Positions 1 to 64,000 of a DNA stretch of 64,000 nucleotides are shown here, one piece after another. The notes beneath the pieces were generated by a model, which ran no database searches, was not told the DNA's origin, and saw nothing but the letters and a program-made list of their open reading frames with translations. Origin of the DNA: Methanobacteriota archaeon. Its GTDB lineage: Archaea; Thermoplasmatota; Poseidoniia; Poseidoniales; Poseidoniaceae. The translations under genes were made by a program, and so were the position numbers. The DNA lies in the NCBI GenBank assembly GCA_038141355.1, contig JAYQHX010000002.1, positions 933,900-997,899 of the forward strand, read 5' to 3'. Positions within the stretch are counted from its first letter, which is position 1, and every line of letters starts with the position of its first letter.

Positions 1-1
1 A

Positions 2-1138
2 GCCAACCTCCTTCTGATGGGCGGACATATTGGAAAACCCGGTGCGGGTCTTTGCCCAGTTAGAGGCCATTCAAATGTTCAAGGAGATAGGACTGTTGGA
101 ATATGGGAAAGGCCATCGGAATCATTTCTTAAAAAACTGGATGAAGGTTGTAGAATAACTAGCCCACGAGACCATGGGTATGACGTTGTCAATGCTATCA
201 AAGCGATGAACGATGAACAAGTTGATCTATTCTTTTGTCTAGGTGGAAATTTCATTTCTGCTACCCCTGACACTGAAATTACAGCTAGTGGTTTGTCAAA
301 AGTAGACTTAACAGTACAAGTTTCAACTAAATTAAACAGGTCACATCTAGTTACTGGGAGGCACGCATTGATTCTTCCATGCTTGGGGCGAACTGAACTA
401 GATGTCCAAGACAACGGTCAACAATTCGTGACTGTAGAGAACTCAATGGGCATTGTCCACACTTCGATCGGCAATCTCAATCCTGCAAGTCCAGACCTGA
501 GAAGTGAACCATGGATTGTTGCTAAACTCGCAAGTACAATTCTTGGAGATGAAAGAAATTGGATGGAATTGGTAAGCAATTATGATTTGATTAGAGATTT
601 GATGAGTGTATCACTCAACGGATTTGAAGATTATAACTCACGGGTTAGAGAACCTAATGGGTTTGCACTACCCAATCCACCAAGAGATTCAAGGTCGTTC
701 AACACAGCCGATTCTAAAGCCCATTTTATCTCACACCCTCTTCCTGATGTCAATATTCCCGCAAATAAATTTGTCATGATGACAATTCGGTCGCATGACC
801 AATATAATACAACAATTTATGGCCTATCGGATAGGTACAGAGGTATCAAAGGAAACAGGAGAGTTATTCTAATGAACGCTACGGATATGGCAAACAGAGG
901 TTGGAAGACTAGACATATCGTCGATGTTATCTCTCATTCAGAGTCTGGTGAAAGAAGAAGTGATGGTTGGCGCCTGATACCTTATGACATACCTCAGGGC
1001 AATATCGCATCATACTTCCCAGAAGCAAATGTTTTGGTTCCATTGGAATCCACAGCAAATAAATCAAATACCCCCACATCAAAATGGATAATTTGTAGCC
1101 TAGTTGAACCTGGTGCAAATTTGATGGAGGAGGAATAG
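2..1138 (+). CDS. molybdopterin-dependent oxidoreductase alpha subunit (FdhF/YdeP-like), C-terminal part; 5' end lies outside the window
   Basis: The ORF runs from the window edge. The GHSNVQG motif and the C-terminal molybdopterin dinucleotide-binding region are typical of formate dehydrogenase-like Mo oxidoreductases. Confidence 0.6.
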   Translation, partial: ANLLLMGGHIGKPGAGLCPVRGHSNVQGDRTVGIWERPSESFLKKLDEGCRITSPRDHGYDVVNAIKAMNDEQVDLFFCLGGNFISATPDTEITASGLSKVDLTVQVSTKLNRSHLVTGRHALILPCLGRTELDVQDNGQQFVTVENSMGIVHTSIGNLNPASPDLRSEPWIVAKLASTILGDERNWMELVSNYDLIRDLMSVSLNGFEDYNSRVREPNGFALPNPPRDSRSFNTADSKAHFISHPLPDVNIPANKFVMMTIRSHDQYNTTIYGLSDRYRGIKGNRRVILMNATDMANRGWKTRHIVDVISHSESGERRSDGWRLIPYDIPQGNIASYFPEANVLVPLESTANKSNTPTSKWIICSLVEPGANLMEEE

Positions 1139-1139
1139 A

Positions 1140-2392
1140 TTGTCCGAAGTAGGATATATTGAATTACTGAAATCCAATAAAAAATTCAGAACATTCTGGA
1201 TTGCTGCGGTAGTTTCAATGCTAGGTGAGTGGTTCAATACCATTGCTTTATTTACTTTAATTCTTATTTACGCAGGAACAAATTCAGAAGAGTTAATCGG
1301 TATATTGTTAACAATTCGAATGATAGGTTTTGCAATTTTACAGCCAATTACTGGTTTGCTAGCAGATAGGTGGTCTAGAAAATGGATAATGGTTATTACA
1401 AATTTCTTGCAAATTGGCTTGGCATTATGTTTCCTACTCGTAGATGGAAGTGAAGACATTTGGTGGCTGATAATGTTATCAGGAGTAATGATGATTCTTC
1501 ATGGCGCATACATGACGTCAGAAAGGGCTGCGATACCCAATATCGTAAGCGAAAGAGAATTGGCGACTGCCAATGCTTTAGATGCTGCAACGTGGTCAAC
1601 AGCTTTGGCTTTCGGAGCAGCTTTAGGTGGAGTCATAGTGTCCAATTATGGAACTGATGCCGCTTTTATCATCGATGCTGTAACATTCCTTCTTGGGGCA
1701 TTAATTCTACTTCCATTACATGTTCCCCAAACAGTTAGTGAAGAGATGAAAGGGCCTTTATTCAAAACTGCTTTTTCTAATATGAAGGCTGGAGCAATGC
1801 GCGTTTACAGAGAAGCCCGATTACGAAGGATTGTACTTGCCAAAACAACATGGAATCTAGCGGGAGGGGGCTTGCAGGTGTATTCTTAGTTATTGCAGGA
1901 TCTAGGATGACTCCAGGAGAATTAGCGGCAGGAATTGGTATCTTCTTCATGGCTAGGGGCATTGGTACTGGAATTGGACCAATTATAGCTAGAAAATATC
2001 TGACAAATACGGCACGATGGCCAGCATATATCGGTATATTAGTTTCGATTTCCGGGTTCTTCTATCTTCTAGTGGGTCTGACCCTTTACCAAAATCTGAT
2101 ATTGACGATTTTATTGGTTATTACAGCACATGCAGCCAGTGGTGCAAACTGGGTATTATCGACCATTCTTACGCAACAATGGGTAGAGGATGAAAAACGG
2201 GGACGTGTTTTCAGCATTGATATGCTTTTGATGTCTGTATCATTTAGCATGAGCACATATACAGCAGGATGGTTGTTATCCAATACGAAATTATCTATCA
2301 ATCACGGAATGATATATTTCTCAATTGCAATGATGCTGTTTGGAATTATCTTCACGCTCTGGAGGCCTGAAAATCACAAACATGCTTCGTGA
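1140..2392 (+). CDS. MFS transporter, interrupted by a frameshift at a G5 run (~1866-1870)
   Basis: ORFs 1140..1889 and 1850..2392 overlap and together give a 12-TM MFS-like protein. The junction is GGGAGGGGG. TTG start. Confidence 0.6.
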
Positions 2393-4251
2393 GTACAAAC
2401 AGGAGGTGTCCAGTACAATTTGTCACTTGGATTAAACGAATCCAATTGCAAAGTACTTCCTTCACCATCTATGATTGTTACTATAGACGATGTCGACGCT
2501 GGAAGATAATCTTCACCAGTAGAAAGTAATGTCAAACGTATTGTGTGGCCTGCAGGGATTTCTGCATCAAGTGGCATAAATTCCATTTTAGCAGTAATCG
2601 TGTCAAATATGGGATTCCATGTTGACGATAAATCATCTCCTCCTTCATAATATCGTAAATCCATAATCGCATGGCCAACGTGAATACAATTACCTTCCCC
2701 ACATTCCTCTAGAAGTGCGTATAATTGCCCGCCGACCGTTGTAGTACTAACCTCAACGTGTAATCTTGGTGTTCCTTGGATATACATCGTCTCTGACAAT
2801 GGTTCGGATTCGTAGGTTGGTCCCGTAGAAGCATCAGGAAGGACTGTAGGGCCTCCGTTTCTTAGCAAGTCACTTCCCAACTCGAATCTGATTTCTTCAA
2901 CATCATCAGCTGGGTATCTGTCTTCAATTCTCCATTCGCCTAAATTGGATTGTATTTCAATATGCAACAGAGGTTTCTGTCCAATTCCTTTCAGATAATA
3001 ATCGAACCATTCCAGCAAATCTTGCATCCAGTCGAATCGAATCATTGCGGGGAATGCTTCTCCACCCCTTCCACCTAAATCTGAACGGTCCCTCAATTGG
3101 ATAGGCCTATCTGGATAGTCATGGTCCCACTGGCCAAACAGCCCTTTTGCTTCTATTCCTTTATCCTTTAATTTGTTTATAGTTGGAACTGCCATATGTG
3201 GGTCTACGTTCCAGTCATGCATGCCTTGAATCAAATACACCGATCCTTGATAATTGTCTAATACGCGGTCGAGGAAGTATCTCTCAGCCCAATAATCACC
3301 TGCGACCTCGCTTCCAAACATCCATGCCCCAACACCAGTTCCTGGGCCAATTATGTAATCTGGACAAGCATTTCCGTAATCTTCCTCGTCACCATCAAAG
3401 CCATATGAACCATAAACGCCATTGTGCATTATAGGAGCTCTTGCCTCTGAAGAACCATTTCGCCACATCAGTTCTTTTACACCAATGAGGCCAGAAATTG
3501 GAACTATTGTCTTTAGGTGTTCATTTCCAAACATCGCTGCCTGCCAAGGAGTTGAACCGTCGTAGGATTTCCCAATCATTGCTACATTTCCGTTAGACCA
3601 TTCTTGAGATCCCAGCCAAGAGACAGCAGCATCATTTCCTAGTTGCTCTGCAGTACCCATCAAATCCATGCAATGGTTAGAACGACCAGTCCCGGTCACT
3701 GAAACTTGAGCAAATGCATAACCATGTGGCAATAATTGGTCAATTATCATTTGACCTAACCAACTTCCAGGTACTTCAATAGTAGGAGTTTGTACACTTG
3801 GTTCTTGGAAGTAAGGGCCAAATTCTGCTATTACTGGTACTTGCACGCCTTCTGGTACGTTAGGCCTCCAATATGCTAGCGAGATAATACCATTAGGTGC
3901 CGCTCCACCTTCTTCTAATGGTAATTCATACTCAACGAAAACATGTGTTGAATTCCATTCATTCGACGTTTCTAGAATTTCGTAGTCACCAAACTCCATA
4001 ACAAATCCATGGTCTTTATCCGTGATGTAATCTAGATTCCCTCTTTCCCATACTGGCACTCTTACACTGGAGTTATTGTTACCGGAAGTCATTGACTTAT
4101 CTATGACATCTCCGAACATTATTGCTAGTAGAAGGAAAACTATTGCAACCGCAAACGTAGCGGCTGCAACACTGTTGAGAATCGCTTTATCCCGATTGGG
4201 ATTTGCCAATTCAGCAACATATATTTCCTCGTCCATGGTATCGCCAGACAA
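2374..4251 (-). CDS. S15 family X-Pro dipeptidyl-peptidase / CocE-NonD hydrolase, N-terminal TM anchor
   Basis: 625 aa with a GKSYDG nucleophile elbow and alpha/beta hydrolase layout typical of Xaa-Pro dipeptidyl peptidases. Hydrophobic N-terminal helix. Confidence 0.75.
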   Translation of the reverse strand: MSGDTMDEEIYVAELANPNRDKAILNSVAAATFAVAIVFLLLAIMFGDVIDKSMTSGNNNSSVRVPVWERGNLDYITDKDHGFVMEFGDYEILETSNEWNSTHVFVEYELPLEEGGAAPNGIISLAYWRPNVPEGVQVPVIAEFGPYFQEPSVQTPTIEVPGSWLGQMIIDQLLPHGYAFAQVSVTGTGRSNHCMDLMGTAEQLGNDAAVSWLGSQEWSNGNVAMIGKSYDGSTPWQAAMFGNEHLKTIVPISGLIGVKELMWRNGSSEARAPIMHNGVYGSYGFDGDEEDYGNACPDYIIGPGTGVGAWMFGSEVAGDYWAERYFLDRVLDNYQGSVYLIQGMHDWNVDPHMAVPTINKLKDKGIEAKGLFGQWDHDYPDRPIQLRDRSDLGGRGGEAFPAMIRFDWMQDLLEWFDYYLKGIGQKPLLHIEIQSNLGEWRIEDRYPADDVEEIRFELGSDLLRNGGPTVLPDASTGPTYESEPLSETMYIQGTPRLHVEVSTTTVGGQLYALLEECGEGNCIHVGHAIMDLRYYEGGDDLSSTWNPIFDTITAKMEFMPLDAEIPAGHTIRLTLLSTGEDYLPASTSSIVTIIDGEGSTLQLDSFNPSDKLYWTPPVCTHEACL

Positions 4252-4553
4252 TTATCGGAAATAGAATTGGCGATTGCTAACAAGATTCAATAAACTGGGT
4301 TTATGTCGCTTGAACATGCCCTCTGACGTCGAAATGATGCGGCTTCATGTTGCAGAAGGCATCCCTGATAAATTACCAATTCATCCAGGTATTTCCAACG
4401 AGGTGGATAATGCTCCTAATCGACGTCAAATATTATCTGAAGAAGAAAAAAAAATTAGCAATAAAAAACGCTCTAAGATATTTCAAAACAGAGCACCATG
4501 AACTACTCGGAAAAGAATTCTTACAAGAACTCAATGATTATGGCCGCATATGG

Positions 4554-6341
4554 ATGATGAGATTCAGACCTACAGAGTACCCGATTCGGGCATATGGTAT
4601 CGAAGATTATCCTGCTAAATCAAAACAAGCAGCCGGAATAATGCTGATGATACACAATAATTTAGACCCAGAAGTTGCACAATTTCCTCATCAATTGATA
4701 ACCTACGGAGGAAATGGAGCCGTTTTTCAAAACTGGGCACAGTATAGGCTAACCATGAAATATTTGTCTGAAATGTCGAATGAACAAACACTTGTAATGT
4801 ATAGCGGCCACCCGATGGGACTATTCCCTTCCCATCCTAATTCTCCGAGAGTAATCGTGACCAATGGAATGGTGATACCAAACTATTCTAGTCAAGATGA
4901 TTACGATCGTATGAATGCATTGGGTGTAAGCCAATTTGGGCAGATGACTGCGGGCTCTTACATGTACATCGGCCCTCAGGGTATCGTACACGGCACTACA
5001 ATTACTATCCTCAATGCAGCTCGCATGCACGTTGGATCCACAAATTCTCTTTCTGGTGTGACATTCGTGACCTCAGGTCTTGGTGGTATGAGTGGTGCTC
5101 AAGCAAAAGCAGCAGTCATCGCAGGTGCTTCTAGTATAGTAAGCGAAATCAATCCTCATGCGGTTCATAAGCGACATTCTCAAGGTTGGTTATCTGTAAT
5201 AGCTGATTCCACTGACCATGCAATAGACTTGATGATAGAAAATCGGGATAATGGAAATGCGATATCTATTGGACATGTAGGCAACATTGTAGATTTATTA
5301 GAAAGGATGGTAGAGAGAAAGGTCAATGTTGACTTGTTATCTGACCAGACTAGCCTACATAATCCATGGCAGGGGGTATTATCCAGTCACAATTGATTTT
5401 GACACTGGAAAGGAAATGCTTGCTAACAATCCTGAACAATTCAAAATTGAGGTTCAAAAAACACTTAGAAGGCACGCAGATGCCGTTAATTCTCTCGTAG
5501 AGAGAGGAACTTACTTTTGGGATTATGGTAATGCATTCCTGTTAGAAGCATCTAGGGCTGGGGCAGACGTTATGAACGAAACGAACGATGGTTTTCGATA
5601 TCCAAGTTATGTTGAAGACATAATGGGCCCGATGTGTTTTGATTATGGATTTGGGCCATTTAGGTGGGTTTGTACGTCTGGTAATCCAGATGACCTCTCG
5701 GCAACCGATAGGATTGCAACTGAAATTCTAAGTGAACTATCAAAAAATTCCCCTATTGAAATTCAACAACAAATGGATGATAACATCCGCTGGATAAAGC
5801 AGGCAGAAGAAAATGGCATGGTAGTCGGAAGTCAGGCTAGAATTTTGTATGCTGATGCAATCGGTAGGGTTTCAATCGCTAAGGCGTTTAATGATGCGAT
5901 AAAGTCAGGAGATATATCTGCTCCAATTGTATTAGGTAGAGATCATCACGATGTATCTGGGACTGATTCTCCATTTAGAGAGACTGCTAATATCAAAGAT
6001 GGTTCCATGTTTACCGCAGATATGGCTGTGCAGAACTTTGTCGGAGATTCGTTCAGAGGTGCAACCTGGGTCAGCCTTCATAATGGCGGCGGCGTAGGAT
6101 GGGAGAAGTGATAAACGGAGGATTTGGTTTATTGATTGATGGTACCGAGCAAAGCGAAATCAATCTTACATCAATGCTTGATTGGGACGTTAATAATGGA
6201 ATTTCACGAAGAGCATGGGCGAGAAACGAAGGAGCGATTTTTGCGATAAAACGAGCTATGCAAAACAATACCAAATTGAAAGTGACTATTCCCGAAATCG
6301 CAGATGACAAATTGATTAACAGTATTTTTGAGGAGGATTGA
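4554..6341 (+). CDS. hutU: urocanate hydratase (urocanase), split into 3 ORFs by two frameshifts (~5372-5378 G5 run; ~6098-6106)
   Basis: Fragments 4347..5396, 5326..6111 and 6099..6341 align co-linearly to urocanase (NNLDPEVA, YGGNGAVFQNW, SGHPMG, QTS.H.P, GGGVGWGEVINGGFG, FAIKRAM). Probable true start is ATG 4554 (MMRFRPTEYPIRA). Confidence 0.8.
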
Positions 6342-6344
6342 AAA

Positions 6345-7886
6345 ATGTCGGCGATTAAACTAGATGGCAATACTCTATCAACTTCTGAAATATCCCTAAT
6401 TTCTAATGGTGCAAAAGTCGCAATAGCAACCGATTCAGTAATCAAAATCGATGCAGCAAGGAGTGTAGTAGAGAAAATATTAGAAAGCGGTGAGACGGTT
6501 TATGGCATAAATACTGGATTTGGTTCGCTGGTGTCAGAATCAATATCATCCGAAGATTTAGCGACATTACAACTGAATTTAATCAGGTCACACGCTTGTG
6601 CCGTAGGAGCACCTATGTCTATTCCAGAAACAAGGGCGATGATGTGCGTAAGAGCCAATTCCTTAATTAAAGGAAATTCTGGTATAAACAGAATAGTAAT
6701 TGAACAAATTATTTCTTATTTGAACAATGATATTATCCCTGTAGTGCCTAGAATCGGGTCACTGGGTGCATCAGGAGATTTAGCACCACTATCTCATATG
6801 GCGCTATCACTAGTAGGGGAAGGTCTGGTTTGGTCGGGTAATAATCACGTTCCTACTAATGAAATGTTGAAAGAAAAAGGCTTGATATCAGTAGAACTTG
6901 GTGCAAAAGACGGCCTATCACTAATCAATGGTACAAGTCAAATGTGTTCATTCATGTCTTTGGCTGAAGTTGCCTTGAGTAGTATACTTCCAATGGCTGA
7001 TTTAATTGCCAGTGCATCGATAGATGCAAGAGAATGTTCTATCGCACCAATGGATTCGAGAGTGCACGATGTAAGGGCGCATGATGGACAGAGCATAGTG
7101 GCCAAAAGAATACGAAACATACTAAATGGATCAGAAATTCTTCAAGGGCACAAAAATTGCGATAAGGTTCAAGATGCATATTCATTTAGATGTATACCTC
7201 AAGTTCATGGTGCGGTTTATGAAAAATTCAAAGTTCTTCAAAACTGCATTGGTATAGAAATTAATAGCGCGACTGATAATCCTTTAGTATTCCCAGATTC
7301 AAATTTACCTCTCAAGAGCCAGGTAATTAGCCAAGGCAATTTCCATGGAGAAATCCTAGGGCTGACATCTGATAATTTATCTCATGCGCTATTTGAATTA
7401 GGCTCAATATGTGAACGTAGAATAGACCAGATGGTTGACCCAGTTAGAAGCGGACTTCCACCATACTTAGCAAAAAATTCTGGATTAGAATCGGGTATGA
7501 TGATTGTACATTATACGGCTGCTGCACTATTAGCAGAATTACACGGTCATGCAATGCCTAAATCAGCCTTTTCAACAACTACTTCTGGGGGACAGGAAGA
7601 TTATGTTTCAATGGGGTCAATAGCAGCATGGAACCTCCTAGAATCTACAAAGAAATTATCAAAACTTCTAGCATGTGAGTTGATTATCGCGTGTGAGGCA
7701 TTAGAATATGCCGATAGTAAATCCTCGACTTACATTGAATTGCTCAAGAAATTAGTGAGAAAGGTCTGTCCAGCATTAACACAGGATAGAAGCACATCAT
7801 CTGAAATCGAACAGGTCGCATCAGAAATCTACAACGGAGGATGGTTGGCAAGGATAGATGCAGAATGTGGATTTTTGCCTAGATGA
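6345..7886 (+). CDS. hutH: histidine ammonia-lyase
   Basis: 513 aa. The ASGDLAPLSH (MIO-forming Ala-Ser-Gly) motif and full-length similarity to HAL/PAL lyases. Immediately downstream of hutU. Confidence 0.9.
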   Translation: MSAIKLDGNTLSTSEISLISNGAKVAIATDSVIKIDAARSVVEKILESGETVYGINTGFGSLVSESISSEDLATLQLNLIRSHACAVGAPMSIPETRAMMCVRANSLIKGNSGINRIVIEQIISYLNNDIIPVVPRIGSLGASGDLAPLSHMALSLVGEGLVWSGNNHVPTNEMLKEKGLISVELGAKDGLSLINGTSQMCSFMSLAEVALSSILPMADLIASASIDARECSIAPMDSRVHDVRAHDGQSIVAKRIRNILNGSEILQGHKNCDKVQDAYSFRCIPQVHGAVYEKFKVLQNCIGIEINSATDNPLVFPDSNLPLKSQVISQGNFHGEILGLTSDNLSHALFELGSICERRIDQMVDPVRSGLPPYLAKNSGLESGMMIVHYTAAALLAELHGHAMPKSAFSTTTSGGQEDYVSMGSIAAWNLLESTKKLSKLLACELIIACEALEYADSKSSTYIELLKKLVRKVCPALTQDRSTSSEIEQVASEIYNGGWLARIDAECGFLPR

Positions 7887-8751
7887 GTTCATCGATTTTC
7901 GCTTCAACTTCATCGAAGCCAGTAAGTTGCCTAACTCGGAACCTTAGTTTTATGACATCCGATTTCCAACCATTTTCATCAAGAATATCAATTCTTTTAT
8001 CTAACTCAATCGCTCTGCGTACTTTCATTTCAACGGTCTTATACAATTCATATGATTTTTCATCATCTGACATATACAATGCAGGATCTAATTCAGAAAC
8101 GTCTAAATCCATTCTCCGCCATTGAAGCATTCGCTTCCGTAGAATTTCTTTGCTGAATCCTTCTTTAGAAATAGGTGTAAGATAAGACAATGAAGTGATT
8201 CTTCCTTCTTCCACAATTGCTTTTTCTACAGGTTCCGATTCTTCGATTATGCCAATTACTTCTTGGTCGACTTTTATCGAATTATCGATTTTTAATTCCT
8301 TGACACTGCTCGCCCATCGACTTCGATCTACGTCATTTAAAATGGCGATTGCTAATGATAATAAAATTGTAGATTTCCTCTCAATTATATAATCGCTTAA
8401 ATCGAGTATCATAGAATATACACTTGAAAAACCATGAATTGAGATCAACCATTCTATACCTTCAATAATGAAAACTGAATTTTCTTCAGAGCAAGTAGAA
8501 ACTACTTTCGCTGTAATATCTGCTAAATCAGGCTTTATTGAACCGGATACTGTTTTTTTTGTTAGCCAGAATGATTGCACTTTTTGGATGTCGAAATATT
8601 CTACAAGGCGCCTATGTGGCAATCGCGAAATAAAACTAATTTTAACATCATCTTTTGCAGATAATGTGTCGATATAGGTCAATAAATCTCTTTGAGAAAC
8701 GATATCTAGAGAATACAAATTTCCGAAATCAAAGTCTAGCACCGATAACAC
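7879..8751 (-). CDS. hypothetical protein (possibly DUF835-like archaeal protein)
   Basis: 290-aa ORF with no catalytic motifs recognised. Divergent from the acidic zinc-ribbon gene at 8828. Confidence 0.4.
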   Translation of the reverse strand: MLSVLDFDFGNLYSLDIVSQRDLLTYIDTLSAKDDVKISFISRLPHRRLVEYFDIQKVQSFWLTKKTVSGSIKPDLADITAKVVSTCSEENSVFIIEGIEWLISIHGFSSVYSMILDLSDYIIERKSTILLSLAIAILNDVDRSRWASSVKELKIDNSIKVDQEVIGIIEESEPVEKAIVEEGRITSLSYLTPISKEGFSKEILRKRMLQWRRMDLDVSELDPALYMSDDEKSYELYKTVEMKVRRAIELDKRIDILDENGWKSDVIKLRFRVRQLTGFDEVEAKIDELI

Positions 8752-8827
8752 CTATCTATCCCGATATCTATGTCCATGCACTTCTAGTCCATGAATAATT
8801 ATATCCATTGAGGAACTCGCGCAACTA

Positions 8828-10792
8828 GTGACAGTCATGAGCGATGATGCAATTGAAGATATACCAATGGCAGAATGTGGGGCATGTGAGTCGATTATTC
8901 CGCTTGATAGTAGTTCATGTTCGAACTGCGGTGCTGTGTTCGGGGAAGTTTCAGATACGGCACTGGGAGAGTGTGGAGCGTGTGGCACGCTTCAATCAGT
9001 AAATGCTGAACAATGTGTTTCCTGCGGCGTATCATTCGTAGGATCAGAAGATGAAGCCCCATCTCCTACTCAAACTGATGAAGTAGAAACAGTAGACGAT
9101 AATGGTGCAACTGATATAGAATCAACAGACGAATCTGTCCCTGAAGAAACAGAAACTGCTCCTGAAAAAGAATCCGAGTTGGAAGAAGCAGAAGCCGTAC
9201 CAATAGGCCTAGAGACAGTTGATGAAGTAGTAGTATCGACTCCAGAAGAAACAGATGTAGAATCTTTGTTAGATGATATGTCGGAAGAAGAAACTGATGA
9301 AATTCAAGAAGAATCTAATGAATTAGAAGAAGAAACTGAGGATGTTGCTGATATTGAAGATGATACTGCAACCACAATAATATCAGCAACTACAATCGTT
9401 GAAGAAGTTGAAGAAGAAGAACCTTCATCTGCTGATGATGTTGATGATAGTGAAGATAATCTAGAACAAGAATCCGAAGATGATGTTGGTCAAGACAGTG
9501 AAGCTGATGACACAGAAGAGGAAGGATTGGATGATGAAGATGAATCAGATGATGAACAGGAGTCAGATATCGACGAGGAGGAATCTGATGAAGAAGAACA
9601 GGTGTCTGATGAAGTAATTCCTGCTCATGGAATTACAGACCAAGAAGTCATTTCCGCCTTTGAAAATCTTGCTCTAGCCATCGCTTCAGCCGGCATGACT
9701 GCAGCAGAAGCATTCGATGAAATTGACAGGAATGATGATGGCTTGATCGATGGACCAGAGTTGCAAAAGGGTATTGAAAGAATTGGTGGAGAAAATCTGA
9801 AACCAAGTTCAGTAAAGTCAATTATGAATTATTTAGACAGCGATGACGATAATCGAATCGACCCGCAAGAACTTCTTGGTGCCCTTGATGGATTAGGATT
9901 TGGAATCAAGGCTGGAAATTTACCGAAGAAAAAGAAGGTCAAAGAATTCCCAACTCCAGCTCAGAAGATAATTATGGGTAAGAAGGCAAACGACATCTAC
10001 TATCCAGTGTTATATTTCCTGTTTGCAACCTTCATTGGTCTGTGGGTAGTTAATGGCATGGGCTTGATAGTTGACGGTACCGGAGGAACAATTGTCTACG
10101 AAGGACACCAGGCTGAATGGGGTATGTCGAAAGAAGGTAATTGGGACTTGTGTCAAGCAGATATTGATGCGATTCCTGAACCCTGTTTCGGAACAGTGCG
10201 CGTTGGTGAAACATATCCCTGTGACCCATTAATTGACCCTAACAAATGTGCTAACTCACTTACAATTTTCAGCGGTGAAAATGGAGTATCTAGCATGCCT
10301 AAAGGATTCTATGGCGATGGAATATTCATGATCATACTTGGCGTTATTGGAATTATTGGAACTGCTTACCTCCACTTAGTGTATGCAAAGGTTTTGAGAG
10401 AGCGTGCTGAAGCTCTAAAAGGTCCGAAAACAGACGATGAAGAAACTACTAAATCGGAAGAAGAAGAAGAAGAAGATGATGACTTATCTGGAGATGATTC
10501 TGACGATGGAATAGAAGATGCACTTGAAGCGCCTAAAGACCTAGTGATTGAGGATGAAAAGGAATCAGTTGAAAGCGATGAATCAGATGAGCAAGTCGAG
10601 GATGATGATGATTCCGAAGAAGAGGAAGAAGATATAGACATTGGGTCATGGGTTGGATTGGATATCGATGGAGAAGAATTCTTTGGAGAGATAGTCGAAT
10701 TTGATGATGAGGAAGGAACAGTCACTATCGAGACCGAAGATGGTGAAGAAATTACTGGCTATCAAGATGAAATGTTCCTAGATGAAGAATGA
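8828..10792 (+). CDS. highly acidic membrane protein with N-terminal double zinc ribbon, two EF-hand-like loops and two TM helices
   Basis: Two CxxC-x11-CxxC ribbons near the N-terminus, long D/E-rich low-complexity linkers, DRNDDGLIDGPE and DSDDDNRIDPQE EF-hand-like loops, two hydrophobic helices flanking a Cys-containing loop, and an acidic C-terminal tail. Confidence 0.6.
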   Translation: MTVMSDDAIEDIPMAECGACESIIPLDSSSCSNCGAVFGEVSDTALGECGACGTLQSVNAEQCVSCGVSFVGSEDEAPSPTQTDEVETVDDNGATDIESTDESVPEETETAPEKESELEEAEAVPIGLETVDEVVVSTPEETDVESLLDDMSEEETDEIQEESNELEEETEDVADIEDDTATTIISATTIVEEVEEEEPSSADDVDDSEDNLEQESEDDVGQDSEADDTEEEGLDDEDESDDEQESDIDEEESDEEEQVSDEVIPAHGITDQEVISAFENLALAIASAGMTAAEAFDEIDRNDDGLIDGPELQKGIERIGGENLKPSSVKSIMNYLDSDDDNRIDPQELLGALDGLGFGIKAGNLPKKKKVKEFPTPAQKIIMGKKANDIYYPVLYFLFATFIGLWVVNGMGLIVDGTGGTIVYEGHQAEWGMSKEGNWDLCQADIDAIPEPCFGTVRVGETYPCDPLIDPNKCANSLTIFSGENGVSSMPKGFYGDGIFMIILGVIGIIGTAYLHLVYAKVLRERAEALKGPKTDDEETTKSEEEEEEDDDLSGDDSDDGIEDALEAPKDLVIEDEKESVESDESDEQVEDDDDSEEEEEDIDIGSWVGLDIDGEEFFGEIVEFDDEEGTVTIETEDGEEITGYQDEMFLDEE

Positions 10793-10804
10793 TTTGTGAT
10801 GTAA

Positions 10805-11170
10805 ATGTCTGATGAATTAGACATTCTGATAGGCAAAGAATATTGCCCAGTGTGCGCATCAATATATCAAAAGAATACCCAAAGGTGTCCAGAATGCGGG
10901 ACATTTCATTCAGGAGTCCATTTGGAAGATAGAGAGCCACCTACTCCTGAAGAGCGAGTTTCATCTAGAGAAGTTGATCCTACTGATTATTCAATCAATC
11001 CCAATACCGCTATTGTTGATGAAGAATTTGATAGTGATGATTCAAGCGTTAAGAATTGGACTGGCGGTTCGACAGATTTTTCATTTGTCGATGAAGACCC
11101 TATTCCTTCTAAGGAAGTGAATCAAACCAATTTAGAAATAGATGAAGATGAAATTTTACATGAGGATTGA
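10805..11170 (+). CDS. small zinc-ribbon protein with acidic C-terminal tail
   Basis: CPVCAS...CPECG ribbon followed by a D/E-rich tail, 13 nt downstream of the previous gene and co-directional. Confidence 0.5.
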   Translation: MSDELDILIGKEYCPVCASIYQKNTQRCPECGTFHSGVHLEDREPPTPEERVSSREVDPTDYSINPNTAIVDEEFDSDDSSVKNWTGGSTDFSFVDEDPIPSKEVNQTNLEIDEDEILHED

Positions 11171-11218
11171 TTTTTTATTAATCTTTTATCAATAAACATT
11201 TACCCAATATTCATTAGT

Positions 11219-11290
11219 GGGCTCGGCCAGAATTGAACTGGCGATCTTTGCCATGTCAAGGCAACGTCATAACCCCTAGACCACGAGCCC
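11219..11290 (-). tRNA. tRNA-Val (anticodon GAC)
   Basis: The reverse complement folds as a 72-nt cloverleaf: 7-bp acceptor stem GGGCUCG/CGAGCCC, U8, GG in the D-loop, anticodon stem UUGCC/GGCAA with loop UUGACAU, and T-arm GCCAG-UUCAAUU-CUGGC. CCA is not encoded. Confidence 0.85.
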
Positions 11291-11339
11291 TGGGTATTTT
11301 TTCCAAACTAATGAGGTATATATCGAAATCGGTATGAAG

Positions 11340-11492
11340 CTATGATACAATCTTGGAAATCTTCCCTGTGCAATCGTTTTGTGAACAAAAACCTGCACAA
11401 CGTGTTCGTCCGTTACTCATGACGATTAATTTTCCATCTTTGATTGGCCCATATGTTTTACACTTCAAACAAAACCCACTAACATCAGCCAT
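11340..11492 (-). CDS. small (50 aa) zinc-ribbon protein, below the ORF-track length cutoff
   Basis: The minus-strand ORF ATG..TAG translates to MADVSGFCLKCKTYGPIKDGKLIVMSNGRTRCAGFCSQNDCTGKISKIVS, with Cys in CxxC and CxxxC pairs. It sits just upstream of the tRNA-Val on the same strand and overlaps the less plausible plus-strand ORF 11353..11547. Confidence 0.45.
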   Translation of the reverse strand: MADVSGFCLKCKTYGPIKDGKLIVMSNGRTRCAGFCSQNDCTGKISKIVS

Positions 11493-11673
11493 TGGAACCG
11501 ATTCTCCCTATCATCACATACTAATGAAACCATTGTTTCACAACTAAATTCAATTTTTTGACTTTTTACCCCTTATACCCCCTCCCTTGAAGGGGATTTT
11601 TGCATTTTTTTGCATTTTTTAGTGAAAAACGCATCGTTGCGCCAAATATCAAAAGTTCCATCCAAGTTCCTTG

Positions 11674-11695
11674 TCGCATAATGTGCGTTATGCGA
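11674..11695. terminator. perfect 8-bp stem / 6-nt loop hairpin (TCGCATAA-TGTGCG-TTATGCGA) just after the stop of the minus-strand gene 11705..12034
   Basis: Inverted repeat seen directly. Oligo-T (minus strand) and T-rich tandem TTTTTGCAT motifs (plus strand) follow at 11604-11640. Confidence 0.3.
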
Positions 11696-11704
11696 CACTA
11701 CGTA

Positions 11705-12034
11705 TCACACTAAATCTAGATTATCCGGATCTATGGAAAACATTCCCACTAGAGGCGGCCCTCCTAGTAGAGTTTCAATGCCACCATCCCTTTCATCTAG
11801 TTCGTTTGCAATTCTCTCTGAACATCTACGCCAAGATTCTTCATCTCTGTAAATAGCTTGAAGTAAAAACATAGATTGTCCGTCCATACTTCTAGACACC
11901 CAAGCTCGGATACACCCTTCTGTCCGTCGGCGCATTTCCTGTCTTGCCTCCAACATCCTTTCTAATCTGGCATCAACCCCTTTTCTTGCACTGCACACGA
12001 CTGTTTCCAACCATAGCCCGTTTTCTGATTTCAT
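11705..12034 (-). CDS. hypothetical protein, ABM (antibiotic biosynthesis monooxygenase)-like fold suspected
   Basis: 109 aa. Weak resemblance to the ABM/Dabb family; no diagnostic motif. Confidence 0.4.
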   Translation of the reverse strand: MKSENGLWLETVVCSARKGVDARLERMLEARQEMRRRTEGCIRAWVSRSMDGQSMFLLQAIYRDEESWRRCSERIANELDERDGGIETLLGGPPLVGMFSIDPDNLDLV

Positions 12035-12057
12035 ATTAATTACCTTTTAGAAGAAGT

Positions 12058-13296
12058 TTAATGATAAATCATATTTCCGTTTATCATAGTAGAATAGAAG
12101 GGTGAAATTCCTGGTTGAAGACACCAAGCTTCCCAATTTACAGAATCTAAAATATTTAGATTTGCAATGTTTCCTTCTGTCACCGATCCTTGTTTAAGTC
12201 CACTTGGATGAACGGTGGTCTTTGCTGAATTTACAGTACATGCTGCTAGAGCAGCGATTGGCGAAATATCATTACGCTGTACTAAAATCGAGGCTACAAA
12301 TGGCAGACTTAATGTTCTACAGTTAGGGTTGAAATCAGTAGCAATAGTCCAGGCCCATTTATTATCCATACATTCAGTAAACGGTGGATAATCAGAGCCC
12401 ATCGAATATGGTGTCGCGGGTAGAAATCCTGCATTAACATTAGAATCCGACATCTTTGAACGGATTTCAGAATTTGTATAATGGGCATGGTCTGCTGTTG
12501 AGACTGATAATTCTGCTGCTAGATTACCACCTCCTCCATCAACAAATTCATCGATGTGCATTCGGAGGTCCAAACCCATTGAACGACTTTCCTTCAAAAT
12601 TCGTTCAGATTGTTCTACTGAAAACCAGCCCGGTTCGCAGAAAACATCAGCGCTTCTAGCAAACCCTTGTTCAACAATTCGAGGTAGTTGTTCAGTGATA
12701 ATTTGATCAGTATATTCCTCATAAGACAAGCCCTCTGGCGTAGAATGAGCACCTAGCCAAGTAATATCGAGAGATGGTAATTCTGTGTTAACATTTAGTG
12801 AATCTGCAACTTTAAGCAATTTCAATTCTGATTCTGTTGACAAGCCGTATCCGGATTTCGCTTCCATGTGAGTGGTTCCATAATGCAGTGCTTGCTTCAT
12901 TCTAGTCAGTCCTAATTGTGCTAATTCGGACTCACTTGCGCCTTTGGTTGAATTTACAGTGTGCGAAATACCTCCACCCATTTCAGCAATTTTTTTGTAA
13001 GAATATCCTTTTTGCCTCCATCCAACTTCTTTACTTCTATCTCCAGACCAAATGAGGTGAGTGTGCGAATCGATCAAGCCTGGTATAACGGCCCTTCCTT
13101 CTAAATCGATTGTATCAAGATGAGAATATTCGCTCTGCAAGTCATCGGAATCTTCGATTTTACGTATTATCCCATTTCCAATTAGTATACCAAAGCCTGG
13201 TTCGAAAGTTAAAATCGAATCGTCAATATGGCCAACTAATGCTTTGTCGCTAGCCATGTGAGCAATGGGGCCAGCGTTAACAAGTAGTTTCTCCAT
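12058..13296 (-). CDS. hutI: imidazolonepropionase
   Basis: 412 aa amidohydrolase with IDSHTHL metal-binding motif, KSGYGL, and a DVFCE region, co-linear with HutI. Confidence 0.85.
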   Translation of the reverse strand: MEKLLVNAGPIAHMASDKALVGHIDDSILTFEPGFGILIGNGIIRKIEDSDDLQSEYSHLDTIDLEGRAVIPGLIDSHTHLIWSGDRSKEVGWRQKGYSYKKIAEMGGGISHTVNSTKGASESELAQLGLTRMKQALHYGTTHMEAKSGYGLSTESELKLLKVADSLNVNTELPSLDITWLGAHSTPEGLSYEEYTDQIITEQLPRIVEQGFARSADVFCEPGWFSVEQSERILKESRSMGLDLRMHIDEFVDGGGGNLAAELSVSTADHAHYTNSEIRSKMSDSNVNAGFLPATPYSMGSDYPPFTECMDNKWAWTIATDFNPNCRTLSLPFVASILVQRNDISPIAALAACTVNSAKTTVHPSGLKQGSVTEGNIANLNILDSVNWEAWCLQPGISPFYSTMINGNMIYH

Positions 13297-13346
13297 TGCT
13301 ACTCCTAAGTGAAACCGTTAGATAGTATATCCGTTTCCCATTTTCA

Positions 13347-14360
13347 ATGAGAAATGGTTACACACTCGGCATTGAATCTACTGCTCACACTTTTTCATTT
13401 GGATTGGTAGACCCAACTGGAGAGCCAATACCCTCTGTTTCGGATACTATTAGGCCAACTGAAGGAGGAATTCATCCTCGTGAAGCTGCTGACCATCATG
13501 TTGAATTGTCTGCCGAATTACTCTCTAAGTTGTTAGAAAACAACGGTTTGCAACCCTCTGACATCACAGGAGTAGCATATTCGCAAGGCCCAGGGATGGG
13601 TGCATGCTTGCGGATTGGTGCTGCAGCGGCTAGAACGATTGCATCAAAATTGGACGTGCCGCTTATCGGAGTAAATCACTGTGTTGCTCATATTGAAATA
13701 GGAAGACAACAATGTGGTTGTGATGATCCAATCCTGTTGTACGTTAGCGGTGGAAACACACAAGTTATCGCTAGGCTGGATGGTAGATATCGCGTTCTAG
13801 GTGAAACACTAGACATAGGAATAGGAAATATGCTAGACAAATTCGCAAGAAATCATGGCATACCATTCCCAGGTGGCCCACAAATAGAGAAAGCAGCCCT
13901 AAAGTGGCTAGAGGAAAATCCCAATCCTACAATTGAGGGTCTCGAACTACCATATGCAGTACACGGAATGGATTTGACATTCTCTGGAATTTTAACAGCA
14001 GCAAATAAATTGGTAGAAAAGGGCAATCCATTCGAAGCGGTCTGTTGGAGTCTACAAGAACACGCTTTTGCTGCATGTATAGAAGTCGCAGAAAGAGCAT
14101 TGGCACATACTGGAAAAAGTGAGGTCCTCCTTGGTGGAGGAGTTGCTTGCAATGAAAAACTCCGAACTATGTCGGAAATAATGTGTGAGGAGAGAAGTGC
14201 AAGTAGTCACTGTCCGCCGAAGATGTATTGTATCGATAACGGAACAATGATTGCAATGCTGGGTTGGCTAGAACTTAATTCTGGTAGAATTACTACCCCC
14301 CAACAATCAGGAGTTGACCAAGAAATGCGAACAGACCACACCCCTGTTATTTGGGCTTAA
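13347..14360 (+). CDS. kae1: tRNA N6-adenosine threonylcarbamoyltransferase Kae1 (TsaD/Gcp family)
   Basis: LGIESTAHTFS and GVNHCVAHIEIG motifs in a 337 aa protein. Standalone Kae1 without a fused Bud32. Confidence 0.9.
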   Translation: MRNGYTLGIESTAHTFSFGLVDPTGEPIPSVSDTIRPTEGGIHPREAADHHVELSAELLSKLLENNGLQPSDITGVAYSQGPGMGACLRIGAAAARTIASKLDVPLIGVNHCVAHIEIGRQQCGCDDPILLYVSGGNTQVIARLDGRYRVLGETLDIGIGNMLDKFARNHGIPFPGGPQIEKAALKWLEENPNPTIEGLELPYAVHGMDLTFSGILTAANKLVEKGNPFEAVCWSLQEHAFAACIEVAERALAHTGKSEVLLGGGVACNEKLRTMSEIMCEERSASSHCPPKMYCIDNGTMIAMLGWLELNSGRITTPQQSGVDQEMRTDHTPVIWA

Positions 14361-14401
14361 AGATGCCAAGGGTTATGAGAGTCCGTACTACCGCTTGAAA
14401 T

Positions 14402-15271
14402 ATGCAAGGTAGGCGCAGAAGGGATGAACCATTCAACCCCTTCGCGCCAAATGCTAGCCAAAATGCAAGGGACAGGCGTGAAAAGCGAGACAAAAACAAA
14501 CCTAAACCCGTTGTCTCTCAACCTGTTGTGACAAATACTTTGGCTGACATGCAGCGTGCTGCACAGAAAGCAATCGAAAAAACAGAAACTCTTGTACCAA
14601 AGAACGAGTCTGTAATTCCGGCCACGACAACAACAGAGGTAGTTAATGAAGTCAAACCAGAGCCTCAAAAACCAGTTCAACGACAAGTAAAGAATATTGA
14701 AGATAAGAAGCCTGAATCGAGGCAAGAAAGGCTTGCACGTCTAGCAGAAAAATCAGCTGCAACAGCAAAATTTGCTAAGGAAGCATCTACGATAAAACCT
14801 GAAATTCAAACAGAAAAAAAGGTTGAAATTGTTCCTGAAGTGGAAAATGTTGAACGAGAAGAACCAGTATCTATTGAAGATACTGAAATGGATCTTGAAG
14901 ACAAGTTGGGGTCTCATGGGGCAAAGAATGTATTCAAGACAATTAAAACAGAAATCAAGGCTAAAGACCCCAAAGGCAGAAAGAAAAGGAGTTCAGATAA
15001 AAAAGGAGGCGGAAAGCAACCGCAAACCAAGAAATTGGATAGACGTAAAATGTTAGAATACAAATACGCTGCTAAAGACATTCTGAATAATGAATTAGTA
15101 AAAGAAGAACATAGGTCAAATATTTCTGCACAAATTTGGGCGAAGGGAGAAAGGACAGGTGTTGAATCAGCAATAGAATTCATCAAACAGAAACAATTAG
15201 AGTTGATTTTACCAGATGAAATCGCAAATGAATTAATGGCATTAGTAAAAAAATATACAACAAGGAGATGA
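14402..15271 (+). CDS. lysine/glutamate-rich hypothetical protein
   Basis: 289 aa, strongly charged low-complexity N-terminal half and a more ordered C-terminal ~90 aa. No kinase motifs, so not Bud32. Confidence 0.4.
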   Translation: MQGRRRRDEPFNPFAPNASQNARDRREKRDKNKPKPVVSQPVVTNTLADMQRAAQKAIEKTETLVPKNESVIPATTTTEVVNEVKPEPQKPVQRQVKNIEDKKPESRQERLARLAEKSAATAKFAKEASTIKPEIQTEKKVEIVPEVENVEREEPVSIEDTEMDLEDKLGSHGAKNVFKTIKTEIKAKDPKGRKKRSSDKKGGGKQPQTKKLDRRKMLEYKYAAKDILNNELVKEEHRSNISAQIWAKGERTGVESAIEFIKQKQLELILPDEIANELMALVKKYTTRR

Positions 15272-15275
15272 AAAT

Positions 15276-15749
15276 ATGACAGTAGTAGAGAATAACAAAG
15301 TAGCAAGCGTGCACTATACTGGTACACTACCAGATAATGGAGAGGTATTTGACAGTTCAGAAGGTAGAGACCCTCTAACATTTTTAGTTGGCCACATGAA
15401 TATGATACCTGGATTTGAACGAGAGTTAATGGGTGCTAAAATTGGCGAGAAGGTAGAGTTCACACTTTCTCCAGAGGACGCATATGGTGAAATCGACCCC
15501 AATGCTGTCCAAGAAATTCCTGCAGATATGTTTGGTGATATTACTCCTGAGGTAGGAATGACATTAATGAGTGACATTGGGCCTTTTCGAGTGACTGAAG
15601 TCAATGCCGAATTGATAAAAGTAGATTTTAATCATGCTTTAGCAGGTAAATCATTGACATTTAATGTTGAAGTAGTAGATATTCGTGATGCTACTGAGGA
15701 AGAAATCGCTCATGGACACGCACATGGTCCTGGCGGACACCACCATTGA
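15276..15749 (+). CDS. FKBP-type peptidyl-prolyl cis-trans isomerase (SlyD-like, His-rich tail)
   Basis: FKBP domain VHYTGTL..G.VFDSS followed by an insert-in-flap region and a C-terminal HGHAHGPGGHHH metal-binding tail. Confidence 0.85.
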   Translation: MTVVENNKVASVHYTGTLPDNGEVFDSSEGRDPLTFLVGHMNMIPGFERELMGAKIGEKVEFTLSPEDAYGEIDPNAVQEIPADMFGDITPEVGMTLMSDIGPFRVTEVNAELIKVDFNHALAGKSLTFNVEVVDIRDATEEEIAHGHAHGPGGHHH

Positions 15750-15758
15750 GGTTTTATT

Positions 15759-17320
15759 ATGACTGGCCAGAGAAAAGAAATCTGGCAAACATTAGGTGGA
15801 TTGAATATATCTAGGATATATGGCCCTGATGAAGCAGGAAATGCTCCTTATACGCGCGGTATTCACAATACGATGTATAGGTCAAGATTATGGACAATGC
15901 GTCAATATGCTGGATTTGGCAGTGCCGAAGAAACGAATCAACGTTTCAAATTGTTATTGGATAGAGGCCAAAAGGGATTGTCTGTGGCATTTGATCTGCC
16001 AACCCAATTGGGTTTGGATGCTGATGATGTCTTCAGTGAAGGGGAAGTAGGTAAGGTTGGTGTATCAATTTCATGTTTGGATGACATGCGGATATTACTG
16101 AAAGATATACCTCTAGAAAAGGTATCAACTTCTATGACAATAAACGCACCTGCAATGGTTTTATTGGCAATGTATGTATTAGTAGCAGAAGAAAATGGTG
16201 TTTCGTCAAAGAAAATTCGAGGAACTATTCAAAATGATATTCTGAAAGAATATATTGCAAGAGGGACGCATATCTTCCCTCCAAATGAATCATTAAGACT
16301 CATTACAGATATCTTTGAATATTCTAAAGAAAATATACCAGAATGGAACACAATTTCAATCTCCGGATATCACATTCGTGAAGCGGGATCTACAGCTGTT
16401 CAGGAAATTGCTTTCACAATATCTAATGCGCTAGAATATGTAGACGCTGCAATAAAATCAGGATTAGATATCGATGAATTTGCACCGCGAATTTCGTTCT
16501 TCTTTAATTGTCACAACGATTTCTTTGAAGAAGTATGCAAATTTCGAGCAGCGAGAAGGTTGTGGTACACATTGATAAGTGAAAGATATAATCCTAGCAA
16601 TCCAAAGAGTTCTCAGTTAAGATTCCACACTCAGGTAGCAGGTGTATCATTAACTGCTCAACAACCATTGTACAATATATCAAGAGTCACAATCCAAGCT
16701 TTGGCAGCAGTTTGTGGAGGAACTCAGAGTTTACACACCAATTCATACGATGAAGCACTAGGCCTACCAACAGAAGAAAGCGCTACAGTTGCATTAAGAA
16801 CACAACAAATCATAGCAGAAGAGAGCGGGGTAGCAGACGTTGTAGACCCTCTTGAGGCTCTCATTATGTCGAGCAGATGACAGATAAAATTTACACTGAA
16901 TCACTCGAACAAATTATGAAAATTGAGAAACTAGGCGGTGCACTCAAAGCAATAGAAGCAGGCTACCAACAAAAAGAAATTCATGATGCTGCTTGGAAAC
17001 ATATGAATCAAGTCGAGTCTGGTGAGCGAAAAATTGTTGGCGTTAATTTTGCAACATTAGACAACGAAAAGATGCCGCCAGTACTGAAACCCGATCCCAC
17101 TATTGGAATCTCTCAGTCTAATAAGTTGAAATTACTTAGAACAAATCGAGATGGAGTATCAGTAGAACGTGATCTCGAAACACTTCGTTCGGGATGTGTT
17201 TCTGGCGCCAATCTTTTTCCATTAGTTATACAATGTCTAAAATCAGATTGTACTCTGGGAGAAATCATTCAAGTTATGAAAGACCAATTTGGGACTTGGA
17301 TGTCCCCCAGTGGATTTTGA
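15759..17320 (+). CDS. methylmalonyl-CoA mutase large (catalytic) subunit, split by a 1-nt frameshift near 16855
   Basis: 15759..16880 matches the MCM N-terminal domain ([33 protein letters not shown]). The C-terminal 147 aa continue in another frame ([12 protein letters not shown]...VGVNF). Expected DPLGGSYY is broken at TTGAGG. Confidence 0.8.
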
Positions 17321-17330
17321 GGTGATTATA

Positions 17331-17739
17331 TTGAAGATATATCTAGACCATGTAGGAATCGCTTGTGATAATCTAGAAGATGCATCTCCGTTTTGGCGAA
17401 TGATTGGATTAATACAGGGACATGATGAACTAGTAGAAGACCAAGGTGTAACAACCAGATTTTTTGAAACTAGTAAAGATGACAATAAATCTCCGAAGAT
17501 TGAACTTTTAGAACCCACAGAAGAAAATACTCCAATCGGCAAATTCCTAGCGAAAAAAGGCCCAGGGATTCAGCAAATTTGTTTCAGGGTAGAAGATATT
17601 GAATCCTTGATACAAAAATTAATTGAAAATGGTATTGTAATGGTAGATGAAAAACCAAGAACTGGAGCAAACGGTGCGTATTGCTTTTGTGCACCCGAAA
17701 AGTACTGGTGGCGTCTTAGTTGAGTTATCACAGTATTAA
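17331..17739 (+). CDS. methylmalonyl-CoA epimerase (VOC/glyoxalase family), C-terminus shifted by a frameshift near 17675
   Basis: LDHVGIACDNLE, IELLEP and GPGIQQICFRVEDI motifs. The canonical C-terminal AFVHPKSTGGVLVELSQY is encoded in the +1 frame, ending at TAA 17737-17739. TTG start. Confidence 0.7.
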
Positions 17740-17764
17740 TTCAAACCTTGAGAGCTGAACATCG

Positions 17765-18589
17765 ATGAATCAAATAGAAGATTTACTATCCCTTGAACGA
17801 GTTAGTAAATCATTTGGCGACGTGGAGGCTTTGATAGATATCGATTTCAAAATTCAAACCGGACAAGTGATTGGGTTGGTTGGAGGAAATGGAGCCGGTA
17901 AAACCACTCTCCTACGATTAATTTCTGGCGTGCTTAATCCCACAACTGGCAGTGTATTGTTTCGGGGAGAGAATGTGTCATCAGTGAGACAAAAAGTCGG
18001 TGTTGTACCAGAATCAACCGGCTTGTATGCTCGGTTAACAGCGTGGGAAAATATTCGATTCCATTCTAGAATTCACGGTATCTCAGATGATGTATCTTGG
18101 AACAGGACATGCTTTTTTGCAAAAAAATTAGATATTGAAGATGCGTTATCTAGACACACTAAGGGATTTAGTAGGGGAATGCGCCAAAAGATCGCTTTAC
18201 TGAGGGCTCTAGCACACGGCCCAGATATTCTGTTGCTTGATGAACCTACAGCAGGGCTTGATGTGACAAGTGCCAGAACAGTTAGAAAACTCGTTGGACA
18301 ATTGAGGGACGAAGGAGGTACTGTAATTTACAGCACCCATCATTTAGCAGAAGCAGAACAAGTTTGTGACCGTATAATAATTGTTCATAATGGCACGATT
18401 AGAGCAGATGGCTCTCCTGAACAATTGATCAATCAAGCCGGTGTGAATACCCTAGAACAAGCATATGTCGAATTAACCAAAGACAAAGCAAGACCGAGGT
18501 CTGACGTAAAAAATGAAGATGGTAAAGTATCAAAATGGTGGAGCAAAATTTTGACCGGTTCTACACCTAGTGAGGTGATAGAGGATTAG
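17765..18589 (+). CDS. ABC transporter ATP-binding protein (ABC-2 type exporter)
   Basis: Walker A GGNGAGKTT, signature and Walker B LLLDEPTAGLD, H-loop. Confidence 0.85.
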   Translation: MNQIEDLLSLERVSKSFGDVEALIDIDFKIQTGQVIGLVGGNGAGKTTLLRLISGVLNPTTGSVLFRGENVSSVRQKVGVVPESTGLYARLTAWENIRFHSRIHGISDDVSWNRTCFFAKKLDIEDALSRHTKGFSRGMRQKIALLRALAHGPDILLLDEPTAGLDVTSARTVRKLVGQLRDEGGTVIYSTHHLAEAEQVCDRIIIVHNGTIRADGSPEQLINQAGVNTLEQAYVELTKDKARPRSDVKNEDGKVSKWWSKILTGSTPSEVIED

Positions 18590-19802
18590 TGAATTCACAA
18601 GAATTGTAAAAGAGATAGCAAAAAAGGAAGTCCTTGAATTTGTACGCGATTGGAGAACTATATTGGCAATTATCATAATTCCCTTACTACTATTTCCGAT
18701 TCTATTTATCGCATTTCCGTTATTGTTAGAATCTGAAGCCCAAGAATTAGAATCCATTGATGTAAGCATAGTCTGGCAAGGTGAACTGAATCAAGAATTG
18801 AGTGATTTATTCAATGATTCCAATATACAATATGATTTACAAAATTTACCCGTTGGCATGGAAAATTTATCTAGTCCTGGTGACGATTTAGAAATCGTTC
18901 GAACCCAGAATGTTGATGCTGTTTTTAGATTAACCAATGATTCAAGTTCTTGGAAATTCGCAATAATATACCTATCAACAAGTGAAGCATCTAATGAAGC
19001 GAGGAGTAGAATTCTTGAATCGATATCGATTTGGGAAAATGATTTTGTTAATGGCACACTTCTTGCCGCCGGATTAGTTCCAGAGGACACCTTAGACCCT
19101 ATCAAGTGGGATGGAGATTGGGAATATGCAGATGCAGCAACAAGAGGAGAGCAAGCAGGATTAGCATTATCACTATTTATTCCATTAGTCATTGCGATAT
19201 GGACTGCATCAAGCGCTATACAGCCAGCAATTGATATGACTGCAGGCGAAAGGGAAAGAGGTACTCTCGAAGCTTTACTTTCATTACCGGCCAGTAGATT
19301 ACAATTATTGGCTGGAAAATGGACTGCAGTGGCATTCATTACAAGCGTAGGTGTAGCATTACAAATTGCAGGTTTATTATTTGCAATAACATACCTAGCA
19401 TCTAATTCTATATTGGGAGTTCCAGAAATTTCTTTGTTAAGTATATCGCTAATGCTGCTAGCAGTAGTCATATTCGCCATTATGACAGTCGCATTCGAAT
19501 TAGCATTAGCAATGAAAGCGCATAGTGTAAAAGAAGCCGGAACATTACTTGGCCCTGTAATTATAATGATTATATTCCCAGCACTGTTTACTCAGGTGAT
19601 TAATTTAGATGGCATCGAGTCGTTTTGGTTCGCAATCCCCTTGGTTAACATATTATTGGCTTTGAGAGAACTATTACTTGATCGTGTAATCTTTGAACAT
19701 GTAATTGTATGGCTTGTTTCTAGTGTATTTTATGCAACACTTGCGGCTCTATATGCTGCAAAGCAATTCAAGAGAGAAGATTTGGTAGCATCGTTATCAT
19801 AA
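18585..19802 (+). CDS. ABC-2 family transporter permease
   Basis: The frame is open from 18582 and encodes the typical permease N-terminus (EIAKKEVLEFVRDWRTILAIII) upstream of the listed TTG 18663. Six predicted TM helices. Start codon uncertain (non-ATG, or another frameshift). Confidence 0.7.
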   Translation: MSEFTRIVKEIAKKEVLEFVRDWRTILAIIIIPLLLFPILFIAFPLLLESEAQELESIDVSIVWQGELNQELSDLFNDSNIQYDLQNLPVGMENLSSPGDDLEIVRTQNVDAVFRLTNDSSSWKFAIIYLSTSEASNEARSRILESISIWENDFVNGTLLAAGLVPEDTLDPIKWDGDWEYADAATRGEQAGLALSLFIPLVIAIWTASSAIQPAIDMTAGERERGTLEALLSLPASRLQLLAGKWTAVAFITSVGVALQIAGLLFAITYLASNSILGVPEISLLSISLMLLAVVIFAIMTVAFELALAMKAHSVKEAGTLLGPVIIMIIFPALFTQVINLDGIESFWFAIPLVNILLALRELLLDRVIFEHVIVWLVSSVFYATLAALYAAKQFKREDLVASLS

Positions 19803-19851
19803 TATTAGCCAAGTATTCATCTAGTATTACTCTAGTAATATTAATAAATAT

Positions 19852-20040
19852 ATGTACATAGGCGATAATGTGCCAAAAATCAGTCTTGACATGCCTAGCC
19901 AATTGCTAGATGATCTGAAAACTCATGTTGGAGATGATGGAAAATTTGTATCTGTAGCCGATGCAATAAGGACAGCATGTAGAAAACTCTTGGACCAATT
20001 AGATGCGATAGATGCACGGCATGGGAGAATGGAGGAATAA
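19852..20040 (+). CDS. ribbon-helix-helix (CopG/Arc family) putative transcriptional regulator
   Basis: 62 aa. KISLDMPSQLLDDLK fits an N-terminal beta-strand plus helix-helix. AT-rich TATA-like sequence and an inverted repeat lie immediately upstream. Confidence 0.5.
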   Translation: MYIGDNVPKISLDMPSQLLDDLKTHVGDDGKFVSVADAIRTACRKLLDQLDAIDARHGRMEE

Positions 20041-20042
20041 CA

Positions 20043-20612
20043 ATGACGACTAAGGATGAAGCAATGGAGGCTGTGAAAGTAATTCTCGATTATATCGAAG
20101 GAGATCACACTAGAGAAGGTTTAGCAGAAACTCCTGAGAGAGTAATAAGCTCCTTTGAAGAAATTTACTCTGGTTATTCATTAGAAGCATCTGAAGTCCT
20201 TTCTTCTACCTTTAACGGTGAGGGTTATGATGGAATAGTTTTGTTAAGAGATATAGAATTCCATTCGACATGTGAACATCATTTACAGCCCTTTAGTGGA
20301 CGAGTTCATGTAGCATACATTCCAACTGAGAGAATAGTAGGAATTAGCAAATTAGCAAGAATCGTAGAGTTGCACTCGAGAAGATTGCAAAATCAAGAGC
20401 GAATTACTAAAGGTGTGGCAGATGATATTGAACAACATCTCAACCCACTTGGTTGTGGTGTCATAATAGAGGCTGCACATGGGTGTATGCAGTGTCGCGG
20501 TGTCAAAAAACAAAATGCAGTCATGACTACAAGTGCAATGCGTGGAGTTTTTTTTGACAGAAGTGAAGCACGATCGGAGCTAATGCAGTTAATCCAAAGT
20601 GGTCCATTGTGA
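20043..20612 (+). CDS. folE: GTP cyclohydrolase I (FolE type)
   Basis: ETPERV...SSTCEHHLQPF...RIVGISKLARIV and RRLQ.QERIT motifs. Confidence 0.85.
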   Translation: MTTKDEAMEAVKVILDYIEGDHTREGLAETPERVISSFEEIYSGYSLEASEVLSSTFNGEGYDGIVLLRDIEFHSTCEHHLQPFSGRVHVAYIPTERIVGISKLARIVELHSRRLQNQERITKGVADDIEQHLNPLGCGVIIEAAHGCMQCRGVKKQNAVMTTSAMRGVFFDRSEARSELMQLIQSGPL

Positions 20613-20621
20613 GGTGGTGAT

Positions 20622-21218
20622 ATGGCTAAATATCCAATCGTTGAAATTTTTCATTCTGTACAGGGTGAAGGATTCCATTCAGGGGTACCTCATATTTTCA
20701 TTCGGTTCGGAAATTGTAATCTTCGGTGTGAATGGTGTGATACTGATTTTTTAACATACAAAGAAATGGAGTTAGACGAAATCATTGATGAAATCAAAAA
20801 ATTTGATTGTGAGAGAGTTATTTTTACAGGCGGAGAGCCATGTCTACAAGACTTAGCTACGATTGGCAAAGTATTGAAAAATCTTGGTAAACATATCTCA
20901 ATTGAAACCAACGGGACAATAGAAGTTCCAGAGATTATCGATTGGATATGTGTTTCACCTAAAGATCAGGTCTATCCTAATGTATCAATCAAACAAATTA
21001 GTGGTGATGAGTTAAAAGTAGTCTACTGCGGACAGGATTTAGATATGTATGATAGCATAAAAAATAATTTTACTCATAATTTTATACAACCTTGCTACAT
21101 GGATAACCTTTCAGTGGAAGAGAATGGTAAACTGTTCTCTCTCGTTGAAAAATTGGTAAAAGAAACCAAAGGGTGGAGATTATCTTTGCAAACCCACAAA
21201 TGGATGGGGGTTGATTGA
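20622..21218 (+). CDS. queE: 7-carboxy-7-deazaguanine synthase (radical SAM)
   Basis: N-terminal IVEIFHSVQGEG and CNLRCEWCDT Cx3Cx2C-variant cluster typical of QueE. Confidence 0.85.
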   Translation: MAKYPIVEIFHSVQGEGFHSGVPHIFIRFGNCNLRCEWCDTDFLTYKEMELDEIIDEIKKFDCERVIFTGGEPCLQDLATIGKVLKNLGKHISIETNGTIEVPEIIDWICVSPKDQVYPNVSIKQISGDELKVVYCGQDLDMYDSIKNNFTHNFIQPCYMDNLSVEENGKLFSLVEKLVKETKGWRLSLQTHKWMGVD

Positions 21219-22306
21219 TGCGCGCTGTTATGTCATTTAGTGGAGGAATGGATTCCACTGGTCTTCTTCTGCGATTGCTTGCTGAAGGATACACAGTTAG
21301 TTGCATATCCTATGATTATCGGCAAAAGCACGTCATTGAAATCGAAAAAGCCTCTCAAAATATCAAATATTTGTCCGATAACGGATATAGTATTGAACAT
21401 AAAATCGTTGATTTGAGTTCAACTATAGGGATTTTCAGTAGTGCATTGACAGATTCAGAATTAGATGTACCCGAAGGATATTACGAACAAGAACAAATGA
21501 AAGCCACAGTAGTTCCAAATCGTAATGCTATATTTTCATCAATCATTTATGGATATGCCCTGTCCATACATTCAAATGAAGACGTGCCTGTGAAGATTGC
21601 CCTTGGAGTTCATTCTGGAGACCATGCGATATATCCTGATTGTCGACCTGAATTTTATGATGCTTTGGAAAAGGCATTCAATGTAGGAAATTGGGGCAGT
21701 GAGAATATTGAATTTTATCTTCCTTACCTTAACGGTGATAAAGAATCAATTCTGAGAGATGCTCTAAAGTCGACAAAAAAACTCGGTTTAGATTTTGATG
21801 TTGTTTTTGCTAATACAATTACTTCTTACAACCCAAATGAAAATGGTATTTCAAGCGGGCGAAGTGGTTCAGATGTTGAAAGAATTCTCGCCTTTGATTC
21901 AATCGGAAGAAAAGACCCGATTGAGTACCAGGAGCCATGGGGTGTTGTATTGTCAAATGCAAAGAAAGAACAATTACGATATTATGTTATGAAACAAAAT
22001 GGTACTGAGCGTGCTTTCACAGGAGAATACGATAAGCATTTTGAAGAGGGTAATTATTACTGCGCAGATTGTGATATAATTCTATTCACTTCTGACTCAA
22101 AATTTGATTCGGGGTGTGGTTGGCCTGCTTTTTCTAAAGAACATGAAACAGCTAACATAACACAATTGGAAGATACTAGTCATGGGATGACACGAATTGA
22201 AGTGAGATGTTCAAATTGTGATTCCCACCTTGGCCATCTATTCCATGAGTTCAAGGGGCCTAGATATTGCATCAACTCGATTTGTTTAGAATTTAGGAGG
22301 GAGTGA
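21215..22306 (+). CDS. queC: 7-cyano-7-deazaguanine synthase QueC fused to a C-terminal methionine sulfoxide reductase B (MsrB/SelR) domain
   Basis: SFSGGMDST PP-loop and a QueC core (YDYRQKH, VVPNRNAIF, YPDCRPEFYDAL) through ~aa 250. The QueC Zn-Cys positions read S..S.GRSGSD. The last ~115 aa carry the MsrB motifs CADCD, GCGWPAF, CSNCDSHLGHLF and RYCINS. Confidence 0.8.
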   Translation: MMRAVMSFSGGMDSTGLLLRLLAEGYTVSCISYDYRQKHVIEIEKASQNIKYLSDNGYSIEHKIVDLSSTIGIFSSALTDSELDVPEGYYEQEQMKATVVPNRNAIFSSIIYGYALSIHSNEDVPVKIALGVHSGDHAIYPDCRPEFYDALEKAFNVGNWGSENIEFYLPYLNGDKESILRDALKSTKKLGLDFDVVFANTITSYNPNENGISSGRSGSDVERILAFDSIGRKDPIEYQEPWGVVLSNAKKEQLRYYVMKQNGTERAFTGEYDKHFEEGNYYCADCDIILFTSDSKFDSGCGWPAFSKEHETANITQLEDTSHGMTRIEVRCSNCDSHLGHLFHEFKGPRYCINSICLEFRRE

Positions 22307-22307
22307 T

Positions 22308-22757
22308 ATTACAACAATAATTCGTAGATATGTTGAGACCGATACAGGCCACAGAGTACCGAATCATAAATCCAAATGTCAACACATGCATGGCCACAGA
22401 TATAGATTTGAAGCAGAAATCGAAGGTGATGTTGTAGATGTTGAAGACGTATCTGAAGAAGGGATGTTAATTGATTTCTCTGACGTATCAAAGATATTGA
22501 CTGAACAAGTTCACGATATAATTGATCATGCTTTCTTGTACTATGAAAAAGACGAGTTATTGGTGAACCTATTTGATAAAATGCCACTAGAACATAGATT
22601 AGTGAAAGTTCCATTCATTCCGACAGCAGAAAACCTTGCAAAATGGGCTTTTGAACAGGTTGCACCACATATCAAAACAGCATATGGAAACAAATTACGG
22701 TTAGTAGCAATGCATGTCAGAGAAACCCCAAAATCCTGGGCTACTTGGAAGGATTAA
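22308..22757 (+). CDS. queD: 6-carboxy-5,6,7,8-tetrahydropterin synthase (QueD/PTPS family)
   Basis: KCQHMHGHRYRFEAEIEG (Cx3HGH) motif. The frame is open from 22290 with no ATG upstream of the listed 22386, so the start is uncertain. Confidence 0.75.
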   Translation: MTTIIRRYVETDTGHRVPNHKSKCQHMHGHRYRFEAEIEGDVVDVEDVSEEGMLIDFSDVSKILTEQVHDIIDHAFLYYEKDELLVNLFDKMPLEHRLVKVPFIPTAENLAKWAFEQVAPHIKTAYGNKLRLVAMHVRETPKSWATWKD

Positions 22758-23574
22758 TCCTCTTTCTTCTATTTCTCTTCCAATTTTCATCGTTCTTAGC
22801 AAATTCAAGTGCTGTCGTTGCCTGAATTAGTGCCCCGATTAAGCGTTCTGCCTCTAAATCTGTAGGAAGACCGCGGAATATCACACGTTCAATGACATCT
22901 TGCAATAGTTCTTGTTTATCGGTATCCAGTGATTTTGATAATTCTAATACTGATTGTTTTAGAATCGTGCGCAATTCAGGTGTCATTTCCCTTTCAGCAA
23001 CTACTCCCGTAATATTACTAGAGTCGATTACTCTGTCCCGATGTAGTTCGTAAACACAATGACCAACGGCTTGGGAAAGATTCGCTATTGGATATCCTTC
23101 CCATGTTGGTAGAGTGAGCAGTAAGTCGCATTGGTCTAAGTCTTCTGTCGAAAGCCCCTTCCCTTCTTCTCCGAATATCAATGACACTTTACCCGTATAT
23201 GTGCGCATCTTTTCTGAAAACTCCCAAGGAAGTATGAAATGCCTTTTTAGAATTTTAGAACCTACCTCTCTTTTTCCACTGGTCCCAATTACCAACGATG
23301 AATCTTGAACGCATTCTGAGAGACTTTGGAATATTTTTGTATTGTCTAATATTATACCGGAATGTTTTGCTCTGTTTCTTGCCTCTTCGTCCTCGACAGA
23401 ACAATTTGGATTGACTAATGATAATTTATCAAACCCATGGTTTAGCATGGTTCGGCATACCGCACCTAAATTTCCAGGATGATTTACACCTACGAGGACA
23501 ATTTCCAATTGATAAGGAGACTCCGGCAAGGGTATTTTTTGCCGGTCACCCATCAAATTGCCTCCGTTAACCAA
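22741..23574 (-). CDS. SpoU/TrmH-family RNA 2'-O-methyltransferase (TrmJ-like) with C-terminal extension
   Basis: LEIVLVGVNHPGNLGAVCRTMLNHGF resembles the TrmJ N-terminus, followed by a SPOUT fold and a ~100 aa C-terminal tail. Confidence 0.7.
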   Translation of the reverse strand: MVNGGNLMGDRQKIPLPESPYQLEIVLVGVNHPGNLGAVCRTMLNHGFDKLSLVNPNCSVEDEEARNRAKHSGIILDNTKIFQSLSECVQDSSLVIGTSGKREVGSKILKRHFILPWEFSEKMRTYTGKVSLIFGEEGKGLSTEDLDQCDLLLTLPTWEGYPIANLSQAVGHCVYELHRDRVIDSSNITGVVAEREMTPELRTILKQSVLELSKSLDTDKQELLQDVIERVIFRGLPTDLEAERLIGALIQATTALEFAKNDENWKRNRRKRINPSK

Positions 23575-23756
23575 CGTGGATCACATGGGCCATAAAGAAA
23601 GAATACGGCTTCTTCTTCATTTTCTCTATCTGGCATAATTATCGAATGTTTCTTGAAATTATGATTATTTCGAAGATGTTGAATCAAATTTTGCAATTCG
23701 ATTTTGTCACCATGGACGCTAACGGGTGTCCTATCCCAGGCGACACGAATCGCCAT
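23553..23756 (-). CDS. hypothetical small protein
   Basis: 67-aa ORF between S17e and the methyltransferase. No recognisable motif. Confidence 0.25.
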   Translation of the reverse strand: MAIRVAWDRTPVSVHGDKIELQNLIQHLRNNHNFKKHSIIMPDRENEEEAVFFLYGPCDPRWLTEAI

Positions 23757-23765
23757 ATAATCAAC

Positions 23766-23957
23766 TCAATCGGTTCTTCTCTGACGGTATCTTGTCACGT
23801 ATCCAGCAATCCAGTTACGCAATTTTTTAGATTCAACGTCAGTTAGTTGTTCCACGACTTTCTTGTTGTGGTCGAAATCATCTGTGAATTTTTCGCCGTG
23901 CTCTTCGCACAATCTAATCGCTCTTAATTTGATGAATGTAGGTCGAATATTTCCCAT
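23766..23957 (-). CDS. rps17e: 30S ribosomal protein S17e
   Basis: MGNIRPTFIKL...NKKVVEQLTDV.SKKLRNWIAGYVTRY matches S17e. Confidence 0.85.
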   Translation of the reverse strand: MGNIRPTFIKLRAIRLCEEHGEKFTDDFDHNKKVVEQLTDVESKKLRNWIAGYVTRYRQRRTD

Positions 23958-23959
23958 AA

Positions 23960-24235
23960 TTAATCCTCCATTAGTTTTACTTCGATAGGAATGTCTGGCT
24001 CATCGTGCCTTGTAACTTGAAGTCTAATCTTTCGAGGAGGATTTTCAATCCCTCTTGCCCAAATGGCTTCATTGACTGCTGGATCTATCCATACTTCTTC
24101 CTCTTCGGTTACCTTCAAATGTTTTACAACTTCATTCTTGATAATCTGCATTGCTCTAGGTGCACGCTTGAATCGAGTAATGTTCCATGCGTTTCGTAGA
24201 GGGACAACTAATTCACTAACTGCTGCTCTTGCCAT
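23960..24235 (-). CDS. rpl31e: 50S ribosomal protein L31e
   Basis: VPLRNAW...RFKRAPRAMQIIKNEVVKH...IDPAVNEAIW matches L31e. Confidence 0.85.
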   Translation of the reverse strand: MARAAVSELVVPLRNAWNITRFKRAPRAMQIIKNEVVKHLKVTEEEEVWIDPAVNEAIWARGIENPPRKIRLQVTRHDEPDIPIEVKLMED

Positions 24236-24239
24236 TTAA

Positions 24240-24395
24240 TCACCTCTGTAGTTTGCTGCGTCTCCAGTTGTGACGCTTAGGGTGAGAAACAGTGTTTCTT
24301 GCTGTTTTTAGCATAACCCAAACTGGTACCCTGCGGTTTTGCTTGCCCGCTTTTAGTAGTCTGATTTTCTTAGCTGCTGGTTTATTTCTTGCCAT
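24240..24395 (-). CDS. rpl39e: 50S ribosomal protein L39e (51 aa, below the ORF-track cutoff)
   Basis: Manual translation of the minus strand gives [51 protein letters not shown], a clear L39e. Confidence 0.8.
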
Positions 24396-24404
24396 AATTT
24401 CACC

Positions 24405-24773
24405 TCAAATTCTTCTGATTGATACCTCTCGCTTGTTTTCCGAAAGGCCTGATAGAATCTTCTTTAATTGCGTATCATTAACCGGGATTTGAATTCGATT
24501 ATCTGAATGGAGTTTCGATAGATGTGATTTAACTTGAGTTGTTAATTCGGGATTGACAAGGTTTAGGCTTGCCAATCTGCTACGAGCATCTGGTGTTAGA
24601 ATTGTTTTCATTGCTGTATCCAATTCAGCTTGTTGGTTTTCAGCAGCCTTTTGTTGAATTTCCATTTCGGTTTGAGCCGCTGCTTGCTGCTCGATTTGAT
24701 TTTGTAATTCTGCCATTCTTTGTGCACGCAATGTGGCCAAATCATCATCGATATTCGAAGACATACTGACCAC
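24405..24773 (-). CDS. PDCD5/TFAR19-like double-stranded DNA-binding protein
   Basis: Q/A/E-rich helical N-terminus plus a conserved C-terminal region. Canonical archaeal position between rps19e and rpl39e. Confidence 0.75.
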   Translation of the reverse strand: MVSMSSNIDDDLATLRAQRMAELQNQIEQQAAAQTEMEIQQKAAENQQAELDTAMKTILTPDARSRLASLNLVNPELTTQVKSHLSKLHSDNRIQIPVNDTQLKKILSGLSENKREVSIRRI

Positions 24774-24786
24774 TACCTCACTTCCA

Positions 24787-25278
24787 TCAATATTTGGCTA
24801 ATCCTGGATACAATTCATCCGCAGATGACTTGACAGAATGTGCAGCCTCGTCCAAGAGTTTATGCCCATTTCCAGTCAAGGATCTTCCAGCATATAATTT
24901 CTGGTCACCGTCTTCTGATTCTACGGTTTTCAATTCTTTAGCCTCTACAAGTCCTGCATCGGTTAGTTGTTGCAGTGCTGTTCTAATGATATGCCTGCTA
25001 CCCATTGCTGGAGTATTCGGCCTTGAACCGTTGTCTTTTCTGCCACCAAATGATTGGGCTAGTGCATTGACTCCAATTGGACCTTCTCTGCCGACTTTTC
25101 GCAAAATAGCAGCACAGCGCATTTCCCACCAGTCATCTTGTACAGGGGGCTTTTCCTTGTGGACACCGGTTTTTACATAATTAGCCCAATCAGGTTTTGA
25201 AATTGCATCCAATCCGGATAATTTTTCAGCAACAGCTGGGTTCAATAAGTCAGCAGGGACATCAAAAAACGTCGTCAT
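24787..25278 (-). CDS. rps19e: 30S ribosomal protein S19e
   Basis: FDVPADLL, PDWANYVKTG, DDWWEMRCAAILRKV, RHIIRTALQQL motifs. Probable start at the internal MTTFFDV. Confidence 0.85.
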   Translation of the reverse strand: MTTFFDVPADLLNPAVAEKLSGLDAISKPDWANYVKTGVHKEKPPVQDDWWEMRCAAILRKVGREGPIGVNALAQSFGGRKDNGSRPNTPAMGSRHIIRTALQQLTDAGLVEAKELKTVESEDGDQKLYAGRSLTGNGHKLLDEAAHSVKSSADELYPGLAKY

Positions 25279-25388
25279 GTTAACACCAAGCAACTTGCCG
25301 ACCTTACTCCCATATATGAATGACACTGTTATTGAATAAAATTATGGATGCATGAATAGGGCACTGCGCACCAAGTTCAGTAGGATTC

Positions 25389-26219
25389 ATGAAGGGTTGC
25401 AATTTGGCCAAAAACATGAGAAAAGCATTGGCTCAAAATCCCAACCTATTGCGGACTTTAATGGGCTTAGGATTGACCCTAATTTTCTTGCTGGGTTATG
25501 CGGTCTATGGAGCAACAATTAGCACGGAGTACTACATTTACAAATCAGAATCCTTGGAGTCTGAAGTAAATACAACTTTCGATGACAGATACTACAATGA
25601 AAATTCTGATACCACGACATGGACATGGGATGCAAATGTAAACTCATTCAATCTTACTTGGCTGAATTTAAGCGTTAGTTCACTAGAAGATGGGACATTA
25701 TTGTATATTTCAAACACCGTTGGTTTATACAGCCACCCATCACTTGGGAAATCAGATGCAACTAAATTTTCATGTAAAGAAAATTGTTATTTTGCATTAG
25801 AACATAGAGTAAATTCTTCTGAAGGAGTTGCAGAAATTACCGCACTAACTAATCCCGACCCAGCAATCCGCGGTTCCGGTACTGTATACGCTGACTCTAA
25901 AGAGCAAGCAATCACAAAGGCAAGAAATATTCTTGCAAGCAATTACACCGATTCAAATTTCAAAATCACACTAGTAGAAATTGGAAATAAAGATGTACAG
26001 CCTATTTTGAGTTTCACGCAAGTAAATGAAGAATTGAGCAGTATTGAGAGATTTCAAGTCGACGCTGCAACAGAATTTATGTGGGCGCTTGCTGCAGTGA
26101 TCGGTTGTTTTAGCATGGTACTTGTTCCTTCGTTTACAATCTATTTTGCTGCTAGAGCAAAAGAAAAGAAACTGGAAGTCAAATTAGAACTAGCAAAACA
26201 GAATCTAGAAAATGAATAA
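25389..26219 (+). CDS. membrane-anchored hypothetical protein (N- and C-terminal TM, N-glycosylation sequons)
   Basis: Hydrophobic helices near both termini, NxS/T-rich middle. Directly upstream of the large surface protein. Confidence 0.5.
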   Translation: MKGCNLAKNMRKALAQNPNLLRTLMGLGLTLIFLLGYAVYGATISTEYYIYKSESLESEVNTTFDDRYYNENSDTTTWTWDANVNSFNLTWLNLSVSSLEDGTLLYISNTVGLYSHPSLGKSDATKFSCKENCYFALEHRVNSSEGVAEITALTNPDPAIRGSGTVYADSKEQAITKARNILASNYTDSNFKITLVEIGNKDVQPILSFTQVNEELSSIERFQVDAATEFMWALAAVIGCFSMVLVPSFTIYFAARAKEKKLEVKLELAKQNLENE

Positions 26220-26242
26220 TTTATCCGAAGGTATGATATTCA

Positions 26243-29200
26243 TTGCATATTTGTCCTGTTATGAGGACGATGAAAAAACTAGCATTCTTCGTGTTGGCGG
26301 TGTTAATTCTACCAAGTTTGACAAATGTTGCTGGTACAAATGGTCGGTCTACCAATATTGACCTCACTGTTGGGGATATTTCGATAACATATCCCGATTC
26401 AACAAATCGATCAAAATATCAAATGTTTTCATCTAATTATCCAATAATTGGTTTTTCGAAGCCACAAAACTTGTACGTCACAGACGGAGTTCTAGGTGTA
26501 GAAATGAATATCAACATCGAAATACAGAATTTGGGAACTGCTCAATCTGGTTTCATCGATGTACAGGTATATGTATTGCACAATGAATATACTAGGTTTG
26601 AATTGTTAAATTATACAACAGGTATGAGCCCAATAGCAGGTTCTGCTAGTTCTTCCACAGATGTGCTTTGGATTCCGCAATATTCTGGCAATCACACATT
26701 GCAGGTTATCGTGTCTAATAATGCAGGAGATGATGATACAAATAATAATCAGAGGAATCGACACATGACGATAGCATATTCATACGACAATTGCGCTGAT
26801 ATGTCTTTATGGAGTTCTACTGGAGATTGGAACGTCAATAGCGATGCATTCATTACATCTCCATCCGCTTTCCACATCGGTAATGGTGAATTTTCAACTT
26901 ACGCAGCATCACGAACATCTATCCTAACAACACCTGTCATGAATCTCGCAGACGATGTAAATGGTCACAAAGCCGCTATTGGCTATTCATTCTTTTACAC
27001 AGGTGGCGCAAATACGGGTGATTCATTAGTAGGGTATGCCCTTGATGATGGAGGAAATTGGGATCAGACATTCACATTGCAAAATGTTGTTGACAACGAT
27101 TTTCAAGATGGCAGTAATAACTGGCAAACTTTTACTGCTTCATACAATGGGAGAAACTCCCCTTTGATTCCGCTTTCTAATGAACACTTTCATTCTAATT
27201 CACAATTTAGATTTACATTCACTTCAGATGCTAATTCGGAGGATATCGGTTATTGGTTTGATGAATTTGTCATAATATACGACCAAGCCGCTAGAAAAAG
27301 TGAATTCAACATTGACCTCTCAGGTGTGAATACCTTTGGAGGCTTACCAGGTGATTGGTCCATTACAAGGCTAATTGCGCAAAACACCGGCAATATCTCT
27401 GCAAGATATACACCTGAAGTGTTTGGAGTTCCTGAAGGCTGGACTTATTATTTTTCAAACACAAATGGAGCGAACATAGGATCTTCAGGACTTGAAATCT
27501 TACCCGGGGAGAGTAAAATTTTCGATTTGCGTGTATTGGTCGATGAAAATGCATCGCAAGGAAATCTACCGGTAATTGTCAACATGACATCAAACACACA
27601 TTCTGATGTCACAGATTCAATAACAAGCTCGGTTAAGGTTCTGCCTTCACGTGTACCAGATATTATCCAACCAGAATTTACACCAAGATGTAAGCCAGGT
27701 GATACTTGCAATTTCCAAATTGAATTACAAAATATCGGTGAGGCTACTGACGTATTCGATATTACAATAGAAAACAAGAATGTTCCACAAGGCTGGTCAA
27801 TATCACTTGCATGGAACCAATCAACAAGCATTCTTGTAAGAACAGATAGTCCAAGATATATTTGGTTGACAGCAACAGTTCCATCAGGTATCGAACCCGA
27901 TATTACAGCAGAGGTTTATCTTACTGCTACTAGTACAAATGATTCCAGAAGATTTGATACCGAAGTAATCGATGTTGCTGCTGCAATGACGAGCGTTTCT
28001 GAAATTACAAATGAAGCCCCAGAATTGATTTTAGTAGATGCGGGTGATTCTGTCGATATCACGATGCGAATATGGAATAACGCTTCACGTATTGATATTT
28101 TCAGACCTTCTGTCACACATACAGAGATTCCGGGATGGACGGTTGTAGTTCAAAACACTCCGGATTTGGCAATATCTCCAGGATCATCTTCAGTATTCAC
28201 CATAAGAATTAGTGCGCCAACTACAGCACAAGCTGGTGATGCCGGTCCCATGATTTCTGCTAAAGCAATTTCTCTACGTTCCGGAGAAGAAATCATTGGA
28301 GATGGTTGGCAAGGTATCAAAGTTCAAACATATCACAACCTCAGTCTGGAATTATTAGACAATCCTGAAACTATGCCACCGGGTATACCTTTTGCAGTTA
28401 ATGTGAAAATTACTAACAATGGAAATGGGCCGGATACAGCAATCTTAGATTTACCTTGGTCACCAGATACCTGGGATTGGTGGGCGTTTAGCGATGGAGT
28501 AAATGTGACAGAAGGTATTGATTTGTCACCCTCATATGACCTTGAAAATGAAAAAATTGTAAATGTATGGATTCTTTTACATTCCTTGGAATCTGCAGGT
28601 GAAATCCATGAAATAACATTAAGTGTAATTTCTAGTTCCGGTACAGACATTTACGATGAGGATAATGATGTAATGTTCGAAGCAATAACTGAGATGATTA
28701 AACAACCAAGGCTTGATGGATACTTTGGAGAGATTGTGGTTGAAACAAATTCATCGCATGCTTTCAACGCTACAGCCTGGAATATCGGTAATGCCGCTGA
28801 TTCTACTATCAGAACCAAATTGATTATTCAAACCTCACCACCATCATCATGTGTTATTGGATTCATCTCGACAGATACAGGTTTGTCCAAACCATCTGGT
28901 GAATGGATGTCGCTAAATCTAGGGCCAACTCAAGCCACTGAGTTGGTAGCTGACGTGATTGTTGGTAGTGATTGTGGTTTGAATACGATTATCTCAGCAA
29001 AAATCCAACTCGAGGGAGGCATGGATGAATTGGGTCGACCAATAATGAAAGAGTTAACAGCCGTTCTTATGGTTGGTGAAAGAAGAAGTGTCGATGTTGA
29101 CTTTATATCAGTGCAAATTGAGCCAATCGATTACGACAAAACGCATGTGTTGTGGTATAATTTCACATCGACTAGTACAAAATCAGAAATCTTCGATATA

Positions 29201-29281
29201 AATGCTACATTACCAGATGAGTGGGGAATGATTTGTGATGGTATCCCAATTCATCTGAATCCTACGCATCGAATTGAATGA
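26243..29281 (+). CDS. large secreted surface protein (signal peptide, many N-glycosylation sequons; probable adhesin/S-layer-like)
   Basis: 1012 aa. N-terminal signal peptide MKKLAFFVLAVLILPSL and dozens of N-x-S/T sequons. No catalytic motifs. Confidence 0.7.
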   Translation: MHICPVMRTMKKLAFFVLAVLILPSLTNVAGTNGRSTNIDLTVGDISITYPDSTNRSKYQMFSSNYPIIGFSKPQNLYVTDGVLGVEMNINIEIQNLGTAQSGFIDVQVYVLHNEYTRFELLNYTTGMSPIAGSASSSTDVLWIPQYSGNHTLQVIVSNNAGDDDTNNNQRNRHMTIAYSYDNCADMSLWSSTGDWNVNSDAFITSPSAFHIGNGEFSTYAASRTSILTTPVMNLADDVNGHKAAIGYSFFYTGGANTGDSLVGYALDDGGNWDQTFTLQNVVDNDFQDGSNNWQTFTASYNGRNSPLIPLSNEHFHSNSQFRFTFTSDANSEDIGYWFDEFVIIYDQAARKSEFNIDLSGVNTFGGLPGDWSITRLIAQNTGNISARYTPEVFGVPEGWTYYFSNTNGANIGSSGLEILPGESKIFDLRVLVDENASQGNLPVIVNMTSNTHSDVTDSITSSVKVLPSRVPDIIQPEFTPRCKPGDTCNFQIELQNIGEATDVFDITIENKNVPQGWSISLAWNQSTSILVRTDSPRYIWLTATVPSGIEPDITAEVYLTATSTNDSRRFDTEVIDVAAAMTSVSEITNEAPELILVDAGDSVDITMRIWNNASRIDIFRPSVTHTEIPGWTVVVQNTPDLAISPGSSSVFTIRISAPTTAQAGDAGPMISAKAISLRSGEEIIGDGWQGIKVQTYHNLSLELLDNPETMPPGIPFAVNVKITNNGNGPDTAILDLPWSPDTWDWWAFSDGVNVTEGIDLSPSYDLENEKIVNVWILLHSLESAGEIHEITLSVISSSGTDIYDEDNDVMFEAITEMIKQPRLDGYFGEIVVETNSSHAFNATAWNIGNAADSTIRTKLIIQTSPPSSCVIGFISTDTGLSKPSGEWMSLNLGPTQATELVADVIVGSDCGLNTIISAKIQLEGGMDELGRPIMKELTAVLMVGERRSVDVDFISVQIEPIDYDKTHVLWYNFTSTSTKSEIFDINATLPDEWGMICDGIPIHLNPTHRIE

Positions 29282-29753
29282 AGGGCACATTAATTCGCAA
29301 ATTCATAATATGCGTTGTGAAATCATCAGAGAAGGTGGTGACTTGACAGGTGAAATAACACTTCATATCGCTGGATCCGATGATAGAATAAACCAGAATA
29401 TATCCCAAGATTTAGTATGGAATCCAAAACCTGTAGAAGAAGGTTTGTTTTCAAATCAGAATGCGGTCATTGGAGGTTCGGTAATTGGCATTATTATCTT
29501 GGGCGCAGTCATATTCTTGGTGATGAGAAAACCTGAACAAGAAGAAGATGATTATGAGATGGAAAAGTATGACTCACCTACGGTTGGTCCACCCGCTTCT
29601 GCAGTCTTTGAAACTTCTACGCCTATTCAAAGTACACCAACAACCGAAGACCCTGCAATGATAGAATATCAAAGGCAGGTTGAAGAATACAATAGACAGA
29701 TGGCAGAATACCAAGCATGGCAAGCATCGCAAGGTTCACAGCCTGAGCAATAG
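29274..29753 (+). CDS. TM anchor plus acidic cytoplasmic tail, probably the C-terminal continuation of the 26243 surface protein through a frameshift or overlap near 29275
   Basis: A single TM helix (GGSVIGIIILGAVIFLVM) then an RK and acidic tail, which is the architecture of the other surface protein at 61602. TTG start overlapping the upstream stop. Confidence 0.4.
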   Translation: MNEGHINSQIHNMRCEIIREGGDLTGEITLHIAGSDDRINQNISQDLVWNPKPVEEGLFSNQNAVIGGSVIGIIILGAVIFLVMRKPEQEEDDYEMEKYDSPTVGPPASAVFETSTPIQSTPTTEDPAMIEYQRQVEEYNRQMAEYQAWQASQGSQPEQ

Positions 29754-29766
29754 TCCACGTACTATG

Positions 29767-29943
29767 AATGAGTACCCTGATGTTTGGTACTACCTTCTAA
29801 CTCTAGTTTCCATTTTGGGCGTTCTAACATGGATTTTGGATAAATTTAGTGAGAGAGATAACATTAAGCGAATATCCGGAATCTTAGGGTCATTATGCAT
29901 GCTTGGACTGGTATATGTGACACTAACAATGGATGGTGCATAA
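29767..29943 (+). CDS. small two-TM membrane protein (hypothetical)
   Basis: MNEYPDVWYYLLTLVSILGVLTWIL...GSLCMLGLVYVTL within ORF 29680..29943. Confidence 0.3.
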   Translation, partial: NEYPDVWYYLLTLVSILGVLTWILDKFSERDNIKRISGILGSLCMLGLVYVTLTMDGA

Positions 29944-30315
29944 ATGTCGACTGAAGATTGGTTGAATTTAATTCCCATCAAGTTACCCGTTGAATGGGAA
30001 TATGTGGGTGATGCAGGCTTGCATCCAAATTTACCCAATGTATCAGGAAGAGGGGTTGTCATAATAATTCAAAAGAAATTCACTAAATTTGAAAAATTAT
30101 TGGCTAAATTACTCAAGGCACCTAGAACTGTAAGGAGAACAATGCACCATACTCAATCTATGTTATGGGAATTAATTGATGGGGAAAGAAATGTTCAACA
30201 GATTTGTAAAATAATGGACGATTTATACCATGAAGATATCGCACCGGTAAATGAACGTAAAGGCATATCTCGAAGTATTCATTGGCCTAAATGTTATTTC
30301 ATTGTTCAGAGTTAA
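29944..30315 (+). CDS. hypothetical protein, possible PqqD-like (RRE) domain
   Basis: The SMLWELIDGERNVQQICKIMDDLY segment resembles the PqqD/RRE helix-turn pattern. Weak. Confidence 0.35.
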   Translation: MSTEDWLNLIPIKLPVEWEYVGDAGLHPNLPNVSGRGVVIIIQKKFTKFEKLLAKLLKAPRTVRRTMHHTQSMLWELIDGERNVQQICKIMDDLYHEDIAPVNERKGISRSIHWPKCYFIVQS

Positions 30316-30450
30316 GGAAGAAGAGTAAGAATATTTTCAACCGGCCTACCAATAACACATCGATTCTGATCAACTAATATGGGCCGTTGTAGGAGTTTTG
30401 GATGATTAAGCAGAAGATTTTTTATCGCCGAATAATCTTCAATGTCAATT

Positions 30451-30636
30451 TCATTTTCTTTGTAAAGACTCTTCATTTATTCTTATTATACCAGGTAATC
30501 TAGACAAATTATCAATATCATCCGGGTGAATACCATTTTTGATGTATTCATGAATTTCAAACTCTATGTTTAATTCTTGCAAAATTTTTACTGCTTCTCT
30601 CGATTTAGAACATCGAGGATTGTGATATAATCTCAT
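30451..30636 (-). CDS. ArsC/Spx-family thioredoxin-fold protein (YffB-like)
   Basis: MRLYHNPRCSKSREA motif. Start taken at the internal Met. Confidence 0.6.
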   Translation of the reverse strand: MRLYHNPRCSKSREAVKILQELNIEFEIHEYIKNGIHPDDIDNLSRLPGIIRINEESLQRK

Positions 30637-30650
30637 AAAATTTTCAACTC

Positions 30651-31310
30651 CTAAATAGGGACCCATATTACACGAAAACCAATTGAATCACTCTTCTTAT
30701 CAGGTGAAAATAATCTATAAGATGACACCTGTGTTGATTCAGATTCAGTCAACCAAGAACCACCTTTTGTGATATATTTTCCATCTTTTTCACTACTGGT
30801 CCATTCTGCAACGTTGCCATGCAAGTCAAACAAACCCCAATTATTCGCTTGTTTTTGACCAACTTCTCTAGTAGTTGCTCCGGAATTTCCAGCATGCCAT
30901 GCTACTGCGTCAACTTCGTTGTCTTTGTTTGAGTGATACCATTTAGTATCGGTCCCTGCACGACAAAAATACTCCCACTCATGCTTGTCAGGCAGCCTAT
31001 ATTTTCCATTCAAACCTAATTTGATTTCAGCATCATGTTCGTTAAGTCTAGAAATGTACTCATTACAATCGTGCCAAGATATATTTTCAACTGGCCTTAA
31101 ACCAGCCGACCAACCATCGCTGAATTTTGAAGGGTTCGTTTCCATTATAGATGTCCATTCAACTTGAGTGACAGGTCGAGCGCTTACAAAAAAAGGCTCG
31201 TTAATTTCTATCCCACAATTTGAACCTGGTTCAATTAAAACAAAAGATCCGCCATATTCATTATTGAAAGACGGTCTCATAATTATAGCCAAACATAATT
31301 TGCGTATCAA
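30651..31310 (-). CDS. formylglycine-generating enzyme (FGE/SUMF1) domain protein
   Basis: PVTQVEW, ISWHDCNEYISRLN, YRLPDKHEWEYFCRAG, WGLFDLHGNVAEWT, GGSW, GFRV. Confidence 0.75.
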   Translation of the reverse strand: MIRKLCLAIIMRPSFNNEYGGSFVLIEPGSNCGIEINEPFFVSARPVTQVEWTSIMETNPSKFSDGWSAGLRPVENISWHDCNEYISRLNEHDAEIKLGLNGKYRLPDKHEWEYFCRAGTDTKWYHSNKDNEVDAVAWHAGNSGATTREVGQKQANNWGLFDLHGNVAEWTSSEKDGKYITKGGSWLTESESTQVSSYRLFSPDKKSDSIGFRVIWVPI

Positions 31311-31375
31311 TCATACGGGAACGCATACGGATAAGCCTTATCCCTTATGGAATTTTCAAGAGACTTGGTGACACC

Positions 31376-33541
31376 ATGATGGCTGATGAAAACGATTCTT
31401 TAGATGCCGCTTCAGAAATTGAGGAAGCGATGATTTCGTCACTTGCAGAAGTTGTAAAAAATGTAGAAATCGAAAACACACAAGAAGATAGTTCTGTCGA
31501 TGTGAACGAAAATGATGAATTTTCAAACGATGAGGATAATGTTGTAGATGATGAATTGGATACAACAGTCACTGACATAGTTAACGAAGGAGAAGCCGCT
31601 CATAGATCTGGAGATTACGAAAATGCTCTTGAGTTATTCAATAAAGCAATCGCCCTCGACCCATCTAACGCTATGGCATGGTTTAACCGAGGTGTATTGT
31701 TAGAATCAAAACAAGATACAAGGGGAGCTAAACAGTCATTCGTGATATGCTTGGACATCGACCCCAATCATGGTCCTGCTCTTGCAAATTTAGCAGTTCT
31801 ACTAAATAGGCTTGGAGACAACAATGGTGCTGTTGAAATCGCCAACCGAGCATTAGAATTCTTCCCAGGACATCCATATCTTGTCAACATTTTAGAAGAA
31901 AATAAGAAGGCAGGTGGCATTGTAAATCCAGATACCGCAGTTTTACCTACTCCGCAAGAAAGACTAGTTGACCAAAATATTACTCATGCTTCTTCAGAAC
32001 TAGTTTCAGACCTATTTGATGATGAAGATGATTTCGCTGAAGACCATGTTGAAGAGATTGTTGAAGAATCCGACATCATCGAAACACCTGAAGTAGAAGA
32101 TGAAATAGATTTAGATGCGATATGTAATGAGGCGACACTTTTACTGTCACAAGGAGAAGCAAAATCTGCGCTTCAACTTCTTAAGCCATACCTTCATGCA
32201 GAAGCATCATCGAACTTTACTGCATGGAAAATTGGTGCGGGTGCTATGGCATCCATGTCCCTAGACGACCACGCAATATCTGCATATAACCATGCAATTG
32301 GACTAAACCCTGAAGATGCAAAGTCGTTCTTTAACCTAGGAGCATTGCATGAAAGGAAAGGGAATGTTGAGTCAGCAATTAAGTGCTTCACATCAGCACT
32401 AGAATTGGACGGTGGATATGAAAAAGCAGCAATCCGATTAATTTCTTTATCAGAAAATGCCAATGACATCGAGGGGCTAATAATTGGACGAAGATGCCTA
32501 GCGGATTTAGGAAATGGTCGCAGCGAATATGCTACCTTCCTTATTGAATTGGCAGAGGGAGAAGCTTCTATCCTTGAAAACACAAATGGATTGCCGCCGA
32601 CTATTCCAGCAGGCCCATCACTTGCAAATGAAGCAATGGAGTATTGTGATGAAGGTACAGTAATTATGGCAAGAGCATTTTCAGCAGCAGGACGTCATAC
32701 TGATGCAGTAAAAACATGGAAAATGATGATTCAATCCGATAAAACTAATCCAGAATTGTGGACTGGTCTTGCAAAATCTCTTGAATCCGCTGGGGATATT
32801 GGTTCCGCACAGAAGTGTCATGAAAAAGCACAAAGTTTGACTGCACTCCCAGTTGAAGATGATGAAATTAAAAATGGATTAGAGATTGATGAAGGAGAGA
32901 CGAATTTGCCTGTGGCCGTATCCTCTTCAGATTCTGTACCTTTACCTACAGTAGATGTTGAAGAACATCAATCAGTTCCGCAAACACCTCTTCCAGAATT
33001 GACAGTCGCACCTACTCCTCAAAAACCAGAGGCTGAACCTAGACCAGAAATCGATCTCGCTGCCGCTGCTCTCGAGGCTACTGCAAATATGGAACGGAAT
33101 CGAACTTTTGAGGCCAACTCTAATTCAATAGCGAATCAAGATATTGAATGGTACAATAAGGGAATCGCCTTAATCGAGGACAAAAAGTATAGAGAGGCGT
33201 TATCGTGTTTTGATAGAGCACTACCTTCATTTGCGAACAATGATGAAATGGTTATCCGTATATTAAATGGTAGAGGAAATGCATTGTATTACTTAGAAGA
33301 CTACCCCAAATGTGTTGAATCATATCATAAAGCCATGGTGATAAATCCAAAAGGAGTACAGGGGAAAACTCTCTACAACATGGGTACCGCATATGCTGAA
33401 ATGCAAAGGTTCAATGATGCAATCAAGTGTTTCGAACAAGCTATCCCCAGAGGTTTGGATAAAAGTCAGCAAAAATTGGCAAAGGAACAAATTAGAAGAT
33501 GCAACATTTTGCTAAAAGAACAACAAAGGAAAATTAACTGA
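31376..33541 (+). CDS. TPR-repeat protein with acidic N-terminal region
   Basis: Multiple 34-aa TPR units (AMAWFNRGVLL..., AWKIGAGAM..., EWYNKGIALIE...). 721 aa. Confidence 0.7.
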   Translation: MMADENDSLDAASEIEEAMISSLAEVVKNVEIENTQEDSSVDVNENDEFSNDEDNVVDDELDTTVTDIVNEGEAAHRSGDYENALELFNKAIALDPSNAMAWFNRGVLLESKQDTRGAKQSFVICLDIDPNHGPALANLAVLLNRLGDNNGAVEIANRALEFFPGHPYLVNILEENKKAGGIVNPDTAVLPTPQERLVDQNITHASSELVSDLFDDEDDFAEDHVEEIVEESDIIETPEVEDEIDLDAICNEATLLLSQGEAKSALQLLKPYLHAEASSNFTAWKIGAGAMASMSLDDHAISAYNHAIGLNPEDAKSFFNLGALHERKGNVESAIKCFTSALELDGGYEKAAIRLISLSENANDIEGLIIGRRCLADLGNGRSEYATFLIELAEGEASILENTNGLPPTIPAGPSLANEAMEYCDEGTVIMARAFSAAGRHTDAVKTWKMMIQSDKTNPELWTGLAKSLESAGDIGSAQKCHEKAQSLTALPVEDDEIKNGLEIDEGETNLPVAVSSSDSVPLPTVDVEEHQSVPQTPLPELTVAPTPQKPEAEPRPEIDLAAAALEATANMERNRTFEANSNSIANQDIEWYNKGIALIEDKKYREALSCFDRALPSFANNDEMVIRILNGRGNALYYLEDYPKCVESYHKAMVINPKGVQGKTLYNMGTAYAEMQRFNDAIKCFEQAIPRGLDKSQQKLAKEQIRRCNILLKEQQRKIN

Positions 33542-33573
33542 TTGGTTTTATCCACAGATTCATATGATTCTAC

Positions 33574-33969
33574 TTGGTGGCGAATAACATGGACTGCAAT
33601 ACATGCGACTCTAGCACCGCAGTTATTATCAATACTCCAGAGGTTGTCAGTGTTACGTTAACAATTACTGATAAGGCAAAGGAAATGCTCAACGGGGCTT
33701 TCGGTGACGACCGTTCAAACGCTCTTCTTGTTGGAGTCCTGTCTGGAGGATGTTCCGGATACATGTATGATTTACAGATAGTCGAAGAGACTGACCAAGA
33801 CTGTCAAGAACTACAAATCGATGGATTTAGAGTTCTTGTTCCAAATGCAACATCGCACTTATTGGATGGAATAGAGATCGATTACGTAGACAGATTAATG
33901 GGTGGCGGTTTCAAAATTAACAATCCAAATGCATCAAGTTCCTGCGGATGCGGAGAATCATTCGCTTGA
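33574..33969 (+). CDS. Fe-S cluster insertion protein, IscA/ErpA/HesB family
   Basis: GGCSGYMY and C-terminal NPNA...SCGCGESF motifs. Confidence 0.8.
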   Translation: MVANNMDCNTCDSSTAVIINTPEVVSVTLTITDKAKEMLNGAFGDDRSNALLVGVLSGGCSGYMYDLQIVEETDQDCQELQIDGFRVLVPNATSHLLDGIEIDYVDRLMGGGFKINNPNASSSCGCGESFA

Positions 33970-33979
33970 GTGTGAGCGA

Positions 33980-34639
33980 ATGGGTATTTACAAATTGGAC
34001 TCATACGTTCTAATTATCAGGGGAAAGGACAGGCTGTCATTCATTGACGGATTGTCAACAAACCAAGTTGAGGGAGATTGCTCTACAATATTCACTACTA
34101 CTTCTGCAAAAATTATCGACCTTGTAGACGTAATAGACATGGGCGACTTTATTGCAATTGTCGGCCATCAACCATACAAAGAGAATCTAATTCAACATAT
34201 ATCGAAAAGAGTGCTAAACCAAGAAGTCTCAATATTAGATATTAGTACAAATAATTCGGTCTACCTTTCTACAGAGGAAATTGATGTTGGGGATAAAATT
34301 ACCAAACGAAACACGTGGAGAGGCTGGTTGTTAGTAGCACCAAAGAGTGAATCCTTGAAGGCAGACATGTCTGATAATGATTTTAATGAGTACAGAGTAC
34401 AAAATATGATTCCCCATCAAGGATTTGAAATAACTCCTGATGTACATCCACTAGCCTGTGGACTTGGGGAAATGGTACACGAAGCAAAGGGCTGCTACAT
34501 TGGACAAGAAATACTAGCCAGAATGCGTAGTAGAGGACGTCAAGGAAAGGAATTAGTCAAATTACCAAATCCAGTTGAAGGCGCTACAACAATAGGAAAA
34601 ACTCACTCTTTAGCAATCGTTCGAAAGATGAGTGACTGA
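33980..34639 (+). CDS. YgfZ/CAF17-like folate-binding protein (GcvT fold)
   Basis: C-terminal KGCYIGQEILARMRSRG motif. Adjacent to IscA-like gene. Start taken at the internal MGIYKL. Confidence 0.65.
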   Translation: MGIYKLDSYVLIIRGKDRLSFIDGLSTNQVEGDCSTIFTTTSAKIIDLVDVIDMGDFIAIVGHQPYKENLIQHISKRVLNQEVSILDISTNNSVYLSTEEIDVGDKITKRNTWRGWLLVAPKSESLKADMSDNDFNEYRVQNMIPHQGFEITPDVHPLACGLGEMVHEAKGCYIGQEILARMRSRGRQGKELVKLPNPVEGATTIGKTHSLAIVRKMSD

Positions 34640-34641
34640 TT

Positions 34642-34662
34642 ACTCATGAACAATTCATGAGT
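34642..34662. terminator. 9-bp perfect inverted repeat ACTCATGAA-CAA-TTCATGAGT between convergent genes, then T-rich sequence
   Basis: Seen directly. Lies between the stop of the YgfZ-like gene (34639) and the stop of mdh (34708). Confidence 0.35.
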
Positions 34663-34707
34663 TCTGTTCCCCATAACTGACCTAATGCACACACAGGAGG
34701 TCTAATT

Positions 34708-35688
34708 TCAATATCCTAGAATATCTTTCAATTGACCTTTGTAGAAATTAGCAGACCCTTGTAATGAGGTTAATTCGGATTCGCTTAGATCTAATTCAAA
34801 AATTTGTTCGACTCCATTTGCCCCTATGATGGAAGGAACACCGATGTAAATGTCTTCCAAGCCATATTGACCTGTCAGATAACAGGATGCAGGAATTACT
34901 CTTCGCCGGTCGTTTAGAACTGACTCTGCCATAATTGCTGCTGCTGAACCAGGTGCATAAAATGCTGAACCGTTGCCGAGTAATTTGACTATTTCTCCGC
35001 CGCCGCTAGCTGTTCTTTCACTAATTGCCTGTATTCTATCTTCAGGAATCAATTGAGTAATTGGAATGCCTCCAACAGTTGTATAACGAGGAAGTGGAAC
35101 CATTGTATCTCCATGTCCGCCGAGAACCATAGGTGAAACATCTTCTTCTGCACAATTCAACTCTAGTGCTATGAAGTGAGCCATCCTAGCACTGTCGAGA
35201 ACACCTGCTTGTCCAATAACTCTATTTGTTGGAAAGCCGGTTACTTTCTGCATGTGGTAAGTCATCAAATCCAATGGATTTGTGACCATTATTATGACAG
35301 ATTCTGGAGCATGCTTTTTGATTCCCTCGCCGACTTGAGAGACAATTTCAGCATTCTTACCGATTAAGTCTTCTCTTGTCATTCCTGGTTTTCTTGGAAA
35401 TCCAGAAGTCACTACGATTACATCGCTTCCAGCTATATCAGCGTAATCGGCTGTTCCGGTGATTGTTCCATCGTAATTCAAAATATTACTATTTTGACTC
35501 ATATCGAGTGCCTTGCCCTTTGCAAATCCTTCAAAAATATCCAATAAGACAATATCCGCGATTTTCATTTGCGCTAATACAAAAGCGCATGTTGCTCCTA
35601 CATTTCCAGCACCAATTACTGCGATTTTCTTTCGACCTCTTGACAATTTAACACTCCCTGTAAAACCTCCGAGTCGGACTATGTCCAT
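34708..35688 (-). CDS. mdh: malate dehydrogenase (LDH-like NAD-dependent MDH)
   Basis: KKIAVIGAGNVGATCAF Rossmann motif, catalytic GGHGDTMVPL region and LDH/MDH length. Confidence 0.85.
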   Translation of the reverse strand: MDIVRLGGFTGSVKLSRGRKKIAVIGAGNVGATCAFVLAQMKIADIVLLDIFEGFAKGKALDMSQNSNILNYDGTITGTADYADIAGSDVIVVTSGFPRKPGMTREDLIGKNAEIVSQVGEGIKKHAPESVIIMVTNPLDLMTYHMQKVTGFPTNRVIGQAGVLDSARMAHFIALELNCAEEDVSPMVLGGHGDTMVPLPRYTTVGGIPITQLIPEDRIQAISERTASGGGEIVKLLGNGSAFYAPGSAAAIMAESVLNDRRRVIPASCYLTGQYGLEDIYIGVPSIIGANGVEQIFELDLSESELTSLQGSANFYKGQLKDILGY

Positions 35689-35784
35689 AAGGATAGGCGG
35701 TGTTGCGGCAAACACCACTTTTTAGATGCTCAACCGAGTCTTTCAATAACCGGATTTAATTCGGGAGTAGCATAGAGACCATAA

Positions 35785-36963
35785 ATGGAGGTAAATGTCT
35801 TGAAAATCGGAGTCCCAAAAGAGCCTGATGGTGAAACTAGAGTAGCGATAGTTCCAGGAAGTATGAAAAAACTATCTAAGGCAGGATTTGAATTGATTAT
35901 TGAATCTGGTGCTGGTGTAAATGCAAATTATAATGATTCGGAATATTCAGATGCAGGTGCAGTAGTTGGGTCTCGCGAAGATGTCTTCTCTTGTGACATA
36001 ATTATCTCAATCAGATTACCTAACTTGGATGAAATCCAAAAAGGGAAAATTGTTGCTTGTGTAGCAGATCCATTTAGACACCCCGATAAAGTTTCAGAAT
36101 GCATATCCAAAGGAATTACTTTGATGTCGATGGACATGATACCAAGAAGATTGTCAAGAGCTCAATCCATGGATGTAAACTCAAGCCAAGACAATTTGGC
36201 AGGATACAAAGCTGTCCTACTCGGTGCCGCTAACGTCCCTAGAGGCATTCCAATGATGACAACATCTGCGGGAACTGTCAAGCCTGCAAAAGTTGTTGTT
36301 ATGGGTTCCGGAGTAGCAGGGCTGCAGGCTATTGCTACGGCAAAAAGACTGGGCGCTGTCGTTTATGCTTCAGATGTCAGGAAATCCGCTGCTGAACAAA
36401 TAGAGTCAGTTGGTGGACGATTTATCGAAGTAGACGGAATGGATGATTTTGAAGATGAATCTGGGTATGCCAAACCACTGACTCCTGAATTTATTCAGAA
36501 AGTTAACGACACAGTTTGTGAAGTAGCAAGCGATGCAGATATCATCATCACAACTGCAAGGATATTTGGTAGGCCAGCACCTATTACCGTCCCAAATTCG
36601 GCAATTACAAATTTCAAATCCGGTGCTGTAGTTGTCGATATGAATGCTGATGTTGGAGGTAATTGTGAATCTACTATTCAAGGTGAAATCCACACCACAG
36701 AAAACGGTGTTATCATAGTCGGCACCTCAAATTTACCTGGTACATTGGCAAATACTGCTTCAATGTTGTACTCAAATAATCTTACAACCTTCATTACGAG
36801 TTTAGTAGACAAAGAAAATGGATTTACAATATCTGAGAGTGATGACATTCTAGTTGGCGCACCAGAAGGAAATGATTTCTATGTAGCGGGCATGGGTGGA
36901 GTGTTGCTATGTAAAGATGGAGTACTCCATCCAAAGCAAACCAGATTAGGAGGTGTGCTCTGA
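35785..36963 (+). CDS. pntAA: NAD(P) transhydrogenase subunit alpha part 1
   Basis: Alanine dehydrogenase/PNT fold, KVVVMGSGVAGLQA NAD motif. Confidence 0.9.
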   Translation: MEVNVLKIGVPKEPDGETRVAIVPGSMKKLSKAGFELIIESGAGVNANYNDSEYSDAGAVVGSREDVFSCDIIISIRLPNLDEIQKGKIVACVADPFRHPDKVSECISKGITLMSMDMIPRRLSRAQSMDVNSSQDNLAGYKAVLLGAANVPRGIPMMTTSAGTVKPAKVVVMGSGVAGLQAIATAKRLGAVVYASDVRKSAAEQIESVGGRFIEVDGMDDFEDESGYAKPLTPEFIQKVNDTVCEVASDADIIITTARIFGRPAPITVPNSAITNFKSGAVVVDMNADVGGNCESTIQGEIHTTENGVIIVGTSNLPGTLANTASMLYSNNLTTFITSLVDKENGFTISESDDILVGAPEGNDFYVAGMGGVLLCKDGVLHPKQTRLGGVL

Positions 36964-37271
36964 TGACACCAGAATTATTGATTGGATCTATTACATTATT
37001 TGTATTGGCGATTTTCTTAGGATTTGAATTGATTACTAAAGTGCCTGCAATGCTTCATACACCACTTATGAGTGGGGCTAATGCAATTTCAGGTATTAGT
37101 GTAGTCGGTGCATTAATAGGTGCAAATGTAGCATATGATGGTGGTAATACCGTCACTTCCGGCATACTTGCATTCGTCGCCCTAACTTTGGCTATGATTA
37201 ACGTAGTCGGAGGTTTTGCTGTCACAAATCGTATGCTAAATATGATTGCTGGAAAGAAGAGAGGTGCTTGA
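36963..37271 (+). CDS. pntAB: NAD(P) transhydrogenase subunit alpha part 2 (membrane)
   Basis: 102 aa, three TM helices. Start overlaps the pntAA stop. Confidence 0.85.
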   Translation: MTPELLIGSITLFVLAIFLGFELITKVPAMLHTPLMSGANAISGISVVGALIGANVAYDGGNTVTSGILAFVALTLAMINVVGGFAVTNRMLNMIAGKKRGA

Positions 37272-37272
37272 A

Positions 37273-38694
37273 ATGCTTTCTGATTGGATTTCATTCGGTT
37301 ATCTCGTTTCTGCAGCATTATTCATCTTTGGACTGAAAAAACTTGGACATCCTAAAACCGCTCCAAGAGGAAACCAATATGGTATGATAGGGATGTTAGT
37401 AGCAGTAATTACTACAATTGCTGACATGAATTTCGGCCAAGATGGAATTATCAGTTGGACCCTAATTATAGCAGGAATTGCTGCCGGTTCAATTATCGGC
37501 TACATCATGGCAGTAAAGGTCGAAATGACCGGAATGCCAGAAATGGTGGCTCTTTTCAATGGGTTCGGTGGAGCAGCATCTGCACTTGTAGCGCTTTCAG
37601 AATGTTGGAAATGGATTGAAACCACTGCACCATCACCCGGTTTAGGTGCTACAGTGACCATCGTTGCAGCAGGATTGTCTGCTTTAGTAGGATGGATGAC
37701 TTTGACTGGATCTTTACTTGCAATGTACAAATTAAAAGGAGGAATCGAAGTATTTGGAAAATGGATTAGAACTCCAACTTGGGGCCCAGGCTGGCTAAAT
37801 CCAGTCAAAGGGCTATTGTTCATTTCAGTTCTAGCATTGATTTATCTATCAATAGAAGACCCAACCAATGAAGAATACATATGGGGTATTATTGGAATAT
37901 CCTGTATCCTTGGAATTATTCTCGTATTACCAATCGGTGGTGCTGACATGCCAGTTGTTGTCAGTTTGCTGAATTCGCTTTCTGGAATTGCTGCTGCATT
38001 TACAGGATTCATCATTAATAATAGTGTTCTAATTGTAGCAGGAAGTTTAGTCGGAGCATCAGGATTGATTCTCACAATGATTATGTGTAAAGCTATGAAT
38101 CGACAACTTGTAGATGTATTATTCAAATCATTTGGCGGCGGAGATAAAGAAAAATTAACCAGAACTAAAGTTGGCAGTGATCCTGAAGAAGTCGCAATGA
38201 TGGCAGATGGTGCTCAAAAAATCATAATCGTTCCAGGGTATGGTATGGCGGTAAGTCAGTGTCAACACCAAGTAAAAGAATTCGCTGATTTGGTTTCAGA
38301 GAAATTTGATACTGAAGTTAAGTACGCTATCCATCCAGTTGCTGGAAGAATGCCCGGCCACATGAATGTATTATTGGCTGAAGCGAACGTACCATACGAA
38401 CAATTGATTGAAATGGATGAAATCAACCCTGAATTCCCTGAGTGTGATATGGCTCTAGTTATCGGTGCAAATGATACCTGTAATCCAGCCGCAAGAACAG
38501 GAGAAGGGCCATTAGCAGGTATGCCAATAATCGATGCTGACCAAGCAAGGACAGTTGTGATAGTGAAAAGAAGCCTTTCAGTAGGTTATGCTGGAGTCGA
38601 TAATGACTTGTTCTATGAGGATAAGACAATGATGTTGTTTGGTGATGGAAAAGCTATGATGACTGAACTGAATAATGCAATTAAAGATCTTTGA
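37273..38694 (+). CDS. pntB: NAD(P) transhydrogenase subunit beta
   Basis: Membrane N-terminal domain plus the C-terminal NADP(H) domain (IVPGYGMAVSQCQH, HPVAGRMPGHMNVLLAEA). Confidence 0.9.
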   Translation: MLSDWISFGYLVSAALFIFGLKKLGHPKTAPRGNQYGMIGMLVAVITTIADMNFGQDGIISWTLIIAGIAAGSIIGYIMAVKVEMTGMPEMVALFNGFGGAASALVALSECWKWIETTAPSPGLGATVTIVAAGLSALVGWMTLTGSLLAMYKLKGGIEVFGKWIRTPTWGPGWLNPVKGLLFISVLALIYLSIEDPTNEEYIWGIIGISCILGIILVLPIGGADMPVVVSLLNSLSGIAAAFTGFIINNSVLIVAGSLVGASGLILTMIMCKAMNRQLVDVLFKSFGGGDKEKLTRTKVGSDPEEVAMMADGAQKIIIVPGYGMAVSQCQHQVKEFADLVSEKFDTEVKYAIHPVAGRMPGHMNVLLAEANVPYEQLIEMDEINPEFPECDMALVIGANDTCNPAARTGEGPLAGMPIIDADQARTVVIVKRSLSVGYAGVDNDLFYEDKTMMLFGDGKAMMTELNNAIKDL

Positions 38695-38759
38695 TAATTA
38701 TCGAATTAAACTGCATGTTGTGACAATATTCAATAGGGAATTTCAGGTCGGGTCAAACA

Positions 38760-39503
38760 ATGTCAAGAAGGTTCTCGTTTTTCTTGGTAGCGGCATTGTC
38801 TGTTTTACTGGCTGGTCCCGCTATTGGTTGGTCCGAGGGGCCTCCTTGGATTCAAAATAACAACATTGTACCCGAAGAGGGTTGTGTTTGCCACGGAGCG
38901 GGAGAAGCTCCTTCGTCAGAGGTTATTCTATCAATCTCCGGAGTTCCTCGAGTTTACGAATTAGGAGGGGAATACAATTTTACCATTAGTTTAGCACATT
39001 CCACATATAATTCCGGTGGATTCATGATTTGGGATTACGGTGCAGGAACCTTTACAGAAGTTGAAGGAACAACATTTGTAGATGATTCAGGAGGAGCGAT
39101 TTCACAAAATTCTCCAGCGAATGATTGGGTCATTCCATGGCAAGCGCCTTCAGAGGATGTTGGAGAAATCAACTTTGCATTAGCAGGAAACATCGTTGAT
39201 TTGAGTGGTAATGCAGATGCTGGAGACCACTGGACAACCCTCTCATTCATGGTAAGCGCACCTGGTTCATCAACTCCTGATTCCGACGAAAACCTGAGAA
39301 CCATTAGCGTTGGAGATTACGATTCATTATTCGGACAAAAAACCCCCGAAGAAATCGAAGCTGAACGTCAATCAGAGTTGGCTGAAGATTATTTCGTACA
39401 AGGTAATTTGTACTTCTGGACAACATTGTCACTATTGATTATCGCCGCTGTGATTCAAGGAGAATTTTATGAAAGAAGATTCGGGGGGCCCAACTCATCT
39501 TGA
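38760..39503 (+). CDS. secreted, C-terminally membrane-anchored hypothetical protein
   Basis: Signal peptide, single C-terminal TM, and an unusual EEGCVCHGAGE motif. Confidence 0.5.
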   Translation: MSRRFSFFLVAALSVLLAGPAIGWSEGPPWIQNNNIVPEEGCVCHGAGEAPSSEVILSISGVPRVYELGGEYNFTISLAHSTYNSGGFMIWDYGAGTFTEVEGTTFVDDSGGAISQNSPANDWVIPWQAPSEDVGEINFALAGNIVDLSGNADAGDHWTTLSFMVSAPGSSTPDSDENLRTISVGDYDSLFGQKTPEEIEAERQSELAEDYFVQGNLYFWTTLSLLIIAAVIQGEFYERRFGGPNSS

Positions 39504-39705
39504 CATGAGCCTTGCAGTACCACAAGGAATTAGAAGAGGATTGCTTTCAATTGGTTTGGCGATTGGCTTAGGTTGGGCTATTGATTCTCATTTACCGTGG
39601 GGATACAATCTACTCATCGCAATGTGTATGCTTTGGGCATTCTTTGGTGTATATCGTACCGTTGTTCAAGCAAGAGCTGTATCAAAGCCAGAAGATCAGG
39701 TATGA
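39469..39705 (+). CDS. small two-TM membrane protein (hypothetical)
   Basis: 78 aa ORF immediately upstream of tatC. Confidence 0.35.
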   Translation: MKEDSGGPTHLDMSLAVPQGIRRGLLSIGLAIGLGWAIDSHLPWGYNLLIAMCMLWAFFGVYRTVVQARAVSKPEDQV

Positions 39706-39709
39706 TAAC

Positions 39710-41005
39710 ATGGATGACATGTACCTGTCAACTGATGACAGGGTTGATATTCAAATTCATCTTCAAGAATTGTCAAAGAGGATTTCAACAATAATTATCC
39801 TAATTGTTATACTAACACTAATTTGGTCAATATCTATTGACCAAATTTTGAAGTTTGTACTATCAAGTTTAGACCCTTGTATGGATTCATGTGTAAACAT
39901 TTTTTCTCCAGAAGAGTGGGCGGGCACTAGATGGCTGTCGGCTGGACTGTTGGCAATTTTTACAGCTGGACCATTCATAATTCTGCAAGTGTATTCTTTC
40001 GCGAAACCCGGTTTGCTGCCAAGTGAAAGAATAGTTTTGGTATCTTGGATGAGTATCTTTTGGCTTATCTCTTTCATTTCAATTTTATACACGTTAACAG
40101 AATTATTGCCAACTGTATATCAATACGGTCATTCTTTCAATCAAGATACTGGCTTAACAGGTAAATATGATGCTGCTGAAATGTTGAAAATATCAATTGC
40201 AATAGCATGGACTATAATACTAATTTTAGCAGCATCTAGCATTATTGTAATCGCTGGATTTATGAAATTATTATGGTCTGGCAATGCGGAATGGTGGCGA
40301 CTTAGGATTCACGGTATGATGTTGATGCTGATTTGGCTAATTCTTCCAAATGACTTACCTGGCCTTTTTATCACATTAACAATTATTGCAATTACTGCAG
40401 TTGAATTCGCAGGTTTCAAACACTTCCGCAGCCCTATGCCTATTGGTTATGGACTCAAAGATTTGATGAATTCAGAAGGACGTATTCAAAGAATCTTGTA
40501 TGCTGATTGCAGTTGTTGCGGTGTTTCTCCTAAAGTTCAGGCACTGGAAGGCATGGGAATAATCACATTCCAATCCGTATGTAGAAATGAAGAAGAGCAA
40601 AACATTTTGCTGGATTCAGTTATGCGATTCAACGTAAATCAAGTTATATTTTCGGGATGTTTAATTGAATCACTTCCTTTCCAACTCCTTGACTCTCTCA
40701 GATTCCTTGGCTGTGAATATCGAACTCTTAATTTAGCACATCTAAGTACATTGAGAACTAATAATGTCGATATCGATTATCAAATTGCAATGTCCCTTCT
40801 CATCAACCCATGGAGCGAATCTCAAATGCTAGAAAGATGTATGAGGATTATTTTAGAAAACAACATTAATTCTATTTTCTATGGCGACAATTTAGAATTC
40901 GGACTTAACTTGAATAGTGAAGAAGCATGGATTACTTCCCCAACAGAAAAGCTCTTAGAAATGCTTGCTAAAAATGGTATTAGCATTAATCGTAGTAGCA
41001 ATTGA
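39710..41005 (+). CDS. tatC: Sec-independent protein translocase TatC with ~190-aa Cys-containing C-terminal soluble domain
   Basis: HLQELSKRI N-terminal motif and six TM helices with TatC topology, then an extension with CSCCG and several other Cys. Start taken at ATG 39710. Confidence 0.7.
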   Translation: MDDMYLSTDDRVDIQIHLQELSKRISTIIILIVILTLIWSISIDQILKFVLSSLDPCMDSCVNIFSPEEWAGTRWLSAGLLAIFTAGPFIILQVYSFAKPGLLPSERIVLVSWMSIFWLISFISILYTLTELLPTVYQYGHSFNQDTGLTGKYDAAEMLKISIAIAWTIILILAASSIIVIAGFMKLLWSGNAEWWRLRIHGMMLMLIWLILPNDLPGLFITLTIIAITAVEFAGFKHFRSPMPIGYGLKDLMNSEGRIQRILYADCSCCGVSPKVQALEGMGIITFQSVCRNEEEQNILLDSVMRFNVNQVIFSGCLIESLPFQLLDSLRFLGCEYRTLNLAHLSTLRTNNVDIDYQIAMSLLINPWSESQMLERCMRIILENNINSIFYGDNLEFGLNLNSEEAWITSPTEKLLEMLAKNGISINRSSN

Positions 41006-43089
41006 TTCATACAGAACCTTGTTTTGGTTTATTTCAATGCGACCACTACTAGGTTGGCCAATTGCACTAATTTTTGCTTTCTTAGCAATTGGTGCCCACC
41101 TAAATGGCGATTTAGTTAACGACTGGGTACAAAAACACTCCATCACAGTTAACGAAGAAGAAATAGGACCAATAGTAGGTGCTCAAGAAAATGAAAATTG
41201 GTTCGTAGTTTTGATAGATTTTCCAGATCAAGCAGAATCAAATAATTGTAACTCAACAAAGGGCTTCAACATTAATTGATTCATCCGCTGAAGATTATTT
41301 CAAGCAAGGTGTTTTTCCAAACGGTAGTATAGAAATCACATATCATGAGAGAATAGTGACAACGAAATATGGTATGGCTGATTATGGTCATGATGAAAAT
41401 GGAGAAAACGACGTAGGTAGAAATGGGGTCAATCCACACACTCTAGCAGAGGAAGTTGTCGAAGAAATTTCTTCCGAAGTTGATTGGGAAAAATTCGACT
41501 TAAATGATGATGGATGGGTCGATAGATTCTTGATTCTGCACTGTATTAAACCGCAGGAGGACGGTAGCGGTTCACCCTCACGAATTTGGTCACACTTTTC
41601 AACAATCGAAAATATTGTAGAATTAGACGACAATATGAGAATAGCATATTACACAATTGCAAGCCAGTACAATTCGAATAATTTTGGAACTATAATACAT
41701 GAAATGTACCATCAATTCGGAGCTGCCGACCTCTATCCCGTTCACTCTTCTACAGTCACTCAGACATGGAAAGGTGTAGGTAAATGGGATATTATGGCAA
41801 GTGGAAATTGGAACGGAGATGGTGCGTGGCCTGCCTTACCAACTTCTGCAACTACCGAGTTAATTGGTGGAGAGCGGCATCATGACGTGGTCCTAGATTG
41901 GGCAGGAACCAGTTCATGTTCCGGGCCAAACGTCATCTTAACAGGACTAGCAGAGGGCGGAAATTCCCTGAAAATTCCTATCGCTGATGAAGAATTTATT
42001 TGGATTGAATACAGGAGCGATTATGGTTTTGATTCCCGATTACCAGGTAATGGGATTCTAGTTTTGCAACAGGACCTTAAAGCAGGTTCTGTAGAAGACA
42101 ATTTGGTTAATTCACATCCTGATAGACCATGGCTAAAAGTGATAGAAGCAGATGGAGATAATGGTTTGCTGAGCGGTGCCGATGAAGGTGAAGAATCAGA
42201 TCTATTTTGGGATGGAGACAAATTTGGTAGTGAAGGTATTGAAATTCGAAACAGAGACGGGGTTCTAGTGGATTGGGTAGCAAACATCTCGGTTAACTCC
42301 AGTGAAGTTATGGTGAAATTTTCTTCAGATGAATGTGGCCACCAATCCACATTTGATTTTCCAGATTATACATCGGTCCTAACCCCTGATGCTGGCATTG
42401 ATTTTACCGGGAAATGTTCTGGAGAAGAGTTCCAGTTAACTAGCTCTGATGGAAGAGGGATAATTGTTAATGAAAATAAAATCAAATTTGATACAAGTGG
42501 TATTGTAGGAGTCGTTGGAATTATTTCTGGCACAATAGAATGTGATACAGGCACAGCAATTGATTTGCGGCACGAATTCGAAATTTTGGGCAACATTCCG
42601 ATTGAATCATCGTATGAATCTAAAATTCCCTATGATAGAAATTCTGTAATTCAGGTCCCTATCGATACAATAGGTGGAGGGCAACAATCTTGGATAGTTG
42701 GAATTGAAGGAGCATTAGCAAGGATCGCATCAACTAGTCAATCGCAAACACTTGGACCGAAATCCTACATTGAAATTACAATAAATCACAATGAATTATT
42801 ATCTGAAGGAATGTTGGTTAGAGGTGAATTAATTCTCGCTACTGATTCTGGTCAACGCTACACTATTTCAATTGAGTTAACCGCTAGCAATCAAAAAACT
42901 TCAACAATCGACAATTTGACTGAGCCATCAACATTAGTGCCAATCGCCTTACTTCTCGTATCTTTATGGGTAGTATTGGGAATTGATTCACCTTCCAGGG
43001 AGGTGTCTTCGGAATTGGATGAAATTCCACTCGGTGGTTTTGAAAGCGATGACCCAGTTTTTATTGACCCCTTCGGCGAGTCTTACTGA
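40965..43089 (+). CDS. M6 family metalloprotease domain protein (immune inhibitor A-like), interrupted by a frameshift near 41260
   Basis: The N-terminal TM and LIDFPDQ motif are in ORF 40965..41279. The frame continues as SAEDYFKQG... and HEMYHQFG (HExxH) in ORF 41356..43089. Junction at an AAAGGG run. Confidence 0.7.
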
Positions 43090-43932
43090 GAGGCATACGC
43101 CTTCCCAATTTGTTGAAACATCCCCAACCATTTGCATCAGCCATGGAGCGTGGTCTTCTTCTATTGGTGTTGAATAAACCCGCCACCGACAACCATACTT
43201 AAATCCGGGTCGGACTAACAAGCCTCTTGAATTTAGTTCAGAAAACAATTCACTTACTTCATCATCTTCGTTGTTTAACCAATTTTTTTCATCGCTTCTG
43301 TAAAATGTTCTCGAAAGATGTTCTATTCCGAGATTAGGATAGTTGTTTCTAGTAGCAGGAGTCAATCTTCCCTGAGGACTGACCAAAGAAACTCTATACA
43401 TGGTGACGTCCATTTCTTCATCAACGATAGCTATTTCAGCATTTCTTCCTGAATTGATGTCGTTGACCCAACTAATTATTGATTCAAGGTCGAATTGATC
43501 TTTTGACTTAAACCATTTTACTTCAGAAATAGGGTCCTCATTTATCGGATGGGTTTCTCTATTCCATAAAAGCCACTGATCGCCATCTCTTACTAATTTG
43601 TCACCTGAACTTCTTATTGTGTCATATGCAACAATTTGGTATACAAAATTTGGATTGGTTTCTAATTTTTCATCTATCCAATCTCGCGGTAATGGAATAT
43701 GCCTATGCCAATGACAGAACATCAATTCTTCATCACTGACAACAATTCCACCTGTTACTGGTTGTCCAATTGCTGATTTCTGATAGAGTCTACTAGCAAC
43801 TGGTTCTGATATAAACCAGCCATTATCCATTGGAGTAGGAATAGGATTTTTCTTTGAAGGTGAATTATCAGGAGAAAGTCCTAGAGGTCGCTTATTTCTA
43901 ACACGTGGTTTACTCTTTCTCCCTCCTGACAT
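42988..43932 (-). CDS. endA: tRNA-splicing endonuclease (tRNA-intron lyase), long two-domain form
   Basis: C-terminal catalytic region LLVRPGFKYGCRWRVY...H and N-terminal LYQKSAIGQ. Start uncertain among several in-frame Met. Confidence 0.7.
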   Translation of the reverse strand: MSGGRKSKPRVRNKRPLGLSPDNSPSKKNPIPTPMDNGWFISEPVASRLYQKSAIGQPVTGGIVVSDEELMFCHWHRHIPLPRDWIDEKLETNPNFVYQIVAYDTIRSSGDKLVRDGDQWLLWNRETHPINEDPISEVKWFKSKDQFDLESIISWVNDINSGRNAEIAIVDEEMDVTMYRVSLVSPQGRLTPATRNNYPNLGIEHLSRTFYRSDEKNWLNNEDDEVSELFSELNSRGLLVRPGFKYGCRWRVYSTPIEEDHAPWLMQMVGDVSTNWEGVCLSVRLAEGVNKNWVIAFKTTEWNFIQFRRHLPGR

Positions 43933-43988
43933 GGTTTGCCGTAGGCGACCACTCTTATGTGCCTCCCCTTCTACGACGTAGCGGCGAG

Positions 43989-44954
43989 ACCATGGTCGAT
44001 GGGTATCTTGGTACAATGACAACGGAGGAACGTACTTTGTTGCATTTATTCGACAACCCATTGCCAGAAGGCCATTGGGAAGCTCCATTAACTGTCACAC
44101 AGGCAGGAATCTCTGCAGCAGTTCATGTTCAAAGAAAGCATGTTCCTAGAACCCTAAAACGATTAGAAAAGAATGATGAATTGGTGGCTAATCAAAGACA
44201 TGTCCCTGGTGCAAAGCAAAGAAGGATGGTGTATGGTTTAACTCCTAAAGGACGAGAGCGAGCAAGACTAATCCGAGAAAGAGTCTTGGCATTAATCGTT
44301 TACAAGGGTGAACAAAAAGTAGCACTAAGCACTTTAAGAAAGGGTGGACAATTCACTCTTGATTTGTTAGCACACTTAGACGAGGGTTTAGTTTTCCATG
44401 AACAACCTGTGATATCGCCAATATCTAATCCTGAGGGTACTGCATCTCTAGATGCACAGGCAGGCGAGGATTTGATTCGTAGGTTGTTTGCTAGGGCGTG
44501 GGAAGATGGTAAAATTACCAAAGACGAGCAGTATTTACTCAACGAGGTGGTTGATTTTATCGGCATTCATCCCAAAAGAGTAATGAGAATATCTGAAGAA
44601 GCAAGAAAAACACAAAATGCACCTCCTCCTGAAGATGTTTATCTAGAAATGCTTCGTCAAGCCTTGTATGATGGTGAGATTTTAGATGATGAAATTGCGT
44701 TATTACAAACAATGAGAAATTCATTTGGTATAGATGATGAAACACATCATGAATTACTCAACCTTGCAAAACAAGCTCCAATTCTTGATGAAGCGACTTC
44801 AACCTATCGCTCAACCCTAATTACTGCTTTAGAGGATGGAATGATAACAAATGATGAAGCAGCAATGTTAGCAACTTTAAGGAAAAGCCTTGCGATAAGT
44901 GATGCAACACATGCGACTCTTTTGGCTGAATTACTCGATAGCAATGAAACATAG
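43989..44954 (+). CDS. winged-helix (MarR/PadR-like) DNA-binding protein with three C-terminal TerB/DjlA-N-like repeats
   Basis: N-terminal wHTH (RKHVPRTLKRLEKNDELV...YGLTPKGRE) and three ~45-aa repeats with the A..DG.I..DE..LL......GI pattern. Confidence 0.55.
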   Translation, partial: TMVDGYLGTMTTEERTLLHLFDNPLPEGHWEAPLTVTQAGISAAVHVQRKHVPRTLKRLEKNDELVANQRHVPGAKQRRMVYGLTPKGRERARLIRERVLALIVYKGEQKVALSTLRKGGQFTLDLLAHLDEGLVFHEQPVISPISNPEGTASLDAQAGEDLIRRLFARAWEDGKITKDEQYLLNEVVDFIGIHPKRVMRISEEARKTQNAPPPEDVYLEMLRQALYDGEILDDEIALLQTMRNSFGIDDETHHELLNLAKQAPILDEATSTYRSTLITALEDGMITNDEAAMLATLRKSLAISDATHATLLAELLDSNET

Positions 44955-44962
44955 GTGATAAA

Positions 44963-46015
44963 ATGGGAATGAATGACGAGCAACATGAAACACACGACAG
45001 GCTAACTAACTTGCAGGAAAGTGTGAAGAATTTAACTGGTAATGTCGTGCTAGTTGGAGATATTATGTTGGATAGGTATATCCACGGTTATGCGAACGAT
45101 CTCAACTCTCGAGCACCAGTTCCTGTTCTAAAAGAAACAAAGCGATATGACGACGTTGGAGCAGCAGCACACGTCGCAAGAGGTTTGGGAAATATCGGTT
45201 TAGATGCGACTTTATTTGGAGTTATAGGTGGCGATTCATCAGGGCAAACAATTCTAGAAGCGCTCAGTGATGAGCAGGTAAATTGCAATGGAATCACAAC
45301 AATTCCTGACAGGATTACAACTGTTAAAACACGCTTAATTGCTGGTAGGGAATACTTGATTTCTAATCAACAACTGCTGTTGAGATGGGACATTGAAGAT
45401 GATTCACAAATAAATGTCGAAATACTAAACTCATTGGCAGATAAAGCCGTATCGGAAATAGCAAATTGTGATGTACTAATAATATCTGATTATGGACAAG
45501 GAGTAGTAACTGATGAAAATGCTCCTCGCTTAATTAATGCTGCAAAGTTAGCCAATGTTCCTGTAATATGTGACCCCAAGTTGACTGGACTGCATAGAAT
45601 AGCAGGTGCGGATTGGGTAATTTTCCAAACAAGAGGTTTAGACTTGATGGCCAAAAGAATGGCATGTAATGATTCTTCTGAGGCAGCAAAATTACTGTTG
45701 AATGAAAATGACTGGAGTCATTTAATGGTTGTCCAGGGAGAACACGGTGTAACGGTCTATACAAAGTCTGGTGAGGTTGTCTCGGTCCCCTGTACACTTT
45801 CCGACCCAAGAGGGGTGATTGGTATAATTGATGCTGCGGCTGTTGCTGTAGCCGCGGGTGTAAAACTTGGCATTGGCGTAAAAGACATTGCACATCTTGC
45901 AAATGCAGCATGTGAGTGTATTATGAGCGGAACTCAAAACTTCACATTGACTGATAGGGACCTCGCAAACCGCTTGGGAGAAATCGCTTGGAGTCTACAA
46001 ATTTCACAGAGGTGA
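44963..46015 (+). CDS. PfkB-family carbohydrate kinase, RfaE/HldE domain I-like (sugar-phosphate kinase)
   Basis: VVLVGDIMLDRY...APVPVL...GAAAHVARGL N-terminus and a C-terminal PfkB signature region. Confidence 0.7.
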   Translation: MGMNDEQHETHDRLTNLQESVKNLTGNVVLVGDIMLDRYIHGYANDLNSRAPVPVLKETKRYDDVGAAAHVARGLGNIGLDATLFGVIGGDSSGQTILEALSDEQVNCNGITTIPDRITTVKTRLIAGREYLISNQQLLLRWDIEDDSQINVEILNSLADKAVSEIANCDVLIISDYGQGVVTDENAPRLINAAKLANVPVICDPKLTGLHRIAGADWVIFQTRGLDLMAKRMACNDSSEAAKLLLNENDWSHLMVVQGEHGVTVYTKSGEVVSVPCTLSDPRGVIGIIDAAAVAVAAGVKLGIGVKDIAHLANAACECIMSGTQNFTLTDRDLANRLGEIAWSLQISQR

Positions 46016-46019
46016 AGTT

Positions 46020-46487
46020 TTGAGTTATTGGCAAAGACCAACAACTGCCGACATCGGAATCCGAGCATTTGGTATGAATGCTAATGATTTGCTGAAAGAA
46101 TTGACCCTTGGGATGCAATCAATTATTGTGTCAAGTGAACAAGACCTTAACTCCAAAACAAGAACTGCTAGATACTGGGAAGTAAAACACGAAGGAGATT
46201 TAGAAATATTAGTATTGAAATGGTTGGATGAGGTTTTATTTCAACTTGAGGTGAACGATTTGTTTCTTGTTGATTGTCAACCAATGATCAAAGAAAATAT
46301 GATTCAAGCCCAAGTCTCAACAATACCCAAATTCGAAGTTGATTTCGAGCTGGAAATTAAGGCAGTAATATCTCATGAATTTTGTTTTAGAAAAATTGCC
46401 GAAAAAGAAATTATCTCTTCAGAATGGATAGAAGTTCCTACTTTTGAAGGCCCTGGTTGGTATTGTGATGTAGTCTTTGACATCTAA
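46020..46487 (+). CDS. archease (tRNA ligase activator)
   Basis: TADIGIRAFG N-terminal motif and archease length. TTG start. Confidence 0.75.
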   Translation: MSYWQRPTTADIGIRAFGMNANDLLKELTLGMQSIIVSSEQDLNSKTRTARYWEVKHEGDLEILVLKWLDEVLFQLEVNDLFLVDCQPMIKENMIQAQVSTIPKFEVDFELEIKAVISHEFCFRKIAEKEIISSEWIEVPTFEGPGWYCDVVFDI

Positions 46488-46514
46488 TCAATTTGATAAT
46501 CCAGAATATACAAT

Positions 46515-47116
46515 CTATATAATTGTATCATCCACTGTGTCCAAATAATGAACTCCTGTATTCTTGTGCCCGGAGTAAAATTTAATCCATAATATATCAT
46601 TTGTTTTGATGCTGATATCAAGTTTTAAATCGCATTCAGTGAACTGTTCTATGAAGATAAACTTTACATTTTTGTTTATGCTCTTAATTAATGTTATGAC
46701 CTCAGAAAAACTTTCCAAACTTTGAGGGAATGAAGGCATCATTGAATCGACGAAACCATTGTACCATTCCTTTCTCTTTTCGTACTCGTTAACCACAGTC
46801 ATGACAAAAACAGTAGGTTCGCCTCTATCAATTATGTCTAGAAACCTTTCAATGACCCGCTTATAGTAAGAATAATCTTCTTCGCTTTTAACCGGATTCC
46901 TATGATTAAAAAACTACTGTGGTATAATTTATTACCTGCTTTTTCCCCTAGCGAAATAATGTTTCTCTTGTCAATAAATGATTCAAACCTATCATTTATG
47001 GCATCTACTACTATTTTTTGTGATGAAAAAATCCAATCGAAAGGATAGGACGCTTCCTTGTTACCTGTCTCCTTCAAATACCATGATGAGTTACAATTCT
47101 GTCCTAGTGAAACCAA
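46515..47116 (-). CDS. DUF1796-like putative papain-fold protein, interrupted by a frameshift at an A6/T6 run (~46910)
   Basis: Fragment 46838..47116 has SLGQNC...SYPFDW. The downstream frame continues as NHRNPVKSEEDY...GEPTVFVMTVVNEY..., joining ORF 46515..46802. Confidence 0.5.
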
Positions 47117-47194
47117 AGTGTATTTTTGTTGTCCTTTCCATTCAGAAATTTCGTTTTTAATAGAAATAGCCTTGAAGACAATCTCCTGTTCATT

Positions 47195-47722
47195 TTAACT
47201 GAAACTAGGAATTGAGAGGTCGTCTTTTGCCTCTCTAGTGGCCAAAATTCCGAGTAGTAGCCCGATCGGCCCTAGCATCATACAAAATAGCAAAACAGGC
47301 ATTGAAATTTGGATTGGTCGATTGGTAGCTAACATTCTCATCCAAATGTACCTACCAGAAAAAGTGTCCATAACTAGAAAATGTAGCCATGCCAAGATAA
47401 TCATTTCATCATCAGAAAATAAATCTATCACAATTTGAGGAGTTGGCATTTCTGTTCCTAAACTAGATAAAACATTCAATAGATTTGGAATTAGCAAGAT
47501 AGCATAAGAAAGTGCTAATGGAAACACGCAAAAACGCAAATCACCAACTATTTTCTTTGTCAATTTATGATTTGGCATAAACCACATTAAACCCCATAAT
47601 GGAATTATAGTAATACTTGAAAACCAAAAAGTGACTAAGACAATTGTATCCATAGCCCTTCTTAATGTGGTAGGGTTTCTAAAGTTTGTTTGAAATTGTA
47701 ACAAAAATTTGGCCAAAAACAA
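47195..47722 (-). CDS. multi-pass membrane protein (hypothetical)
   Basis: 175 aa, about five hydrophobic helices. Confidence 0.5.
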   Translation of the reverse strand: MFLAKFLLQFQTNFRNPTTLRRAMDTIVLVTFWFSSITIIPLWGLMWFMPNHKLTKKIVGDLRFCVFPLALSYAILLIPNLLNVLSSLGTEMPTPQIVIDLFSDDEMIILAWLHFLVMDTFSGRYIWMRMLATNRPIQISMPVLLFCMMLGPIGLLLGILATREAKDDLSIPSFS

Positions 47723-47751
47723 CTATTAATTGTCATATCAAGTAGAAACGC

Positions 47752-48570
47752 ATGGCAACCGCACCATGGATATTGAAGACGTTTCAAATTGACCAAACGG
47801 GCCAAACAGGAGCACATTTGTACATTGAAGCCAGACAACCAGGATTGATCGCATTCATACTGAATATTATCGGATTAGATCCAACAGCACAACTCAAAGT
47901 CACCAGAGGAGCGGTTAGTTTCCGTTCTACCAGTCTATCTGGTATGACAGAAACATCTACTGCTTTGACACAAATAGGTTCTTTTCAAGGCGGATATTCA
48001 AAACCAATTGAATTATTGTTTGGAGCATTATTTTTCATGATTGTAGGATTAATTGTTGGTATATCATTTGAGGAGATGACATTTTTCACAATAGGCCTTG
48101 TAATCGCAGGGATTTGTGTAATAGCATACGCCTTACAAAAGAATCTCTCATTCGGATTTGAAACATCTGGTGGTGCCTATTACGGTATGGCATTCAAACG
48201 AGGTGTGCTAAATAATGTAAGTGTGGATATCAAGCAAGTTGAAATCGCTCTTCAACTTGTGAACACATTAATTGGGGCTGCATCATTAGGAGGGTCATAT
48301 CAATTAACAGATAATGTACAAAGAGTTGCATCACAAACCACTATTCAGGTTCAAGCACCTCAATCCTCTGCAACTCCTACGACTCAAGCGACTCAGGTTG
48401 CCGCTCAGGTAGCCGCTCAGCCTGCCACTCAAACTGCTACTCAGCCTGCCACATACGTGACCGATGTTCAAAATCAACAGCCTTTAGTCGAAAGTTCCCC
48501 ACCTCAACAGGAGATTTACATGAATCAACCAGAACAAGTTGCTGCACCACAAGAATATCAGCAACTGTGA
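47752..48570 (+). CDS. membrane protein with Q/T/A-rich low-complexity C-terminal region
   Basis: Two TM helices mid-protein and a C-terminal repeat-like stretch (TQATQVAAQVAAQPATQTATQPAT). Confidence 0.5.
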   Translation: MATAPWILKTFQIDQTGQTGAHLYIEARQPGLIAFILNIIGLDPTAQLKVTRGAVSFRSTSLSGMTETSTALTQIGSFQGGYSKPIELLFGALFFMIVGLIVGISFEEMTFFTIGLVIAGICVIAYALQKNLSFGFETSGGAYYGMAFKRGVLNNVSVDIKQVEIALQLVNTLIGAASLGGSYQLTDNVQRVASQTTIQVQAPQSSATPTTQATQVAAQVAAQPATQTATQPATYVTDVQNQQPLVESSPPQQEIYMNQPEQVAAPQEYQQL

Positions 48571-48573
48571 ATA

Positions 48574-48909
48574 AAAGTGGGAAGGCCAAAAGTGGACCCT
48601 CGTATCCATGAACCAAATCCACAGACTTTCTCCATCCCGTTACCCCACGGCACCCATGGCCCCAGGTAGGGCTGCTCCGTTCCCGGCCTGACCTGTTCCC
48701 CCGGTTATCCAATTCCCGACTCCTTCCGGCTTCGGTTCTTGACACCCGAGTCACGTGGGGGCGAGACATCAACGTCCGCCTGTGGGAATCCATGAACCGG
48801 CTGAGCCGCCTCTTGGCGTTCGGACCGCCATATGCGATTTGCGGATGAGGGCACGCAAACTCCCCTCCTATCCCATCAGGCCGTATAGCCTTACCATTTT
48901 GAACCCACC
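48574..48909 (-). ncRNA. signal recognition particle RNA (7S/SRP RNA)
   Basis: GC-rich (~58%) island in an AT-rich genome. The minus strand contains the conserved helix-8 core CAGGUCAGGCCGGGAACGGAGCAGCCCUACCUGG (compare E. coli 4.5S CAGGUCAGGUCCGGAAGGAAGCAGCC). The 5' GUGGG can pair with the 3' CCCAC, which is followed by an oligo-U terminator. An A/T-rich TATA-like element sits ~28 nt upstream. Confidence 0.8.
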
Positions 48910-48918
48910 GTAAGGGTT

Positions 48919-49302
48919 TCATTCGGCTTCTTCGTATTTTGATGGACAACTTGTCTTGATGACCTCAGCTTCAAATGTCCAAATACCATTGTAATTAATC
49001 AAAACTCCTTCGGCATATACTGTTCGATTATCTGCCAACCCATTTGAGACGGATGCTTTACTAAAGTCGACTATTAATTGAGAATCTTCACCATGAATAA
49101 TGAATGTATTATTTTGTTCATCGATACTAAAATCTAAGACTTCTCCTCGAATTGCTATCTCTTTACCCTCGAGATCATTTGGTGAATCCATGACCTCGTC
49201 TACTGACCGTGTTGCTTCAGGTGTTTGTAGAAGCAAAGTCGATCCAAGGGCTACAGTTAATGCTGCTCCAATCAATAATAACCTAGTTCGATGTGTCAAC
49301 AT
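48919..49302 (-). CDS. ccmE: CcmE-like heme chaperone, archaeal CxxxY type
   Basis: N-terminal TM anchor, OB-fold-like core (IAIRGEVLDF, VYAEGVL) and C-terminal CPSKY heme-binding motif. Confidence 0.55.
   Translation of the reverse strand: MLTHRTRLLLIGAALTVALGSTLLLQTPEATRSVDEVMDSPNDLEGKEIAIRGEVLDFSIDEQNNTFIIHGEDSQLIVDFSKASVSNGLADNRTVYAEGVLINYNGIWTFEAEVIKTSCPSKYEEAE
48930..48941 (-). promoter_or_regulatory. TATA-like element (CAAAATAC) ~28 nt upstream of the predicted SRP RNA 5' end
   Basis: Position consistent with an archaeal TATA box. Sequence match is weak. Confidence 0.25.
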
Positions 49303-49303
49303 T

Positions 49304-50371
49304 TCAAATCCTCCTGGCACTACCTACTACGTCTGAGAGTTTTTCATAGCCTTCTAATTTCATTTTTTTATCAATTCCGTTGACAATATCCTTGATTACA
49401 GCAGGGCCTTGAAATACCAAGGAAGAATATAGTTGGATTAAACTAGCACCATTAGAAATTTTTTCCCACGCGTCATTTGAATTAGAAATACCCCCAACGC
49501 CGATAATCGGCCAATCACCATCCGTATGGTCTGCAATCAAGCGAATTACTTCTGTCGATCTATCCCTCAAAGGTGAGCCTGACAAACCTCCTGTTTCATC
49601 CATAATTCCACCTGCGCTCGGTCTAGATGTCGTTGTGTTGGTTGCGATAATACCACTGCAGCTAAGTTCCCTTGCAGTATTTACTATTGATTTGATTTGG
49701 TTATCTTCTAAGTCTGGAGAAATTTTCACCAGAACTGGTTTGTTTGAAGAATATTTTTTCACTTCGTTAATTATTCTAGCGAGATCTTCGTCTTTTTGTA
49801 AATCTCTCAAATTTGGAGTATTTGGTGATGAGACATTTATGACAAAGCCATCAACAAAATCTCCGCATTTCTTCACAGTATCTGCATAATCCAAATGCGC
49901 ATCTTCTAATGATGTCGTCTTAGATTTTCCAACATTGAGGAAAACTGGAATTTTTGGTATGTAGGTCGATTGTAGATGTGTACTCATTTCATCATTTCCG
50001 GGGTTATTGAATCCCATACGATTAATCAAAGCACCTTGCTTCATATCACGAAACATCCTTGGTTTAGGATTTCCCGATTGCTTTTGTTGAGTAATTCCAC
50101 CAACTTCAATAAATCCAAAACCTAGGTTTTCCCAGCCACGCATTGCTTCCGCTTTCTTATCCATGCCTGCAGCCAAACCAAGCGGATTTGAAAATTCTAA
50201 ATCAAAAACCTCAGTCTTCACAATTTTAGGTTTATACAAAATTCTCAATAGAAGTCTGGTGAGTATAAACCAACTAGTAATTTTTAATCCTGTGATTGCC
50301 CTTCCATGGGCTTTTTCACTATTTTGCAATGAAAGAATCGGACGGGCCAATAATTTGTATCCGATTCCCAT
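49304..50371 (-). CDS. pyrD: dihydroorotate dehydrogenase, class 2 (quinone-dependent)
   Basis: NPLGLAAGMDK, IEVGGIT, NRMGFNNPG and an N-terminal amphipathic membrane-association segment. Start at the internal Met (MGIGYKLL) by alignment to class 2 enzymes. Confidence 0.85.
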   Translation of the reverse strand: MGIGYKLLARPILSLQNSEKAHGRAITGLKITSWFILTRLLLRILYKPKIVKTEVFDLEFSNPLGLAAGMDKKAEAMRGWENLGFGFIEVGGITQQKQSGNPKPRMFRDMKQGALINRMGFNNPGNDEMSTHLQSTYIPKIPVFLNVGKSKTTSLEDAHLDYADTVKKCGDFVDGFVINVSSPNTPNLRDLQKDEDLARIINEVKKYSSNKPVLVKISPDLEDNQIKSIVNTARELSCSGIIATNTTTSRPSAGGIMDETGGLSGSPLRDRSTEVIRLIADHTDGDWPIIGVGGISNSNDAWEKISNGASLIQLYSSLVFQGPAVIKDIVNGIDKKMKLEGYEKLSDVVGSARRI

Positions 50372-50414
50372 GAAATAGATGCCATAAGCCGTATTCTTCA
50401 AATCTTGCCCTAAT

Positions 50415-50813
50415 TTGGATAGTAATGTGCAAATAACTGACCCCAGGTGGCCATCGCTAAGAGAGGCTGCAAGACGATTCTTGCGCACAGAGGGATGTAA
50501 TTTACAAGTTTCTATTGAGAATATCAAAGAAGCCAATGAGATAGTCCAAGCAATAGCAGACCACATTCCTGCTAGGCTAAATTTACCGGTAATATCTGTT
50601 GGCTTGTTATCTTCTGAAGGACTTTTTCAAATAGGCGCACATGAGCCTGAAATTGACATTTGTTGGGTTCCAGACGCAACTTGGACAGATTTCAAATCAC
50701 AAGTTATTGAATTATTAGAGGCGGGTTATCCCGGTTGTATTGGATGCGGAGGTCCAGGCTCAGAAGGTGTATGGAATGAATCAGCCCGCAGGCAAGAAAT
50801 GTTAGGGTATTAG
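50415..50813 (+). CDS. hypothetical protein (Cys-containing, CIGCGGPG motif)
   Basis: 132-aa ORF in the gap between the pyrD start and topA. It overlaps only the unlikely N-terminal extension of the pyrD ORF. Confidence 0.35.
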   Translation: MDSNVQITDPRWPSLREAARRFLRTEGCNLQVSIENIKEANEIVQAIADHIPARLNLPVISVGLLSSEGLFQIGAHEPEIDICWVPDATWTDFKSQVIELLEAGYPGCIGCGGPGSEGVWNESARRQEMLGY

Positions 50814-50901
50814 TTTGTCGATTTTTTTACAGTTACTTTAGTAACTGTGTCAAAATCTCAGAAAACGAGACTTCAAGTATCGCCGATTTTCCCCTTGATT
50901 C

Positions 50902-53655
50902 ATGCCAGCGGTAATCATAGCCGAAAAGCCAAGTGTTGCCGCTGATATTGCTAACACGCTGAAAGTTAGGAAAAGACACGAAACTCATTGGGAATCAGAA
51001 GGAATAATTGTCACTTGGGCTGTTGGTCATCTTCTAGAGTTGAAAACTCCAGAAGAGTATAATGAATCCTTCAAAAATTGGCACTCTAGTTTGGACGATC
51101 TTCCTTTCATACCAGATAAATTCCAACTAAAACCAATCGGTGGAAGAGGCTCTAATAAAAAACAGTTAGCGGCGATAAAAAAACTAATCACATCGAAAGA
51201 ATGTGATGAAGTTGTAAATGCATGTGACGCAGCTCGAGAAGGAGAACTAATCTTTCGCAGAATTATGGAATACGCAAAGGTTGGAGTAAAATCTTCACGC
51301 ATGTGGCTGCAATCAATGACCAAGGATGCTATTGAATCCGCTTGGAATAACAGAAAAGACTCATCAAATTACGATAATCTAAAAGACGCAGCTGAATCTA
51401 GAGCCGAAGCCGATTGGATTATTGGAATGAACGGTTCTAGGGTAGCATCTATGCTACTGAGAGTTGGTAGAAGTGATAAAAAATCACTTTCTTTAGGGAG
51501 AGTGCAAACTGCAACATTAGCCATGATTGTTGACCACGAATTGAAAATTCTATCACATAAGCCAGAACCATTTTGGAGTTTAGAAGCCGATTTCAAAGCA
51601 GATGATGGTAAATGGACAGCACGCTGGGAGAGGGTTGGTCACAAGGATGACCCAGAAAAACCCGAAACCAAGGCGCACAGAATAACAGAGAAGCAGGAAA
51701 AAGATGAAATCGAGTCCATAATGAACTCTGAAGGAGATTTTACGGTTGAACAGTTCGACAGAGAGAAAATAGAGAAGCCTCCAGTGAATTTTGATTTAAC
51801 TTCTTTACAAAGAGAAGCCAATAATCTTTGGTCTTGGGCAGCAAGAAGGACCCTTTCTGTTGCACAGGAGCTTTATGACACCCACAAATTGACTACCTAT
51901 CCTCGAACTGATTCTAGGTATTTACCAGAAGACATGATTGAAACTATCTCACAAACAATCAGACAATTAGGCGCACAAGAAGATTTTGAGCCACACTCAC
52001 AATACTTGGTCCAAAATGGGTTGAAAAATTCAAAGAGAAACTTTGATGATTCAAAAGTTTCAGACCACTTTGCCATCATACCAACAGGGAAATTACCAGA
52101 AGGAAATTTATCAAATGATGCTGCAAAACTTTACGATTTAATCGCTAGACAGTTCATGGCTTCCTTCCATCCTGAATCTATTTGGACCGTAGAAAAAAGA
52201 ATTGCTAGTAAGCAAGGACATGAATTTGTAAAGGAGGCGCAACAAATCAAAGTTGAAGGATGGAGAGCGGTCCGTCCAAAAAATCAAACCTTCCCAGATG
52301 GATGGGGCAGATTGAAATCTAACCCCTCAGATGCAAAGCTAGAATCGTTTGAATTTTCAGAAGAGAAAACAAAACCAGTGGGTAGGTTGAAGGAAGCCGG
52401 ACTATTGCGATTAATGGAAAATGCTGGAAAAGAAATCGACGATGAAGAACTTTCTGCTGCGATGAAGGATAAAGGTCTTGGAACTCCAGCAACACGTGCA
52501 GATACAATTGAAAAATTGATTTCAAGAGATTTCATATCTCGAGGGAAAGGAGGTTCCATTAGGGCTAACCCACATGGAATTAGATTGATTGACATGCTCA
52601 GAAGAATTCCTATTGACTGGATTACATCTGCAGAGTTAACAGGAGAAATGGAATCAAAATTATCTGGAGTGCAAAAGGGTGATGTAAAGCGAAACGAGTA
52701 CATGAAAGAAATACAATCCCTAGTTTCAGAATTGGTCGATTCAATAAAAAATCATGACAGAAATTTGTTTTATCAAAGCGAAGAAAGCGTGGGTGTATGT
52801 CCGGAATGTTCGGGCAAAATGAACGAAACTGTGATGTCATACATATGTGAAAAAAATGCAGGAAGAAATGAAGGTTGTTCATTCGTTTTGTGGAAAGACT
52901 CCAGCGGTAGATGGTTCGACCACTCGACTGTCACTAGATTATTGGCTGAAAAAGAGATCAAAGATTTGCATGGTTTCTTCTCGATGAGAGGTGAAACTTA
53001 CAGTAGTGATGTATCTCTAACAAATTCTGGATTAGTTGTTGGAGGAAAAGAAGAATCAATCATTCAAGATACTGATGAGATTCTGTGTCCTTGTCCAACC
53101 TGCGATAATGGAAATATTAGAAATGGCTCTACTTCATACGCCTGTGACTCAGAAGAATGTAAATTCCGCGGGATAGGTAAATTGATCTGCGAAGTTGAAA
53201 TCACTTCGGAAATGGCCAAGAAAATCTTAGTTGAGGGTAAGTCTGATCTTATTGAAGGATTCATATCAAAGAGGACTAAAAGGGCATTTTCCGCATACTT
53301 AGTTTTAGGTAAAGATAAGACCACCTTTGAATTTCCTCCTAGAGAAGCTCCTGCTGACGCAACTCGTTTCGAAGTCGTAGAGGGTGTAGTAGCAATTTGT
53401 CCCAAGCACAATATTGGAATTATTGAAACACCAACCCATTTCCAACCTGAAAACAGTTCTACAGGATGCAGGTTATCAATTGCAAGAGAAATGAGTAAAA
53501 GAGAAATTACCAGGGAAAATGCAAAACAACTGATTGAGAAAAAAAGTATCGGCCCATTCGATGATTTCATTGCGAAGAAATCTGGAAAACCATTTTCAGC
53601 GACTCTATATGTCAGAGGAAATGAATCCATTGGATATCGCTTTAACAAGAAATAA
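50902..53655 (+). CDS. topA: type IA DNA topoisomerase (Topo I/III family) with C-terminal zinc ribbons
   Basis: TOPRIM N-terminus (VIIAEKPSVA, WAVGHLLEL), active-site region, and several CxxC C-terminal ribbons. Confidence 0.9.
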   Translation: MPAVIIAEKPSVAADIANTLKVRKRHETHWESEGIIVTWAVGHLLELKTPEEYNESFKNWHSSLDDLPFIPDKFQLKPIGGRGSNKKQLAAIKKLITSKECDEVVNACDAAREGELIFRRIMEYAKVGVKSSRMWLQSMTKDAIESAWNNRKDSSNYDNLKDAAESRAEADWIIGMNGSRVASMLLRVGRSDKKSLSLGRVQTATLAMIVDHELKILSHKPEPFWSLEADFKADDGKWTARWERVGHKDDPEKPETKAHRITEKQEKDEIESIMNSEGDFTVEQFDREKIEKPPVNFDLTSLQREANNLWSWAARRTLSVAQELYDTHKLTTYPRTDSRYLPEDMIETISQTIRQLGAQEDFEPHSQYLVQNGLKNSKRNFDDSKVSDHFAIIPTGKLPEGNLSNDAAKLYDLIARQFMASFHPESIWTVEKRIASKQGHEFVKEAQQIKVEGWRAVRPKNQTFPDGWGRLKSNPSDAKLESFEFSEEKTKPVGRLKEAGLLRLMENAGKEIDDEELSAAMKDKGLGTPATRADTIEKLISRDFISRGKGGSIRANPHGIRLIDMLRRIPIDWITSAELTGEMESKLSGVQKGDVKRNEYMKEIQSLVSELVDSIKNHDRNLFYQSEESVGVCPECSGKMNETVMSYICEKNAGRNEGCSFVLWKDSSGRWFDHSTVTRLLAEKEIKDLHGFFSMRGETYSSDVSLTNSGLVVGGKEESIIQDTDEILCPCPTCDNGNIRNGSTSYACDSEECKFRGIGKLICEVEITSEMAKKILVEGKSDLIEGFISKRTKRAFSAYLVLGKDKTTFEFPPREAPADATRFEVVEGVVAICPKHNIGIIETPTHFQPENSSTGCRLSIAREMSKREITRENAKQLIEKKSIGPFDDFIAKKSGKPFSATLYVRGNESIGYRFNKK

Positions 53656-53697
53656 ATTTGCATAACCTTGACATTTGATGAGATACTGGATGTAATA

Positions 53698-54894
53698 ATG
53701 TACCATGTGGTAATCATTGGAGCGGGTCCAGTCGGCGGGCGTCTCGCTACTGAATTATCGCTAAGAGGTATCAAAACTCTAATGATTGAAGAGCATTCTG
53801 AAATCGGAAGGCCATTTCAATGTGCTGGGTTGGTAAATCCTCCCGCAATGCAAGCAGTTGGTTTAGAGGATTCAATTCTTCAAAACATCAACGGAGCATT
53901 AATTCATTCACCATCTGGAATACAAGTCCCGGTAGGAAATGAAGAAACGATTAGAACACATGTAGTCTGCAGGAAGAAATTTGACCAAGGAGTCGTAAGA
54001 CAAGCAATGGAAGCAGGTGCACATCTTTGGCTAAATTCAAGGCCAGAAGATGCGATAATTAACAAGGAACACGTCGAATTGACAATAAATAGAGATGGTC
54101 AGATAAATACAATTCAAACTAAACTTCTAGTTGGTGCGGACGGGGCTCATTCCTGGACTCGAAGAAAGTTCAGATTGGGAGACCCAAGGAAATGATGATC
54201 GGTTTTCAGACCGATGTGCAGGGATTGAGTGGAAAAGATAACTGGTTAGAAATGTATACCGGCTCTGATATAGCTCCAGGATTTTTGCATGGGTCATCCC
54301 AACAGGAAATAATACACATAGGATTGGTATTTGGTCCAAGGCCAATTTACTCGATGGAAAGAGTATAGAAGAATGCTATCATTCACTCCTAAATCATCCG
54401 CTGTGGATAAATAGGTTCGAAGATGCAAAAGAGGTGGCAAGATATTGTGGACCTGTTCCTTGTGGTATGTTGAGAAAGCCATACAAAGATCGTGTCATGT
54501 TAATAGGAGATGCCGCCGGCATGGCTAAACCCACAACAGGTGGAGGAATTGGACCAGGATTTAGACAAGTTGAAGCAATTATCGAAAAATTATCTGTCTC
54601 AATAACTAAAGACAAATTGTCTCAATCTGACATAGCCGCGTTTGTAAACCATATAACAAACTGAGTAAGGAATTGGACAGAGCAAGAGCTTTACGGGATT
54701 TACTTGTCACAATTCCGAATGATAAAGAATTAGATTCTCATTTCGCCATGTTCAATAGACCTGAAATCCTAGAACTGATTAATGAAATCGGCGATATTGA
54801 ACATCCAGTCCCACTAGGAATGGCCCTATTAAAACAAGTTCCTGAATTTAGAAAACTAGCTCTAAAAGCCGGGGTAAAATTACTATTTGCGTGA
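53698..54894 (+). CDS. geranylgeranyl reductase family FAD-dependent oxidoreductase, broken by at least three frameshifts
   Basis: VVIIGAGPVGG FAD motif. Later segments (EMMIGFQTDV; FAWVIPTGNN; GDAAGMAKPTTGGGI; LSKELDRARALRDLL) are each in a different frame. Shift sites near 54188, 54283-54287 (T5 run) and 54660. Confidence 0.75.
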
Positions 54895-55981
54895 GTGATG
54901 ATATGGTAAAAATCACACATAGGATACGATATCCGCCATTTGAATCATCAAAAATTAATCCACAAAAACTACCTATTGCTGAGAATAATTTTGAACTCGA
55001 AGGCCCGGTTGTCCCAGCATTCAAACTGGGGTCAGATGATTCATGGTTGGTCGAACGAATTATAGAAGGTGATTATGAATATGATTCAAAATACCACGGT
55101 CCAGTTCCAACTGCAATTGAGAAACAAAGAACAGGTTGGTATATCCTGCCTAACCCAATTCATTCAAAAGCGAGGAATTTCATCAATATTTCAGTTATCA
55201 TATTGATGGTTGCACTATTTTATCTATTCACTGCTCCAATACAAAATTCCATGGGAATTCCGACATTTGGGACCGGGAAAATTCGTTTAGGATTACTCGA
55301 TTACCCGGTCCTTGCAATTGTTGTCGTACCTCTCCTTATAACTCCAATCATTCTCAGAATTGCTGCGAATTTATCAGACTTGAATCGACAAAAAGAATTC
55401 CTCTCAAATTCACCAGAAGCCCCAATATTCGAATTTGAAAAAGTTGAAAGTAATTCCAATCTCTCGGGCAAAGTTCGATTCAAAAAGGTTCCTGAAGGAA
55501 GCACCGAAATTAGACTAACATGGAGAGTTGGTGTTTTGCCTCCTGCAAGACATCGCTTGTTCTCAGCACTTGATTTGGACCCAAGCGGCCAACCCCTCCT
55601 GGTCTAACAACTCCATTGCCACATCATTGGGAAAAAGGGTTGGATGATGGAACAGGGATGGGAGAAGATGCCCCAATGGAACGACACGATGTTCCCGGAG
55701 GTATGTTTTTGCGCCCAATGAGAATAATGAGTATCGGTGGTTCGGAAAATATCCCGCTAGAAGGAGGTAAATTCGACTTATCTAAACCGGAAGGTGAATG
55801 GCCCGGAACCGTTTACGGTGATCTAGTAAGAATCCACTGGGAATGTATAATTACGTTTGAGAGAGAAAATAATCGACCGATAATGTGGGTACAACCATTA
55901 ATTGTTTCCCACTCTGAAAAAGAAATATCGAACCCTGAACTGAACATTCAAGATGGACGTACTGAGACTGATGTTTTTTAG
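54891..55981 (+). CDS. hypothetical membrane protein, split by a frameshift at a C4 run (55593-55596)
   Basis: ORFs 54891..55607 and 55616..55981 are in adjacent frames with an open overlap. No recognisable domain. Confidence 0.45.
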
Positions 55982-56015
55982 AAGGATTCATGTGCTTGGC
56001 ATATAGTGTAATGCC

Positions 56016-59000
56016 ATGAAGGGGCGCTCAGCACAAGCTATATTTTTGGCAGTACTCATGGTAATGTCTGGTTGTTTGTCTTCTGAAACACCTATCGAAG
56101 ATCGAAGATACTGACGAAAATGTCGACAACATACCTGTTTCTGCTTGGTTAGTAATGGACAATTATCTTCTCGAAACTAAATTAGGAGATATTGTTATGA
56201 TAACCGGTGATTTTGAGATTACTCCAGTAGGGACAGAATACTCAATTTTGTATGATATAATTTCTCCAACTGGGATTAGGGATATTGAATCATCAATCCT
56301 GGAAGATGGTCAAATTGTGAAAATCCTATTCTCACCTGATGAGCCAGGGGATTGGGCTGTTGTAGTGAAATTGTATGTAGGAGATATCTCTGACCCAATC
56401 ATAAGTCAATCAAATTTTTTCGTCAATATTCCCAATGAAGGTGACGTTATTCTGACTACAGATTCTAGAATTGAATTAGATGGAATACAAAATTTAGTTT
56501 TTTCAGGCACAGTGTCACATACAAATCTTGAATCTTGTGAAATTAATTTCAATAATAATCCATATCAGATTTCAGAAAACGGGGTTTTCTCAATTGATGC
56601 AGGTATAGTGGAAGAGAACACCGAACTTACAGTAAATGTTGAATGTGGACAATGGACAAAATCGTTTGATTCTAAAACCATTCAAGTTGTAATACTGAAC
56701 TTAGATGACTTAGATGGAGACGGGATTCAAAACGATGCAGACAAGTGCCCTAATGGCATGGGCAAAGATGAGGGTTGGACTTCAACATCTTCGACAGATT
56801 ACGATAGTGATGGATGCAATGATGAATCTGAAGATTTTGATGATGATGGTGACATGTTGCCAGATTTTGACGATGATTGTCTTTCGGAGTTAGGATGGAT
56901 TAGCAACCAAACATCAGATCATGATGCAGATGGTTGTTCGGATAATTTACAAGATGAAGATGACGATAATGATGGAGTATTGGATTTGTATGATGATTGT
57001 CCCCGAGGTGACCTTAATTGGGAATCTAAGTCTTACACTGATTGGGATGCTGATGGTTGTAGAGACTTATCGGAAGACCTTGATGATGATAACGATGGAG
57101 TTGATGATGTAGTTGACTCATGCTGGCGTGGTTATTCAAATTGGAACAGCATCTCTGAATTTGATTATGATGGCGATGGATGTTATGATTCAACAGAAGA
57201 TGAAGACGATGATGCTGACGGAGTAAATGATGTTAATGAAACAGGACAAACATTAGACTTATGTCCTCGTTCACCTCTGAATGCAACAGATGTAGATGAG
57301 AATGGATGCGATGCTACAGAAAGAGATACTGATTCGGATGGAGTTAGTGATGCAAATGACCAATGTCAAGGTACTCCTGCTGGCCTTGTCGTAAATTCAG
57401 TAGGCTGTGCTGATGTCGATGGTGATGGAGTATATTCGAATGTTGATAATTGCTCAGATACAGAGCAAAAATGGAGTGTCAATAGTGAGGGATGTGCTGT
57501 AAATCAGATACCAGTTCCGTGGAAGGAAACAGGGCATGGAACAAATAGAATGGATACTGTAGCCCATTTTTCATTACCGACATTAGACGGAACATGGTCA
57601 TTTAGAAACCAATGGAACGGTGAAGATGTGTATATTTTCTTGTTCAAATACACCGATTCATCTGGCAATAGTAATAACGCAGATTGGTCAAAGAATCCAG
57701 GCTCTATGATACGACAGTTACCAGATAATGCTCACCTTTTCTACGGATCGTTTGATAATTCATATTACAATGACGTTCAAGGAAGAAAAACTGCGGTTCA
57801 AAACGCACTAAACCCAAATGAGGAAATCAAATGGGCAAATCGAATACATTACATTGACCAAGATATGTCTACGGCAAGTGGTGGATTGGGTGACCTAATC
57901 AATAATTGGGGCTCCTTATACTATGGAATTGATAGATTTCAAAGGGGTAGAGAAATTGGTTCTATTTATGCTTGGACTAGCCAAACAAATGACATTACAC
58001 ATTGGGCTTATGAAGCTAGAATGTATAATTACGAATTTGATGTTGAAATCCGTGAAACCGACCCAAATATCGAAGTGGTCACAATTGTCGATGAACAATG
58101 GCATAATGGCGGATGGAGTTCTGGATATACGTCAACATATTCTAATGTCAACATAACACTTCCAGACAATCTAACAACTTATGACACACTTGAAGTCTAT
58201 CACGAACATGCTTGTGAGGACCGAAGAAATCGATATCAAAAATCAGACGGCACCTATGGTGGCTGTCATGAATGGGATTACCTGGCATACATGAAAATTT
58301 GTGATAGAGATAATTCTTCTAAATGTGGCACAGAATTTATGAGATGGATTACAACTTATGGAAGAGAAGGTCGGTGGATAACAGACATTTCACCATACTT
58401 ATTCATGCTACAATCTGATGATGTAAGGACATTCAAATATCAAGGTGCGAATAAGGGCACTATGACAATCAAATTACTATTCTCTGATTGGGGTAGTGGA
58501 GAAAGAAGTTTTGCAGGTGAACAAATTTTCACCGGTGGAGAATTCAATGGGCAGTACAATAATGAATCTAGATACAAACGTCAACATAACTTTACGGTCG
58601 ATGAAGAGTATTACAAAGTTAGGATTGTAGCTACAATTACGGGCCACGGTTTCAATCAAGACCAAGCAAATTGTGCAGAATTCTGTGACCACGAGCATCA
58701 CTACTATCTGAATAATTTCCATGCATATGAATGGCACCCGATCGTGCATGACAGTCAAGGTTGTGAAAAAGAAGTCGATAGAGGAGTTGTTGCAAATCAA
58801 TTTGGATCTTGGCCATTTGGAAGGGCTGGTTGGTGCGCCGGACAAGATGTTAAACAATGGACATATGAAATAACTCATTGGGTTGATAATTCAACCACCA
58901 ATAATATCGAATACAAGGGGTTGTTCAATGGCCAAGAATACGTTCCTCAGGATACGAATGGTGGAAGCAGACAAATAAGGGCAAATATTTGGCTAGTATG

Positions 59001-59016
59001 GTATGTTCAGAATTGA
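56016..59016 (+). CDS. lipoprotein with thrombospondin type-3-like Ca-binding repeats and a C-terminal PNGase F-like (peptide N-glycanase) domain; frameshift near 56100 separates the signal peptide
   Basis: ATG 56016 encodes MKGRSAQAIFLAVLMVMSGC (lipobox-like) but hits a stop. The main ORF frame (56155..59016) is open upstream through this region. It holds DxDxDGxxDxxDxCP repeats (aa ~190-450) and a C-terminal domain matching PNGase F motifs (CHEWDY.AYM, ITGHGFN...NCAEFCDHEH, GRAGWCAGQDV). Confidence 0.7.
56700..57480 (+). repeat. tandem coding repeats for TSP type-3-like Asp-rich calcium-binding motifs
   Basis: Imperfect DNA-level periodicity (gatgatgatga..., gatggtgatgg...) inside the 56016..59016 gene. 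Confidence 0.5.
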
Positions 59017-60179
59017 ATTGGAGGAGGAGCAGGTAGCTTATCGATAACCGTATTTGGTTCGGGGGTCGAAAGTAGTTCATACCTTGAATTTCTTCGAACC
59101 GGTTTGAAACCTGCTCTAACAATTGTGTCCTGTAATTCGAGTTCAGTTGCTTGAATTTTTCAGTCCCTGACGCAGAAACCACATTTTCTTCCATCATTGT
59201 TGAACCAGCATCGTCAGCACCCCCAATAGTGCCATCTGAGCCACATGTATTCCCATTGTGGGCCAAGATGCTTGGATATGAGAAATATTGTCGAAGAATA
59301 ATCTGCTAACTGCAACATGTCTAAGATATTCTGTTGGGCCTGCTCCTAATTCGAACTTATTTTGTCCCTTGTTTCTCTTGCCATAGGTATTATTTTCTAA
59401 CTGAACTGGCCAAGCAATGAATGAAGTAAAGCCTGTCGAGTGAGCAGACAAACTTTCATCCTGTAAATTTCTGATTCGAGCCATGTGCTCAACTCTGTTC
59501 TCAATCGATTCACCAAAGCCAAATACATTTGTAGCGCTAGTGACTAAACCCAATGATTGTGCTTCACCCATAACTTTCAGCCAATTGTCTGGATGCCCCT
59601 TTTTGGGGAAACATCCTTTCTAACCGATTCAACTAAGATTTCTGCACCTCCTCCTGGAAGACCATGCATTCCTGCATCTTTCAAATGACGAAGAACCTCA
59701 ATTGTAGTCAAACCTGTCACTTCTGCAATGCCCTCGATTTCAATAGGTGAAAAACAATCCAAATCGATAGTTGGGTGACGTTTCTTTAGTTCAGATAGTA
59801 GATTGGTGTAATAATCCATTCCAAGTTCTGGATTCACACCACCTTGCATTAGTATTCGAACTCCTTGTATTTCTTCTAGTTCTTTCACTCTTTGACTAAT
59901 TTCATCAATAGATTGTGTATAGGTTTCATCATGTCCAGGAGGCCGATAAAAAGAACAAAATTGGCAATTGATGGTACAGATATTTGTATAATTTATATTT
60001 CTGTCAATAAGATATGTCACATTTTTGTTTCCGTTGATTAGCAATCGTTTTTGATGTGCTGATTTTCTAAGAGCATGTAATGGAGCATTGCGATATAGTT
60101 CAACCGCTTCACCAACGGTAATTCTTCGATCATTCGAAGCGAGTTCTGAAAGTATTTCACTCCAGTTCATCACTACCAC
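58925..60179 (-). CDS. radical SAM enzyme of the MqnC/MqnE/CofH family, split into three ORFs by frameshifts (~59600 and ~59230)
   Basis: N-terminal NINYTNICTINCQFCSFYR cluster (59577..60179), middle GFGESIENRVEHMARIRNLQD (59194..59571), and C-terminal GGADDAGSTMMEENVVSASG (58925..59266). The homopolymer-rich junction is CCCCTTTTTGGGGAAA. Confidence 0.7.
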
Positions 60180-61583
60180 TCAAGCAGTTCCAACAATCGC
60201 TTCAATATCAGCAATTGTTTTTGGGCAATCCTTTGAAAGGACATCAGGACCCTCTTTTGTTATCAAAACATCATCTTCAATCCTAATCCCAATATTGGCA
60301 TATTTTGGAGGGCATTCAACATCAGGCCTCCATGCACCAAAGTATAATCCGGGCTCAACTGTAATTACCATTCCCTCTTCGAAAACTCTAGCCTCATCAT
60401 TTGGCCTGTAAATTCCCACGTCATGAACATCTAATCCAAGCCAATGCCCTGTTCCATGCATATACCAGTTGCCCAATTCACCGTCTGGAGCTAATGCATC
60501 ATCCAGAGATTGTTGAATCACTCCAATTCGGATAAGGCCCTCAGCAAGTACTCTTCTTGCTTCATTATGAGGGGCATCATATGGGTTTCCGACTCGGCAT
60601 TTTTCAATTGCTGCCAATTGAGACTGTAAAACGATTTCATAGATTTCAGTTTGCGCTTCAGAAAACTTTCCGCTTACTGGCCACGACCGAGTAATATCTG
60701 ATGCATATCCTTCATATTCACAACCTGCATCGATTAGGATTACTTCTCCTTCTTCACAAACATCATTATTGACATTGTAATGCAATATGGTTGCGTTTTC
60801 TCCACTACCAATAATACATGGATATGAAATTCCATCCGTTTTACAATATTTGAATAGACCTTCTATGATTCCCTCTAACTGCCACTCACCTATACCTGGT
60901 TTTGTATTAGCCATTGCTTGTATATGTGCCTGGCTAGCAACTTTAGCAGAATGTCTCATTAGAGCAATTTCATTTTGGGATTTTCTCAATCTCAACTCAT
61001 TAATAAAAGGAGAAGGGTCGACAATACTCATTGGACCTGTACCAAATTTTTGTCTATCTCTTGAATTTCTTTTTACTTCATACTCAACCAAATTATCAAC
61101 TAAATGGTCAACACCAAGTTTTACAAAAACTCTCGAACAGTTGACTAACATCTTTGATAATCTTTCATCTAATTCTGTTATTGAATATGATTCATCTACT
61201 GGATAATCTGCTACCGCACCTTCAACACCAGGTCTTCTTCCTTCCCAAATTTCTTTTAGAATATCTTTTGGTTGAACGAATAAAACTCTTTTCCACTGGC
61301 CGTTTTCATTGTAAGCACAGAATGTCGATTCAGGATCACGCCAGCCTGTTAGATAAATCATATCTGAACTAGAGCGATAGTGGTAATGCACATCGTTAGA
61401 ACGTGTCGCTTCATGAGGATTAGTGATTATCAATAAATCCGAATTTTTCAGTTGAGAGAATAACCTATTCTGCCTTGATTCGTATTCTTCACAAGAAATA
61501 CGAGCCGGTTCATTTCCAACTGCGGCCAAAGATTCCTCCCACATGCTCCCTCGGTAGCGTAATGATTTTTTCAGTCCTTTCAT
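60180..61583 (-). CDS. Xaa-Pro aminopeptidase (M24B family)
   Basis: 467 aa. Creatinase-like N-domain plus pita-bread domain with HGTGHWLGLDVHD and the metal-ligand pattern. Confidence 0.85.
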   Translation of the reverse strand: MKGLKKSLRYRGSMWEESLAAVGNEPARISCEEYESRQNRLFSQLKNSDLLIITNPHEATRSNDVHYHYRSSSDMIYLTGWRDPESTFCAYNENGQWKRVLFVQPKDILKEIWEGRRPGVEGAVADYPVDESYSITELDERLSKMLVNCSRVFVKLGVDHLVDNLVEYEVKRNSRDRQKFGTGPMSIVDPSPFINELRLRKSQNEIALMRHSAKVASQAHIQAMANTKPGIGEWQLEGIIEGLFKYCKTDGISYPCIIGSGENATILHYNVNNDVCEEGEVILIDAGCEYEGYASDITRSWPVSGKFSEAQTEIYEIVLQSQLAAIEKCRVGNPYDAPHNEARRVLAEGLIRIGVIQQSLDDALAPDGELGNWYMHGTGHWLGLDVHDVGIYRPNDEARVFEEGMVITVEPGLYFGAWRPDVECPPKYANIGIRIEDDVLITKEGPDVLSKDCPKTIADIEAIVGTA

Positions 61584-61601
61584 TACTTGATAACAAAAAA
61601 T

Positions 61602-63089
61602 TCAGTTCCAATCATCATCATCCTCAGTCGCATCCGTAATTTCCTGCCTTTGTTTTTTAGTCCATTTTGGTAAATCACTAGCTGCTGGATTTCCTTTGCG
61701 AATGAAGAAGAAAATCATAATGCCACCAATTGCCACAAGCAAAATAATAGATGCAAGTAATGTGAGGCGATTATTATCTTCCGCAGATTCGATAGATTCT
61801 ACGACCAAATCAAAATTTTTACTATGAATTGCACCATCATCGTCTTCAATCTCTAATCGTATTGTATAAGTTCCCGGATCTAAATCAGCAATTGTATAAT
61901 TTTCATTTTCTGAAACCAAAGATTCATCCAAATACCATTTGTAGTTCATCGCTAATTTGTCAGATTCTGTATCGATTACTTCTGCACTCAATTCATGAGA
62001 TTCACCAGTTGTAGTTTCCCATTTTTCAGTTAGTGATACATTTAATCCATCAATTTCAAAATTGAACTCTGGAGGTAGGTTTTCGATTACAATTTCAACC
62101 GATTTAGATGCTGTTCTGCCTACTGAATCAAAGACATCTAGTTTTACTGTATAGGTTCCAGATGATTGAGGAACGAAGGTGTGGGTTAGTTTTTGAGTTC
62201 CTCCATTATCAATTACATTTAATGTTCCATCCGGCTGAGTGATGTACCACAGTGTCTGTAACTTATTGCCCCAAACTCCATCCCTTGAACCACTACCATC
62301 AATGAATAATTCTTCTCCTTCGTATGCTGTCAAAACTGCAATTAAATCAACGACAGGATCGGTTCTATCAACAAAAATTGTCGTTTCGATAATTGGAGAA
62401 TCCCGTAAAAACTCATCTTGAAGATAATACACAATGTTCCACCTTCCATCAAATAGATCTAATTCTGTAGCGTTTAGTGTGAAGGAATATGACTCTTCAT
62501 CCCAAGACATCGTCATGTCAGATGTATACGTCTGATTAGTACATGCTCCTTGGGGTGAATGACACCAACTGATTTTGATTTTCGATTGTTCGAGAATTCC
62601 AGTCGAAAGGTAGACATTACCGTGCAATTCTACGTTTTCGTCAAGATAAATATTTGATTCGTGTTTTGGAGATATTACTGGATTATGAGGCCCTTCTCCA
62701 ATGAATAAAATACGATTGAAGAAAATCTTGTCAAGTTCTAACGGCTGGTTTACCTCCAACCAGCAAGTACAGTTTAAACCCGTGACGTTTACTTCAATAT
62801 ACCATATCCAAATTCCTTCATCGACGGGAACAACAGAAGAAAAATAGTCTCCACTAACAACAACAGTCCATTCTTCATACGGGTCAGTGACATTGTAGAT
62901 TACCCATTCAGCATTTTGAGGATTAATGGTTGTTGAACCAGATATATTGAGGGTTTCATTAATCCATGTCCCATTAGGCATTGGACTAGTTATTTCCTCA
63001 TCTTCTGATATCGCAGAACCAGTTTCAACAATAGTCAAACAAATTATCGCAAGTGTTAGAGTAATACTAACTCGCAATAAACTCTTCAT
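61602..63089 (-). CDS. secreted surface protein with C-terminal TM anchor and acidic tail (PKD/Ig-like domains likely)
   Basis: Signal peptide, many NxS/T sequons, C-terminal LLASIILLVAIGGIMIFFFI helix then a charged tail. Confidence 0.6.
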   Translation of the reverse strand: MKSLLRVSITLTLAIICLTIVETGSAISEDEEITSPMPNGTWINETLNISGSTTINPQNAEWVIYNVTDPYEEWTVVVSGDYFSSVVPVDEGIWIWYIEVNVTGLNCTCWLEVNQPLELDKIFFNRILFIGEGPHNPVISPKHESNIYLDENVELHGNVYLSTGILEQSKIKISWCHSPQGACTNQTYTSDMTMSWDEESYSFTLNATELDLFDGRWNIVYYLQDEFLRDSPIIETTIFVDRTDPVVDLIAVLTAYEGEELFIDGSGSRDGVWGNKLQTLWYITQPDGTLNVIDNGGTQKLTHTFVPQSSGTYTVKLDVFDSVGRTASKSVEIVIENLPPEFNFEIDGLNVSLTEKWETTTGESHELSAEVIDTESDKLAMNYKWYLDESLVSENENYTIADLDPGTYTIRLEIEDDDGAIHSKNFDLVVESIESAEDNNRLTLLASIILLVAIGGIMIFFFIRKGNPAASDLPKWTKKQRQEITDATEDDDDWN

Positions 63090-63092
63090 TTA

Positions 63093-64000
63093 CTACTCCT
63101 CAAATGCATTACAGAGTTGTCCTTGTGTTGGGAAACTGTTAATGTCACGAGGATTGGTGTCCCACTTGTACTCACAATAGTTGATGTGACCGTCACCATC
63201 TGTATCGACCATTCTGTCAGCGGAATCATATGGGTCGAAATTGAAGTAATATTCCCAACCTGTGGCCATTCCATCCTCATCGTGGTCTTGATAGTAAACT
63301 TCTGGGCCATCATTCCAGTCGTCACCGTCTGTGTCGTTCTTAACCGGATTTGTACCATTAACAAATTCTTCATAACTAGTGTAATTTTCTAAGTTATCAT
63401 AGAATGCTTTACCATCAGGCGTATCAGGATTAATGTGGCAATTACTAGATGATGGATCATCATAAGAAGGACAATATTTAGCAATCAAACCAGAGCGATT
63501 CAAACCATCATTATCTGGGTCTTCCATTCCATCATCTATACCATCACCATCAGAGTCTTTCAACGATGGGTCCATGATACCACGAGCCCCGCTTGCTCCG
63601 CCTGTTGTATTGTCATATAGACCTAAGTTGAGTGCCTGTTCGGAGTATTTAACCTCCCATCCATCAGGTAGCAAATCGCCATCTGTATCATCATCTACGG
63701 GATTAGTATTCCATCTATCTGGAGCTTCTGCACCATTTGCTAGAGTGTCGTTATCAATATCATAAGTATCATCTTTCAACGAATTTTCTGATGGGTCTAA
63801 GGCCCATCTGCCATTACATCCCCCACATAGTGGATTTGATGGTACAATGAAATTAGTCAAATTCATCTCATGTACTTCATATTTCTTCTCAAGGATAAAT
63901 CCACCAAGCCAATTCTTCCACATGTAGCCACCTGATTCTAAACCACATTCGACCATTGAGTCACAACCTGGTGGAAGCCACAAATCTGTAGCAACCCACA
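63093..64000 (-). CDS. secreted protein with TSP type-3-like DxDxDG calcium-binding repeats; N-terminus lies beyond the window end
   Basis: DTDGDG, DSDGDGIDDGMEDPDNDG motifs. The ORF has no stop before the window edge. Confidence 0.55.
   Translation of the reverse strand, partial: WVATDLWLPPGCDSMVECGLESGGYMWKNWLGGFILEKKYEVHEMNLTNFIVPSNPLCGGCNGRWALDPSENSLKDDTYDIDNDTLANGAEAPDRWNTNPVDDDTDGDLLPDGWEVKYSEQALNLGLYDNTTGGASGARGIMDPSLKDSDGDGIDDGMEDPDNDGLNRSGLIAKYCPSYDDPSSSNCHINPDTPDGKAFYDNLENYTSYEEFVNGTNPVKNDTDGDDWNDGPEVYYQDHDEDGMATGWEYYFNFDPYDSADRMVDTDGDGHINYCEYKWDTNPRDINSFPTQGQLCNAFEE

Follow-up and report, generated by a model that had tools for sequence, protein, structure and literature searches.

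A QueC-MsrB fusion protein of a Marine Group II archaeon whose QueC part lacks the four zinc-site cysteines

The window, i.e., the whole 64,000-nucleotide stretch of DNA analysed here, contains a reading frame in which a QueC sequence with all four zinc-site cysteines replaced runs on into an MsrB sequence. A preliminary description of this locus proposed either that the zinc ribbon of MsrB substitutes structurally for the lost zinc site of QueC, or that the protein is a bifunctional preQ0 synthase and methionine-R-sulfoxide reductase. The locus raises two questions: are the fusion and the cysteine replacement genuine, and does one depend on the other?

Pfam recognises both domains, with QueC spanning residues 3-229 (E 1.4e-41) and SelR/MsrB downstream of it (E 6.2e-42), see Table 1. 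This confirms that QueC continues in frame into a complete MsrB, as described at first. The product, from a Poseidoniales archaeon (Marine Group II), would be a two-enzyme protein. The QueC part scores 142.8 bits against PF06508 (cut-off 22) and 132.1 bits against the NCBIfam QueC equivalog TIGR00364, which is below the cut-off of 150.3. The MsrB part scores 142.7 bits against PF01641 and 136.7 bits against TIGR00357, above the cut-off of 113.05. Translation probably begins at the ATG at 21218, a codon that overlaps the stop of queE; this gives 362 residues, the length of the 98% identical protein P0001. No second queC or msrB was found within the window.

Table 1. Features of the que operon in the window; positions count from the first letter of the window.
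Feature	Position	Strand	Remarks
Small conserved ORF, 62 aa	19852..20040	+	Directly upstream of folE
folE, GTP cyclohydrolase I, first step towards preQ0	20043..20612	+	PF01227, E 3.2e-66
queE, radical-SAM 7-carboxy-7-deazaguanine synthase	20622..21218	+	PF04055; TGA stop overlaps queC ATG
queC-msrB fusion ORF	21215..22306	+	363 aa from TTG; end coordinate includes the stop codon
QueC PP-loop SGGMDS (S9-S14)	21239..21256	+	Unchanged in 121 of 122 fused orthologues
Former zinc loop TSYNPNENGISSGRSGSD (T203-D220)	21821..21874	+	Four Cys replaced by S204, S214, S217, D220
Linker, residues 242-260	21938..21994	+	One continuous predicted helix (AlphaFold2), pLDDT 91-96
MsrB (SelR) domain, residues 254-361	21974..22297	+	PF01641, TIGR00357, Foldseek, invariant residues
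queD, 6-carboxytetrahydropterin synthase	22308..22757	+	PF01242

The gene order folE-queE-queC/msrB-queD is shared with relatives, and queE keeps the same position in their syntenic que operons. The conserved N-terminus of QueD starts at an ATT codon, two bases past the stop of queC-msrB. This ATT replaces the ATG of L001 and L003 and is also found in the independent contig L046. Copies of the small ORF at the upstream end, 73-80% identical, occupy the corresponding place in L001, L002, L003, L040, L042, L046 and L047. The ORF has no Pfam match and is a putative regulator of the operon, of a ribbon-helix-helix-like kind. An Rfam scan of positions 17000-26000 found no riboswitch and no other RNA.

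A frameshift or a misassembly could have joined two separate genes, and in the relative UBA443 a stop codon indeed separates the two parts. However, the fusion is shared by related genomes: it is common to at least 120 independent protein clusters from many assemblies, 68-98% identical, in both Poseidoniales families, Poseidoniaceae and Thalassarchaeaceae, and an independent contig is 98% identical to the window. Aligned by codon with genomes from two families, the frame shows no gap along its 362 codons, and synonymous differences outnumber non-synonymous ones in both domains, the pattern of purifying selection. Together these exclude a frameshift artefact. As the catalytic residues of both domains are also invariant across the fused clusters, we give an artefact of any kind practically no chance.

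The motifs of QueC have been defined by mutagenesis as SGGxDS, YxQxHxxE, VPxRN, YPDC and a tyrosine after the first cysteine, with the SGGxDS PP-loop as a hallmark (PMC13329287). Y35/Q37/H39/E42, V100-N104, Y140-C143 and Y205 are all invariant in the fused orthologues, and Y205 is the equivalent of the essential Y189 of E. coli. The catalytic core is intact, as was first noted, and every mutagenesis-tested motif is kept. From the sequence, we infer that the N-terminal 250 residues form an ATP-dependent ligase that converts 7-carboxy-7-deazaguanine (CDG) to preQ0, the archaeosine precursor.

The C(x)8CxxCxxC zinc-binding motif also serves as a hallmark of the family (PMC13329287), and it is absent from the QueC of the window. 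In the nearest homologues that have the cysteines, TCYNPDKEGRSCGKCGSC aligns to TSYNPNENGISSGRSGSD of the window with the same spacing, so the mapping of the four cysteines to S204, S214, S217 and D220 is unambiguous. The QueC part contains just two cysteines, C30 and C143 (of the YPDC motif), and there is no other in the C-terminal half of the domain. The replacement of the zinc ligands by Ser/Ser/Ser/Asp is thus borne out, with no zinc cysteine elsewhere in the QueC part. The spacing first quoted, C-x8-C-x2-C-x2-C, holds for the two short intervals but not for the long one, as the window's subfamily has C-x9-C-x2-C-x2-C. The four residues are unchanged across 122 fused orthologues, so their presence is neither chance nor sequencing noise, and such strict invariance within the fused clade indicates that the site still matters for something. 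The replacements found, SSSD in the window, SDSS in the phage type, and SSTD and SETD in others, combine hydroxyls with usually one carboxylate. Presumably, hydroxyl-carboxylate hydrogen bonds, or a hard cation, would hold the shape of the loop in place of zinc, and the QueC part itself is presumed to be metal-free.

The MsrB part is a full domain with two CxxC pairs and the catalytic cysteine, in agreement with the first description. The predicted zinc ligands C283/C286 and C332/C335, which are the two pairs of a form 1 MsrB, the resolving C301 in GCGWP and the catalytic C352 in RYCINS (codon TGC at 22268-22270) are invariant in the 122 fused orthologues. The motif columns around HLGH (H338, H341) are at least 98% conserved in the 122 sequences, and C357 is an additional, clade-specific cysteine. 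Foldseek matched the MsrB structures 6sym (E. coli), 6qa0 and 3cez with a probability of 1.00, and the QueC structures 2pg3 and 3bl5 with TM 0.74-0.80 normalised to target. The C-terminal 110 residues are predicted to form an MsrB of the ordinary two-cysteine type, with bound zinc and activity in the reduction of methionine-R-sulfoxide.

The AlphaFold model of the full-length protein has a pLDDT of 91.6 and a pTM of 0.87. The predicted linker helix connects the C-terminal helix of QueC with the N-terminal helix of MsrB and is, in the window (class A), 21 residues shorter than the linker of the class-B fusions and of the split UBA443 genes. With this pTM and the rigid helical linker, MsrB has a fixed position on QueC in the model, and some structural or functional coupling would be possible in the compact class.

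The loss of the cysteines reaches far beyond the fusion. Among the 94 nearest full-length representatives of clusters at 50% identity, 14 lack all four cysteines, and only one of these 14 has an MsrB. Many stand-alone proteins of 257-275 aa have the same SSSD loop. The QueC without zinc cysteines is a large clade, mostly of stand-alone proteins, in marine archaea, some bacteria and phages. It even occurs as a stand-alone gene, with no msrB, in operons syntenic to that of the window (L042-44, L047-49, L040), where the order is ABC transporter, small ORF, folE, queE, queC, queD. UBA443 (L003) has a split arrangement, in which the Cys-less queC ends at a TGA that is followed by the ATG of msrB in the same frame, as separate neighbouring genes inside the que operon. 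The class-B fusions are this arrangement minus the stop codon, and class A has a further 21-residue deletion in the linker. In distance trees, which are quick neighbour-joining trees with no support values, the cysteine loss is deeper than the fusion, and fused and stand-alone forms interleave. A scan of viral contigs with P0122, a virus-like stand-alone homologue, found no relative.

We suggest that the zinc site of QueC had already disappeared when an msrB gene inside the que operon was joined to it, and that the resulting protein is bifunctional with two activities that most likely are independent; we put the probability of this reading at about 0.78. The fusion would probably be a merger of two neighbouring genes, with the zinc site lost earlier and independently. 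The order of events would be as follows: the zinc site was lost in the large, mostly stand-alone QueC clade; msrB was then placed between queC and queD, a stage exemplified by UBA443; the stop codon of queC was lost, which fused the two genes; and the lineage of the window finally shortened the linker into one continuous helix. The fusion would then mainly guarantee co-expression. The intact QueC motifs and the complete MsrB support the bifunctional alternative of the preliminary description, with both activities predicted from sequence.

A cultured Flavobacterium phage bears on the function of the Cys-less clade. In its DNA a preQ0-derived base takes the place of all G, with 345,000 fdPreQ1 per 10^6 nucleotides (PMC10516641). 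The phage encodes a QueC of the same Cys-less clade as that of the window, 63.5% identical to P0294, a stand-alone clade member that in turn is ~51% identical to the QueC domain of the window. The zinc ligands are replaced by Ser/Asp/Ser/Ser, and the pathway likewise leads to a product that requires preQ0. Unlike the protein of the window, the phage QueC is stand-alone, has a long loop insertion (TSYKP...SDYKSASS type) and serves the modification of DNA, not tRNA. This evidence is indirect, as the QueC of the host could supply preQ0 to the phage. By analogy with the phage, which also encodes QueF and makes a preQ1-derived base that needs the nitrile preQ0, the Cys-less clade is likely functional.

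It could be argued that the zinc ribbon of MsrB packs on the C-terminal subdomain of QueC and replaces the Cys4-zinc, so that the cysteine loss would depend on the fusion. The pTM and the continuous linker helix do suggest a fixed inter-domain geometry, and the linker directly follows the former zinc subdomain in the sequence. However, Cys-less QueC is mostly stand-alone, including in phages and in syntenic operons without msrB, the two genes are separate in UBA443, and of the two events the cysteine loss is the deeper one in the trees. For the former zinc loop, a model of QueC only also reaches the confidence of the full-length one (pLDDT 89-90 vs 89-92). The distribution of Cys-less QueC thus largely refutes this first alternative of the preliminary description, which we consider very unlikely. 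Another proposal is that the Cys-less QueC has a changed function, i.e., that it stops at the amide ADG, as proposed for a phage QueC*, or uses another substrate and is no preQ0 synthase. The hallmark zinc motif is indeed absent, the score is below the TIGR00364 cut-off, and a 2026 family survey took an altered canonical QueC signature as predicting the loss of preQ0 synthesis. Against this, all mutagenesis-tested motifs that face substrate or ATP are kept, this is the sole queC in a complete folE-queE-queC-queD operon, and the phage makes its preQ1-derived base with a Cys-less QueC and QueF. The fdPreQ1 result in particular makes an ADG-only synthase unlikely, and we see little room for a changed function in general.

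Somewhat less remote, but still improbable, is that the fusion and the zinc loss belong to a single adaptation to life in surface seawater, with its photo-oxidative stress and possibly its scarcity of zinc. MsrB would act on QueC in cis and might repair active-site methionines such as M12 in SGGMDS, or M95, or it would put preQ0 synthesis under redox control, and the removal of the oxidation-prone Cys4-zinc would be part of the same hardening. If so, preQ0 synthesis would be zinc-independent and peroxide-proof, and the supply of the archaeosine precursor would survive oxidative bursts. This fits with msrB being within the que operon and not merely alongside it, with the conservation of the fusion across two families, with the compacted linker, with the invariance of M12 and M95 in the fused clade and with the fixed position of MsrB in the model. 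However, stand-alone and Cys-bearing relatives conserve M12 and M95 just as well, close relatives have no msrB in the operon, and we know of no chemistry that connects methionine-sulfoxide reduction with preQ0 synthesis. Fusions of neighbouring genes are frequent and often neutral.

Compared with canonical QueC (B. subtilis 3BL5, Pectobacterium 2PG3, E. coli P0AG67), the protein of the window has the same fold, motifs and folE/queD/queE partners; it differs in the replaced cysteines, an extra C-terminal helix, the fusion to MsrB and the score below the equivalog cut-off. Its MsrB part is 44-47% identical to E. coli 6SYM and human MSRB3 6QA0, with the same fold, the two CxxC zinc pairs, the resolving cysteine in GCGWP and the catalytic cysteine in RYCxN. 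However, the class of the window has a four-residue deletion before RYC and the conserved Cys357, and the N-terminal helix of MsrB is merged with the tail of QueC. MsrA-MsrB, the Trx-MsrA-MsrB of PilB, and Gat-QueC show that either domain can be joined to another enzyme. In those proteins the partners belong to the same pathway, while here they come from unrelated ones. The protein is not a Gat-QueC, the QueC fusion that forms archaeosine, as Pfam finds QueC and SelR only and no N-terminal class-II glutamine amidotransferase domain. The defence proteins QatC and Cap9 share the PP-loop ATPase core, and Cap9 (9NTO) is a weak match by sequence (E 0.032), with a Foldseek TM of 0.78 normalised to target. 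However, these proteins have remodelled active sites and belong to defence operons (QatABCD, CBASS), whereas the window has canonical QueC motifs in a biosynthetic operon; motifs, domains and context rule out a defence-type QueC.

In the searchable literature, we found no paper that describes a QueC-MsrB architecture, as only irrelevant papers were returned for such a fusion, nor one on a zinc-less QueC clade. Searches for archaeosine in Poseidoniales and for methionine sulfoxide reductase in Marine Group II returned nothing relevant. This agrees with the initial statement that neither arrangement is described for the pathway. The series from stand-alone genes via split neighbours and long-linker fusions to the compact fusion illustrates, in a clean and datable way, how genes fuse within an operon. 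QueC has been described as a zinc enzyme; a large natural clade that keeps all catalytic motifs and has no zinc ligand argues that the zinc would be purely structural and dispensable. Archaea that are abundant in the ocean have members of this clade, as does a cultured phage with fully modified DNA, and for a metal-free QueC the clade is a natural template. Equivalog models miss its proteins, and the fusion is annotated as MsrB only at NCBI and as QueC only at JGI. With such one-sided names, pathway reconstructions for Marine Group II can lose either preQ0 synthesis or methionine-sulfoxide repair.

The fused reading frame encodes 363 residues counted from its TTG codon. At 21218, an ATG shares bases with the queE stop codon (TGATG) and is also the start of the 98% identical homologue P0001, so the true product probably has 362 residues. 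It consists of a QueC domain (Pfam, residues 3–229, E 1.4e-41) and a SelR/MsrB domain (residues 254–361, E 6.2e-42). The MsrB part scores 136.7 bits, above the NCBIfam equivalog cut-off of 113.05, and the QueC part 132.1 bits, below its cut-off of 150.3. QueC and a full MsrB are joined in frame in one ORF, as the preliminary description had claimed. The databases name the protein after one half, MsrB only at NCBI and QueC only at JGI.

Canonical QueC is defined by the motifs SGGxDS, YxQxHxxE, VPxRN and YPDC plus a zinc motif (PF06508 survey from 2026, PMC13329287), and Y35, R99, Y131 and Y189 of E. coli QueC are essential by mutagenesis (PMC13329287). Their equivalents Y35, R103, Y140 and Y205 are kept in the window protein, while the only cysteines of its QueC part are C30 and C143 (in YPDC). 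The segment TSYNPNENGISSGRSGSD aligns with TCYNPDKEGRSCGKCGSC of the nearest Cys-bearing homologues at identical spacing, so the zinc ligands map unambiguously to S204, S214, S217 and D220 (SSSD), and the replacement of the zinc cysteines by Ser, Ser, Ser and Asp noticed earlier holds. The protein belongs to PF06508 but lacks the zinc motif and falls below the equivalog cut-off; it is therefore classed with a variant QueC clade that lacks the zinc site, not with canonical QueC. The MsrB part agrees with MsrB on every criterion tested, and the whole protein is predicted to work like QueC plus MsrB. Known fusions of these domains, Gat-QueC, MsrA-MsrB and PilB, each join enzymes of the same pathway. 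In the literature searched we found no report of a QueC-MsrB fusion, in line with the earlier claim of novelty, and no explicit description of a zinc-less canonical-type QueC.

In the AlphaFold2 model of the full-length protein (147-sequence alignment, mean pLDDT 91.6, pTM 0.87), the two domains are joined by a single helix, residues 242–260, and the high pTM suggests that their arrangement may be fixed. Foldseek matches the MsrB domain to 6sym, 6qa0 and 3cez (rmsd 1.5–3.5 Å) and the QueC domain to 2pg3 and 3bl5 (TM 0.74–0.80, normalised to target). Modelled alone, the QueC domain reaches pLDDT 93.6 and pTM 0.91, and its former zinc loop scores 89–90, versus 89–92 in the full-length model.

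The fusion is real. Both Pfam domains are present in all of the best 120 database clusters (68–98% identity), many of which comprise tens to hundreds of members from independent assemblies, and related genomes of both Poseidoniales families carry the fusion (loci L001, L002 and L004). Candidatus Poseidoniaceae and Thalassarchaeaceae are the names attached to the nearest relatives, which assigns the window to a Marine Group II (Poseidoniales) archaeon. The alignment of the gene with L001 and L002 spans 362 codons and is free of gaps, with synonymous differences exceeding non-synonymous ones in both domains alike. Given these clusters and alignments, an artefact can practically be dismissed. In 122 fused sequences, the QueC catalytic residues, the four replacement residues and the zinc and catalytic cysteines of MsrB are all invariant.

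Loss of the zinc cysteines extends well beyond the fusion. Among the 94 nearest full-length representatives (50%-identity clusters), 78 have all four cysteines, two have three and 14 have none; MsrB is attached in only one of these 14. A quick distance tree without support values places the Cys-less sequences, with one exception, in one clade, whose sister is a Cys-bearing protein and within which the fused proteins make up a terminal sub-clade. A profile search built on stand-alone Cys-less sequences found many more, with two loop types, TSYNP..G.SSGxSGxD and TSYKP...SDYKSASS. Their contexts include cellular loci (L032, adjoining a putative leucyl-tRNA synthetase gene) and virus-like 7-deazaguanine gene clusters: L034, with a DpdA-like gene, queD, queE and folE; L045, whose formyltransferase has a counterpart in the phage DpdN pathway; and L037, with a phage-family neighbour. 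The stand-alone SSSD-type QueC of L045 is 61% identical to that of the window, which hints at exchange of zinc-less queC between Poseidoniales and viruses. At the four positions (SSSD, SDSS, SSTD, SETD, SNDS and others), three or four side chains are oxygen donors in nearly every variant, one of them Asp or Glu, suggesting that a hydrogen-bonded or hard-cation substitute may replace the tetrahedral zinc site. By these comparisons the loss of the site would be older than the fusion and independent of it. Several QueC homologues, Cys-less and Cys-bearing (P0123, P0142, also P0124, P0145 and P0151), contain an intein (Pfam Intein_splicing) after about residue 140, adjoining YPDC.

Stand-alone SSSD-type QueC proteins (257–275 aa) are found in operons with the gene order of the window, with queD directly after queC and no msrB. 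In L042-L044 the order is ABC transporter, small ORF, folE, queE, queC, queD, and L047-L049 and L040 are similar; the taxonomy of these loci is inferred from synteny only. In UBA443 (locus L003, 56% identical), a separate msrB lies between queC and queD, in the same frame (...GSD TGA ATG NID...). Long-linker fusions, class B (P0121, P0313, P0349, P0368 and P0281; 381–392 aa), correspond to this arrangement after deletion of about seven residues together with the stop codon. In the compact-linker fusions, class A (362–377 aa), to which the window protein belongs, a further 21 linker residues are lost and MsrB is four residues shorter ahead of RYC. Such a series is what one would expect if neighbouring genes had fused and the linker had then been shortened. 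In a quick neighbour-joining tree without support values, the fused forms are intermingled with the stand-alone ones. A further cysteine of class A MsrB, Cys357 (NSICLEF), is almost invariant there and absent in class B and UBA443; it could serve as an alternative resolving cysteine.

We suggest, with a probability of about 0.78, that the protein is bifunctional, with independent activities. QueC would have lost its zinc site before the fusion; an msrB neighbouring queC in the que operon would then have fused to it, and the linker would later have been compacted. The earlier proposal of a preQ0 synthase and Met-sulfoxide reductase is supported by the conserved catalytic residues of both domains, and the fusion most likely reflects no more than the chance that the two genes came to lie side by side. 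The zinc-less clade is the more informative part. That the MsrB zinc ribbon structurally compensates for the lost QueC site, the other reading offered earlier, finds no support and is very improbable: the loss is older, most Cys-less QueC proteins are stand-alone, UBA443 has separate genes and syntenic operons lack msrB. A functional coupling of the two domains, through repair in cis or redox control, is unlikely, though less so than compensation.

Between these two in likelihood, and still improbable, is a changed function of Cys-less QueC. A cultured Flavobacterium phage has a stand-alone QueC of the same clade, lacking all four zinc cysteines, and its DNA contains 345,000 fdPreQ1 per 10^6 nucleotides, a complete replacement of G (PMC10516641). 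This base derives from preQ1 and hence from the nitrile preQ0, which points to synthesis of preQ0 by the clade rather than of the amide alone. It is possible that preQ0 in the infected cell comes partly from host QueC. No mention of the missing zinc site in the phage QueC was found in the literature searched.

Features of the window and of two related contigs
Feature	Location	Strand	Remark
62-aa ORF	19852-20040	+	directly upstream of folE
que operon		+	62-aa ORF, folE, queE, queC-msrB, queD
queC-msrB	21215-22306	+	fusion ORF
MsrB deletion region	22238-22285	+	residues 342-357, up to Cys357; the deletion falls within the usual DGPxxxGG stretch before RYC
queD	22308-22386	+	5' part of the gene; no in-frame ATG, GTG or TTG upstream of conserved N-terminus
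L045 (contig ERR11554255_114794)	1-10783		folE, dCTP-deaminase-like, queF, formyltransferase, AAA, HNH, SSSD-type queC
L049 (Tara contig)	1376-2134		QueD-like ORF after queC

Upstream of the que operon lies an ABC transporter; downstream, a SpoU methylase and ribosomal proteins are encoded on the opposite strand. The window contains neither another queC nor another msrB, and an Rfam scan around the operon gave no match. The 62-aa ORF is 73–80% identical between loci, i.e. more conserved than QueC itself, and has the same position in L001, L002, L003, L040, L042, L046 and L047. It has no Pfam match, and its consensus (MPKISLDMPxELLxDLKxHVGDxxKFVSVADAIRTACRKLLDQLDEIDxRHGR) is reminiscent of ribbon-helix-helix DNA-binding proteins, which makes it a possible regulator of the operon.

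The conserved N-terminus of queD (ITTIIRRYVETDTGHRVPNHKSKC...) holds zinc and catalytic residues. An ATT at 22308, two bases past the queC-msrB stop, occupies the position of the ATG in L001 and L003. L046, an independent contig with 98% identity, has this ATT too, and its gene was called from an internal ATG. Translation of queD may thus begin at a non-canonical codon or by re-initiation once the upstream stop is reached. In L049, the ORF after queC begins as a normal QueD and carries a tail of >150 aa in which Cys, Asp, Glu and Gly are abundant (…CGVCGGNGSSCEDEMFECFEDCSGECGG…), which may be a true fusion or an assembly chimera.

Follow-up and report, generated by a model that had tools for sequence, protein, structure and literature searches.

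A predicted lipid-anchored PNGase with a calcium-binding stalk encoded by Poseidoniaceae archaea

On balance, we favor the reading that a gene in the 64,000-nucleotide stretch of DNA analyzed here (the window) codes for a lipoprotein on the cell surface of a Poseidoniaceae archaeon and that the catalytic head of this protein is a peptide-N4-(N-acetyl-beta-glucosaminyl)asparagine amidase (PNGase; EC 3.5.1.52) of the PNGase F / Ngly2 type. The protein does not represent a new kind of system. It adds an archaeal representative to an established kind of enzyme and probably removes glycans from exogenous glycoproteins at the cell surface, a function that we infer. The architecture is suited to cell-surface display, and the predicted catalytic site is intact. 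The first-pass annotation had described an archaeal lipoprotein joining a thrombospondin type-3 (TSP3)-like array to a PNGase F-type domain; sequence, profile, predicted structure, and residue conservation agree with this description. The window is archaeal, containing an Archaea_SRP RNA at positions 48575–48878, and its closest relatives are all from Poseidoniales.

Domain organization and reading frame

[quoted passage not shown] Residue numbers refer to the 953-residue ORF, as does the range 620–953 given in the first-pass annotation; 44 is to be added for the repaired 997-residue protein described below. The features are as follows.

56016–56075, + strand: Sec-type lipoprotein signal peptide MKGRSAQAIFLAVLMVMSGC with lipobox Cys20, in a frame that differs from that of the body
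56094–56109, + strand: 7-bp tandem duplication (ATCGAAG, 2.3 copies; TRF)
56155–59016, + strand: main ORF, 953 residues from the first ATG, without the signal peptide
56173–56694, + strand: two tandem Ig-like beta-sandwich domains, residues 7–91 and 99–180 (AF2, Foldseek)
56701–57474, + strand: TSP3-like calcium-binding repeat array, residues 183–440 (motif count, weak profile matches)
57571–58059, + strand: Tx-like domain without CxxC, residues 473–600, followed by a long linker helix, residues 616–635; both elements have equivalents in Ngly2
58072–58491, + strand: PNGase F-type N-terminal jelly roll, residues 640–779 (profile and structure), with C704-HEW707-D708-Y709
58276–58278, + strand: codon of the catalytic Asp (D708)
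58501–59010, + strand: PNGase F-type C-terminal jelly roll, residues 783–952, with G-H831-G, NCAE842FC, and GR890AGW893C
58678–58680, + strand: codon of the catalytic Glu (E842)

Frame analysis showed that the 3001 nt from 56016 to 59016, previously taken as one lipobox-bearing protein, are not a single ORF. The lipobox is present (VMSGC in the window, LLSGC or LAGC in orthologs; the criterion was [LVI][ASTVI][GAS]C), and about 67 orthologs and a near-identical allele carry it in frame with the body, but the window copy is frameshifted. The signal-peptide frame terminates at the TGA at 56112–56114, and the mismatch between the lipobox frame and the body frame is caused by the 7-bp duplication at 56094–56109. 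Deletion of one 7-bp unit in silico gave a single 997-residue ORF. In addition, a metagenome contig that is near-identical over the region (L083) lacks exactly those 7 bp and carries one uninterrupted ORF, the protein of which (P0122) reads ...SGCLSSETPIEDTDENVDN... across the junction. The existence of intact alleles within the same population suggests that the window copy reflects an error of assembly or sequencing or, alternatively, a knockout at the strain level. As written, the window copy would give a signal-less protein, which would presumably be inactive. A homolog search with the N-terminal 185 residues returned near-identical fragments only; it was the source of the intact allele and was uninformative about function.

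The frameshift splitting the signal peptide from the body raises the alternative that the gene is a pseudogene in the source organism, generated by the 7-bp duplication, and a duplication of this type is unlike the usual homopolymer-type sequencing error. We regard this explanation as rather unlikely. Seven other frameshifts lie within 6 kb, several of them at or adjoining homopolymer runs, and disrupt presumably essential neighbors (the geranylgeranyl reductase, GGR, and a CofH-like gene), which points to poor sequence quality of the stretch. Moreover, the 2.86-kb body contains no additional stop or shift and shares 77% identity with the closest intact ortholog, and the intact allele on L083 is near-identical across the region. 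Homopolymer density was also considered as the cause of the clustering of frameshifts in the neighbors and the sparing of the gene body, and was rejected because it does not account for this distribution. The pseudogene explanation concerns the window copy only and is compatible with any reading of the intact gene.

Fold and active site of the PNGase head

The motifs CHEWDYLAYM, EFMRWITTYGREGRW, ITGHGFN, NCAEFCDHEH, and GRAGWCAGQDV all occur in the translation of 56155–59016 (+ strand), and a profile-to-sequence alignment paired them with CDEWDRYANVYV, SGWGHA, GCAEWCF, and DRAGWCPGMAV of PNGase F, the counterparts proposed at the outset. Judged at the sequence level, the similarity to PNGase F is far beyond chance. 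Of the two Pfam families named in the first-pass annotation, PF09113 matched residues 801–939 (73.7 bits against a cut-off of 25, E = 1.7e-20), but PF09112 (N-glycanase_N) gave no match to the isolated segment even at E <= 10, so that the N-terminal domain is apparent from profile and structure only.

A phmmer comparison with the structure of zebrafish Ngly2 (PDB 9lwg), an acid PNGase proven by experiment (PMC12753239), gave E = 2.3e-39 with 35% identity over 259 aligned residues. The family profile matched Ngly2 at E = 4.6e-103 and PNGase F (1PNF, 1PGS, and 3PMS) at E of about 1e-19, the latter over both jelly rolls (residues 4–276). The closest characterized relative is thus Ngly2, rather than the Bacteroidota PNGase F with which it was first compared. 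In the AF2 model (pLDDT 95, pTM 0.92), two eight-stranded jelly-roll domains lie side by side and together form the PNGase F fold. The structural resemblance anticipated for this region was found by Foldseek with both 9lwg (E = 1.7e-35, TMq 0.80) and 1pgs (TMt 0.73).

In the sequence alignment, W707, D708, Y735, E842, R890, and W893 correspond to W59, D60, Y85, E206, R248, and W251 of PNGase F. The catalytic Asp/Glu pair and the Arg and Trp of the DRAGWC motif are intact; the Asp, Glu, and Arg regarded as decisive beforehand are therefore present as D708, E842, and R890, aligned with Asp60, Glu206, and Arg248. Five of the six residues (W707, D708, E842, R890, and W893) are the same in each of the 68 full-length sequences, which comprise 67 Poseidoniales orthologs and the window protein, and all six are invariant in a 106-sequence alignment including bacterial homologs. 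The Cys pairs of the PNGase module are also invariant, and the three disulfides equivalent to those of PNGase F are intact.

The chitobiose-binding residues are only partly kept. W59, Y85, and W251 of PNGase F are retained, R61, W191, and E118 are replaced with Tyr709, His831, and Gln763, respectively, and no evident counterpart of W120 is seen; Ngly2, which has a similarly partial set, is active. His831 corresponds to H546 of Ngly2, which shares the change from W191. At two other positions of Ngly2, His422 is replaced with Tyr709, and Trp480 with Gly764, the latter within a loop of uncertain alignment. His422 and His546 are the proposed basis of the acidic pH optimum of Ngly2, and Trp480 is needed by that enzyme (PMC12753239). 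Since several glycan-contacting residues differ, the specificity and the pH optimum are not transferable from PNGase F or Ngly2.

The domain preceding the head is also a trait of the Ngly2 type: a CxxC-less thioredoxin-like domain located N-terminal to the PNGase domain and joined to it by a linker helix. A redox role of this domain was rejected because it contains no cysteine. The PA (protease-associated) insertion in the Tx-like domain of Ngly2, by which the peptide-binding cleft of that enzyme is formed, has no counterpart in either the profile alignment, which skips from Ngly2 residue 202 to 343, or the model, in which the thioredoxin fold comprises only about 165 residues.

Lipobox, Ig-like domains, and calcium-binding array

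Every ortholog begins with the pattern M..K/R..hydrophobic..[LM]SGC or LAGC, and the lipobox Cys is kept in 67 of the 68 aligned full-length sequences. Lipobox proteins are common across Euryarchaeota (PMC12462473); a scan of the window gave no other convincing example. The eight invariant Cys in the enzyme module, the Cys of the repeat array, and the calcium-binding motifs fit an extracellular protein.

The Ig-like pair had no Pfam match and was recognized in the AF2 model (ma3fcc9202527; pLDDT about 60 for domain 1 and about 87 for domain 2), which Foldseek matched to tandem Ig domains at E of about 1e-8. These domains are fast-evolving, with a mean identity to orthologs of 27%, compared with 60% for the repeats, 67% for the Tx-like domain, and 73% for the PNGase domain.

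The repeat array contains 12 DxDx[DN]G motifs (residues 185–425), about 16 Cys, and 25.6% Asp, and is built from four units of about 41 residues with two calcium motifs each (GW.S...D.D.DGC.D..ED.DDD.DG..D..D.C); the arrays of the orthologs have 8–12 motifs. The proposal of a TSP3 calcium-binding array is borne out by the motifs but not by Pfam: TSP_3 scored 20.7 bits on the isolated array, below the cut-off of 25 (E = 3.4e-4, five stretches), and TSP3_bac (PF18884) gave no match to it. The array aligned with the TSP3 repeats of an OmpA-family protein (5wtl) at E = 1e-4, and with the NCBIfam model throspo3_MtsC at E = 1.9e-6, far under the cut-off of that model. We consider the array a probable calcium-stiffened stalk and/or adhesion module.

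Orthologs and genomic neighborhood

The search for archaeal orthologs recommended in the first-pass annotation was productive: orthologs occur in about 67 Poseidoniales species genomes as single ORFs of about 1000 residues with an in-frame lipobox, and the gene is conserved across the whole Marine Group II family Poseidoniaceae. The description of its neighbors as peptidases and surface proteins did not hold. They are mostly housekeeping genes, encoding a topoisomerase, GGR, an unknown membrane protein, and a CofH-like radical SAM enzyme; genes of the kind described lie only further downstream on the opposite strand (those of a PKD protein, a large TSP3 protein, and an M24 aminopeptidase P in which no signal peptide is evident). 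The housekeeping neighborhood is fixed in at least 80 Poseidoniales species genomes, with synteny in 65–77 of 82 loci.

No glycosidase, transporter, or secreted peptidase tying the gene to glycoprotein foraging was found in the neighborhood. A glycan or peptide utilization locus was rejected because the neighbors are housekeeping genes, including the probably cytoplasmic M24 aminopeptidase, and their order is kept in most of the 82 loci. We likewise rejected a genomic island or a recent acquisition by horizontal transfer, as the GC content is like that of the rest of the window and the synteny is fixed. The conserved housekeeping context therefore lends no functional support from the neighborhood.

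Proposed function and alternatives

Poseidoniales have been described as proteolytic heterotrophs carrying thrombospondin-type adhesion genes (PMC6461757). We presume that the protein would be exported by the Sec pathway and then lipid-anchored at Cys20, and that the Ig-like domains and the calcium-loaded repeats may keep the enzyme head off the membrane in seawater (about 10 mM Ca2+). Outside the cell, the head would cleave the amide bond between Asn and GlcNAc in N-glycoproteins or glycopeptides, the most plausible source of which is phytoplankton. The glycan would thereby be freed, and the polypeptide would become accessible to the peptidases that sustain these protein-degrading archaea. 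That all Poseidoniaceae possess a lipid-anchored, long-stalked Ngly2-type PNGase stripping N-glycans off phytoplankton glycoproteins is a proposal for which our confidence and our doubt are about equal.

An active PNGase might instead trim or recycle the N-glycosylated surface proteins of the archaeon itself (S-layer, archaella). A vertically inherited core gene, syntenic in those 65–77 loci amid housekeeping genes and outside any nutrient-acquisition island, would be in keeping with such a role, as would a tether on the same surface as the cell's own glycoproteins and a substrate-recognition loop that is unlike those of PNGase F and Ngly2 and leaves room for a non-eukaryotic glycan. However, the stalk of about 440 residues, with its two Ig-like domains and repeat array, would push the catalytic head outward from the cell surface, and the equivalents of the chitobiose-contacting W59, D60, Y85, R248, and W251 are kept. 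We also know of no archaeal self-deglycosylation system, and judge this alternative improbable.

Poseidoniales TSP3-type proteins have been interpreted as adhesion factors (PMC6461757), Ig-like and calcium-binding modules are typical of adhesins, and several substrate-binding residues of PNGase F are replaced here, but it is highly doubtful that the head only binds glycans, as a non-catalytic lectin or adhesin module of a protein for attachment to particles or algal cells. The catalytic Asp and Glu and the DRAGWC Arg and Trp show no variation in the 106-sequence alignment or among the 67 archaeal orthologs, which is unexpected for a pure binding module, and the nearest characterized relative is a proven enzyme (PMC12753239).

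If the reading as a PNGase acting on exogenous glycoproteins is true, the protein would be the first archaeal PNGase and would represent an unrecognized step in marine protein and glycan remineralization; the Poseidoniaceae are among the most abundant surface-ocean archaea. PNGases have been studied in bacteria, plants, fungi, and animals. An active enzyme would offer a concrete and easily testable mechanism for dealing with glycosylated substrates in uncultured protein-degrading archaea. It would also extend the Ngly2 family, newly defined in 2025, to prokaryotes at seawater pH, with a bearing on the determinants of the pH optimum in this fold, and might be of use as a reagent enzyme. The Tx-like and PNGase combination recently identified as the source of free glycans in fish eggs would then belong to a family widespread in marine prokaryotes, raising the question of inter-domain transfer.

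Comparison with known PNGases and TSP3 proteins

The archaeal protein and Ngly2 share the extra Tx-like domain and the W191-to-His change in the active site. The archaeal protein differs in the absence of the PA insert, in the Tyr replacing His422, and in the Gly opposite the functionally important Trp480. It is equipped with a lipobox and the Ig-like and TSP3-like stalk, whereas Ngly2 is lysosomally targeted; the former presumably acts at the pH of seawater (about 8), the latter at pH 3.5–4.5.

PNGase F from Elizabethkingia meningoseptica (1PNG, 1PNF, and 1PGS) shares about 19% identity with the archaeal protein, whose N-terminal domain is missed by PF09112; R61 and W191 are replaced with Tyr and His, and neither E118 nor W120 is conserved. 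PNGase F itself is small and secreted and consists of a single module, without a Tx-like domain, a stalk, or a lipid anchor. PNGase F-II (4R4X and 4R4Z), the PNGase of 7zgn, and the putative Bacteroides PNGase F proteins (3KS7 and 4QHB) stand clearly farther away than either Ngly2 or PNGase F. In PNGase F-II, a bowl-like domain, not a thioredoxin fold, makes up the N-terminal module.

With thrombospondin type-3 and bacterial TSP3 repeats (PF02412, PF18884, and 5wtl), the array has in common the tandem DxDxDGxxDxxDxC motifs and paired cysteines, and the matches are weak but specific. It differs from PF02412 in scoring below the gathering threshold and in its unit of about 41 residues with two predicted calcium motifs.

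Archaeal members were absent from the papers found when we searched the literature for PNGase or N-glycanase in connection with MGII, Poseidoniales, or PF09113, and no enzyme assay was found for a prokaryotic member of the Tx-like and PNGase family. Automatic annotation at NCBI already labels the relatives as peptide-N-glycosidase F-related proteins. The family comprises 557 clusters (50% identity) at E <= 1e-30, the majority covering both modules. In the bacterial proteins of this name (from Myxococcota and others), the Tx-like and PNGase core of about 510 residues aligns end to end with that of the archaeal protein at 28–38% identity. These bacterial relatives bear other N-terminal decorations, some of them EGF-like repeats, whereas the lipobox with the Ig-like and TSP3-like stalk is the mark of the archaeal clade.

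Family and fold of the enzyme module

The long ORF at 56155–59016 (+) encodes 953 residues, whose numbering is used here, and its translation contains all the PNGase F-like motif strings picked out by the first-pass annotation. Of the two Pfam N-glycanase families proposed for it, PF09113 (N-glycanase_C) matched above its cut-off (73.7 versus 25 bits), but the Pfam search gave no match to PF09112, even with the isolated segment. The closest solved structure by sequence was 9lwg (E = 2.3e-39), that of zebrafish Ngly2, which was identified in 2025 as the long-sought acid PNGase (PMC12753239). [quoted passage not shown] Foldseek with the AF2 model of residues 440–953 (pLDDT 95, pTM 0.92) returned 9lwg as the top match (E = 1.7e-35, TMq 0.80), followed in order by PNGase F (TMt 0.73), PNGase F-II, 7zgn, and Bacteroides putative PNGases. 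The earlier finding is real and its reading largely right: the protein is an archaeal, surface-stalked addition to the PNGase F superfamily with the Ngly2-type sub-architecture.

Active-site residues

The residues aligned with those of PNGase F were as follows.

W707-D708: W59-D60 of PNGase F
Y735: Y85 of PNGase F
E842: E206 of PNGase F
R890 and W893: R248 and W251 of PNGase F

The catalytic residues D60, E206, and R248 are all represented, by D708, E842, and R890. An alignment of 68 full-length sequences (67 Poseidoniales orthologs and this protein) showed no variation at W707, D708, E842, R890, or W893, and these five and Y735 were invariant in the 106-sequence alignment, bacterial homologs included. 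The cysteines of three PNGase F-equivalent disulfides and of one extra pair were also invariant.

N-terminal modules

Residues 7–180 were modeled as two Ig-like β-sandwiches (pLDDT approximately 60 for the first and 87 for the second). Foldseek gave generic tandem-Ig matches with this region, which had no Pfam match, and a homolog search found near-identical fragments only. Residues 183–440 are 25.6% Asp and contain 12 DxDx[DN]G motifs, approximately 16 cysteines, and four clear units of approximately 41 residues. The TSP3 repeats claimed earlier are present as a calcium-motif array, but the score for Pfam TSP_3 was below threshold (20.7 bits versus 25). Because of this score and the weak matches to the TSP3 repeats in the structure of an OmpA-family protein (E = 1e-4) and to NCBIfam throspo3_MtsC (far under the cut-off), “TSP3-like calcium-binding array”, with no strict Pfam membership implied, seems a fair label.

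Reading frame

The interval 56016–59016, previously taken as one gene, is 3001 nt long and thus not a single ORF. A Sec lipoprotein signal of typical form, MKGRSAQAIFLAVLMVMSGC, begins at 56016 in a frame that differs from that of the body and that ends at a TGA (56112–56114); the proposed lipobox is present, and in frame in approximately 67 orthologs, but out of frame here. The two frames are separated by a perfect tandem duplication of 7 bp (ATCGAAG, 2.3 copies, 56094–56109); in silico removal of one unit gives a single ORF of 997 residues. Exactly those 7 bp are missing from L083, a short metagenome contig near-identical to the window across approximately 650 nt; the protein called on L083 (P0122), MKGRSAQAIFLAVLMVMSGCLSSETPIEDTDENVDN..., runs directly into the body. 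From approximately 652 (window approximately 56442 onward), L083 diverges completely, which probably reflects a chimeric or mis-assembled contig end.

Seven more frameshifts relative to intact orthologs lie within 53668–55981 and 59010–60179, several at or beside homopolymer runs: three in the geranylgeranyl reductase (GGR) gene, one in the upstream membrane protein hyp359 (near 55595), and three in the CofH/MqnE-like radical SAM gene. No such frameshift affects the topoisomerase, the M24 peptidase, or the 2.86-kb body of the PNGase gene, and homopolymer density does not account for this uneven spread. Because the flanking genes are broken in this way, the sequence quality of the stretch is probably poor. 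A true pseudogene in this strain is an unlikely reading that still keeps some weight, since a 7-bp duplication is untypical as a read error; the frameshifted neighbors point instead to low-quality sequence. Such a knockout would affect this copy only and fits any reading of the intact gene. In close relatives, the PNGase gene is split by a run of scaffold Ns flanked by duplicated sequence (locus L001, 5137–5246) and by a frameshift at approximately 8001 in a pilon-polished assembly (locus L002); this gene, rich in repeats, seems difficult to assemble.

Distribution and gene neighborhood

The window is archaeal, as indicated by its SRP RNA and by protein relatives that are all Poseidoniales (Marine Group II).

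11217–11290 (−): tRNA-Val(GAC)
48575–48878 (−): Archaea_SRP RNA, 116.5 bits
54891–55981 (+): hyp359, a conserved membrane protein of approximately 359 residues with no Pfam match
61602–63983 (−), cut by the window end: PKD-domain protein (495 residues) beside the C-terminal part of an approximately 1031-residue TSP3_bac protein

Most loci keep the order topoisomerase, GGR, hyp359, and PNGase gene, continued on the other strand by the CofH-like gene, M24 aminopeptidase, PKD protein, and large TSP3 protein. hyp359 lies directly upstream of the PNGase gene on the same strand (gap of 35 nt), an arrangement found in 73 of 82 loci. The TSP3_bac protein, a second large calcium-repeat surface protein adjoining the locus, shares 86% identity with its L001 ortholog, above its neighbors' conservation. 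The PNGase gene has an unremarkable GC content. It is old and vertically inherited within a housekeeping region whose order is fixed in most loci, and therefore the earlier functional argument from neighboring peptidases and surface proteins carries little weight.

With one genome scanned per species, relatives were encoded in 122 stretches. The best 80 of these, with 60–89% identity across the C-terminal module, were all from Poseidoniales, mostly Poseidoniaceae; approximately 67 of the 80 contained a single ORF of 974–1020 residues with an in-frame lipobox and 8–12 calcium motifs. The mean identity to orthologs (Ig, 27%; repeats, 60%; Tx-like, 67%; PNGase domain, 73%) is consistent with purifying selection, strongest at the enzyme head. 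Four more distant Poseidoniales homologs (P0022, P0017, P0020, and P0023; approximately 45–47% identity; P0017 labelled Thalassarchaeaceae) carry a DxDxDG-like insertion, GIDDDGDGSTDRYGG, directly N-terminal of the catalytic CHEWD, and a C-terminal extension of approximately 50 residues missing from the Poseidoniaceae form; their anchoring or regulation may differ.

Outside archaea, Myxococcota and numerous unnamed proteins from metagenomes share the Tx-like and PNGase core (28–38% identity). A HMMER search through the full set of 1.84 billion cluster representatives gave 2457 matches at E ≤ 1e-3, 557 of which reached E ≤ 1e-30, most spanning both modules. Across this family the N-terminal modules vary by lineage (e.g., EGF-like repeats). 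In NCBI, some of the archaeal proteins already bear the name “peptide-N-glycosidase F-related protein”; the Ngly2 paper (PMC12753239) and the PNGase L paper do not mention archaea, and no paper on members from archaea came up in the other literature searches. The archaeal protein is thus flagged by automatic annotation and undiscussed in the literature searched.

Proposed role

Given the demonstrated domain architecture, fold, and intact catalytic residues, we somewhat favor a surface-anchored enzyme cleaving N-glycans from external glycoproteins. The protein would be exported by Sec and lipid-anchored at Cys20; Euryarchaeota commonly carry lipobox proteins (PMC12462473). The calcium-loaded repeat stalk and the Ig domains would project the head off the membrane, where it would hydrolyze the Asn-GlcNAc bond in N-glycoproteins or glycopeptides outside the cell. 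Such an activity would suit Poseidoniales, for which a proteolytic lifestyle associated with particles and blooms has been proposed (PMC6461757). Processing of the archaeon's own N-glycoproteins is a distinctly less probable role for the same enzyme. Least probable is a non-catalytic lectin or adhesin head, against which the invariance of the D, E, R, and W residues speaks.

Comparison with known PNGases

The external N-glycanase proposed here shares with Ngly2 a Tx-like domain devoid of cysteines and the extra cysteine pair of the PNGase domain, whereas the protease-associated insertion of Ngly2 is missing from it in both the profile alignment and the AF2 model. Around the active site, R61 of PNGase F is replaced by Tyr709 (His in Ngly2), W191 by His831 (the same as H546 of Ngly2), and E118 by Gln763; Gly764 is aligned with Trp480 of Ngly2 within a loop of uncertain alignment. 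Because the catalytic residues are invariant and the counterparts of R61, W191, E118, and Trp480 are changed, the protein, as judged from these alignments, appears to combine an intact catalytic machinery with a glycan-recognition surface distinct from those of the known enzymes.
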